Below are positions 1-56,160 of a stretch of DNA of 56,160 nt, one piece after another. The notes under the pieces were generated by a model. The model did not search any database and was not told the origin of the DNA. It saw nothing but the letters and a program-made list of their open reading frames with translations. The translations under genes and the position numbers were made by a program. This DNA comes from Thelocarpon superellum (taxonomy: Eukaryota), in assembly GCA_026025795.1 (NCBI GenBank), contig JAPEUG010000074.1:1-56160 (forward strand), in the 5' to 3' direction. Each line of letters opens with the position of its first letter. Position 1 is the stretch's first letter.

Positions 1-733
1 AAAGCTGCGACGTCGCAACGATGCTGAGTCACTCAGATGCTAAGGGAGATGACCATATACAAAGAGCGATGGCGAAATGATGCACAGCACGAACGACGAC
101 CCAGATGCCGCGCGCCTCCGTGAACAAGGCCTCGGTACCAGCCGAGGAGGGACGTGCAGAGGAGCTTCCAGACCGACTCTGGTGAGTGTATGGGAGCTAG
201 GAGACGCAGCAAGAGGAGATGAGATGTAGGAGTACCTATACGCCAGTCACATTACTGTGCCCGTGAGATCCGAAGGTCGGCCAAGCCGGAATGTACAAGA
301 TGTAAAGCTCACGATGCTGGCGTTGGGACAGCTTCACCCTGCGACCCACCTGAACACGAGGGGTATTCGGTACGCCACAGGAGGAACGCAGCTTGCCACG
401 GAGTCCGACTCATCGAGTACGAGTACGAGTACTCATAAGGTAGTACCATTTCGAACTCGTGCGGAGGAGGCGCGAGTCACGGGGCGTGGCACATGATCAC
501 ATGACCGTGTCACGTCGCGTTGCGAAGTTACGGCCAATATGCCGTCTAGACCATGCCGGATGCGATTCGCATCCATGCGTTGTTGACAGGAGAAGCAGCG
601 TCTCCGATACTTCCACATCCACCATCAGCCTCCGACTACCGGTTAGAAAATTGCAGAGAAGAGGATTGTTTGCCGGTGGCTGTTTGCCGGTGGCAGGCCC
701 ATCTCCACTGCTGTCCTTGATCCAACTCCTCCA

Positions 734-1545
734 ATGCCGTCCCCGGCGTCACAACAAGATGCACCTCCGTCGCCAGCGCCCGCGGCGGCCGCGCCCACCA
801 CCACGACGCCCGGAACGCGCGCCACGGCCCTGAACACCATCTTTGGCGAGGCTCTGGCCCATACCCTCCGAACTTGTTCCTACGAGAATTTCGCTGCCTG
901 TTTTCCCACGCCAGCGCGGCATTGCCCGGGCAGCCTTCGAGCCTTGTGGGCGCAAATGGTGGAGCGGTTGGAGGGGCATGCCAAAGTATGTAGAAGTGCC
1001 CCGTACATCGGCTGCGATGGACCAAACTCATGGTGACGCGTGGACACGAACTTTACTGATGTCTTCCAGAGCGAATTCGACGCCATCCTGGCCGAGCGCG
1101 CCGTCGTCCCCGCCCTCAATGACCTCGACCGGCTCATTGCCGACGCACGACGACGGAAAGCACGCACATCGTCGCCAGACGAGGTCCCGGTCCCGTATGT
1201 CGCTGCTGCTGTTCCATACTGACCACTACCTGCCGGCTGACCTCGTGACTGATCACGCGTAGGCCGCATACGCTCCCACCTTCTTCGCATCTACAGGCGC
1301 ACTTGGAACCCTTTCTCACCCAACAACGGTCCCATCTAAATGCCAAATTGCAAACTACACAATCGCAGAACGCAGCGCTGGCCGCCAAGATTCACGACCA
1401 GGAAGCCGAGATCCGAACGTTGTTGTCGACGCTCATGCACGTCGTGGAGGATGTGGAGGCGGCAGGGACCGTGCTGGAAGAGGGCGGTGGCCAGCTCGGG
1501 AAGGAGACCGTAGCGCTGGACGTCGCACTACGAACCTCGTCATGA
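734..1545 (+). CDS. NNF1: Kinetochore MIND/Mis12 complex subunit Nnf1
   Basis: Exons 734-985, 1070-1194, 1263-1545. Introns are GTATGT..CAG (986-1069) and GTATGT..TAG (1195-1262). The spliced product (ENFAACFPT...EFDAILAERAVVPALNDLDRLIADARRR...PHTLPP...LNAKLQTTQSQNAALA) matches the fungal Nnf1 pattern. Confidence 0.85.
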
Positions 1546-1905
1546 TGTCTCGCGCATAGGGACGGAATGGGGTTCCCATCGGCGTTTCGGTATCCGGGGT
1601 CAAGGGAGACTTATGATCTAGACGGCCATCGTATGCAAAGCTTGTCGTCTGACCCGACGAATTGGCCGAGAATACTGAGGCTCATTGGCTGCTACCGATA
1701 TCCTGTGCTTTCTGCCGGTAGGAGGGAACTTCCACAGGAGAATCGGAGGCGGTTGAGAACATCGAAGTGAAGCGGTGAAGATCGCATAGATCAAGGCAGC
1801 CGTGAGGGGCATTTCAAAGACAGGCAAAAAGAGCGAGGAACACACTTCGGACGAAAGAGCAGCCACGATCACTCACTGTCCTGCACTTCGCCCTTATATG
1901 GCGGC

Positions 1906-3630
1906 TCAGACACAGAGAATTGCTCGTGGCTCAGCCTCCCGCTCCTCGGGCTCCTGATCGTTGTACCCGGGCAACCGATCAGGGTCATAGCGCACCAGTT
2001 GGCCCCGGTCCCAGTTGATCTTCCACCTCTTGCCATCCTTGACGATGATGTCGCTCTGTCGAGGCGCGTTGTCCCAGAGATTCGTCATGCAGCGACGAGC
2101 ATATACCACGTGCCGGGCGTACGACCAATTGTGCGGCGGGCACCACTTGGGCTCCGTTGTGATCAGGGCCATGGAGGAACTCGCGCTCCCCTCCTCTGTC
2201 GGATGAGGCGCTGCGGGGAAGCTCGAGGCGGAAAACTCGGATCCGAGATACGCGTCGACGATGTTCCGCATCATGACTGGTTCAGGTCTCCTGGGCGAAG
2301 GGGTCGGCGCGGTCGGACGAGGGACACCCCGGCGGAGACTGGCCATCGAAGTCGTCTCGCGGATTACGGCTCGCGTCATTCCGTCTGGCCCGCGCGGCAC
2401 GTTGGCACCGAGCGTCAGACACCAAAACCACCGCGACGTTGAGGGCGATGAGTGCTTTTCCCTTCTCGTCTCCTCTACCGTCTTGCTTACCCCACCCCGG
2501 ATGTACTGTACGCCTTTGGTGATGCTCAGGCTGCTGAAACGTCGGCGGGGGGGACCTGGCATGGCTGACTCAGACGTGCCCGGCGCAGTCATGGCGTGAT
2601 CGTGGGAACGCGGCTCTGGACGCGACGGCCCACACTCCGCGTGCGGGTGGGCGGGTTGAACCGCCGGCCGCCGTCGACGTCGCACCGGAATAGTGCGATG
2701 TCGTGGGAAGCCGCGCTCGTCGAGGGGGAGGGCGAGATCGATGGCCGCGCTCAGACACTCCAGCCAGTACAGAAAGGTCTGGACGGTCGAGCAGCTCAGA
2801 AGGAATTGATCCGTTTCCACGCGAAGACGGATGACAAAATTCCTGGTCTGCTGATACAGAGTCCGCTCCTCTGCCGATCCACGACCGGTCAGGCGCTTCA
2901 GCAAGGCTTGCGGGATGAAGTCGCGCTTCTGATAGTCTCCTGCGATCCCCACCTCCGCATGTTGCAGCGTATAGGTCTGCAGTCGTCGGCCCGCTGTCGT
3001 GCCCAGCGGACGATCCAGCGTCCCCGGCTGATGGTGGTGGAGGGTGGTGAAGAGTCCGGGGTGCTTGGCCTTGTGCACGCTCAACATGGTCCCCTTGAGG
3101 ACGAGGTAGACCGTCTTCCACGTCCGGCTCTCGGCCCGGCTGAACGGACTGCTCATCTCCATCTTCTGCTCGAAGACGCTCTCGGCCCGCAACGAGCATG
3201 AATAGGCGGGGAGCGACTCGCGCCCCTCCTCCTCCACCGGGATTATCTGCGAAAGACGAGGAGAGGGCAGATCGCCGGGAGGAAACTCCTCCCCCTCCTC
3301 CAATGACGGGTGCTCGTCGGGAAGGTGTGACGTCGAGGAATTGGGGAAGGCATTGAAATATCCCGCCAGTGTCGGCTCGTCTTCCGTGACCGGCCGAGGA
3401 GCACCATCCGCCCGCCCGCGGAGACCTCCAAGTCGACGGCCGTGGTGGCCATCACCCAGTGGCAGGCCCGCGGTGAAGGAGCAGGGGCGAGGACGAGGGC
3501 GAGGACGTTGGTCCATGGCTTGAGGGCTCCACGCTGACGTGCCAAAGACGCCCCGGACACTCTGTGTGAACGCGGAGCACTCCTCAACTCCTCGACGGCG
3601 CGGCGAGCGGCGGTCTTCACCGACGAACAT
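1906..3630 (-). CDS. PH-domain protein (YHR131C/YNL144C-like fungal family)
   Basis: Single long ORF. The PH-like core reads KMEMSSPF...WKTVYLVLKGTMLSVHK...YTLQHAEVGIAGDYQKR...FVIRLRVETDQFLL...WLECLSAAIDLALPLDER. Start is uncertain (ATG at 3630 or 3516). Confidence 0.75.
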   Translation of the reverse strand: MFVGEDRRSPRRRGVEECSAFTQSVRGVFGTSAWSPQAMDQRPRPRPRPCSFTAGLPLGDGHHGRRLGGLRGRADGAPRPVTEDEPTLAGYFNAFPNSSTSHLPDEHPSLEEGEEFPPGDLPSPRLSQIIPVEEEGRESLPAYSCSLRAESVFEQKMEMSSPFSRAESRTWKTVYLVLKGTMLSVHKAKHPGLFTTLHHHQPGTLDRPLGTTAGRRLQTYTLQHAEVGIAGDYQKRDFIPQALLKRLTGRGSAEERTLYQQTRNFVIRLRVETDQFLLSCSTVQTFLYWLECLSAAIDLALPLDERGFPRHRTIPVRRRRRPAVQPAHPHAECGPSRPEPRSHDHAMTAPGTSESAMPGPPRRRFSSLSITKGVQYIRGGVSKTVEETRREKHSSPSTSRWFWCLTLGANVPRGPDGMTRAVIRETTSMASLRRGVPRPTAPTPSPRRPEPVMMRNIVDAYLGSEFSASSFPAAPHPTEEGSASSSMALITTEPKWCPPHNWSYARHVVYARRCMTNLWDNAPRQSDIIVKDGKRWKINWDRGQLVRYDPDRLPGYNDQEPEEREAEPRAILCV

Positions 3631-6600
3631 GGAAACGGGTGAGGATCCTTGGTGGAACAAGGAGATTGCGATCCGAACAGACGAGCAGCCTAGAAATGTA
3701 GAGATGGACGGGCATGGCCAGGGGAACGAAAAATGACGTAGACTGTCTAAGACCTCATTACCCTCGTCGGAGGCTCAAAAACGGGGGAAGGAGAGAAGAA
3801 GGAAAGAGGGGTGGGCAGCCAGGAATGAAAGACGTATAGAGGGCAGACAAGGGGGCTCCGGATCGTGAGGATGGACCCACCTCTGTCTCTGCTTGCTTTC
3901 CGGACGTGCAACGTCGATGAGGGTAAGCGGACGGGTGGCCACCATCATCATCCCCCGCCATGCCTACGTTCGGTGCTCTGTCTGACCGCTGGTCGCACGA
4001 CTAGTTGATGGACTGGTGGAGCAGCAATACGACGTGACACAGAGATCATGGTGCCTGTGCCAAGCCGGCACATTGACGCAGCCTCCTGGGCCTTCGTCTT
4101 GCGACACTTGCTGGAAAGAGGGGATCTCTCGTCTTTTTCCTCGACCCAGAGTACGGACGCATCAGAAGGGTAGATGAGGATATCGGACTGACAGCCATCC
4201 TTGCCACTACGGCTAACCTGGCCGCAGGGGATGCGAAAGGCCGTTTGGTCACACAAAGTAGCACATGGGAAGTACGACCAGGCAAGGGATAGGCATCGCT
4301 GCCTTTTGCGTAATACAACTCGTTCTGGAATGACGAATGTAGAGCACCGGCAGACCTGCCGGTGCCATAAGCCGAAAGAGGGCGCTCGTTGCAATTGATG
4401 CCCGGAGCTAGTGGAAGGGACTCGACCGACTTTTGATCAGCCATTGGAATCCAGTCTCCTGTTCTGATCATTTATCTGAGAAGGGTAGTTAATTCCTACG
4501 ACGCCAAGGCATGAACGTGCTCAATGGTAGTGGGAGACTCGACAGTCACGAGTGTACAGGAGGTACTGGGCGTAATCAACATACTGGGGGTGCGCTGCCG
4601 ACAATCGGAGAAGGCCGACGAGGAGCTTCGCTTCAAGCAGGTAGCGTCGGGTGGCGGGTCATAGACGAGCGTTAGTGCAGCTGTACTCGTCTTGCTTCGA
4701 GTCGCCCAAAGAACGACCAGGTCGGGACTGGACTAACACGTACTCGTAGTACTCGTACTCGTAACATACTCGTACGTGGATATCCCGGATTACAGTGGGG
4801 CCTGAAAGCACCGGCGCTGGCCAATGGAATAGCGACTCCATGATGACGGTGCACTTCTCGCCACTCTCTTGCTCGTTCTGCTCGCTTTACCCATGTTGCC
4901 ACTGCGCCAGTTTGAAGAGCCGAGTCGAAAGCGGCAACTGAGTCCACGTTTTGGGCCGGTCGAGACGCCGCATCCACGCGGACGTATTCCACGTGGATCC
5001 GTGTATGCGTCCGTCCAAGTTGTAGTGTCGATCAGAGAAAGCCGTGCATGATGGCCCTGCTCGTGCGACTAACCCATGTTCTCAGGCGGGGTTGGTTTCT
5101 GTTCATGACAATGTCGTCAGTGTTTGGTAGGTGGGCATTTCCTCCTCCTACTCCCTGTTCTTCGACCGACCCGGCGTTTCAAGCATCGCATCTAGATGCG
5201 GTCCTGAACGGAACTTGCCAATCAGCGTCTTTCTACCGAGGTTCCGTCGAGCCGACGGGAGAAGATCGATCCGAATCGTCGCTTCCCTCGCGTGGCGAGA
5301 AGTCACGGAGCGTGGAAGCGCCAGTGTCCAACCCCCCCAAAGTGGCGGCACATACGGCTTGGCCCCTGTTTAAACGGAGCTTGGAGCTGGAAAAACACTC
5401 CAAACGATGCAGTCCCGGGCAGCCGCCCGATGTTGTAGGGTACCGCCGCATCTCAGCTCCCGAACGTCGCAGGCTATCACTATGATCCGGTGCGAGGAAT
5501 GAAAGGCTGGAGAAGGACTTCAAAAACTTCTGCACACCGGGAGCAACATGTCGTTCCTTGTAGCGTAAGTGATGCGTGGAGTCACGAACCCCCTGCAATT
5601 CATCGGCCTCAACCCACCACCCACGTTATGTGGCTTGCCGACTCTCGTGACTGATTGGCTCTGTTGGCGTTAAGCCATGTGTCGAATAGCAGGCGAAGAA
5701 GGCTAGAAGCCAAAAAGGGTGACTATGCCCCAGCCGTCGTCGCTAGACGCCGCCGGTCACCCGTCTTCCGTGGGGCCCCTTCGCGCGGTCAGACGGGCGT
5801 GGCATGGCGGCGGACGGCGGACGCCGAATGCCGGATGGCTTGGGACGTTCGAGGGTAACCAACGCCCGTCCTCCCGCCGCCCGTTGCCTGACTCTTCGCT
5901 TGGGCGTGCCGCCGGTCGCTGGAGGTGGAGGTGTCCACCGCGGGCGACGGACGCGGCGCCGACCTCAAACGGGTGCGCCATCCGCTTAGGGAGGGTGAGA
6001 CTGCGGGAGCCTCAGGTTTGGACATGGTCGCTCTGGACCACATGGCGGTCGGCGGGGCAGCTGCGCCAAACCATCGGTAAGTTACGGAGTTCTGAGGGCG
6101 CTGGGGCGGCCAGGGAGGACGAATGGCGGGCATGGAGAGGAGCCTTTCCAAGCGAAAATGGGCCACGCTACCTGGGGTAGTGCAGGGTCTGCAGCCGTAA
6201 AGATCCTGGTCGGCGTGATTGTGCAGCGTTTGCCTTAACACGCCCACCTGTAGCGACGTGCGTCCGCCAAGCTCGCCTCTCCTGCTGCGGCGGATTGGGG
6301 TTCTGCACCGCCAACCGATCCTTCGTCCCTTCGTCCCTTTATTCGAAGCCCCCCCCCGACCTGCGCCAGATTTTCGCCGTTGACCCTCACACTCTCGTAT
6401 TGTCTTCATCTTCCACTGTCGATTCAGTCTCTTCGATCTCGATCAGTGCCCTGACATCTTGCAATTTTCGACTGGCCAACGTCGCCCACTCGCTTCTCGA
6501 CTCGCCCGCGCTCCACCGACGCGAAGTGTGCTCAACGGCCAAGCCGCCTGCCTGCTCGCTTCATTCAGCCGAACACCTTCACCACACGAGATTGCGACCG

Positions 6601-6738
6601 TGCCTTATCGAGCCGTCCACCCACCGGCTCCCCGAATCTTCGCTCCTTACTTCTCGCTCATCGGCCTAGCACACTTGAGCATCACCTTGATTGTTGACTG
6701 TTGACGTACGGGTGCCACCTGGGCAATCACGCGTTACC

Positions 6739-7177
6739 ATGGGGCGATCAATCGAATCTTCGCGGCCAATGCTTGCGCCCAGCGTTCGTGTTCCCTTCAA
6801 CCACTCGTGGCAAGGCACGACCAAAGTAACTGACACCGGTGCGGCAGACCCTTTCTTCCAAGCGAGCTTCCACTCGATTTTCTACCTACTCGGTGTCCCC
6901 TTCGATCGCCCACTCCGATGGCACAGTGACGACAACGAGCACAACCCTCGATCCTCGCGCGGCCGAGATCCGCGACTTGACGGACGGCCTCTACCGATTG
7001 GAGAGCCAACGGCTGCAACAGCAGCGGTACACACCTAGTGTGGAGAAGACGGAGAGTCTGAGCCAACTGGCCCTGCAGGCCAAGCTGGAGCGGGCGCTCC
7101 GACGACGCATGACCAGCCAAGACGCCGTCCTACGTCCCAAAGTCATGAGTGAGAAGAAGTTAGAGGTCGCACGCTAG
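6739..7177 (+). CDS. Small conserved fungal protein of unknown function (about 124 aa)
   Basis: Exon 6739-6783, then intron 6784-6847 (GTTCGT, CTGAC branch, CAG), then exon 6848-7177 in frame. The C-terminal motif LALQAKLERALRRRMTSQDA resembles a Pezizomycotina hypothetical family. Confidence 0.7.
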
Positions 7178-9284
7178 GACGAGGAGGAGACATGGTGGCG
7201 TGGTGACGTATTGGATGGGACCATGCGTCCATCGCAGGTCTCAGCGGATTAATGGCGCGAATGACGCCCGGCGCAGCAGCAGAGAGCGGTTGACATGAAA
7301 GGCCACGGCGATGGCCGTCGCGGGGTTGACCAAGATGGGAAAGGTCTTGAGGGAGTCTACGCTGTCTAGTCATGAGGTTCTCGTCGCACCCGCTGAATGC
7401 TTCCTTTTGTCTCACGACGTCTCTACGTGTAACATTAACTCTAGCGGTCTCAGGAGATTTTTGACAACCCGCGTCTACGAGCACGAGATCAACAATCAAG
7501 ATCACAATGCCTCACCTGCGGTGCCGATGTTAGTCTCGAGCTCGTGCATGCCATGCATTGCCCCAACTTTCGCCTCGCGTGGTGGGATTCATCAAGCAGC
7601 AATGGGGACGACGTGCGTGGTGGACCAAATGGAGTGTCTAGTGGTGCCGCGGCGGTGACATCCAGCCTGGATGGTCTCGACCGACTCCGTCGTCAGGTTG
7701 CTCTGCAGGGGGGCCGCTGAACTTCTTGAAGCGGCGTAGTGCCGGTGGGAAGGGGTCGGCCCATAGACCACTGAGTGATCCCGATGTTGCTCACGAGACC
7801 TCAGTCCCTTGCGGGGCGACACCTTACCTTACAGTCTGCCGTACCCGCTTTTGGGAGGGTCGAGCGACGGGTTACTTCCCCGCATCGCATGCCTGTACCA
7901 GCGGTTGTACTGAATCCACCCGTTCGCAAGATCCTCGCATGCATCGCTGAGTGAAGGATCTTAGATGAAGCTGCCGCGTCAAAAGGACCTAGTGTTATGG
8001 TCTACCTTGAAGAAAGTTGGCATGACGTTGTGGGTTACTTAGGAGGAAATAAATCCGTGGTAATGCTGGACGTGCGCAGCGTAAAATTGGAGCCAGACTC
8101 CTTAGCTCGTGACACTTCCGTGGCCTTCGACCGGTCTAATCGACCACAGGTCTGACCACGCCTACTTCAATATTTATTGTTCGTCCGATGAACCTTTTCA
8201 TCGTAACTTCCAATCGGCAGACCGTCATTCTCCCACTGAGCAAGATCCTGTGTCCGAAGGATGAGGAAGTAGTGGCCAGACTTGCGGCCCATCAAGCTTG
8301 AGCGCCACCTTGATGTGCCAGATGGATCTGATCAAACATCTCGAGGCATGGAGGGTCGATGAGAAGAACAGAATCAGCGCCGTGTCCATCTCCCAGCGTA
8401 TGCCAGGAGAGATTTGCCGGAGCCAGAGACGGCTGGTTAGACATGGGAAAGAGAGATGGCGAACCTAATACTGGCCGGCACGCCGGGCACAAGTGTCAAT
8501 CTACGGTTCACCACAAGCCCTTGTACGTCGCCACGGCCACCTGCGGTGGACCCAGAATTCTGCATTTTCGTTAAACAATACGGCGAGGCACAAGTCCGGC
8601 CACGCCAGAACATTTTTTTGAAGGTCGAGTCGCCGACCTTCGGGCGCGGTCCGGTCGCGCTAAGGACGCTGAGGCCGAGCAGCAAAGCCCGATTCTTAGA
8701 GGAGAAGAGAGCTAGGGAGCAGGGAAGAGAGCCCTAACAGTAACGTCCAGCCTCCATCGCCAATCTTCCTCACAAGCACCGTCATTCTCACCACCACCGC
8801 CTCCAATATTCACCGTCTACAGACTCTCGATCCTATCAGAATTATCCTTGTACTCGTCCGGGCATTTCAGCGCCGTTTTCCCGAGTTCACCGCACCCCTC
8901 TTGTGGGTGCTCACGCTCAGATCGTTTCCTGCGCGTTGTTCGTATGGTCCCTACCTTCGTCCGTCGCACACGCACGCTCATCCGCTATAGCTTTCCTGTC
9001 ATCTGCATCCGGTCGTTACGGCGCGCATTATCCTCATACCGGACTCCTCTCCATGTACTCTTGATCTCGTCCAGTCCTGCTTCGCTTGACGGCCATCGGT
9101 GCGCAAGATTGTGATCCATCTCCGCTCGCCGTCCCATTTCGCCCGTTCTCTCGCCTGCCGCCTCTCGCCGAACCTTTGTGGCCGTCATCCCGGCGGTTGA
9201 TTTGCCAAGCCTTGAGTCCGTGGATCTCTTTCTGCCGCCACGGTCGAGGCGCTTGCCGCGGCTTCTCTCGCCACTCGCGCAATC

Positions 9285-11167
9285 ATGGCTACTGAGCAAG
9301 CGCCAATGCCAGTCAATGGCACCTATAATGCCTCCGGCTCCCAATACGCCGGCGCCGCGGAGACGCACCTATCTTCGCAGCAGCTAGGCCATGCCTCTGG
9401 CACCTCGGTCCCCGCCCCCGACAGCTTCGGGTCGCAGAATGCCCACGTACCCGCTGCCGCGGGGCAAGCTTCCGCGGACAACAGCAAGCACACCGAAATC
9501 CCCAAGGACCAGGTCGGCTGGCATTTTGTGGAGCAGTACTATCTGAACCTGAGCCGTAGCCCGAACAAACTCCATGTACCTTACTCGTCCCTCCGGTCAG
9601 AGACGACAGGTCACTGATCTCGTACTGCAGCTCTTCTATAACAAGCAGTCCCAGTTCGTGTGGGGCGTGGAAGCGGAGAAAGTCGCCGTCTGCGTGGGTC
9701 GAACGGTGAGTCTGGCATTTCCTCGGCCCCGGTGGTAGGCGTGGCTAATCGTCGGTGGATGGGCACTAGGCCATCTCTGAGCGTATTCGAGAGTTGGACT
9801 TTCAAGATTGCAAAGTCCGCGTCTTGAATGTGGATTCACAGGCCTCTTTCAAGAATATCCTGATTCAGGTGATTGGGGAGATGTCCAACAAGTCTGCACC
9901 CCACCGCAAGTTCGTCCAGACCTTTGTGCTCGCGGAGCAACCTAACGGGTACTTTGTCCTCAACGACGTCTTCCGCTATATCAACGATGAGGATGAGTAT
10001 GAGACCGAGGTCAATGGCTTCCAGGAGGAGACACCCGCCCAAGTGGCCGACCATGAACGTCCTGAGCCGACTCGGACCGAGCCGCGGGCCCTGACCAGCT
10101 CCGCGGACCTAGCGCAGCAGCGGCTTCACGCCGCCGTGGTAGACGAGCAGCTCGAGCCGAAGGTCCTCAAGACCGACGTCTTGAGCAATGGGCACGTGGA
10201 GCCCACGCCCGCCTCGTCCGGCAACGGCCTCCACGTCACGCCTAAGGGCGACTTCAGTCATGTCGAGGATGCTGAGACCGTTAGCCACGTGCTGCCATCT
10301 GGTGCGCCTGCGTCTGAGGCGGTCACTGAGACGGCGCAGGAGGAGAAGCCGAAAGAGCCCACGTCAACCCCTGTTGCAGAGCCCACGGCCCAGCCGGTAG
10401 CGCCCACTGTCGCTCCTCCCAAACCCGCAGCGCCCAAGACATGGGCCAATCTGGTGGCGGCGTCGCGATCTCCGGGGCCCGTGGCGCCCTCCTCCACGTC
10501 CTCGACTCCGCCGGCCCTGTTGCAGGCGAAGGCGGCTCCGCCGGCGGCGGCTTCGTCCCAGCCCCAGGCCTCGGCCGAATCCGGGTCGACACATTCACCC
10601 TCGGGCAACAACTCCGGCTGGCAGACGCCCAGCAACGACCACGCCAAACGGCAGGTGCGTGGGCAGTTCGTCGCGGGCGAGAAGGATAACGTCCTGGCCT
10701 ATGTGAAGCCCGTGACGGAGAAAGTTACCAGCGAGGCGTTGCGCGTCACACTACAGAAGTATGGCGACCTGGCTTACTTTGACGTGAGCCGCCAGAAGGT
10801 GAGTGGTGCATGCCCGGGTTTGATTGTGGGCGGAGTCACGACTAATGCAGGATAGAATTGTGCGTTTGTCGAGTTTGCCACGGCAACCGGATACAATGCT
10901 GCCGTCGCTGCCAACCCTCACCACATCGAAGGCGAACAGATCTACGTCGAGGAACGGCGCCCACGCTCGGGGGCGTATGGTGGCGTGGGCTACAACGCCG
11001 GCCGCGGCGGATCGGGTCGTGGGCGCGGAGGCGGCGACATTCGACCCGGCAGCCAGGGCCGCGGTGGCTTCCAGAAGGATGGGGGACGTGGAGGTGGCTT
11101 TAACCCCGGACGTGGTCGAGGTGGCAATTTCGCCAGTCGCGGTCGTGGGGGCAATCCCGGCACTTGA
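9285..11167 (+). CDS. NTF2 + RRM + RGG protein (G3BP / Bre5 / Nxt3 family, stress-granule and Ubp3 cofactor)
   Basis: Exons 9285-9575, 9631-9705, 9770-10798, 10856-11167. NTF2 motifs VGWHFVEQYY and RKFVQTFVLAEQPNGYFVLNDVFRY, a PKTWA motif, RNP1 NCAFVEFA and an RGG-rich tail. Confidence 0.92.
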
Positions 11168-11303
11168 TTCGTCCTACCCGTGCCACTCTTCATCCGGCAT
11201 GTGCTATTGCCTTTAAGCCCTCGCCTACCGCTTTCATCCGTGGAGGCGGGCGTTGTGGTCGCGGTGATGCTCGGTTCTTCTCCTGTCCCTGACCCTCATC
11301 CTC

Positions 11304-11348
11304 CACCTTCATCTTCACCTTCATCTTCACCTTCATCTTCACCTTCCA
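11304..11348. repeat. 12-bp tandem repeat (CACCTTCATCTT)n in the 3' UTR region
   Basis: About three copies directly visible. Confidence 0.8.
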
Positions 11349-12649
11349 CCCCCCCCATCCACCTTCAGCTCCACCTCGACCCCAGCCTCCATGATCTCCT
11401 CGAACCCCGGGCGCTGATCTTACTCTCGGCTTTCCTCTTGTTGTCGCGGACGATTCTGTCCTGCGCCTAAAGCAAAGCTCTGCATTCCGGTGTACAGAAA
11501 AGTGGTTCCGCAAGTCGATCTACTGCGCTGCATGGCGCGTTCTGGGGAGCGCTCGCTCGCTTCTCCTACCCCCTGGATCTTCTGACAACGCGTCTCTTTT
11601 TCACTGCCCATGTTCTCTCCCTTGTTGGCTGCCCTCCTCTCCAGGAGCGGCGCCCCCGCCGCGACCGTCTCAGATGGTCTCCCAACTCTTGAACGGCACT
11701 GACGGGGAAGGGTATGGCAGATGTACGTTTATGATGTGCCCGGATGGCATTGGAACGGTCCTTTTCAGTTGTGAAGCAGACACGACGTGTAATTGTCCTC
11801 ACAAGTCCTTCCTAGCCTCGAGAAGGGCCTGGACGATGAAGAGAGCTTGATTAGAAGCCAGCATACCGTAAAGAGCATACCGATGCCTTGTCGCCACCAA
11901 TCATTATACAAGGCTCTCATCCATACCACAGGGCTGGAGGATTTGGAGACTTTTGATCGAGCTTGCTGGTGAAGAATAATAGAGGATTAATTATGCTGTA
12001 GGCTGGAAAGCGTCTATTGTGCGCTTGTTGTTTACGAAGTCCACGTACCGAGGACATTCCCGGCCGGATTCCTTAGGGTGCGCAGGCCTGTGGCACGCCA
12101 TTGGTAGGGGCGTACTCGCAACTTAGGCGGGTCCTTTCCCCGGTACGCCGTTTGCACTTTGAGTGCGATCGCCCGAGAGTCGAAAGTAGGGTATCAGACG
12201 CGAATCCTTTGAAGGGTCTGACTTTCATCGGCCGGCGCGGCTTTCGATCGGAGGAAGGAAAGGTGTGCCCATGAGAGGCGATAGAGCTCGCGCAAAACGT
12301 GAAGTAAGGGGAGATGTCTGGTTGGCGGCCTAGTGCGGGGTACTTGTCGAACGACCCGACCATTGGCCTGGCCGATAAGAGACTTAGACGCCCATACGGC
12401 TGTGGTGCATGACGCAAGTCTCCCGCCCCCGTCTTCGCGTGACAAACGATGATAGGGTACGAGTACTTCAGACAACGGTACGACCAGGCAACGTCAGACT
12501 GCCGTGCTCTCTCCACGCCCTTCAACGACCAGCCCTTCCAGCTGTGACGCTCTCTCGAGAATCACTGTTCGGCGAGCATACCGCCAGATCCACTCTGACC
12601 CATCTGCCGAGCTCCATGTGACCTGGGTCGTCACCGTCCACTTGTGAGG

Positions 12650-15023
12650 ATGAGGACGACCATGTCCGCCGGGTGGCCCCGCGGACGTGGTCCCGGCGAC
12701 GATAGGATCACTACGGCCGATGCTGCCGCCTCCCAACGATCCGGCCCGATGACGAGCTATTTCCTGGCCGATGAGGAGGCTATGGAGGCCGCCGCGGCCT
12801 TGTCCTCGGAATCGCTGAACCAGTCTCAGCGACCGCTGAAAGACTCCTCCTACGGAGTGCAGAGCTTGGGAGATACTGTCTTGCGCGAGACGAAGGAAGA
12901 GGCCAGACCCAGCAGTGAGGTAGACGATGGCAACCAAGGAAACCAGAGCCGTCGCCCCAAGAATCCAAGCCCAGAGCACTCTTCCTCCCCGCTGTCAGCA
13001 AAACCGCCCGCAGCTGGCACGGAGATACCCCCGCCGGGCACCTCGCAAGAGAATGTGCTCTCTCGGCAGCCATCGGCAAAGCTATCGCCGATGTTGACGG
13101 CACCTGTCTCCGCGCCCCGCTCCCTCGCGTCGCCGACGCCGAGCTCCTCTCGCCCAAGCAGTCCCAAGTCCTTCTCTGCCAAATCCGTTCACCCCTCGGA
13201 CGCGGAGTCGTCGGCGGACGAAAGTACCAGCCAGGCGGTCGGATCGAGCGGGGATGAAGACGGCGAGACACTGGAGGTATCTGATAGCATGCCGCAACTC
13301 ATCATGCCCAGCATCAAGATGCCGTCTCGGCGTCCCTTCACGGAGAAAGGCAGGGCGATGGGGCGACTGAAGGTATTGATCGCGGGACAAGCCGGTAGGT
13401 GTCACCGTCAGCGTTCCCCCCGGCGTTGTCCGTCCTGACGCGACTCTAGGCGTGGGAAAAACGTCCCTGATCAAGTCGATCGTTCAGGTATGCGAAGATA
13501 TCGTGCATGTGGATCCTCTCACCCCAACGCTTCCTACGCTGCGCTTTGCATCCTCACGGCATTCTCCTCCGCGGGCCAACGGCGCCGATCAACCCAACAC
13601 GACCCCGATTACAGAGGTGTATGCCAGCACGCGGCCATACCCCGCCTGGTGGTCGGAGTTTGATGAGAGTGCGGTGCTACGACGGCGAAAGAGTCTGGGA
13701 GACTCGGTGCTAGAACGCAATCTGTGCTTCATCGACACACCCGGCTACGGACATGGACCGGCGTCCCTTGACGCCATCCAGTCGGTGATTAGATACGTGG
13801 AGGGTCAGCTCGAGCGCACGGCGTCGCTGATGAACATGGGCGATGGCGATATCATGGGTATGCTGAGTGGCAGCGGAGGACCACAGGTGGACGTGGTATT
13901 CTACCTCTTTGCACGACGTACGCTGCCTCTTCTCCCCAGTGCATTATCCAACTCTAACGCGAAGATTGCAGGACCGAGATCGGCGGATCTTGAATACCTG
14001 CGGCGCCTAGCGCCGCTCACGAACATTGTCCCCATCGTTGCTCAGGCCGATCGGCTGGATGTAAAGGAAGTATCGGCGCTCAAGGCCAACGTCCTGAGCG
14101 AGCTCCAGCAGGCCAACGTACGTCCTTTCTTGTTCGGGTCGGCGGAAGGTCGCGGCAGTGACGCATCGACGCCGCGCCCTCCGTACGCCATCTCGTCGGC
14201 GATGGCAAGCGACCCGGAGAACATGGATGCGAGCTTGTTGATGAGCTCCGAGTACGTGCAACCGCTGCAAGCGTCAGAATTGGGGGCGTTGGTAGCGCAG
14301 GTCTTTGAGCGAGACACGGTGGCATGGCTCCGACACTGTGCTGCAAAGAAGTTTCTCCACTGGCTGCGGGGGACGGCGTCGGCCATGCCCTCTCCTCGGT
14401 CGCCGCTCAGCATCGGCTCGTCAACGCACGAGATGCTCGGAGGATCGTCCTGGTCGTCGATGACGGGCTCACCCTCGCTCGTGGCTACGTCGCCGTCCAT
14501 GTCGCCGGCGCTCGGCGGCACGTCGTATGCACTGGCCCGCATCGCCGACCACACGCAGCGTGAGAATCACATGGCACAAGTGCGACTCGCCAAGTGGGCC
14601 AGTGATCTCCAGCGGAGTCTCCAGAACGAGCGCGAGCGCTTCGAACGCCTCGCTCAGGACGCGCGTGAGCGCTGGCTGACGGAGAAGATGGGTGAGTGTG
14701 TGCGAGACGGTAGCTGGACGCCGGGCGCGCTGGAGCAGCGCTTGACGTTGATGTACGACGCCAGTGGTGGCCGGTCAGGGCGACCGGGCGGGGACATCGA
14801 GCGCCATGCCCACCTACGCAGTCGCATCGATCTCCACCGGCAAGATCCACTCGGTCTCCTCGAGTGGGCCGAAGGACTCCACCGACAGAGCTGGGTGGCG
14901 TTGCAGGTCGTCGGCGGCTTCGGCATCGTCGGCGGCATCGCGCTGTGGGTGGCGCGATCCTGGGGCGCACACGGCGAGACGGGACTGGATTTAAACTGGA
15001 CATGGTGGGGTGGAGGCGATTAA
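12650..15023 (+). CDS. Atypical septin-like P-loop GTPase with C-terminal coiled coil and transmembrane segment
   Basis: Intron 13395-13449 joins the P-loop GQAGVGKT. G3 is NLCFIDTPGYG and the septin-like G4 region is NIVPIVAQAD. A probable 54-nt intron lies at 13918-13971. The C-terminal hydrophobic segment is WVALQVVGGFGIVGGIALWVA. Start is ATG 12650 or 12662. Confidence 0.8.
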
Positions 15024-15581
15024 GGAAGGGGTCTCATGGCGTCTAAGCGGGGGAGGGGTCGGGGCAACGACCCTTCTCACGTAATTCTCTTCTCTATCCA
15101 TCTCTCGCCCTCGCTTGCACCCCCCTACGCTAGACTTGCATGGCCGGCCATCACGCTCGGAGGATCTGTAGACAGCACCGGGCCGTTACGTCGCCACCCT
15201 AGACGAAGCATGAGATGTTGACCCATACTGCGTCCGGACAATCCGATGGGGTGGAGAGATCATGTGAAGATATTTGACTGCTAGTCATATGCATCGTGAT
15301 TCTCTCATGACCGCGATCCACCGATCCGCATGCTCTCGGATTCTACGCAATCACGGTCCCCAGGTGTAACATGGAAGACGTGCGATATGGGGGGATTGCC
15401 CGCATGATTGACTCGTTCCAGTTTTCCGCGCCCCTCCTTCCTATTTGCAGCGCCCAGGCGCGGTACCGATGGCAAGACGCGTTGCTAATCGGAGACGGAG
15501 AAACTATGTTGCGGACCAGCTCTCGTACAGTGCCGAGCCAGAATGATTAACGGGATAGGGAATAGCGAGTTGGCTGTCATG

Positions 15582-15704
15582 GAAACCTTTAGAACTCGCT
15601 TCGCGACCGGACGAGCGAGTTCGATCTAGTTCTTTCCAGCTCAAGCTCTTCCTCTGCTTCTCGTCCTCCTGCCAACCCGTCGATTTAATCCATCGAGAAC
15701 TTTC
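15582..15704 (+). promoter_or_regulatory. Heat-shock-element-like nGAAn arrays upstream of HSP90
   Basis: ATCgaGAActTTC at 15692-15704, plus step-type GAA-N7-GAA (about 15582) and TTC-N7-TTC (about 15620). A CT-rich tract follows. Confidence 0.55.
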
Positions 15705-15840
15705 TCTCTCTCTCTCCAAATCATTTTCTCCTCCCATCGCACGCAAGCTCTCCACTGCCATCCCATCGTGCAATCGCCGGACCACGTCAGCCCACGTCTC
15801 TGACCCATTCCCCAAGACACACACGCACACATCCGCTCCA

Positions 15841-15956
15841 GTAAGTTTTCTTTCACCCGCCTCCGCCTAGGCAGACAGCCTTCACCGCCGGCCTTGTCGC
15901 AGTCCACGCTGGCTCTCACCCTTGCTCACGGTGGGCAACGCTAATACATCTCGCAG
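15841..15956 (+). other. 5' UTR intron of HSP90
   Basis: GTAAGT donor, GCTAAT branch and CAG acceptor, ending 51 nt upstream of the ATG. Confidence 0.75.
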
Positions 15957-16007
15957 ACCCCGATCTTCACCTCTTCCACGTCTCACTCATCGCCGACCAC
16001 CGCCATC

Positions 16008-18179
16008 ATGCCTGCCGGCGAGACGTTCGAGTTTCAGGCTGAGATCTCTCAGTTGCTCTCGCTCATCATCAACACCGTCTACTCCAACAAAGAGATCTTC
16101 CTGCGAGAACTCATCTCCAACTCCTCGGACGCCCTTGACAAGATCCGCTATGAGGCGCTGTCCGACCCCAGCAAGCTCGACTCGGGCAAGGATCTCCGGA
16201 TCGACATCATCCCGGACAAGGAAAACAAGACGCTCACCATCCGTGACACTGGGATCGGCATGACCAAGGCCGTAGGTATTCCTGACCTCCGCGTGCACAC
16301 ACCGTGGCTCACTCATCGATAGGACCTCGTCAACAACCTCGGCACCATCGCTCGCTCCGGCACGAAGCAATTCATGGAGGCCCTCACGGCCGGTGCGGAC
16401 ATCTCGATGATTGGCCAGTTTGGTGTGGGTTTCTACTCGGCCTACCTGGTGGCGGACAAGGTCACCGTGGTCTCGAAGCACAACGACGACGAGCAGTACA
16501 TCTGGGAGTCGAGCGCCGGTGGCACCTTCACCCTCACCCAAGACACCGAGGGTGCGCCGCTCGGCCGCGGCACGCAGATGACGCTCTACCTCAAGGACGA
16601 GCAGACGGACTACCTCAACGAGAGTAAGATCAAGGAGGTGGTCAAGAAGCACTCGGAGTTCATCTCGTACCCCATCTACCTGCACGTGCTCAAGGAGACG
16701 GAGAAGGACGTGCCGGACGAGGACGAAGAGGAGACCACGGCCGAGGAGGACGACGAGAAGAAGCCCAAGGTCGAGGAGGTGGACGATGAGGAGGAAGAGA
16801 AAAAGGAGAAGAAGACGAAGAAGGTCAAGGAGAGCAAGATCGAGGAGGAGGAGCTCAACAAGACCAAGCCCATCTGGACGCGGAATCCGCAGGACATCAC
16901 CGCGGAGGAGTACGGCAGCTTCTACAAGACGCTCTCCAACGACTGGGAGGACCACCTGGCCGTCAAGCACTTCTCGGTCGAGGGCCAGCTGGAATTCCGC
17001 GCCATCCTGTTCGTGCCGAAGCGCGCGCCCTTTGACCTGTTCGAGACGAAGAAGACGAAGAACAACATCAAGCTGTACGTGCGCCGGGTCTTCATCACGG
17101 ACGACGCGACGGACCTCATCCCGGAGTGGCTCAGCTTCATCAAGGGTGTGGTGGACTCGGAAGATCTGCCGCTGAACCTGTCGCGCGAGACGCTGCAGCA
17201 GAACAAGATCATGAAGGTGATCAAGAAGAACATCGTCAAGAAGACGCTCGAGCTCTTCGCCGAGATCGCCGAGGACCGCGAGCAGTTTGACAAGTTCTAC
17301 ACCGCCTTCAGCAAGAACATCAAGCTCGGCATCCACGAGGACGCGCAGAACCGGCCGGCGCTGGCCAAGCTGCTGCGCTACAACTCGACCAAGTCGGGCG
17401 ACGAGGTGACGTCGCTAACAGACTACATCACGCGCATGCCGGAGCACCAGAAGCAGATCTACTACATCACGGGCGAGAGCCTCAAGGCCGTGGCCAAGTC
17501 GCCCTTCCTCGACTCGCTCAAGGAGAAGGGGTTTGAGGTGCTCTTCCTTGTCGACCCGATCGACGAGTACGCCATGACGCAGCTCAAGGAGTTCGACGGG
17601 AAGAAGCTGGTCGACATCACCAAGGACTTTGAGCTCGAGGAGACGGCCGAGGAGAAGACGCAGCGCGAGGCGGAGGAGAAGGAGTACGAGGGGCTGGCCA
17701 AGGCGCTGAAGGAGGTGTTGGGCGACAAGGTGGAGAAGGTGGTGGTGAGCCACAAGCTGATCGGCTCGCCCTGCGCCATCCGCACGGGCCAGTTTGGCTG
17801 GAGCGCCAACATGGAGCGCATCATGAAGGCGCAGGCGCTGCGCGACACGTCCATGAGCTCCTACATGTCGTCGAAGAAGACGTTTGAGATCTCGCCCAAG
17901 TCGCCCATCATCAAGGAGCTCAAGAAGAAGGTGGAGGCGGACGGCAAGGATGACCGCACGGTCAAGTCTATCACGCAGCTGCTGTTTGAGACGTCCCTGC
18001 TCGTGTCGGGCTTCACCATTGACGAGCCGGCCGGTTTCGCCGAGCGCATCCACAAGCTGGTGTCGCTGGGTCTGAACGTCGACGAGGATGCCGAGACGTC
18101 GGAGGAGAAGGCCGAGGCCGAGGCCGAGGGCGCCACGGCGGAGGCCACGACGGAGAGCGCCATGGAGGAGGTCGACTAG
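16008..18179 (+). CDS. HSP90: Cytosolic Hsp90 chaperone
   Basis: Exons 16008-16271 and 16323-18179. Motifs [31 protein letters not shown] and C-terminal MEEVD. Codon usage is strongly GC3-biased. Confidence 0.99.
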
Positions 18180-18317
18180 ATCGCTCGACACCTACCTTGA
18201 CGTCCATCCATCATGCGTCCTCGGTCAATGCACGCGAAGAATTCAATCAGAGACGGGAGCACGGAACGCAACAGATTCACGCTCAACCTTTTCTTCCTTT
18301 GACCTGGGATCCGGATT

Positions 18318-18380
18318 CTGATCTGACCTGATCTGACCTGATCTGACCTGATCTGGCCTGATCTGGCCTGACCCTGGCCT
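18318..18380. repeat. 10-bp tandem repeat (ATCTGACCTG/ATCTGGCCTG) in the HSP90 3' region
   Basis: About six copies with progressive divergence. Confidence 0.85.
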
Positions 18381-19053
18381 AGATCCAGATCCAGATTCTC
18401 GGTCTCATCTGCTGCTATTTCTCCTGCCTGCCCACCTACTTCACCCAGCTCCGCTGGCTTTTTTCTCTCTCTCCCTCTGTACTCTAATCGAGATTTTCCA
18501 ACGAGCTAGTTAGTCAGCAGGGAGTAGAGGAAGAAGAAGCAGAGGTCAAAGCCTAAATTGCACGTGTGAAAGAGCGATAGGTCGACTTGAAGAGGTTTTA
18601 CGTGTGGTGATGATTTACGATGATGAGTCGTAGTGTATGATCATATGGTCGCAAGCTACGACGCCGCCATGAATCTACTGCACTAGACGTAGGTAGCAAT
18701 CGTTCGTGGTCCATGTCAGCGTGGATGTACTTGCCCGAGCAATCTCTTAATGCCATATCTCGAGCGTGATCTGCTTGTATTCGACCTTTGGTATGGTCTC
18801 TGCCAGGTGTAGATTCGATACTGAGCAGAGACCACGCATACAATCAAGAAAATCAGTACTATCAAAAACACGACACCGCGACGGTACCTACCGGACTGAC
18901 CCGAGTATCTTGTAGGCCTTCCTTTACGAGTCCGGTGCCCTGTGTCACTGTAGAGCGGTACCCGTACTTTCTGGCTTTGGCGCCTCCATGTTCTCCGTCA
19001 CCTTCTCTCCTGTCCCCACGTCATACACCCAAACATCGACTTCACACCGCATC

Positions 19054-21364
19054 TCAGAGAAGCATCACTGTCACTGTCACCGTCGCCATCAACACCGTCA
19101 ATGCTCCATCATTAAGAGGCCACGCCAGGGACCGCCCAGCTCCACTGGTCGTCTTGGTTGTTGTCTTTGTTGTGTGCGCGTCGTCGACTGCCGTCCCTGT
19201 GGCAGCCAGCTGCTGCGCGGCGAGCTGAGCATCCAGAAAGGTCTTGTGCTCGGCGTCGAAACTGAGACATGCGGTCGGAAGCGCATACGTTGTCTGCAGC
19301 AGGACCAGGTCGGTCGTGAGACTGCCGTTCTTGTCGTCCGCGGAGGAGAAGGGTTCTTCCAGGTGCGCGTACATGTTGACGCCCAGGTCGAGTTCAACGT
19401 GCGGCACGAGGTGGGTCAAGCTGCCAAACTTTAGAGAGGCCGCGGCATACTGGAGATCACTAAATGCAGACGCAGACGTGGATGTCCGTTCGCATTGCGC
19501 GTCAACGTCGAAGACTTGCGCCACTTCGACGGAAACACGGGGCAGGTCGACGTAGAAGCCGGCACCGACGGTGGCAGCGTTGTCAAAGAGACTGATGGTG
19601 ATCAGGACCTCCGGGCGGAGAGAGAGGCTGGCATTCAGAGCCATCTCGGCGCCAGCTTGAAACGGAATGGGACTGACTTTCGTTTGGTCACTGGAGAGTT
19701 CGTTCCCAGGCATATCAGTCAGTCATCAGAGGGGTGGGGGGGTGGAGGGTGTTTCCAGCGGTCAGTGGAGCAATGGTAATTATGACTCCCTAATGAATTA
19801 CTTACAATCCATGAATCGATGAGTTCGTTCGATTGGAAAGGTCCAGCGTCACGTACGAGCCATCCGGCACCTCAATGGTGAAATCTAATTAGCTTCGCGG
19901 GTTCAGCGACAAAGGCCCGAAAAAATAATAGACACTCACCGACACGTCAAAACCATAGATGAAATCCACGTCAGAGCTGAGCGTGAGGGACCCGACAATC
20001 TGTGGATCGACCACGGGTCCAATAAGTGCGAATCCGGGAATCTGTTGGATTGGATCGTGTCAACGACATCGGCCCTTGTGTGCTGGAGTCGTTGTTCTCC
20101 CCAAGGTCGGGGTGATCGATCATCAGCATACCTCAAAGGGTGTGAGTGGAATCTGGGGCAAATGCGCCGTAAAATCCATTGACTTGGACGCCGAGATTTC
20201 CGTTCGCAGCTCAATGTGACCACTCAGGTTCTGCACCGTCACCTGCACCTGCCCCGTCAGGGCACTGACCATTTCTGAGAGGGCCTTGGATGAAGTCATG
20301 TTGACGCTGCCGTAGCTAATGGCCATATCGCCGACCAGCGAGCAGTTCTGGCATGACAGCTTGATCGAACCGTCTCTGAAGGTCTCGGATGAGCAAGAGG
20401 GGCGAGCATCGTTGAAAAGGTCAGGAAAAGGAGGGGAAAAGCCACTCACCCCAGGAGCTTGTTCGCCACATAGTTCAATGCGGGATTTTGCGGAGGCAGG
20501 ATGGGAAAGTTGGTATAGCTGATACTGATGCTCTCGATAGGCTTCGTGGCAGTCGTCGTGGGGGAGGCGGTCAGAGATGGATAGGAGAAAGGAGGTGGGG
20601 TGATGGATGCGGATGAGGATGAGGATGCGGATGCGGATGATGTTGCGCGCCGACCGAGACGGTTGGACTCAAGGAACCGTTCGGAAATCAGAGAGCGCTC
20701 GCCGCCGCCAAACTCGACCGTCACCGACTCAGTAGCATCGTGCCACGAGTCAACCTGTGCACGAAAAGAGGCCACGCCCTGAACCTCGTCGACTTCCATC
20801 CCAGCGACCCTGTGACGGTTCAGCTGCTTTCAGACTAAGTCATAAGGACACCATTACCGATATGGAACCCTTTCCCCATTTGCGTTGCACCCAGGATGCG
20901 ATGTAACCAGGAGGAACTCTTCCAACCCGCCCCAAGATTGTTGGGCTTTGCGCATCGACTCTGGTGTGCCGAATCGGACATGAATCATGGATCCCTCGCA
21001 TCCTACCTCCTGGATGTGCATATCGAGATCTTCCAGCAGCACCATGGGCACCCTGCCTTTGATTGTGGCGCGAGCCATGAATGGGCGCTCCTGTTCCAAG
21101 GTCGTCTCTGCCCCTGCGTCAATACACGACCCTTTCTTTGCTGGCGACCAGGGCTCCTCTACCATCGACGTAGTGAAGGATGGATTCCGACCTCGGATGG
21201 AAATCGCTGTCCCGAGGCCTGAGCTCTGGTATCATATCCATGGCCACCAGGCGACGGTGCGCTGACTGAGCCCATGAGAGACCGCGCGCCAGATCCTGCG
21301 CACCGGAGAGAGGCACGAGCCTCCACAAGGCAAAGGATAGCTGGATCGCGTTCGAGATCTTCAT
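19054..21364 (-). CDS. Secreted, probably GPI-anchored cell-surface protein (uncharacterised fungal family, DUF7029/DUF7223-like)
   Basis: Signal peptide MKISNAIQLSFALWRLVPLSGA. About 7 exons with introns at about 21114-21162, 20810-20857, 20376-20449, about 20042-20131, 19871-19939 and about 19693-19805. Motifs LLVTSHPGCN..GERVPY, LSCQNC and LPTACLSFD. Ends in a Thr-rich stalk, SGA and a hydrophobic tail. Confidence 0.75.
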
Positions 21365-21586
21365 CTTGTAAGGGAGAGAGCTCGTAAATTTTCGGGGGTT
21401 ATATGCACTTGGCTCTTGCCGCGAGAAGGAGACACTGCGGTGCGATGGCATTCAAGTACTGCAAGATCATCTCGTACATCTTATCCCCGGAAGACCGGCT
21501 CAGGTCCTGGACCTCAGCCGCCTCCGTGTGTTGTGCATGTATCAGATCCTGAACGACTTGGATGCCTGATGGAAAAAGCACACGAT

Positions 21587-21949
21587 GCAAAGCTGCATCG
21601 TATCATCCGATGGTAAGTATCATCAGATGTGCTCAATCACGGAACCCTTGTCCCTGTACGGCACATGGCTGCCTGTCGCCAGCCTCGCCACAGGCGCCAG
21701 AGAGCAAACTAGCATCTTCAGCACGGCTGACGGGGACCCGCGCTGCCCTCGATACGCAGCCGCACCTGTCGCAGATAATAGAAGAGGGAAAAAGCGATCG
21801 GCGATCAGCATTTGAGCCGTGTCTCTTGACACATGTGCAAAGCCACATTGTATCATAAGACGGGCAAGGAGGATGAAATGGTGCTCAGCAACAGAGCCCT
21901 TATCCCTGCATGGTCCATACCAACAGCTGTTTGTTGTCAGCCTTGCCAC
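21587..21949. repeat. Degenerate direct repeat of about 105 bp (21587-21690 and 21836-21949)
   Basis: Shared blocks tgcaaagc..cat(c/t)gtatcat, gtgctca..ac(g/a)ga(a/g)ccctt(g/a)tccctg and gt(c/t)g(c/t)cagcct(c/t)gccac. Confidence 0.8.
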
Positions 21950-22011
21950 TATGGTAGGTCGTAAGGACAAGGCTAGAGGTTGCGTGTTCCCCGCGGAGAT
22001 GACAGGCTACA

Positions 22012-22254
22012 CGTGGCAGGTATGTTTCGGATTGTGCCACGCTCCACCCTCCGCTCGAGGCCGATAAAAATAGCGGTCGCGTGTTGGGGTCCCACGCAGT
22101 AGTCGAGTCATGGAATGACTGCGTACATGGGGAGTCCAGAGCACGGGGTACTCTGCACGGAATACCATGCAACACTGGGACCGATCAACCACAAATCCAA
22201 TCCCTGTACAAACCCAGCCTCCTTCCGGCCCACGAGGGGCTGACGTGTCTGCAC
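22012..22254 (-). ncRNA. Candidate structured non-coding RNA (unidentified), possibly intron-encoded
   Basis: Several nested helices whose non-Watson-Crick positions are G-U only on the minus strand. See findings. Confidence 0.45.
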
Positions 22255-22498
22255 TCATGCGGGTGGAGGGTGAAAAGGGTGTGCGAGGAAGAATCGGGCA
22301 GCCGGGCGAACCGGACGGTGGAGCTCGACGGGTTTCAGCGGTTCCCGCGGGAGGTGGGGGGTGGCGGGAGGACGGGGAGACGGCGTCGACGCGAGGCAGC
22401 GGGAGCGCGGCACAGCATGGGCCGGGGAGGCCGGGAGGCCTACCTCGTCCTGGTGCGCCGGCGCCTGTACTGGAGCTGGAGAAGATACGGTGATAGGA

Positions 22499-22499
22499 A

Positions 22500-22533
<34 letters not shown>

Positions 22534-22537
22534 GGAA

Positions 22538-22576
<39 letters not shown>
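22499..22576. repeat. Compound (GA)n(GT)n microsatellite
   Basis: Directly visible. Confidence 0.95.
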
Positions 22577-22578
<2 letters not shown>

Positions 22579-22811
22579 AAAGGGAAGCTTAGGGTAGCGA
22601 AGGAGATGAGGCGGGCGACGCGGTTCATCACCAGTGGAGGGATTTCGTACTTGTGGACGGCATTATTGTGCTACCGGTAATCGCCGGTCGAGCTTGAGCT
22701 CGAGCTTGGCGCCGTCCCACGTCACCCACGCACCCACGCTACGGCGGTCACGGGACGACGCAGGGTAAGGCGCCTTGCCCGTACGAAAGACCAAGTATAA
22801 TTTGGATTGAG

Positions 22812-22865
22812 ACATCGTCCATCGTCCATCGTCTATCGTCCATCGTCTATCGTCTATCGTCTACG
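22812..22865. repeat. 7-bp tandem repeat (CATCGTC/TATCGTC)n
   Basis: About seven copies directly visible. Confidence 0.9.
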
Positions 22866-23044
22866 TTCCTCGTCCACGTAATACGAGTCCCCCTCTCAGG
22901 ATCAACGCCGACGAAATGCTCTGGTCTCCCGTGCTTCATCGCTATGCCCTAGCGGTCCACGGAGTCAAGAGAATATTCGCACAAAGACACAAATATGCTG
23001 AGATAAAAAAGTACCATGTGCAAACCACCGACCGTGAACGATCG

Positions 23045-25085
23045 TCACGGATGCGGGGTCGGCCGTTTGAATGGATGAGCTTCGGTGTTGCTGCATGGCC
23101 GCACCGCGTTAGTCACGCCCAAGCCAAAGACTACAGGTAACACCCGGGGCAGGGAAGAGGCGTACAAAACCCACTCGTCCAGGCTGATGGTCGACGGATC
23201 GCTAAAGATCAGGAAGAGGTACTTCAGCGTCTCAGCCAACCAGAAAGTCTCCATGTCGTCTCCCTTCGCCGAGGGAAGTGTGGTGTTCGTTACGTCGATG
23301 AGGGGCGCGTTCGCCACGTCCGTTTCCGTGTATCGCTGAATCGCCTCAAAGATCGTCCAGGCCATATCTTGGTACGTTGAGTTGCCGGTGATGCGATACA
23401 TGTAGAACAACGCTTCGATCGCTTCCGGCCTGCGAAACGACGACGTTAGAATCGTCGCACGGCGCCGGGTCAGTGAGAGGTTCCACCTACCGCAGATCAT
23501 AGTCCTTGAGTAGATACTGCGTGAATCCCGGCTGTAGCCCTGTGCTCTCGATGACTTTTTCGATGGACTCCGGCCTCGCATTGGCACCGGGTTGGTACAT
23601 TTCGGCCACGCCTTGTTTCCAGTCGTCCTCCTTCCACGAGCACGTCCCGTTTGAAGGACAAGGCGCGACTCGAAAGACTTCCGGCATGATCCCCGTGGGC
23701 ATCATCGTATATGCCCAATAACATCCGTCCGTCAATTGCTGCGCCGTCACTAAGTCGTCGGGCCGATTGAAGATCTTTGCGCCGAGGGCCAACATTCCGC
23801 CCGTGAAGCACGCCAGTTCCTCTCCGAGCGGATCCAAACTGGAGCCGTTGGCACCTGGAGAGCTGTAACCCGAGAGCAGTATGTCCTGATTGTCCTTGTT
23901 CATCGGCTGAAAGAAGAGCTGTTGCTTGGCCACGGCGATGGCGCTCTCGTACATGCGGCGATATTGGTCTGAGCGGCCCCCGAGGAGAAGAAATTCCTGC
24001 AGTCGTCAGCGTCGAGAGGGTGGGCCGAGTTCAAGGAGGATGGCGGACCTTGGGAAGATATTCATAGATGGAATCCGACCCACCACCCATGTCGTACCAC
24101 TGACCCGCATCCCATGTGAGCGACGGGCCACTGGTATTGAGCGTGGGTGGCCAGAGGCCAGGGAGCGTCGTCTGGTTTTGTGCCTTGTCCAGGGCATCGG
24201 TGATGCGTTGGATGGCATCGAAGTATTTGGGCTGGTTCGTCACCTGTGCCAGCCGAGTAAACTCGAGGCTCAACGTTCCTAGCTCCGCGAGGACTGCTTC
24301 GTCGGTGGCATTTTGCGCATGGCCCGCGGCATACCTAACCCGGCTAGTGAGCGGAGGACGCGCAGATGAACCATGGTCTTGGTCACTTACGATCTCCAAT
24401 CCCATCGGAGGTTGGGAAATCGATTCGGCGTGTCGAAGGCGCGGAGGAGCACGTCACCCGTGAGAGTAGCGGCCGTCAACAGCTCGGGATAGGCCCCATT
24501 GGTGAGATCATTCGCCGAGAGGAGCCCTCCGAGATACCGGATGTTTATCTCAAACAGCGGGATCGGGATAGTGAGATTTGTAATGTTCACATTGGCCAAG
24601 TCGTGTACCGCCTGCTCGAATTCCTCCTTGAGTCCCATGATCCACAGCGTGTCCAGGGAGTCCACCGCAGTCATGGCGCAGCCACCCCATCGGTTGAACC
24701 CTTGCTTGGACAGCGGGGAGAGCTCGTCCGCCAGTGGAGCCGATGGCAAACCCGCGGGGATGAGGGAGTAGTTCCTGTAGGCTTGCCACGAGCGGAGCGC
24801 ATAGGCCTTGACGGCATCACGCCGTGGGGCCATGTTGGGGTCGGCGACAGCCTGCGAGCTTCCAAAGGGAAACTGGATGGGCGGAAGAAGGGGCACGGGA
24901 CCCGACGGAAGCGGAATCGGTGGCGGCCCGGGATAGGTCTCCGGTCTCGTCCACCACGAATCATCGTCCCGTGGACGGAGGTCCGCGGGATGAGCCCGAC
25001 CGAGAGTGGTCATGACGAGATACAGCATCCACAGCCATCGAGGGATCAGCAGCGGCCATGGGACATGAACCGGTTGCGGCGGCAT
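23045..25085 (-). CDS. GH47 class I alpha-1,2-mannosidase
   Basis: Five exons (introns about 24335-24390, 23997-24048, 23430-23490, 23092-23165). Motifs AVDSLDTLWIMG, FEINIRYLGGLLSA, LAELGTLSLEF, DSIYEYLPK, LRPEAIE, FWLAETLKY and NTEAHP. N-terminal hydrophobic signal. Confidence 0.93.
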
Positions 25086-28059
25086 CTTGCTCCCTGCACC
25101 GCTGCCCGTCAAGGCGCCCATTCAGACGCCCAATTGCTACGTTACCTCGCGCTCGTGGAAAGGAAGCCCACGGGCGACGAAGCATCAGCGGCCTAAGGCG
25201 GACCCAGCAAAGGAGGAGGACCTCAGTAGAAGCGGACGAAGAATTGCACGGTACACTAGTGGTGTACGAGCCATGAACGTAGAGGAGCAATCAGAGAGAT
25301 CGGATTGCGAGGGATATTGGCATGGAGGTCATTATAGAGTCCTGGAGGTGGTGTCATAGTAGAGTCCCACCGCTGTGCCTCTCTAGGTCTCATCCTCCTG
25401 GCGTGCAGTGATGGCTGCGGCTGTGTACCAAAGGTGCCCCCTGCCATGTTGCGTCAGAATAACGCATTGAACACACTGCGTGGCGCTTGTCGATGCGTTT
25501 CCATGCTACCGGCTGAGCGCACGTCAATAGGCCAGGGCAAGCGATATCGTGTTGCATTCTCCATCATGGATGCCAGAGAAAGCCCAAATTTGCATAGGCG
25601 TGCTGCGCAACAAAGGCCGGGCCAGTCTCACGTTTGATACGCGACGCACGGCGTGTCGGATGGACTTGAGATCCCTCCTGCCGTGAGATTCCCGTAGCTT
25701 GGTGTCGTGGCGTTTCTCGTCACGTGAAGCTCACATGACTACACGATTCTCTGGGCGGCTCCGAGATCCGAAGCTGCGTCGCGATCGACTCGTTATCCCA
25801 GCAGGGCGTGGCACAGGGACGAGTAAAGTTTGGCCAGATGGCGGGGTGCGTGACTGGCCTGCGTCGTCCTCGTAGCTGCAGTCTTAGCTCGAGTACGGGG
25901 TAACATTAGCAGAAGTCGAGGCTCCGCAGGCCCGCGTCTTGCATCCCGCGGATCGTACTCGTACGGGCACTGGGATCAGCTCCCGCGGCAAACTGCCCCT
26001 CTAATCGAGGCGCGCTCCTGACCACCTTTTCGCCACTGCCCGGCCTCGCTCGACAGCGCGCTGATACGCAGAGATTCATCGGACCGGCTCGATCCGCGTA
26101 GTGCTTTGGACTGAGACCGCTGGTTCGGGGGAGCAAGGTCCATGAGCCAATCCGAAGCTCTGACGCGACATCGTCACGTCCCACGCCCGGGCGAGGGTTG
26201 GATCGCGTCACATGCACTACCGTCGTGCACTACCAACGTGACATGGGGGACTTGAAGATTGCTCGTATGCTACACGTACGGCACAGCTGTCCGCCTTGCT
26301 GGTATTTATCCTACCACTGGCCCTTCATCGCTCCAACCTCTACTCGTTGTCCACACCTGGGACCCGCTGTCCCAACGTCCCTGTGATAGATGAGCAGGAG
26401 CAACCAGGACGATACCCCACGCTGCCGACGCCAACCGGTCACGGGACGATATGGTGAGCGTAGGAGCAGCAGTATGACTAGATACGCGAGCAGGATCGCG
26501 TACCGCTGACTCCATCGTAAGTCGATGCGCATGCCCGTATCGGTGCCATGACGAGCACAAGGGAAAGGACCGCCTGGACTTACACGCTCATTCTTACGAA
26601 ATCACCTCGACTAATGCCCTCGTCTCACCTGTCTGACCTCGCCCTCTCGGCAATCGTCCTTCGACTCGACGGCGGGCGTGGAGCTCCACGGCCACGGTGG
26701 GGCCATACCATTCTCAACTAAGATGTCAAGCCCGAGCAGAGGAGCGGTGGAAGGACGTGTCAGGTAATGCCAAGGCCTCCTGGCTCAGTGAGGTGGCACG
26801 CCAGTCGTGACGAATCGTGGATGCGGTAGCGTCTTGACGGTGCCGACCAGCGAAAGCCTCAAGCGAAGTCGGCGGTACTACTTTTGGTGGTGATGGTCGT
26901 GAAGGGTCCGGCTTCGACCCATCGGTCGCGTCCAATTGCGTGCTTCGGGTAGGTGCGAAGACGATGATGGAACGCCGTTCGAGGGAGATTCCTGGTCCGT
27001 GGCTCCGGAGAGGCGTCGAACACGAAAAAGGTTGTCGGACTGGGTTTGGGGCGGGCGACGAGGATGAAGGTTAGCGGTCGCAAATAGAGCAGGTCCAGAC
27101 CAGGGCCGGACACCATGGAAGCTCAGCGCGCGTGGTGCGCAGAGAAGTGGGAGTGAGGCCTGGAGCCTGAAGCGTCAAGCTCAAATGGTCGAAGCGCACC
27201 TCGCCTGCGTCCATCCGCGGCCTACTCCGGTAACGCTGGACCTCAGACCCTTAGGGGACCATCGCAGGCGGTGGTGGGGGGTCAGATGTCCGGAGGTAGA
27301 GGCAGACGCTGAGGCAGAGGGACCGGCTCGTACAAACAAGACGTAGGCCATGCACGACGCCCTGGAACTCTCTGCGCCTTCGTAGTGTACCCTAAACACT
27401 CCACGGGCGAGGGCACCACGGCGGAGGCGCCGGCTACCGAGTCAGTCCCCTGCGGCAGCGACTGCGCAAGCGCGGAGAGTGGGGGTCAGGAAGCATCTGA
27501 TTAGTTCGCCAAGGGCTCGCGGGTCTGCTGCTACCCACGATTCCTTCCCTCCCACCCTGGCGCCCCCCCTCCCCCTCCCCCAACGCGCATTTGGCCCTCA
27601 CCCGGTCCGGTCGGTCCTGCACCCGCGTGGCCGCTCGTTCGTTCTCGTTCGCTGGGCTCATCAACCGACGACCGTCGACCAGTCGCCCATTCGTCCTTCC
27701 CTCCCATCTCCATCCTCACCATCGTCGCCCGCCGTCGCAAATCCTCTGGTCTGTGGTCTCCGAGATCCGATCTCCCTCTCGATTCGTGCCTGCATCACAT
27801 CCCCCGTCGCAGGTTCGCTGCGCGACTGTGCCCGGCTCGCCTCCGTCCACCCTCGCTCCCCGCCAGCACCGCCCATTCGACGTCCTCGCTTGCACCACCC
27901 GGCCGCGGCCCACGCGCGGGCTTGTGAGACCTTGAGACCTCGTCGGGCTCGACGTGCATCTGTGACCCTGGCGACCTTCACCGTCGTCGGATCTCTCGCT
28001 CGGCCCCGCCGACGGCGATTGCTGCGCGCGCGCTCGCTCGCCGCCCCGCCCGACCTGAC

Positions 28060-30110
28060 ATGAATCAAGCACCCGTCCACGCATGGTCTCGCGCTGCTCA
28101 CACCGATCCCATGGTCTCCGCTGCCGAGGATGACTTTACCAACTTCCTTGAGCTGGGCAACTTCCAGCTCGACTTCCCCGCCTTTGATCCCGCCACCCAT
28201 CCCGACCACAATGGCCTCGACACCGCCATGGACGACGCCGGCGACCTGACCGCGTCCATACGGAAGGATGGTCCGACTCCGCAACCGTCCCGAGCCCCGA
28301 CCCATCAGCGACACCCGGCCTCCGTCTCGATGATGCAGCCAGGGCACGTGTCGAATGAGGCCCTGCTGGACATGAACATGCAGGCCCAAGCCCAGGCCCA
28401 TTTCTTCCAGCAGCAGCAGCGACAACAACAACAACAACAACAACAGCGCATGCAAGAGCGAGCCTATCAACCGCGATCGGGCGTGCCGCCGACTCCCAAC
28501 AGCGTTGAGATGCACGGCGGTGCCATAGCCTACTATCACCATCTCGATGCCCAATCACAAGCAATGGTTGAGCGCTATCAGCGCCTGAAGGACGATCAAA
28601 CCATCTTCACCCCGCTCGTGTCGCCAGCAGTCACCCCGCTCGAGGCACAATTTGCGGTGCCTGATTATACGGTTCCGGGGGCCTACTTCAGCCCCTTGAC
28701 CTCACCGGCGCTCGAGGCGCAACAGCACGTCTCTCAACGGCCGATGTACCACCATGCCCCACGCTCCGACACCTCAGCCACCACTTCGCCCGTCGATATG
28801 AATTTCGACCTTGGCCCTGCGAACCCCCCTTCGGCGACGTCACAGCCGGCCTCGTCTAGGAAGCCGCGCCGGCGTATGTCAGCGCCACGGACCCCGGCCC
28901 GCGTCGTACGACAGTCGCCGTCGATGAAACCGCAGCGTCAGAAGAAGCCATCCAGCACCGTCATTCTGCCCACAGAGCTGGTCGAGGCCGCCGAGCCATC
29001 GTCCGCTCGAGGATCTGGGCTCAACGTCCCGCATAGCCGCGACAGCTCCGGTACCGAGTCCATCTCCCCGGAACCACTGTCGGAGATTCTCATGGCCCCA
29101 CCTCCGGCGCCTAGTGCCGCATCAACTTCGGCGCCCTCGCGTTCGACGAGCGTGCGTACTGGCTCATCGACCGGGCTGCATCCCGCGACGCCGGCGTCAT
29201 TGATGAAGCTCTCCAATTCCTCGAACCATGAGGCCGACCCGGCCACACGGTCGCCCGCGTCGCGTCCGTCGCGTGCGGGAGAATCGATGGCGGCAGAGCA
29301 AGCCATGGAAGATCTCACCCTTCCGGAAGCCGCCCGCGGATCCCACCCTCAGCTGTCCCGCGTCGAGACCCAGTCGACGGACCGGGACTTGACCCCAACC
29401 AGCTCGGCTAAGCGGACGCCCACGGTACGACCGCTCAATGCGCCGCCGACGAGCGTGCCGGGCAGTGCGAATCAGAGTCCGTCAATCCACGGGCTCTCGT
29501 CCCCGCTCAGTACCGCGTCGGGCAAGAAGACCGAAGGCAAGGCCTCGGGACGGGTGGGCAAGAAGAGGAACAGCACCAACTCGGTGCTCGTCAGTCCCGC
29601 GCTACGGCCCAAGATCTCCCCGAGCATCAAACCGCTCCTTCCGGACGGAGGTATGTGTCTCTCCCACCCCATTCCCTCACCATCTACAGTCTGACATGCG
29701 CAGCATTGGTCTCGGCCGAGACATCGGCGCTACTGTTGGCGTCGAAGTCAAATTACCAGAACATCCTCGAGGGCAATCATCTGCCAGGGGTATCGTATCC
29801 CGAGGCGCTCTCGACGAACCTCACATCGAAACGCACGTCACACAAGATCGCGGAACAGGGCCGTCGGAATCGCATCAATAACGCCCTGCAGGAGATTGCC
29901 AGCCTGCTCCCCTCGAGCAGTCAACGAGACAGCTCCAGCAGCGGCGGCGAGGCGAACGCCCCGGCCCTCACGACGGCGGCGCAGCAGTCCAACAGCAAGG
30001 CCAGCACGGTGGAGATGGCCATCGACTACATCAAGTCGTTGCAGGCCGAGTTGGCCGAGACCAAGGGGAAGCTCGCGGTGGTGGAAAAAAAGCTGGTGGA
30101 ACAGGACTGA
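28060..30110 (+). CDS. nuc-1: Phosphate-acquisition bHLH transcription factor (NUC-1/PalcA/Pho4-like)
   Basis: Intron 29651-29703. Motifs FTPLVSPAVTP, PGAYFSPLTSPAL and LLASKSNYQNILEG. bHLH reads KRTSHKIAEQGRRNRINNALQEI...SKASTVEMAIDYIKSLQ. A polyQ tract is present. Confidence 0.92.
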
Positions 30111-30879
30111 GGAGGGCGGTGCGGGTGTACTGCACCACCCGGACGACGACGCACGGACTGGTGTCAAGGATTCCTCACTCCACTTCTTTCTTCCTTTCCT
30201 CCCTTCTTCGTCATGCTTCTCTCGTTCTTTCTCCTTCCTCTCTCCTTCACTGACTCATCACGGACGGCGTTGGAGGCTGGTTTCACTCTGCAAGGGTCGA
30301 GGGCCTTCTTTCAGCAAGGTCCAGCTAGCACGGATACATTCCATGTGGCTTGATTCATTCATTACATACTTGGTCCCCGGCTCATCAGTCTTTGGCGACA
30401 TCTACGCAGATCCACCATTATCCATCCGCAATGCCAGAGCTCGCACGCGCGCGCTTGCGTACCCGTGTCCCAGGAACTTAAGCACTTGGCCAAATCCGGA
30501 CGTAGGATCTACACAATTCATGTACGCAGTACTGTACGCGTAGGACCGACCATCGGAACACTACCAAGGGAAGGAGAAGAAGGGGGGATCCAACGCCCCG
30601 ATGATTCAATCCCGGCGTCGTCCATATGTCGTTCCTTGGATTTTTGAACGCCCTCGTCATGAGTCAAGAGTCAAGAGATGTAAGTGAGTAGCTAGAAGAG
30701 GGCTTTTTCCATGCCCTTCGCCCCTCGCACCATCACATTACTTCCATGTGGGTTGGCCGGGCCTAATTTTAGCCGTGGCCGGTTTAGCCCGGTCCAGCCC
30801 ATTTCAGACCACGAATGGATTGACACACCCTCGGGTCTCAGCCTCGGCCCAGTCAAACTCCTCTCCCTGTCGCACCTCA

Positions 30880-31749
30880 TCACGTCGTTGCCGTCGTCGC
30901 GAACCGCTGTGCGCGTGCCTCTGCCTTGGCCTTCTGGATCGGGTCGTCCGTGATTTTGCCTGTGGGTGCCGAGGTTGGCGCTGTCCGTCCTCCGCCGCGC
31001 CGGCCGCCGCCCGTGTTGCGGTCTGGCGTAGGCCGCTTGGTCTGTCGCTCGCGATCACGTTCGCCGTCTCGTCCGCGCTTCCGCGACGGTAGGGAGCTCG
31101 AGAGCGCTTGATCCAGGACCTTCAGGCCCACGCCCGCCGTCGAGTCGTCGGCCGTGCCGGTGCCGAATTTCTTGGCTCGCTCCAGCGCCTTGATGGCCTC
31201 TTCGTTGGCGTCCACGACGCCGAACTTCTGCGCCCGGGCCTTGCGCCGCGCGAGCTCCTTCTCCACGTCCGTGAGCGGTAGGCCAGCGGTGAAGTCCGGT
31301 GGTGGGGCCGCGGGCGCGTCGGGCTTGGTCTCGGCCGACGGGTTGGGCGCGGTTGACGTCGCAGCCCCGCCCTCGGTCGTCAGGTCTGACGTCGTCGCCG
31401 GGTCGACGGCGGGGACTTGGTTGGGCACTGCGGTGGGGTTCGCCACGGCTCCTTCGCCGGCCGTGGCCGCGCCTGCAGCGCTTGGCTTCCCGGCGTCATC
31501 CTCGTCCCAGTCGATCTCGTCCTCAGCTGGTGGGGCGATGGTGGTGGATGGGGCGGCGGTGGTAGCGGTGGTCGGTGCGGCTGTGCCACTGCCGGGTTGA
31601 CGTGGAGCCGTGGTAGTGGTCGCGGATGCGTCCGCGTCGTGCTGCTGGAGCCGGGCGATCAGCTCGGCCTTGTTGCCCGAGACCGGTAGCGATCGTTCCT
31701 GCAGCTGTTTCTTGAGATCCGGCACCTTGAGCGAGCTGAGGTCCGCCAT
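30880..31749 (-). CDS. SAP-domain mRNP protein (Tho1/MOS11/CIP29 family)
   Basis: N-terminal SAP domain LKVPDLKKQLQERSLPVSGNKAELIARL. Repeated RAQKFG/RAKKFG/RAQRF DDX39-binding-type motifs. The true start is the ATG at 31749. Confidence 0.88.
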   Translation of the reverse strand: MADLSSLKVPDLKKQLQERSLPVSGNKAELIARLQQHDADASATTTTAPRQPGSGTAAPTTATTAAPSTTIAPPAEDEIDWDEDDAGKPSAAGAATAGEGAVANPTAVPNQVPAVDPATTSDLTTEGGAATSTAPNPSAETKPDAPAAPPPDFTAGLPLTDVEKELARRKARAQKFGVVDANEEAIKALERAKKFGTGTADDSTAGVGLKVLDQALSSSLPSRKRGRDGERDRERQTKRPTPDRNTGGGRRGGGRTAPTSAPTGKITDDPIQKAKAEARAQRFATTATT

Positions 31750-34126
31750 GGCGACGCTGCGTGCGGGCGACGGGTCTAGTGTGTTTGGCACGCGGGGCCA
31801 AACCCGAGAGATGGTTGAGCGACGGCGGACGAGCGATGGGAGCGCACGAGCCACGACACAAATCAGGGCGAGGAGCAGAGCCTGAGCCGCTGCTGACTGC
31901 AGGATACCGCAGACACCGCAGGACGGTGCAGGAAACTGCAGGAACAAACAGTCGGAGCGGTGGGCGGTACCGATCTGCTCATGCGCCTTTCAGCTGTGCT
32001 CGTCGCCGATTTTCCCTTTCTTCGCTTCCCTTACTTTTCCCTTGCCTTGTCGCGTCAGGGTCGGTGGCGGCCTCAACGCCCTCACACCAATCGATGGCCG
32101 ACCGCAGGGCCGAAGGAGCGCGAAGCGTCGCTGGAACGTGGCTTAGGTAACCGGAGGAAACTCTAGACCCGAACTTGGAGCGCGCGAGTGTTTGAGTTGA
32201 GTGCGCCGTGGAGGCGAAGTCCACTTTGTACTCGCTGGTCGGCGAACGCCGTGACTTACACGCAACTGCGTCGTAACTGCAAGTGACATGTGTGTGTGCG
32301 AGAGCGCCGTGCAAGCACGGGTGCAAGCACGTCGCCCGCGTCGGGTGCGAGTACTTGTACGGCGCGCCGCAACTACCGACGCCTCGCCCTACGGCGCACC
32401 AGAAAGCCGCCATGAGGGTTACCTGACGAATTACCACCCCGGAGGGAGGCCCTTAGTAAGACTGGCGCCCCCAGCCCTGGGCCGGGTCGTGGAAGATTAA
32501 GCCTCTCAACGCGCCCCACCAGCCGCTGGGACGAAAGTGCCGTGCCGGGAACCTTGCGAGCCCTCCGGTCCAGGGACGAATTGCACGAGGCCGCCGCGAC
32601 GATCGGCCCTCACGCTGCGTGCAACGGCAGCCCGACGCGGACGAATCGTCGTGGCCAGAGCCTCTTCTCGCCGCTGAGTGGTCGGGCGTTCAGACGTATC
32701 CAGTATTCGAAACTTGGTACCCTTACGGGACCTGCCTTCGCCCGTGACCTTTCGCTCCCGTTAGACTTTTCGCCGTCGCCGGCGCGGCCAGTTGCCCGCC
32801 GCGAACCATAGATGCTCCACCGAGATTCTGACCGGCTGGGCGAATCGGCATCAGAGCAAGATGCGGATCCCTTCCGCAGCTGACGAGCCACCGGGCCCTC
32901 GCCCACCACAGCCTCTATCGCCGCACCGGCGTCTGCCATCGCTGTGGCTCCCCATCCTGATTGCCCCGCAGACGTGCCCCAGCGTGCCCCGACGGTCCGC
33001 TGTCGACGAGGTGCTTTGGGGCAGTATAAGTGCAGCAATCACCCAGAGACCCTTGCGGATCCACGACTGCACCCCGCTCGCCCTGAGTCTCTCTTTTCCT
33101 TTTCGCGCGCACATCCTGTGTGCATGGTGCCGACGCTGGTCGTCGCCTCGCCTCGTCTCCGACCTCGTCTCCGGCTTTGTTTGCCCACCCTCCCACCACT
33201 CCGAACACGCGCCACCAACCCGGTCCGAGCGGTAGGTACCGATCTCCCAGGCTCGCCCCTCCCAGCACTCCCGGCACCCGCTCGGGGGTTGGTTCGGGGG
33301 AGACCAACGCTGTGTACCGAGACAACCGTCCCTACAGCACGGTCACCGCACCGTCCCGGCAGGTGGGTCGTCCCACCATCCACCATCAACTACCACTGCT
33401 TCCTGCACCACCTCCACCACTGCCTCGACCCGACTCCTCTCCCTCCGCCTCCACCTGCTTGCCCTCGCGCTCACGCTCGCCCTACCCTGCCCATCCTTCC
33501 TTCTTCCCCACGCGCGCGCACTTCCTTGATCATCAACCGCCTGCATTACTTTGCACACCGTGCACCGTGCATGATCCTGCACCGCACCTCGCAGCTGCAC
33601 GCAGCACCGGGCACACAGCGTCGCGCGGACCACACGCTATTTTCGCCCGTCCTGATTTCACCGTCGTTGCCGGCGCCTCCCAGTCACGGCAAGCACTCAC
33701 ACAATTTAGAACAGACACGTCCTGTCCCCGGCCCTCCTCCCCGCCCGCTCTCAAATCCCGATTCCCAAGTCGAAACCAACGCGCCCGCACCGGACGGAAC
33801 CAAGATCAGGGTGAAAGGTGTTTCAGCGATTGCTCCTGGGCCGATCCTTCTGGTAAGGACGATCTACCGTCTATGCGACCCCACCCTCTTCGACCCCGGG
33901 CATAGACGCCCACCTACCCACGCCATCTCTGATGGCCGTGATCGACGTTCAATCCACGTTGACTTGTTCGCAGCAGATCCCCGCACAAAGCCTGTGCCAG
34001 CATGATCGGCGCCGCCGTACGAGGGGCACAATTCCATGTCGTGTGCCCATGACCTTGCGGTCCTCATCACCTCCACGGCCTCGATCTCATAAGTAGCGGA
34101 CGGCCGCGGCTTAGGCTATCCCCACC

Positions 34127-37100
34127 ATGGCGTTTGACAAGACCCAGATCAGCGGGCCGACGCAGTCGCGACTTCCTTCGGCCCCCTCCCACCATCAGGC
34201 CTCATCGAGGCTCCCCTCAAAGACCCATGCGGCCGCCTTCCCGTCGTCGGGCGTCACTCCGCCCTCTTCATCTTTGTCGCTCCGGAGGTTAGATACGAGG
34301 GTACGAGCGCCGAGCTCCGCCGATCGCACGACCCCGCTCTCGGCAGCCTCGTCCACGAGGTCTTTAGGACCATCGGCCTTGCCCAAATCCTCCATGTCGG
34401 GACCATCGACCTTGCCCAAGCCCACTACGCCGGTTCCGTCGGCTCCGTCGCCCAGCCCCTCACGATCAAGGGTGGGTACGGCGGGCTTGATCAAGGCGTC
34501 CTTTGGCTATGGCGGCAGCTCGCCCAAGCCTTCGTCGACACCGCGGCCCGCCCCTGCGGCGACACCAGTCGCGGCGGCCGAAAAGCCCAGCCGCAATGTC
34601 CTTCGACGGAAACCCTCGACCGTTAATCACAAGCCAGTCATCACTCGCCCCAAGAAGGGCCTAGGTGTCTCGTCTTCCAATCCCATGGTTCAACCGACGA
34701 TGATTCCCAGGGAGCCGACCACGGCCCCCGTCTTCAAAGATCCCTTTCCCAGCGCTGTGCTAGGAACGACCCTGCCGTCCATGTTACCACGGAATCCGCG
34801 CATGCCTGCGCCGTCGATCATGGACCGCGGGACGAATGACAAGACGGACCTATCGGCGGGAGCCCTGCAAAAACTCGCGACCTATGATCTGCCGCCGCCA
34901 GCAGCACCATTTAATGCCTCTACTGGCAGTCCGTCGACGCGATATTCGGAGTCCCCCGGCCCTTTCAGTCGTACCTCGACACCCACCTCCATCTCTTCTT
35001 ACTCGCCGGGCATGTCCACGTCCAAGGTGACGCCCAGGGCACGCCAGGTGAGCCCGATGCGGAGCCGACCACCCGTCACCCGTCGCGCTGGCGGGGCGTC
35101 CTTTGAAGAAGCCTCCGCCCCGGTAGACGTGCATGGGCTACCCTCCCTCCGCGAATCCATCACATCATCGTCGTCAGGCTCGACCGTCAAACAGATGGAA
35201 CGCGTCGAACGCCGAGAGGCTGAGAGCGGGCCGAAGAAGCGTCTCTCGCCACCGCCACCGAGCCCTCCGATGCGGAAGTCCTCGACGAAGTTTCAAAGAG
35301 CCCGTGTGGTCCGGGACGATGCCAAGAGCGGGGGGCCGGGCATGTCTCGCCTGCGGCGAGATCCGGCTTCGCAGCCGCCGCCAGAGGCCTCACCCGCTCT
35401 CGGCAACGTGAGGTCACCGGAGCCGGAGCCGGCGCCGGCTGTCGCCAGTCCGAGCACCTCCGCACCGCGACGGCCGAGTCGAGATGGAGCGCCTGATCTC
35501 GACCATCGAGCCGGCTCAGCCCGTCCGGTGATTCAGAGCAATCTGAGCCGCCTACCCAGCCAGCACCATCGAAAGCGCACCTCCGTTGAGATTCCCGGGA
35601 AGGGCGCCGCGCTCTACCCGAAGAAGTCGGCGACAAAGCCGTCGCCCACGTCGGACCTTCCGCCGTCACGACTAGACACGGGAACACGATTGCCGTCGCG
35701 AAATCCGTCGCCCAATCCTAACTCCCTCCGCGCCAACTCTCCCGGTGTCGGCCCGCCCCTGAGTGAGGGATTGGGGGAGAGCGCCGGTCCGAAGTCTGCC
35801 CGTCCCGGCCCTATTCGATCCACCTCACGTTTCGCAATCTTCAGCAAGCGAACGGCGACGCGGCAGGAGCCTGCGGCCTCCGAGAAAACCGAGAAAGCCG
35901 AGAAACCAGAGAAGCTGATCAAGAAAGGGCCGGCCGCCGGCACAGGTCATGAAGGCTACGCCAAGTTTTCCACCCGTGGTCGCACCGGCAGCACTACCAG
36001 TGCTAGCGGGAGCTACGCCCGCAGCACCAGCGCCAGCAGCCGCAGTGGCAGCGCGGCCCGCGTCGTGGGCAGCCGCAAGGGTAGTGCTACCAGTCAGAGT
36101 GACTCGGAGATGGATGACTTCTTCTCCGATCGGTTAGGTCCGGTCGTGATCGCTGGCGGTGGCGGTATCGTGGAAAATCAAAATCTCGGTCTGGACTCAC
36201 TCCGCTCCGATAGCGCCCAAAGCTCCGCCCCTGGCCGGCCGAGCGTGGATTCCAATCACAGCGGCTCTACGCAGTTCTCAAGCTTCTCCAACAGCTCGGC
36301 CCCAGCCAAGGATACCACGCGACCCCGCCGGGGTGCTGCGCGCCTTTTTGGCTCGCCCTCTGCCTTGTTTCGGACACGATCGCCGCGTCGTCCGTCTACC
36401 AGCAGTGGAGAACAGGTGCCGGACGACGTCACTACCAACCTGGCCGTCCGGCGATCGCTTCACCGGTCGAATGAAAGTGATCCGCTGAAGATCCCCCCGC
36501 ACATCAACACCACCGCTTCCCGGGCGCCATCGTCGCTGGGAAGCCAGGATAATAGCGTGTACTCGGCCATGCCGTGGACCGATGCCACTGATGATCTAAA
36601 TGAGGGTCGAGAGGGCCACTGGCTACGACCCAGACAACCGACACGTTCGCCATCCCCACAGAAGCGGAACTTCCTCGAGCGATTCCATGGATCGTCGCAG
36701 TCACCCTCACCGCACCCTGAATTGCAGTCGACGAAGGCGCGACACCTCATGCCACGCCCCATTGCGCATTATGCCCTTCTCGACTCGGTCGACTTGCGCG
36801 GTGATGAAGGTCTTGATGGTCCGATGTGCGAGGCTGCGGAGCAGGAGGACTATGACGGCCCAAAGGGCCACGTGGAGGATCCTGCTGCGGAGGAACGGGA
36901 GCGAGTGCATTCCATGTTGCTACCCGACCCCCCGTCTTTACCGATCGACTTTACCAACACTCGACCGGCCTCTCCAAAGGTCATGCTGAGGGCGCCCGAT
37001 CCGACCCCGGCACATCCGGTGACCATCCAAGATACTCCTCAACCCAACAAGCGGAGTCGGCTGAAGCAAGTGGGCCGCATCCCGCAGGTGGTGTCCACCC

Positions 37101-38869
37101 GAGATCGAAATCGAGAAATGCTTCCGCCTCTGACTTCCGTGGCCGCTCCCCCGCAAGCGCTCCGAGCCGAGCCCCGGATCTCAGCCACGCTTGGCGATGT
37201 TCTCGCTCGAGATGATCCCCGCCCGTTGCCCGCGTACAGCACCGGCTTCCCAGCTGCGCCGACGTCAAGATGGCCAGTCGCTTGGTCGCGGCAGCCCTCC
37301 ACGATTTCCTCGATGGTGGATTTGGGGCTTGCCGACGGCTCGACCGACCCCAAGGAGTTCTTCACCATGTCGCCGCGAAAAGGATCGGAGTTATCGTCCT
37401 CAAGCAGCTCTGATTTTGCGAGTCTGGCGGCAACACGATCTATCCTTCCGCTTGTCACTGCCGTGCCCGGAGAAGACGATGTGTGGAGGGAGTATGACGA
37501 TCTCCTCGACGACATCATGGGCGCCAAGGCGAGCTCGCGACGAGGACCCTTCCGACCGCGCTACCCTCAGGCGTCGCTCAATGTCCGACAAGAGAGCAGC
37601 CCGAGCAATCCTCGACGGAAGTCTCATCGTGCCTCATCAGAAGTGGAGGGGCCGTCGATGCTCCCCTGGTGCAGACCCGGTTCGGAGCGTTCGTCTGTGC
37701 GACAATCATCCTTGCCCTCTGCTGGGATGCCGAACACACCAATGTCCTTTACCGATCTTTTCGCCGGGTACGGCGAACGGAATGTCAGCGTTGTGGGCTC
37801 ACAAGTCGATACCCCGACCGGTGAGAGACAGAAGTCAGATGACACGGCTCTGGCATCGGACGACTCGGCATCCGTGTACGAGGAAGATGGGGAAGTCACG
37901 GAGATTGATGACGACAAGGAGCCTACTGGGCTGGACTCGGAGATGAACGTTCGCTTCGGAGCGCTGATGACGAGCCGGTGGTTGTCGTTTGGTCGGGTGT
38001 TGTTCAGCCCCGCTCACGCGGAGATGACGCAAGGATCGGTCGCCGGACGACAGGAGCGCCTTCTCATCATCGACGGCTTGTACAATGACGATTGGTCGTA
38101 TTATTGTGCCCTGACCTATCCGGATATCACGGTCTACAACCTCAGTCCCTCCAAGGCGTCCAACACCGCGTCGGCGGAGCGGCGTGAATCCGGGGCGTGG
38201 AAGTCACCATCAAACCACCGCCAGATCCACCACCCCGACATTGAGAATCCCTTTCCCTTTCCCAAGGGATTCTTCAGCGCCGTCGTCTTTCGCTTCCCGG
38301 TGGCGACGTCGGACGTGGCGCAGCGCAATGCCGTGTCAGAGTGCAAACGCGTGCTTCGTCCCGGTGGACATTTGGAGATCAGCATGCTGGACCTCGACCT
38401 GATGAACATGGGCGACCGCGCGCGTCGGGCCGTGCGGACGCTGAAGCTCCGGATGCAAGCGGCCAACGAGGCGGTGTCGCTGAAGCCGACGTCGGACAAT
38501 CTCCTCCGTCTGCTTGGTCGACGAGGCTTCGAGAACGTCAATCGGTGCATGTTGGGGGTGCCGGTATTTGGCAGTGTGGCGGACTCTCGTGTGGGAGCTC
38601 TGTCGTTGAGCGAGCTGATTCGCGATGAGTCTCAGGAGGGTGACGAGGGCATCACGAAGATGGTGGCCAACGTGGGCCGGTGGTGGTACAGCCGATGCTA
38701 CGAGGTGGCAGCCATGGCGCCGACCGACGGCCCATCTGCGATGCGCAGCAGCCTCTGGCAAGATCGAGCGCTGCTACGAGAATGCGAGGAACGCAAGACG
38801 ACCTTTAAGATGTTGCTGTGCTATGCGCAGAAGCCTCTGACGCCTCGACGACGGACCGTCTCGGTCTAG
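34127..38869 (+). CDS. Large Ser/Pro/Arg-rich protein with a C-terminal class I SAM-methyltransferase-like domain
   Basis: Intronless 1580-aa ORF. The C-terminal region has FPFPKGFFSAVVFRFP and SECKRVLRPGGHLEI. An internal GPAAGTGHEGY motif is present. Confidence 0.85.
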   Translation: MAFDKTQISGPTQSRLPSAPSHHQASSRLPSKTHAAAFPSSGVTPPSSSLSLRRLDTRVRAPSSADRTTPLSAASSTRSLGPSALPKSSMSGPSTLPKPTTPVPSAPSPSPSRSRVGTAGLIKASFGYGGSSPKPSSTPRPAPAATPVAAAEKPSRNVLRRKPSTVNHKPVITRPKKGLGVSSSNPMVQPTMIPREPTTAPVFKDPFPSAVLGTTLPSMLPRNPRMPAPSIMDRGTNDKTDLSAGALQKLATYDLPPPAAPFNASTGSPSTRYSESPGPFSRTSTPTSISSYSPGMSTSKVTPRARQVSPMRSRPPVTRRAGGASFEEASAPVDVHGLPSLRESITSSSSGSTVKQMERVERREAESGPKKRLSPPPPSPPMRKSSTKFQRARVVRDDAKSGGPGMSRLRRDPASQPPPEASPALGNVRSPEPEPAPAVASPSTSAPRRPSRDGAPDLDHRAGSARPVIQSNLSRLPSQHHRKRTSVEIPGKGAALYPKKSATKPSPTSDLPPSRLDTGTRLPSRNPSPNPNSLRANSPGVGPPLSEGLGESAGPKSARPGPIRSTSRFAIFSKRTATRQEPAASEKTEKAEKPEKLIKKGPAAGTGHEGYAKFSTRGRTGSTTSASGSYARSTSASSRSGSAARVVGSRKGSATSQSDSEMDDFFSDRLGPVVIAGGGGIVENQNLGLDSLRSDSAQSSAPGRPSVDSNHSGSTQFSSFSNSSAPAKDTTRPRRGAARLFGSPSALFRTRSPRRPSTSSGEQVPDDVTTNLAVRRSLHRSNESDPLKIPPHINTTASRAPSSLGSQDNSVYSAMPWTDATDDLNEGREGHWLRPRQPTRSPSPQKRNFLERFHGSSQSPSPHPELQSTKARHLMPRPIAHYALLDSVDLRGDEGLDGPMCEAAEQEDYDGPKGHVEDPAAEERERVHSMLLPDPPSLPIDFTNTRPASPKVMLRAPDPTPAHPVTIQDTPQPNKRSRLKQVGRIPQVVSTRDRNREMLPPLTSVAAPPQALRAEPRISATLGDVLARDDPRPLPAYSTGFPAAPTSRWPVAWSRQPSTISSMVDLGLADGSTDPKEFFTMSPRKGSELSSSSSSDFASLAATRSILPLVTAVPGEDDVWREYDDLLDDIMGAKASSRRGPFRPRYPQASLNVRQESSPSNPRRKSHRASSEVEGPSMLPWCRPGSERSSVRQSSLPSAGMPNTPMSFTDLFAGYGERNVSVVGSQVDTPTGERQKSDDTALASDDSASVYEEDGEVTEIDDDKEPTGLDSEMNVRFGALMTSRWLSFGRVLFSPAHAEMTQGSVAGRQERLLIIDGLYNDDWSYYCALTYPDITVYNLSPSKASNTASAERRESGAWKSPSNHRQIHHPDIENPFPFPKGFFSAVVFRFPVATSDVAQRNAVSECKRVLRPGGHLEISMLDLDLMNMGDRARRAVRTLKLRMQAANEAVSLKPTSDNLLRLLGRRGFENVNRCMLGVPVFGSVADSRVGALSLSELIRDESQEGDEGITKMVANVGRWWYSRCYEVAAMAPTDGPSAMRSSLWQDRALLRECEERKTTFKMLLCYAQKPLTPRRRTVSV

Positions 38870-39726
38870 ATGGGTTGACGAGCGTTGACGAGTGGAGACG
38901 TGCATTCGCTTGAAGCTTTGGACGAAAAGATGAGCACGGTCGTCACTTTGCAGGGGCGACGACAAGATGAGAACAGTCCTTACTTTGCAGAAGCGGACGA
39001 CTACGAGATTTACGTTGACGTTGATGTTGATGGTTGATGTTGACGATATTATTTGACGAGCATAGCGGCGGCCGGTCTGTCTTTTCCATGATCCGTGTGC
39101 TCGAATTTCAGCGACCAGCAAACCAGCGTTGTTGTTTTTGGATTGTGTTTCCGGTGTGCCGATCGACCTCTGATACTCTCGCTCGACCGACGATGACTGT
39201 GGATCAGGGGCTTTTGACCATTTAGCGTGGAGCGTGCTATTCTCTATGTGACGTGATTTGGGATGCCAGAATGGGGTTTTTGTTGATAGCTGTGAGCAGT
39301 CGGGCAGTTAGGGCAGGTGGACAGCAGGGTTACTGACGTTTACAATCTACATGTACATAGAGACATGGGAGATGGATGGAAAAAGCGAAGGGACAAAGAG
39401 AGAAGAAGAGAATGAGACGATGAAGATGAAGATGAAGAAGAAGAAGAACAGCACCAGGCGCGAGCCTGACACGTGAATGAAGATCAGATATGTTACAATC
39501 AGGAGTGCATTCAAGTGATGCTCGTGACATGTAGACCTGGTGGCATAAACGAGGGAGATTAAAGGACAAGAGCAAGAGCGCGAGGATAAGTTGTGTAGGA
39601 GAGAGCGGGGACACCACTTTCGAAATTGATTGCAGGGTTGCCTAACGAGGGTATATCTTTCCGTCCATCCGTCCGACCGTCCATCCATCCATCCATCCTT
39701 CCCGCGGAGCAATGAAGGAAGGAACC

Positions 39727-39790
39727 AGCATCAGCAGCAGCATCAGCAGCAGCATCAGCATCAGCATCAGCATCAGCAGCAGCATCACCA
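39727..39790. repeat. (CAG)/(CAGCAT) microsatellite between convergent genes
   Basis: Directly visible. Nearby GAAGAT (about 39415-39448) and CCAT/CCGT (about 39661-39698) tracts. Confidence 0.9.
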
Positions 39791-39942
39791 AAACCATAAC
39801 CATGACCATAAGCACTGGTATGTAAAGACCGAACAACTATCGCTTGCGCCGCACATGTTCACATCTTTCCTGATCCTCATGCTCATCTCGTGGAAGCAAT
39901 CTTTCAAGGCTTGCCGGTGCCATCAGCAGCCCCGCGTTGATA

Positions 39943-41208
39943 TTATGGTAGCACAAGACCACGTCGCGCATACCCTTGGCCCTGACCGCCGCCGCTGGTG
40001 GTGTTGTTGCTCTGCGGGGTCGCGCCCAACGCGGCGGCGGAGGCAGCTTCAGCTTGTGCGCTCGGGGATTCGCCAGAAGCTGGGGCCGGGGTGTCGTTCG
40101 CGATGGAAGAGGCATTCCCGGCTCCTGCCGCACCGCCCGCAGCGCTGATAGGAGGCATGGTGGCGTTGTTGAAGACGAGGCGGGTGGAGTTGTAGTCCGA
40201 CACGGTCAGGTTCTGAGATACCACTTTCACGCTGCCGTCCCACCACTGGATCAGCATCCCTTCGGCGAACACCGGCTGCGGCGCGCTGATGCTGCCCTCG
40301 TTGTTGTTGTTGCCCACCGGCCCGTACTGCTGGGTTGCGCCCGCCCCGTTGCCGCTTCCGCCGGTGCTGCTTAGCTGCGGGAGAGGAGTTCGGCTCCTCA
40401 ACTTGGGCTTGAGCTTGGACTGGCCATTCGTAAGGGAGCTGGACCTTCCGGTAGCGGCCGAAGAGTTGACTTGACCCACTGCACTGGACGAGTTGGAGAC
40501 TGCAACGGCTTGGAGGGCGTTGACGACCGTGTTGTTCACGATCGCCACTGGCCCGGATGAGTTGGTCAGTGCAAAGGACGTGTTGGTCGTCAGCAACGCG
40601 GCCACGGCCTCACACGTCCCATCCCACGCGGGATTGGCCCTCGTCCCGGCAGAGGAGGTCGTGGTCTGTCGGGTCTTGAGCTTCCCACTTCCGGCACTGC
40701 TACCGCCCGTGGTGGTGAATGTTCCCGCGCCTCCGGCCGCTTGTGCTCCAGTGCTCGAGTTGGCATTGGTCCACTGGCTAAGGTCGGGACCAGGCACTTG
40801 ATATAGAGGCTGGACGGGACCACGGCTCGCTGGATCAAAGAGAACATATGTGCCGTTGAAGTAGATGGCAATGGCACCAGATTTCAGCTGGACCAGCTGG
40901 CCCGAGAGTCCTAGAGGCACCTGCGCCGACGTGCCACATTGTCCCTGGGTAGCAGCGCCCTGCGCGCCGCTAGACGTGGCCAGGGTTGAGATGTTCAGCA
41001 CGCTGCCGGCGGGCACAGGCGTGTCGGATTGATCGGTGAAGAGGGAGCCCTGCGGGTCGCTCTGACCTAGGCTGTTGGCTTGAGGGTAATCTCCCCCCTG
41101 GGGAGGGGCGCCTGGCGCCTGGGCAACACGCTTGCTGAGCGGAAGAGTGGCGGCGTCGGCACAGCCGACGGCCAGGACAACGGCAAGGACACCGGAAGCG
41201 ATCTTCAT
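39943..41208 (-). CDS. Orphan secreted Gly/Ser/Thr/Ala-rich protein (about 421 aa)
   Basis: Signal peptide MKIASGVLAVVLAVGCADA and a propeptide ending in LSKR. Many N-x-S/T sites. No intron is required. Confidence 0.75.
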   Translation of the reverse strand: MKIASGVLAVVLAVGCADAATLPLSKRVAQAPGAPPQGGDYPQANSLGQSDPQGSLFTDQSDTPVPAGSVLNISTLATSSGAQGAATQGQCGTSAQVPLGLSGQLVQLKSGAIAIYFNGTYVLFDPASRGPVQPLYQVPGPDLSQWTNANSSTGAQAAGGAGTFTTTGGSSAGSGKLKTRQTTTSSAGTRANPAWDGTCEAVAALLTTNTSFALTNSSGPVAIVNNTVVNALQAVAVSNSSSAVGQVNSSAATGRSSSLTNGQSKLKPKLRSRTPLPQLSSTGGSGNGAGATQQYGPVGNNNNEGSISAPQPVFAEGMLIQWWDGSVKVVSQNLTVSDYNSTRLVFNNATMPPISAAGGAAGAGNASSIANDTPAPASGESPSAQAEAASAAALGATPQSNNTTSGGGQGQGYARRGLVLP

Positions 41209-42680
41209 GATGAAAGAGGCGGACAGAGACAGAAACAAGATCAAGGAACAAATGGCGGAGAGGTCGACGAGACAGATGTTGCTAGTTTGGAAACGAAAGA
41301 CATCTCCGCGGTTACTTATAACCTTGACGTGGTGGCACCGGCGAGACGTTGAAGGAGGCTGTGGGACGGAATGCGAGCTGCATCGAAGGAAGGGTTTCGG
41401 GAACGGTTATGCCTGGCCAGCTCCAGCCGGTGACGCCTCTGCTCATGCTGGTCTTGGCTATGGAGATCGCGGGAGATACGGGTCCACGCGCCCCGTGGAC
41501 GAGGCCATTGCATAAGAGGGCCGCACACGCCCCGTACGTCAACACCAGCCGCTAACCTCTCGTGGAGACTTTCCGTCTGCCGGGACCAGGGTGGCATGAG
41601 ATGCCGAGCCCTTGGGTCGAAGCTGAGTGGTTTCAGCCCTGATGTTGTTCGAGGTCCGGGCCATCATGCACGGATTTAGAATCCTCCAAGCCGGCCCGAC
41701 GTCCGTTTCATTCTTTGTCGACGATTGTGATGGCTTTGGCCACATGGAGATTCGTGCATGATCCTGCTGGCCTCGTGCGGTGTGGCTCGGTCCAGAGTGG
41801 ATGGGAAAGGCGTGAGGGCAACGTCGGGCGTTTGAGCTCAGTCGGTCTTCATGCGGACACATTCAAGGCACCGACAGGAAGACGTAAGGCCCATTGTTGC
41901 AGGGATGGAGTGAAACGATCTTGGTATCAAACACGGGTCAGTGGAATCCGTCATGTCACGCTTGCCAAGCCGGTGAGACGACCCACGGGTGTGCGTCATC
42001 ACAATCCATCCATCTGTGCGATCTGCGAATGCACAGCGGTGACAAATTCTCGGTAGGAATGTTATGCCATCCATCTCAAATGTCAGGATTCCTTCAGGAC
42101 TTGAGGAGACGCGGTCAGGTCGCCGAGGAGGCTGACAGATGAGAGCTCAGTTGACCTCCTCTTCCCTGGCATGAACACTTGCTTGTACACGCAGCGTTAC
42201 ATCGATTCCTTCATGTCGATGGCTACAGTCGACGCGCGTAGTTCCATGTCCAGCCACCGAGCCGGCCTTGTAGTTTTTGTTGCACGCTGTACTACATACG
42301 ATTAGACGCCCTGTGGCCGTGACCGTGGCCGTGACCTAAGTATGTCATGAAATAGACCCCAACCCAGAGCAGACCCGACGGGACAAATACACCGCACCCC
42401 AGACAAGACCAGAGAAGCCCGACTAGATCGAAACATGCATGAGTCGACGCGATGTAGCCCAGACCTCTCAAATCCCCTTCCCCTTCTCCTTTGCAGTCCT
42501 GACGGGCATGAACGTGACGACGCACTCCTTTGGCATGATCTCGCAGCTTGCTTCCCTCGCAACGCAGCTTTTCATCACAACGGTCGTAGAGCAACAAAAT
42601 CGACCAGGGCAGGACAGGCGACAAGCAAAAACATGGAGCAGACTTGCACGCCTCCTCGCCCTTCGTCCTTGGTCCCTGCG

Positions 42681-44207
42681 TCAACACTCTTGCTCGCCCC
42701 CTCCCGGAGCCAATTCCCGCTGGCTACCCTCGCGACCGACATCGAGATGTGACGAGCTCCGCGACGAGTGGTGTGAAACAGAGGGCTTGAGATCGATGGC
42801 CGCGCCCAACTTGCCGTACGTTGACATGGTGTGCCCGCGGGGCTGACGTGGTGGAGGGCGCGTGCCTCGAAGCTGGTACCACAAGCTCCGGCATGCCGGC
42901 AGCGAGGTCATGATGTAGATGACGGAATTCCAGAATCCTTGCAGCGGTAACACCAACGCCGCGACAAAGTTCAGGGCGAAGCTGAACTGCGTCGGATGCA
43001 CCAGTCCGTACACGCGGTTCACGCTCGAAGGAATCTGAAGGTCAAGGGTCTCGTCAGTCATGTTCGTCGTCGAGCGACTTGCAGGCACCCACCCAAGTGA
43101 TCAACATGACGACGAAGAAGAAGAAGGCACATCGCGCATAGCCCCATGCCGCTCGGTTGGTCTCGGCGATCGTGGTGGCCTGCGTCGCTCGGGTGAGCGC
43201 CGTCGTCGTCGGAGGGTTGCCCTCGATCGTGATGGAATATGGCTGGTAGCGACCTGCCGGCTCGCCAGACCCATCCACAGCCGGAGGCGCACTCTCGATC
43301 ATGTCCGACGGCGAATCACTGCGCGAGGGCTCGATGGCTTCGCGCGTGATCTTGACTTCCGTCGTCTTCGTACTGGTGAATGGATTCACGATGAGTGGCG
43401 GCACTGGCGAAGAGGGCCGGTGCAAAAAGTCCACCAACTGCTTGCGTTTCTGATAGATTTCGATCCCCGCAAAGGCATAGATGGTAAAGGTCGCCAGCAT
43501 GACCACCCTGGTCGGTCTCACGTCAGGAGGATGGGGCGATGGCGGTGCAGGGAGACTACTCACCACACCGGGCCGTAGAAGGTCGCCACCCGCAAGGCGT
43601 CCCAGCTTTTACCCACCCAACACCAGAGCTGCATCGGTCATCAGCCCGCGTTCGCTCCCGGCCGGAAACATGGACCATTGTCCTCCTACCACGGCGTTCC
43701 CATACACCATGCCCAGGTTATTCGTGCGCAATCCCAGATAGATGAACGCCGGCACCGCCGGGAGCCCGTAGCACAAGATGAAGTACTTGATCTCCATCGC
43801 CCGCAGCTGCGTCTCATTGTATTTGCGGAAGAAGGTCAGATAGACGTTGTACGCCATGGCCATGGCCCACAACGCATCCGCCGGGAGGAACCTGTGCACG
43901 GGTGAGCGCTGCCAAACCTCCGGGGAACATCGACCACCACCACCTACATCTGGATGACGAAGCCTTGGAATTGACACAGGGAGGATTCCACTCCAGAGTC
44001 CGGACCCGAAGTGGAGATCAGTGTCGCGATGTTGGAGATCATGTTCCCGAAGGAGGCGTAGAAGACGAGTCGGTTGATGGGCTTGTGGAACCGCCTCGAC
44101 GAGACAAAGGTCAGGAGGATAAAGCTCGTTCCCACCAGCGAGAACACTGATGTCACTCGTTCCACAACCGTAAAGGCCATCAACTGATTCGCCGTTGGCT
44201 CTGCCAT
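42681..44207 (-). CDS. cAMP-receptor-like (class V, CRL) G-protein-coupled receptor
   Basis: Five exons (introns 43892-43947, 43629-43689, about 43508-43563, about 43036-43093). Motifs INRLVFYASFGN, CQFQGFVIQMFLPADALW, LWCWV...FYGPVW, ITWIPSSVNR and LPLQGFWNSVIY. Seven hydrophobic segments. Confidence 0.92.
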
Positions 44208-47200
44208 GGTGATTGGCGGTATACGGGACCAAGAGCGTGCGGTGCTCAGGGCAGAGTGGCGGCACACTTGGGTCACGGTCCTAGCCTCTTGGGCGCTGGA
44301 GAATGGATCCCGCCCACGCGGTCCTCAGTGATGTGGAGGATTGGCGGAGTGGAGGAGCGGAGGAGAAGTTTGATCGGGCCAGGCCAAGCCAACGCCCTCA
44401 AGTCGTGATAGAAGCCTCTGGGGCATTAAAGGGACTTTCACCAAGGAGCATGAGCGCACATCGAATCAGGAGCAGCCAGGAGCATCGCGTGGAGAAGTAC
44501 TACGACGAGACTGCCGAACACCTCGACATCATCAATCATCGATTACCGGGAGTGGTGCTGCAAACGTCTCCAACCCTGCCGCCGCGAGGAGAGGCCCGGA
44601 CAGCCAGGGAGAGAGCAGGCGTCGCCAGCGTCGCGGGCCCTCAGGAACAGGCCCTCGCACCACCCTTGCTCCGCCCATGATACGAGGGCACCGGGACGAC
44701 ATCATTGGGCGGCGCACGCTAAGGAGGGTTTGCAGCCTGACCGCTGCTTGACGAGGGATCTGCGAGCAGGCGTTGGAGGCTCCAGCGGCCGCCCCCGCGC
44801 CCGCACCCGCGGCAGGCCCGTATGCGCGAGGTTGAAGTAGAGGTGCGCAGGGGACGGGACGAGGACGATGGGTGTGGGTGGGTGGGTCGCCATCGCAGGG
44901 GGCGCTTCCTCCGTTCTGGGGACGGGGAGGGAGGGCGAGTGGGAAGTGGGTGGCATGGGTGCTGGCATGGCCGCGGTCGATAGAGAGCGCTGCACGTTTT
45001 CGCTCCGGCTGCATGCGCGACCGGCATCAGAGATGCACGTACGGGCCAGCATATTTACCACATGCGCCGCGATGCAATCCATTTGGTGGCACAGAGGCCT
45101 AAGTACTCCTCCACTACTAGTGGTAGTAGTAGGAGTTTGCGTCGCGCACACCGAGAGTGTAGGGTTATGAGTACCAGTAGCAGAGGACCTCGTTGACACC
45201 GGTGTTCATCAGCCCAACTAGGTCCGGAAAGCCTGGGAGCGGCAGACCCTACCCTTCCTCGCACATCGACCGGGATCAGGAAGGGCCATGGCCAACGAAG
45301 CCGCTTACCATTTGCTGACCCTGTCGTGGTCGATTGGCACGAGCAGAACGCGGGATGGGGTCTCGAGGAGAAGGTCTTGAGCCCGTGCGCTCGTGTACCT
45401 CCGGGTACTTCGACGGGGACTCGTACTCGTACTCGTGCACTCGTGTTGGCTGTCGCGCGGCACCGGCTCGCGCACGGGTTCGGTGAAAGCTCGGTTGGAG
45501 GTGGCGGGGGAAGGCGGTCTCGCCAGCGGCAGACACCTCACCACCGTCTCTGCCGTACGTTTGTCGATTCCACCATGCCAGCTGTACGACTTGTTCTGAC
45601 TGGCTCAAGGACGCCCGAACCCGTCAGATCCGTCATTGGTCGCATGGGCAGCCCATTTCCTCGTTCTGCCACGACTCAATCTCCTCACTGCCGTCTTCTT
45701 CGAAATCGGACAGGCGCCACCAGGAATTAGAATGTGGACCGTGGTCGTTCGTGCAGATGTCAAACTAGACGCGTACGATAGCAGGACGGGTGTTTCTTCA
45801 TCGGGCCGTTGCTTGAATGGGTAGATGCCTGCAATTCACCACTGAAGGTGAAAGGCTATCGAACCAGCTACCATAGACTGGTGGTTGAACTCCTCCGCCC
45901 TGGGCCCCGATGGACTGCCTGGCGACTGAAGATCGCGGCCACCACATTTAAATACAGCTTCTCAGGCTCCTTAGAGCGTCATGTGCTCCTTACCTCCGAT
46001 CTTCTTCATCTCTGCACACGGGCATGTTGGCACACAAGATGGCGGCACCTGAGGTGAACGAACCACTGCGCACCTCGCATCCTGTTCTGCCAGTGGCTCG
46101 ACGAACAGGCTGCTCGGTAGAGAGGCAGCGAATGGATCAAGACAATCCGCTAGGAGTTCTCCGCGGCGGGTCGCACTCTATCACCCATAGGATTTTCGAG
46201 CCGAGTGGCGTGCAGGAGACTGACATTCAAGTGCGGGAGAAGGCGCGGACCTTCGGGAAACTCCTTGGCCGTCGATCATTTGCTCTGCTCGAGTACGAGC
46301 GCGAGCATTAGCACGCGTATTCGTGCCTCGAAGCCGACCGTACTCGTAGGTCCTCCCGTACGGAGGACCGTCCGGGCGCTGCACGCCGATGGTAGGCCGC
46401 GCGGGCGCCTGGTATCTTCCGGGTACTTTTCCGCAGAACCGGCGCACGGGGACCCGTTAAACGACCAGCGGCCCGCCCGTCGTCGGTCGAGATATACAAG
46501 TAACATATGACAAAGGACAAACAACGGCTACCCCGAGGTCTAGACGCGCCCCTGGTACCACTCGGGGGTCAGGGTAGACCTGATTGGCAGATAGCGCGAT
46601 GCGGCCATGCCGCGTTCACCCGTCCGAGCGTCGTGTCGTTACGCTTCCGGCGCATGGAAGGTTCGCCGGATCCATAGGCTGCGTGATATCGCCTCTTCAC
46701 AACGACTCATAAAAGGCACAACAATGTAGGGGAAAAGGCACACCTCGGTTAGACACTTGCTCCCCGGAGGTGACGATGGTACGGCCATTGGAAACGAGCG
46801 TGACCAAAGACCTTCACCCGACATGTCTTCGTACTCGTAGATCGTAGACGAGTCTCGCCCTCCAGCTCGTACAAGGGAGAACGTCGTCAAGAAGAAAGGA
46901 TGACTCTGAGCCTACGGTGGCGACGTCGGACCCCAAGTCCACCAGAACTCGTTCCCTTTAAGTACCCTACCCCGGGTAGCACACTGGCGCGCGCTGCCGT
47001 GTGTGTTTCAGATGATCGAGGCCCATCATCAACCAGCGCAGTGAAGTGGCTCTTATCGCTCAATCTGCCGATTCAAGAACGGTCGTGACCAAGGCATCGT
47101 GCGCCAGTGGTACGACGATAGGAGTTGATCGCCGCCGGCGTGCTGGGGCACACTTGAATTCCCCTCCTTCGGGGAGTTCACCGGCAAGGTACAAGTCTGA

Positions 47201-47738
47201 CCACGGTCATGTAAGAACCCACGCCGGGAACACCCTTGCCGTCTACCCGTCGTCCATTGCCCTGAAGGGCGAATCGCAACTCCGTCCGAGAGGATGTCGT
47301 TCCTGCACTCTTGCTTTGTCCCAGGGGGGCCAAAAGGGTGTGGAGCACGCGGCCGTGGGAGGGTGGTGGTTGGAAGAGCGGGCTGGGGATCGACCTTGGC
47401 CGGTATCAAAGGACCCCACAGGAAGTAAGTCGGGCCTTTAATGCTCCGATTAGATCCGCAACCCAAAAAGCCACGCCCGAGAGCCAAATCTGCGAGCCAA
47501 GACCATCCAGCCCAAAGGGCCGCTTTTGGTGTGTTGCCGCTACGCTGAATCTCGCAGCATACGTGGGCGATGAGCAACGCCATACTGCTGGTAGGTTCTA
47601 GTAGTAGTACTACGAGTATGGTACGAGTTGTGGTAGTCCGGTGCTGGTTATGGGCCAGAAGTACTGGAACATACTGTAAGTGTAGGAATCAGAGCTGAAT
47701 TGCTAATCTACGCGTAGTCGGGATAGTAATAGGAGTGG

Positions 47739-47759
47739 GCACGTGACTATGTCACGTGC
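47739..47759. promoter_or_regulatory. Perfect inverted repeat containing two GTCACGTG E-boxes
   Basis: GCACGTGAC-TAT-GTCACGTGC. Confidence 0.5.
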
Positions 47760-48561
47760 ACGCTCCTACATAAGTAAGTTAGTGGCTATCGCCTACGAGT
47801 GGCCGAACGAAGCACATTCCACTCCTGCCTACTATGAGTAGTACTCATACGGTGTACCATTAGGCGTCGCATATACAGGTTGTGGCTTCTCACGACAATC
47901 AAGCAGTGCTATTCCGTCTGTGCATCATCGGGGCTGCAGATATTCATGGGGCTGTGTGATCCAGCCTCGTGCCAGTCCAGGCCTCTCTACGGCAATCCAA
48001 GCAATGCGCACCTTCGAGGATGCCGCCCGTGATAATGATCGTGACGCTTCCCCAGAGGCATCGGAGCCGGGCTTGACGTCACTGGTATTTAGAGTGCGTG
48101 GTGCGTTCTGCTCAGGGGTGATCATCATCATCATTCTATGACCAACGTTGCCGTGCCCCATGCAAGATGCGATTCTGGTGAGATCGGCTTCTGGCTAGAC
48201 ACGCCGATGTTACGTAACGAGCCCACAATCCCGGACGTGACGAGCATCCGCCACAAGTCACAAAGCCACAAGTATGAAAGCCGCACGATGCATGAAAAGT
48301 GATCTGGAGCACATTCACGGCACATTACCATGAAGAGACTGGGGTGTGCCAGAAACCCCGTCTCCGTCCCTCATCAAGCATGCGGCACACACCGCTCCAT
48401 GATCTCGAATCCCACAGCATGATCCCAATCGAGCCCACGCCAAGAATGCGTCCTGGAGACTGCGCTTGACTCCCGACGCAGGAGAAGAATCGGGGGGACC
48501 CGTAGCGGACCCGCCTCCGGACAGATTGGAGCGCGACACGCTGAAGTGAACATGGTGCATC

Positions 48562-49700
48562 TCAGTAGCCGCTGGCGCCGACCACGCCGTGGGTCGAGTA
48601 ACCCCCTCCCATCTGCTGCTGCGCCGGCTGTGGTGGCGCGGCGGCAGCTTGGGGGTAGGTCGAACCTTGGTGAGCCTGTTGGTTCCGCAACCGCGTCAAG
48701 TCGGCAAACCATGGGTGGAGCAGGGCGTCTTTGGCGCTGATGCGATCTTCGGGCTTGAGCTGCAGCATGTGCGTCAGGAGATCGAGGCCGAGCTGGTCAA
48801 TCTGCGGCAAAATACGGTGGAGATCCTGCGTCGCGAAGACGGGGAAGTTGGTCTTGTACTCGGGGAATTGGGAGATGCCGCGCCACGATCGCTCCGATGG
48901 CGTGCCCATGAAACGGAAGATGCGCTGCAGTTGGTCTTCGTTGGTCGTGCCAGGAAACAAGGGTCGTCCGGTATACATCTCGGCCATGATACATCCCGCG
49001 GACCAGATGTCAATGCTCGTGTTGTACGTGCGGCTGCCCAGCAGCACGTCGGGCGCACGATACCACAGCGTCACCACCTCGTTGGAGAAGGTGTTGACGG
49101 GGATACCAAAGGCACGGGCCAGGCCAAAGTCGGCCAACTTCAGCTGGCCCTTGTTGTTGATCAGGAGATTTTGTGGCTTGAGATCGCGGTGGAGGACGCG
49201 GTTGTCGTGGCAGAAGGCGATGCCCTGCAGGAGCTGATGCATGAACGACTTGATGGTGACATAGTCCAGTTGACCGCGGTCGCCTCGCGAGTCCATGTAC
49301 TTCTTCAAGTCCTTGTCCATGTATTCGAAAACGAGCATGAGTTTGTTCTCCGTGTGGATGACATCGTAGAGCGACACGATATTCTCATGCTTGAGCTCCT
49401 TCATCAGCGAGATCTCGCGGATGGCCGTGGATGGCGTCCCTTCTTCCGAGTCGAGATGGATCTCTTTCAGTGCAACGAGCTCGCCGGTCTGCCGGTTTCG
49501 CCCCTTGAAGACCTACACCACGTCAGCGGGGTCCAGCCGAAATCGCGTGCATCCTCTTGGGACGCACCGTCGCATAGGTGCCCTGTCTGTGAATTAGCGT
49601 TGCCACCGGCCGGAGCATCTCGGCTGCCCGAGAGGAGAAGGCTGCGCACCTCTCCCAGCTTCTCGAGCTGCTGGAACGAGCTTGGATGTCGTTTATCCAT
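48562..49700 (-). CDS. PHO85: Pho85/PhoA cyclin-dependent kinase
   Basis: Exons 49700-49650, 49582-49568 (15-nt micro-exon GTYAT) and 49512-48562. Motifs [58 protein letters not shown]. Confidence 0.97.
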
Positions 49701-50218
49701 CTTCTCACGAAGTCTCCGCCTCTCCCAGACGCGAGCCAATACAGCCGCCGGAAAGCGGACCCGTGACGGAAACCTCCGACAATCTGATGGCAAGCTCTCC
49801 GGATGATCAGCGAGCTAGCTGCTGTCCCAGATCTCTGATGCTCAGTGGAACAGACGCCGAGTCACGATCATCAGGTGCCGGGTCTCCTGCGGCGGGCGCT
49901 TACCAAACACCCGAGCATAGTGTCACACGCTATCCTTTGTTGGTTGGCTTGGCGACTCGAAAGATGACATCCCGAGCGCAGGATCATGTGATTGATCACG
50001 TGCAATGTCTTTACGTCTTTCCGGGGTCTTCATGAATACGATGCAACAAACTTGCATGCTGGTCGATCCACGACCTTTCAAAGAGGCCTTTCCTGAATGA
50101 ATTCAGGACGCTAGTATCATTCAACGTCACCCGTACTAAACGACGCCAGATATCCGTCCAAGATTCGCCGTCCATGTCAACCACGGACATACCCCGCAAG
50201 CGTTATTTGGTGATTGGT

Positions 50219-51500
50219 TTACTCCGGGACCGTTTGGTTCGTATCACCCTCGGCGACACTGGGTAAACGATTCCGAGCAGCCCCACTTTGCCACGGGTTA
50301 GCGAAGCCGAACAGGACGTTCGCTCTGGATGATCGCAGGTCCGTGTCCGCGAGCTCGCTGACCACATCCCCTTGGATGGATGTAGGTGGTTGGCCCACGC
50401 TCTCTTCTTCGTGGTCGCGCCTCATCGTTGAAGCGGAGCCATCTGAACCCGTCCGATCGAAAGGTGGCCGGGTCACGTCGGAGCTTGGGCTGTGCGGGAT
50501 GTTCAGGTCTCCGAAGCATTCTCGTTGCGGGAGCCGGGGTATGTCGATGCCGACAAATCGATCAGACGCCGACTCGTCGGACTTGGCGGCCGCAGCGTAG
50601 TACCCGCTGGAGTCAACCCGCCCGGAGCCGGACAACGCGAAGATATCGGGATCACTGGTCTTGTGTTTGTGTTTCGGGCGGAAGAATCCCCGCGAACCGC
50701 CGTTGGCGTGGGAGGTTTGCCCTAGGGTTGAGGACCCATGACTCCAGCCACCGTGCGGGAGGTGGCGGGACCTTCTAAAGAGCCACGCCAAAACGGCGAC
50801 GACCACGAATAGACCCACGCCTACCCCCCCTCCGAGGCCACCGATGGCAGCAGGAGATAGGCCACCGCCTCCTCCAGTAAGCGCTGACGTGGACGACACT
50901 TTTGCGACGGGGGCAAAGGACGAGGTCGTCGTGTATGAAGAGGCCTTGGGGAATGCAGGTCCCGACGAGGTTGAGGCCGAAGCCGGGATATAGGCTGTCG
51001 CTACGACAGTGACTTGAGTGGTGGCGGACGACTGGGCGTCCGTGGTCACGACAGAGAGCGTGGCGACAAAGCTCGACGTAGTCCGGGGGTAGCAGGTGGA
51101 GAGGCCGCAGTCGAAGTCAGTGCCACAGCATCCGAAACCAAGCGTGGCCGGACACAAGGTCGAGCCTACGGCACAATTGTCGCTCGTCATCGAGAAGCCA
51201 CTGGGCGGGATGCATTCTGTTTGGGCACAGGCGAAGCCTGACGGACAGCAATCGCCTTGGATCGCCAGTCAGCGTCATTTCCGACGGACCGAAGTGCCTG
51301 ATCCTGAACGTACCGCCATCTTCTATCGCACACGCCGTGTAGCCCGACTGGCTGCAGGCAGCGGTCGCCGGTCCCTGGCTCTGGATGGGGCAATCGGTGA
51401 CGCCGCAGGACCGACCGGCGGGGCAGCAGCCTCCGTTGCCGCACAAATATAGGCCGGTGGGGCAGGTCTCGTCGCGCCTCGACAGTGATCGCCCAGGCAT
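50219..51500 (-). CDS. Cys-rich single-pass membrane protein (fungal cell-surface sensor-like architecture)
   Basis: Three C..C..G.CC...C...C repeats joined across an intron (about 51256-51312), then a Ser/Thr stalk, TM AAIGGLGGGVGVGLFVVVAVLAWLF followed by RR, and a cytoplasmic tail with SELAD. Confidence 0.75.
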
Positions 51501-52705
51501 GGCTCAGGGTCTGATGGAGGACATCACTGCATATTAATTAAGAGTACAGCCTGTTCAGAGTCATGCCTGCGTGCATTTGGAAGAACGAGCGAGGAGTAGA
51601 CTCGGCTCTGGGGTCGTACTGGGGAGAGGCGCCGAAGGGACCCCCGGCTGATGTGAGGCCTACCCTGCGCGTCGGGCGTCGCGACGCAGCTTGGCGGCAC
51701 GAGCATCTCGAGGAACTCCTCCTGACAAGTGGCGTCGCGGAGCCTCTAAAATGCTGCTCCACGTCTTCGTGGGACACTTCCGGTGTCGTGGCATTGCGTG
51801 GGCCGTGGTTGGGCGGGCCTAGGTGGTCCAGGTGCGTGCAGAAGATGTGGCTGACGCAGGATGGGGCACTCCGGCGCTGTGGTTGGCAGCGGTCTTGCGA
51901 GGCTTATCGGCGGTCCCGGGGCTCACCAATGTGCGCATAGGACCCCAATACAGAGTTCCGCACCCTCAACACACAATCCCAGCGTCGATTCTGGGGCCCG
52001 TCTGATGCGAGCATAAGCAGGAATACTTCATTGCTCACACATCCCCACAAGTCTCCGCGGCAAGTCGCGCTACTTCATCTGTCGTGTGGCCTGCGATTTG
52101 CACTAACATGGAATTACAAAACTACCCTCCGCGGTCCAACGTCCTTGCTCTGATTGTTGCTCTATTTCACCAATCATCATCCGCTTCTCTACGTGCTGTG
52201 GAGGCTCCATACGGGAGCTCGAGGCTTCTGAGTAAGCCGCCTCACGTGACCCACAATAGCTGTATAATAGAACGACGGATAGCTTCCGTAGAATAGACCA
52301 CCTATCTCCAGTGGAATAACCGGGGTACGTCAGTGCCCACTCAACGACAGTACGGAGTTTAGGTATACGAATGCGACACCTGCTATGCCCCAAGTACGAC
52401 CATTTTCATGTGCCGAATGCTCCCCTGCCTGATACTATCTGCTCTCGCTCTCCCTACGAGATTCTTGTCTCGCTCCAGGATCGATTGTGCGTTTTTATCG
52501 CGGGAGCCCACAAAAGTAGGAGCAGTCACCATCGCACCCAACAAGAAAGCACACGTGATGGGATGAGACCACCGAGAATGCGCGAGAGGGGCGGATGACG
52601 AATGGCCAAGTGCTTTTAGTTCTTCATGAGAGCGTGTGCGCAAAGGTAGAGCGTGCGCTTCGCGTTGTTGACCACCCTGTCGGTCTTTGAAAACAACAAC
52701 AGAGG

Positions 52706-54840
52706 ATGACTATTTGCTATCGTGCACTTCACATTCAAGTGATCTCTGACCCCTCGACAACTCAACGTGTTGTCGTCTTCCATCTTCACAGTCCCCGTCG
52801 TTCAAAAGAAGTTAACCGTACGTGTCGTGAGGTTCCTCTCCTTAAGGCCATCCATGGGCTTTACCCAACTTCCGCTCCGTTGAACGCAATGGAGTCCACC
52901 AAGCGTAATGAGGCAGCCCGGCCACGCTCTCCTGACCTTGTATTCCGCCGCGCTCCGAGCGGTGCCCTTCCACCACGAGGTTCCTCACCAGCGTGGGGAG
53001 GCCACTCATCTGACCGTGGCGCTGATGACATGGATCGCGTTGACTCGTGGCAACCGAATCGCTTCTATCACCGGCGATCAAGGATGAGAAAAGTGCGAGA
53101 GCAGCGGCAAGCACACCATTCCAATACGGTAAGACGTCCAGAAAAGGACAATTCTGGACGAGCCAAGCTCCCGGGATCAATCCTTTGGCCTGCCCGTACC
53201 CCAAGTCCTCCCGATGTGATCATGGGCATCCACCCGATCTCTCCTCGATCCGCTCTCCCGACAGTCGCCACAAGTGTGGCCCCACCTTCCGGAGAGGCAC
53301 CACACGGTCAACAAGGGCTACAGGCACCTCAGTCCTTCGATATGGCGTCCCCGCGTCCCCAGGACCATGCGTCAGAAGACACTCGACTGCAGCCTCTGCC
53401 GCCGGAACACCCACTGAAGGAACTGTACGAAGAAATGGTGCAGACGCGGGTCAGCCGGCGACTCGAGTGGGAATCATACAAGGCGATGCTAGGGCCCGAG
53501 GCAAACAACCCGGCCAACTACGACGTGCAAATGTGGGGGCAGGAAGAAAAGGTCGCCAACAACGCCATGGCGGAGCTCCAAAGCCAGATCCTCAAAGCCG
53601 AGATGCAACTTCCGGCCGGCCTTCTCGGTCTTCCTTCTGATAGACATGTCCGTCGCGGAAGAGGCGTGACGCATCGCCATCGGGAATCTTCGCCACCGAA
53701 GAGAAAGGTCACATACGGGAGGGGTCGCGAGATCCCATACGAAAGACAGGCACGCGGCCGCGGGCGTCTCCATCAGTCACGTCCATCTCCAGACATCCGA
53801 GGACGGCGCCCAAGAGACGAGCGAGTGATGTGGACGACCGAGCGGAGGGAGGAAAGCGTGCGGCAGTGGTTCCAGAAGATGAACGCGTCGGCGAGCCGAT
53901 CCGCGTCCCCGCCTCAAGTCGTCATCGATCGATCGACAGACGGATATGACGAGTCTGGCAATGGCGATTCTGTGCGAGATGAGGGCGTGCATGGAGATCT
54001 GGACATCATCCCCTCGCTCGCCCACTGGACCAGCGACGACGAGCGAGACTTCCAAGACGCCGAGGCAGAGCGCGAACGGCAGAGGCAGGAGGCGGCGGCC
54101 ATGTGGTCGGAAGTTCAATCTAACGCAACAGTTTTACCTCGACCTCCCACACCACGGCAAGACAATCACGTCACGAATCGGCCCGCCGAACCAGGGTTCG
54201 TCTTGTAGTCTGACTCAGAGAGCGGCATGGAGAGCGACACGGAGATCACGATTGAAAGCACTCCTCGGCGCGATCCCGATCCTGATCCCGGTCTCAATGT
54301 ACTCGAGGTGGTCGACACGCTCGATTTCAAGGAAATGGGCATCGACGTGGAAACCGGGGATATCGGATCCGGTGAGTATCTAGATATCGACGGCATCTTG
54401 AATACAGTACGCCCCGTTCCCTCTCCACTAACGCCAAGTTCCCCACACTGGCCAACAAGTGAGGGACAGTCTCCTCGTTGCATGCAGCGTGAACACTCGC
54501 CTGCCCTGTCCCTGGCCCCGCCCCGAGGTCGTACCGACGCGTTCGAAACTAGGCGCCAGCATTCGTTTCGCGTTTTAGACGAAGAGGACTTCGAACTGGC
54601 CGACGACACATCACGCGGTAAGGCATCTTGAAACCGCCTCGGCCCGGCACGGTGGCGCATCGTCTGCGGGCTCAGCGGGGACCGTTCGGGTCACTAACTC
54701 GTCCGCAACGCACTGTGCCAGGACCACCAGAGTCATGTAGCAGGCCGCTAGAGGTGTTGCCTGGACCGAGAGCAAAGACGACAAGACGTGGCCATTTCGA
54801 CATAGATTTGAATGGCGATAGTGACGATGGATGGGGTTAG
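52706..54840 (+). CDS. Orphan low-complexity protein gene interrupted by an in-frame TAG (54206-54208); edited/readthrough gene or young pseudogene
   Basis: ORFs 52706-54208 and 54227-54631 are in the same frame, separated by one TAG. An intron at 54618-54721 (GTAAGG, CTAAC, CAG) continues the frame to TAG 54838-54840. Start is ATG 52706 or 52889. Confidence 0.6.
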
Positions 54841-55233
54841 GCCGACGGTGATGAGGAGGATGAGGACGAGGACGATATGAGAGAGTGAACTGAGAGGAGG
54901 TAGGGGGGAACCACGGAAAAGATTGCCCGGTGATTCGATCTTTCCCCCGTTCACCAGGCCGAATCTCAGGGGACTCAATCGGAATCGGATCTTCGTCGGA
55001 CGTGCTCCCATCATCACTCATGGTCGATGACAAGGTGTCGTTGCTCGTACGTGAGGATATCTGGCGCTCCCCCAAGGTGCGCGCTGAAGATTGCATCTGC
55101 ATAGGACTATATCTGCCTCCGACCCGATGTCTTGCTCAAGGGAGCACCACGATGCTGACTCCTTCGCCATAACCATATACCTTGACCTTGCTCACCGTGC
55201 ATTTCGACGCTTCTTTCTTCCCTTACATGTGCC

Positions 55234-56160
55234 TTACATCACCTGCGACGACTTAGTGACGGGAAAGCTCTTTTAAGCACCGCACTGAGACGAGGCCATA
55301 CCGAGCAGTTCTCATCAAACGCGACCCCTGTCACTTCCCCTCCGGCTCCGCGGGTGGCCTGGCGCTCCCTTAGACCAGCAGCCAATTGCGCTAGCATGCC
55401 TCTCTGTGTGGTCCGAGATCATGCCGATCGATCAATCAGCCAAACCAGCCTAACCATTCGGCGAAATCCACGCCGATTCTATTCACGTGGGGAAGGAGAT
55501 CTCTACGCACGGTGATGTAGGCATCGCGCATGCCTTGGATGAGATTAGCGGACATGTTGGACGACGCCTCAGGGGACGTGAGCCCACGTACCGCCTTGCC
55601 TCTCCACATCGTTCTGGGACGTGATTTCGTAGGAACGATGCATGCGTTTTCGGCTTCGCAAGCCATTTGCCGCCACCTGTCGATCTTCGTTGGCATCGCC
55701 GTCACCATCGGAGCCGATCTCGTCACGGCCAGCATCCTCGTCGTGGACTGGTTGTCGGCGTCCGAAGCGCACTCGGCCGCCTAACTCTAGCGACGAGTAT
55801 CCCGTAGACGTGGTGTTTGCGAGATTGACCCCGTTTCGAGCGTCATCTTGCGCCCGCTGGTCAGGGGAGAAGATCTTAATCGTGTGGTCGATGCCTGAGA
55901 CGGCCATCATGGGTTCGTAAGGGTGGCCTATCTGCGGTCAGCACCAGGAACAAGACTCTGCGCCATCGTAGACCCACCTTGAATGACATTCACCACCTCA
56001 CCATCTCCCTCCAGAATGTTGAGCAGTTCCGACGTCTTCTTATCCCAGATAAAGACGTGACCAGAGTCACTCCCGCTGACGACGTACTCGTCGTTCAAGC
56101 CGTAGAAATTGACGTCCTTCACTGTCTTGACATTGCAATGTCCCCGGTATTGCCGAGTGT
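55234..56160 (-). CDS. 3' part of a WD40 protein, DCAF8/DCAF6 (Iqw1)-like CUL4-DDB1 substrate receptor; 5' end lies outside the window
   Basis: YRGHCNVKTVKDVNFYG..EYVVSGSDSGHVFIWDK...VVNVIQG/HPYEPMMAVSGIDHTIKIFSP. Four introns in the window. The spliced C-terminus is ...DENCSVM*. Confidence 0.88.

Follow-up and report, generated by a model that had tools for sequence, protein, structure and literature searches.

The closest described systems are the premature stop correction (PSC) pseudogenes of Fusarium graminearum, which are edited by Tad2-Tad3-Ame1 (PMC10776026, PMC11087585), and OLD-ZAO of Neurospora crassa and CHE1 of Fusarium, which carry an intragenic UAG (PMC12754623, PMC11169179). 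Sexual-stage editing of mRNA has been reported in Sordariomycetes and in Pezizomycetes (Pyronema) (PMC11156358, PMC11087585, PMC5381528); neither Aspergillus nidulans nor Botrytis was reported to show it (PMC11156358, PMC5381528). Such editing is described as favoring an A in a hairpin loop, with U at -1 and a purine at each of +1 and +3 (PMC11156358, PMC5381528). Ame1 is required, its role having been gained in Sordariomycetes via a KN to MV change after duplication, and editing is reported to have originated at least twice in Pezizomycotina (PMC11087585). Of the 71 edited genes of Fusarium, 50 encode disordered proteins, 43 encode hypothetical proteins, and 6 carry two sites; both AMA1 and RID undergo editing, and the AMA1 stop was gained six times there (PMC10776026). 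Reports of OLD-ZAO come from Eurotiomycetes and Sordariomycetes and from a single basidiomycete (PMC12754623, PMC13327615). In a search of the literature outside subscription journals, we found no report of mRNA editing in Lichinomycetes or lichens, and neither lichens nor Lecanoromycetes are mentioned in the available text of PMC13431901.

The gene described here belongs to Thelocarpon superellum; a phylogenomic study puts Thelocarpon in Lichinomycetes, on a branch that splits off before the Leotiomycetes-Sordariomycetes clade (PMC12238968). The window, by which we mean the whole stretch of DNA that was analyzed, is an entire contig of 56,160 nucleotides in an assembly of 19.15 Mb and 797 contigs. 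Near its end is an ORF of 500 codons terminating GTC TTG TAG, whose coordinates, taken from a preliminary description of the window, were re-read and found to be correct. The frame does stay open past this TAG, as had been claimed, with 140 further codons until a TGA. Removal of a candidate intron at 54618-54721 would add 39 codons, leading to a second TAG at 54838-54840, 15 acidic codons, and a TGA at 54886. The features on which the argument depends are the following.

52706..54208, plus strand: ORF of 500 codons, terminated by TAG, as read from the sequence
52994..53002, plus strand: family motif 1, WGG, from the alignment consensus
53387..53608, plus strand: family core, a two-helix hairpin (residues 236-299) with 39% mean identity and pLDDT >90, from alignment and prediction
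53831..53887, plus strand: family motif 3, WT..R..SV..W...M, with predicted helix 378-394, from alignment and prediction
54026..54127, plus strand: family motif 4, WT...E..F..AEAERE, with predicted helix 443-474, beyond which no element is clearly conserved
54196..54438, plus strand: unproven candidate in-frame intron of 243 nt, with GTTCGT donor, CTAAC at 54428, and AAG acceptor at 54438
54206..54208, plus strand: first TAG, with its A at 54207 and flanks UGU-A-GUCU, outside a stable hairpin loop
54209..54631, plus strand: severed tail of 140 open codons, acidic, coding-like in frame, and predicted to be disordered, ending at TGA 54629-54631 if unspliced
54332..54364, plus strand: weak, suggestive match to the C-terminal family motif M.ID...VET.DM
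54618..54721, plus strand: candidate intron of 104 nt, a sequence pattern of GTAAGG, CTAAC, and CAG
54722..54888, plus strand: putative final exon with the second TAG (54838-54840), 15 acidic codons, and TGA 54886-54888

In layout the locus resembles PSC genes: an in-frame UAG interrupts a hypothetical protein that is disordered, coding sequence follows the stop, there are two such sites, and the annotation is split in two. The NCBI annotation divides the locus into one 215-aa and one 67-aa protein, and since it is built on the same contig it gives no independent confirmation. ATG 52889, which would yield 439 aa, seems a likelier start than the first codon of the ORF because homologues begin shortly before WGG and because the first 61 codons reduce the coding score. 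In-frame stops downstream are TGA 54886, TAG 54901, and TGA 54931. The gene is present as a single copy in the genome. Three causes of the stop were rejected: repeat-induced point mutation, given a single-copy gene with TpA/ApT of 0.34-0.54; an altered genetic code, given that ordinary genes in the window such as HSP90 end in TAG; and an overlapping minus-strand gene, given that the neighboring WD40 gene ends near 55300 and the minus frames are low-scoring.

On alignment evidence, the gene belongs to a family of mostly disordered proteins without a name, from lichen-type ascomycetes. HMMER over 1.84 billion representatives returned 29 hits (E up to 0.001), 2 from the locus itself and 27 homologues. 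The named members among the 20 of 29 hits that were looked up came from Acarospora, Loxospora, Lambiella, Hypocenomyce, Xylographa, Lignoscripta, Bachmanniomyces, Peltula, Candelina, Candelaria, and Sclerophora, with no Sordariomycete or congeneric orthologue among the clusters of those 20. A profile search gave 12 proteins, the named ones from Acarospora and Pleopsidium; a word-index search with the read-through protein gave zero matches, an exact look-up matched none of three ORFs, and no close orthologue was found by word-index, HMMER, or profile search. A profile built from the homologues alone scored residues 1-500 at 140 bits (E 8e-45). The four family motifs occur in family order, together with the hairpin core, and all lie upstream of the first TAG.

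AlphaFold2, run on 25 sequences, predicted helices at residues 236-267, 272-299, 378-394, and 443-474 and disorder elsewhere, including the entire tail, with pLDDT <50 beyond residue 474. Across the motif blocks, mean identity to the homologues is 26-39%; beyond residue 470 and past the stop it is 7-13%. Neither part of the protein has a Pfam match, and Foldseek against the PDB gave no match at E up to 0.001. An RNA-recognition motif is found in 2 of 25 aligned members (it stands at the end in some members), and none was seen in this gene. The family extends across Lecanoromycetes, Candelariomycetes, and Lichinomycetes (for example MCJ1363212.1 of Acarospora, KAI9788305.1 of Peltula, KAI9849647.1 of Sclerophora, and KAI9724837.1 of Candelaria); these members share the motif order and the helical-hairpin core with our gene, and no function has been named for any of them. 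As a separate observation, the family (P0004-P0047) is spread over lichen-forming and related ascomycetes and has a helical-hairpin core for which there is no Pfam model.

Past motif 4, the protein as terminated at the first TAG is short for its family. All 24 aligned homologues extend 111-722 residues beyond F449 of motif 4 (median 361; three short hits of 240-277 aa were omitted from this alignment as probable fragments), unlike our gene, in which only 52 residues separate F449 from the stop; read-through would give 194-244. The three homologue loci with DNA, all of them distant, are single open frames without an internal stop. No conserved Trp aligns with codon 501, in a post-stop region that aligns unreliably. 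Many homologues have the C-terminal motif M.ID...VET.DM. In a test devised post hoc, a match to it at 54332-54364 was equaled by 38 of 3000 shuffles and, among real windows, by 2 of 383. Other searches of the tail gave less: the best hit of a Gibbs profile of the tail motif was an acidic run (195 of 5000 shuffles as high), a motif HMM gave 359 of 3000 shuffles, the family HMM was also non-significant, and a short helix motif was matched by 1400 of 3000 shuffles. Judged against its relatives, the stop is premature, and the severed piece is a predicted disordered tail, which we take to be the former end of the same gene from coding signal and family length rather than from proven homology.

Coding signal was scored with a self-trained model, for which the training set was 535,292 bases of this genome, the locus excluded. 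The 136 codons after the TAG (54209-54616) scored +6.4 in frame, 27 above the other five frames, much like the last 140 codons upstream of the first TAG (+6.7, with a margin of 25). Coding signal and longer homologue tails both uphold the earlier proposal that one gene spans the TAG, the frame behind it being its tail, and that the stop is premature relative to relatives. The candidate intron at 54618-54721, also proposed earlier, does have GTAAGG, CTAAC, and CAG in place, but that intron and the exon behind it stay putative. The second exon scored as non-coding, at -13.1 in frame versus -15.7 and -19.3 in the other plus frames. Only the 15 acidic codons that had been pointed out behind the second TAG are positive (+3.2), and these are present as described. 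The suggestion that the later stops read well as Arg or Gln was not borne out, the sequence past 54889 being non-coding in frame at -27.2.

At least 136 open codons stand behind 19 of 245 stops that follow coding-like sequence; open length by itself is poor evidence. When coding-like character was added, 10 of the 245 stops had at least 100 open codons of that kind behind them. Nine of these ten were intronic when read by eye, and the tenth was our first TAG. A further 100 stops, from 205,652 bases under a stricter filter, yielded one case, which was intronic. The surveys covered about 4% of the genome. The strict filter (274 stops) overlooks the first TAG, and the 245-stop survey used a relaxed filter; on the 205,652 bases the strict filter did not flag the kinase on C139 described below, indicating that the surveys can miss real cases. 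The coding-like tail is more than chance.

Broken genes were also found among the kinases of the genome. There were 140 kinase-domain matches, of which 29 had internal stops; all 29 were read, and 26 proved to be intronic and 3 to be true lesions. One, at G000:C139:483-485 (L087, minus), is an orphan-type kinase that has a lone in-frame TAG and no intron and runs off the contig end; its TAG stands at a Trp that is invariant in five of five homologues, Thelocarpon impressellum included. Another, at G000:C196:7723-7920 (L089), has a TAG at a Glu-like site together with a frameshift, and a third, at G000:C651:5089-5571 (L134), has an in-frame TAA. A change of TGG to TAG is a signature of editing and also a common nonsense mutation. 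The C139 kinase is either a second candidate editing site or a young pseudogene. As a set, the lesions, being of mixed kind, look like ordinary decay, and they indicate that broken genes are not rare in this genome.

Our preferred explanation, held with modest confidence, is a recent nonsense mutation that left a core-intact protein. Decay had been listed as an alternative in the preliminary description, and it fits best among the readings, with the mixed kinase lesions on one side and an editing context that was not found on the other. Codon 501 would have become TAG by a single base change that arose either in this strain or in the lineage of Thelocarpon superellum. Translation would end there, and the product, some 440-500 residues in length, would retain the four clear motifs and lack only the disordered acidic tail; the loss would be mild enough for the allele to have persisted. 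As 3' untranslated sequence, the former tail would be so young that its frame and codon bias persist. The second TAG may have come first, shortening the protein by 15 residues near its end, or may be an additional lesion. If 54618-54721 is still spliced, about 410 nt past the stop, the transcript might be subject to nonsense-mediated decay and the gene might be an early pseudogene. The mutation, its age, the lack of a rescue mechanism, and any effect on the mRNA are what we infer from these features. Like ordinary nonsense alleles and early pseudogenes, the locus has a single-base route to TAG and a relic frame, in a genome with three broken kinases; unlike both, it has a spared conserved core, a product that may still work, and a relic without a frameshift.

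Several observations count against a nonsense mutation. Both stops are TAG without a frameshift, as editing predicts, and by a rough estimate decay would yield such a pair only 1 in 5 to 1 in 15 times. In coding score the tail matches the 140 codons upstream of the stop and thus gives no sign of decay. The locus is the sole non-intronic case in 245 stops, with none in 100 more, so that such relics are uncommon in housekeeping regions. Finally, the lone TAG of the C139 kinase stands at the Trp that all five homologues share, the congener among them. If a nonsense mutation is the right explanation, the locus has little wider significance: it would be a truncated allele of an unstudied gene, annotated as two, and would show that this lichen-fungal family can dispense with its tail, or is losing it, and retains the helical core.

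The preliminary description had put forward correction of the stop by A-to-I editing. Editing of UAG to UIG (Trp) at 54207, and perhaps at 54839, would occur in fruiting bodies or under stress, and only then would a protein of 640-690 aa be made; the editing enzyme would be one of two OTT_1508-like deaminases, or else Tad2-Tad3 working with some cofactor that is not the Sordariomycete Ame1. We consider this distinctly unlikely. It would explain why both stops are UAG, without a frameshift, and followed in the tail by coding-like sequence, and it would also account for the TAG at the invariant Trp of the C139 kinase. The edited genes of Fusarium are likewise mostly disordered hypothetical proteins, six of them two-sited (PMC10776026). 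The genome encodes two OTT_1508-like proteins with HAE and CxxC motifs, at the following positions.

G000:C645:27741-29406, minus strand: OTT_1508-like deaminase gene, HAE and CxxC
G000:C701:23569-24577, plus strand: OTT_1508-like deaminase gene, HAE and CxxC

Against editing, Lichinomycetes lie outside the classes in which it has been reported. Neither UAG sits in a stable hairpin (in four windows, z was +1.2 to +1.6 and 185-197 of 200 shuffles folded as well), a hairpin loop being an editing preference rather than an absolute rule, and the base at +3 is C in each case instead of the favored A or G. The U at -1 that had been offered as a pointer is present in any UAG, as is the purine at +1, and hence is no evidence. 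Two DUF726 genes were found, at G000:C282:15586-16620 and G000:C442:7425-8552, in our reading one of each DUF726 type, and that on C282 looks like an unduplicated, ancestral Ame1-family gene. It has KS rather than MV at the presumed KN/MV site, which was placed by counting from the catalytic Ser, without a Fusarium sequence and in an assembly that may be incomplete. The likely orthologues of AMA1, RID, and SPO11 are intact: no non-intronic stop was found in AMA1-, RID-, CDC20-, CDH1-, DIM-2-, or SPO11-like genes, the flagged TAGs in RID and CDH1 being intronic and the stops in SPO11 only intronic, and two SPO22 matches had no stop inside. No conserved Trp of the homologues aligns with codon 501. 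At invariant columns the C139 kinase shows 8 further private changes versus 4 in the congener, which leans to decay but is too small a number to settle the matter. With lineage, hairpin, and +3 context all at variance with known editing, and with known editing-dependent genes intact, the proposal is unsupported.

The same observations separate our gene from PSC genes, which it further differs from in having no conserved domain behind the stop and no shown homology to the 71 PSC genes; despite its PSC-like layout, neither its context nor the machinery of the genome passed the tests that were run, and hence we have not filed it as PSC. As to OLD-ZAO and CHE1, the intragenic UAG and the two OTT_1508-like genes in the genome are points of likeness. 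Unlike them, our gene has no zinc fingers and is on a different contig from either deaminase. No C2H2 zinc finger lies within ~10 kb of either OTT_1508-like gene, and no CHE1/ZAO-like TAG upstream of fingers was found in 24 finger loci, drawn from the best 30 of 33 matches. In CHE1 the post-stop part is reported to be better conserved than the pre-stop part (PMC11169179), the reverse of our gene. That Thelocarpon restores premature UAGs by A-to-I editing, here and in the C139 kinase, as a third origin, in Lichinomycetes, is a proposal that we doubt; such editing might possibly be carried out by an OTT_1508-like deaminase on non-zinc-finger targets, without the Sordariomycete form of Ame1. If true, it would place editing in a class between two known editing lineages and would partly answer a question stated as open, which classes of Pezizomycotina edit mRNA (PMC11156358).

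Splicing out of the first TAG, always or partly, with part of the former coding tail now intron, is unlikely as well. Intronization around premature stops has been proposed in the literature (PMC2586383, PMC9612004), and splicing requires no unknown enzyme: translation would continue to TGA 54629, or to TAG 54838 as a normal stop. The 243-nt candidate has a perfect CTAAC preceded by a pyrimidine run, and AAG 54459 is an alternative in-frame acceptor for the donor at 54196. The GTTCGT donor occurs in 4 of 72 introns called by machine with a noisy finder, with clear cases elsewhere in the genome, and a glutamate synthase-like gene on C1 has an intron of ~290 nt. However, the stretch that would be removed includes the strongest coding signal of the tail (54209-54388, +12.3 versus -30.1 and -15.2) as well as the weak family motif match at 54332-54364, and the branch A would lie 7 nt from the acceptor, a shorter distance than in the hand-read introns, whose lengths are mostly 44-90 nt. 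Shorter versions fare no better: the 63-nt intron suggested earlier, 54196-54258, has no branch-site match near its 3' end, and a 27-nt version (GAG acceptor at 54222) would be shorter than any intron seen.

The first TAG might instead be a consensus error or a private allele of a metagenome-assembled genome, the species having a sense codon. NCBI labels the proteins 'MAG', and the genome is in 797 contigs, but neighboring genes are undamaged where read and the second TAG would demand a second error; we regard this as very unlikely. Substitution errors are rare in a short-read consensus. The protein P0002 ends at the first TAG but derives from the same contig and hence is no independent check. 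Highly improbable, in our estimate, is a pair of genes in which a separate small ORF starts at ATG 54227, per the NCBI annotation (67 aa, with a 32-nt intron). P0003 is so annotated and this ATG has a purine at -3, but only 18 nt, in the same frame, separate the stop from it, P0003 is alone in its cluster, and homologues have such a tail within the same protein. Ribosomal readthrough of UAG by a near-cognate tRNA, giving a few percent of a long form, would suit the open, coding-like frame downstream, and it too has very little probability: UAG-UCU is not among known readthrough contexts, and there is no structure after the stop. Known contexts include UGA-CUA and UAG-CAR-YYA.

Around the first stop there are two intron-like stretches, 54196-54222 (27 nt) and 54407-54438 (32 nt), each with donor, branch site, and acceptor, in a genome where the hand-read minimum is 44 nt; the NCBI model uses the 32-nt stretch. 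On the minus strand, an ORF of 163 codons at 54611-55102 overlaps the tail behind the WD40 gene and has a coding score near zero. According to Pfam, the neighbors of the locus are a kinase at 48562-49515 (minus) and the WD40 gene at ~55300-56160 (minus), which is cut by the contig end. We take the kinase to be PHO85-like and the gene at 15900-18179 (plus) to be HSP90.
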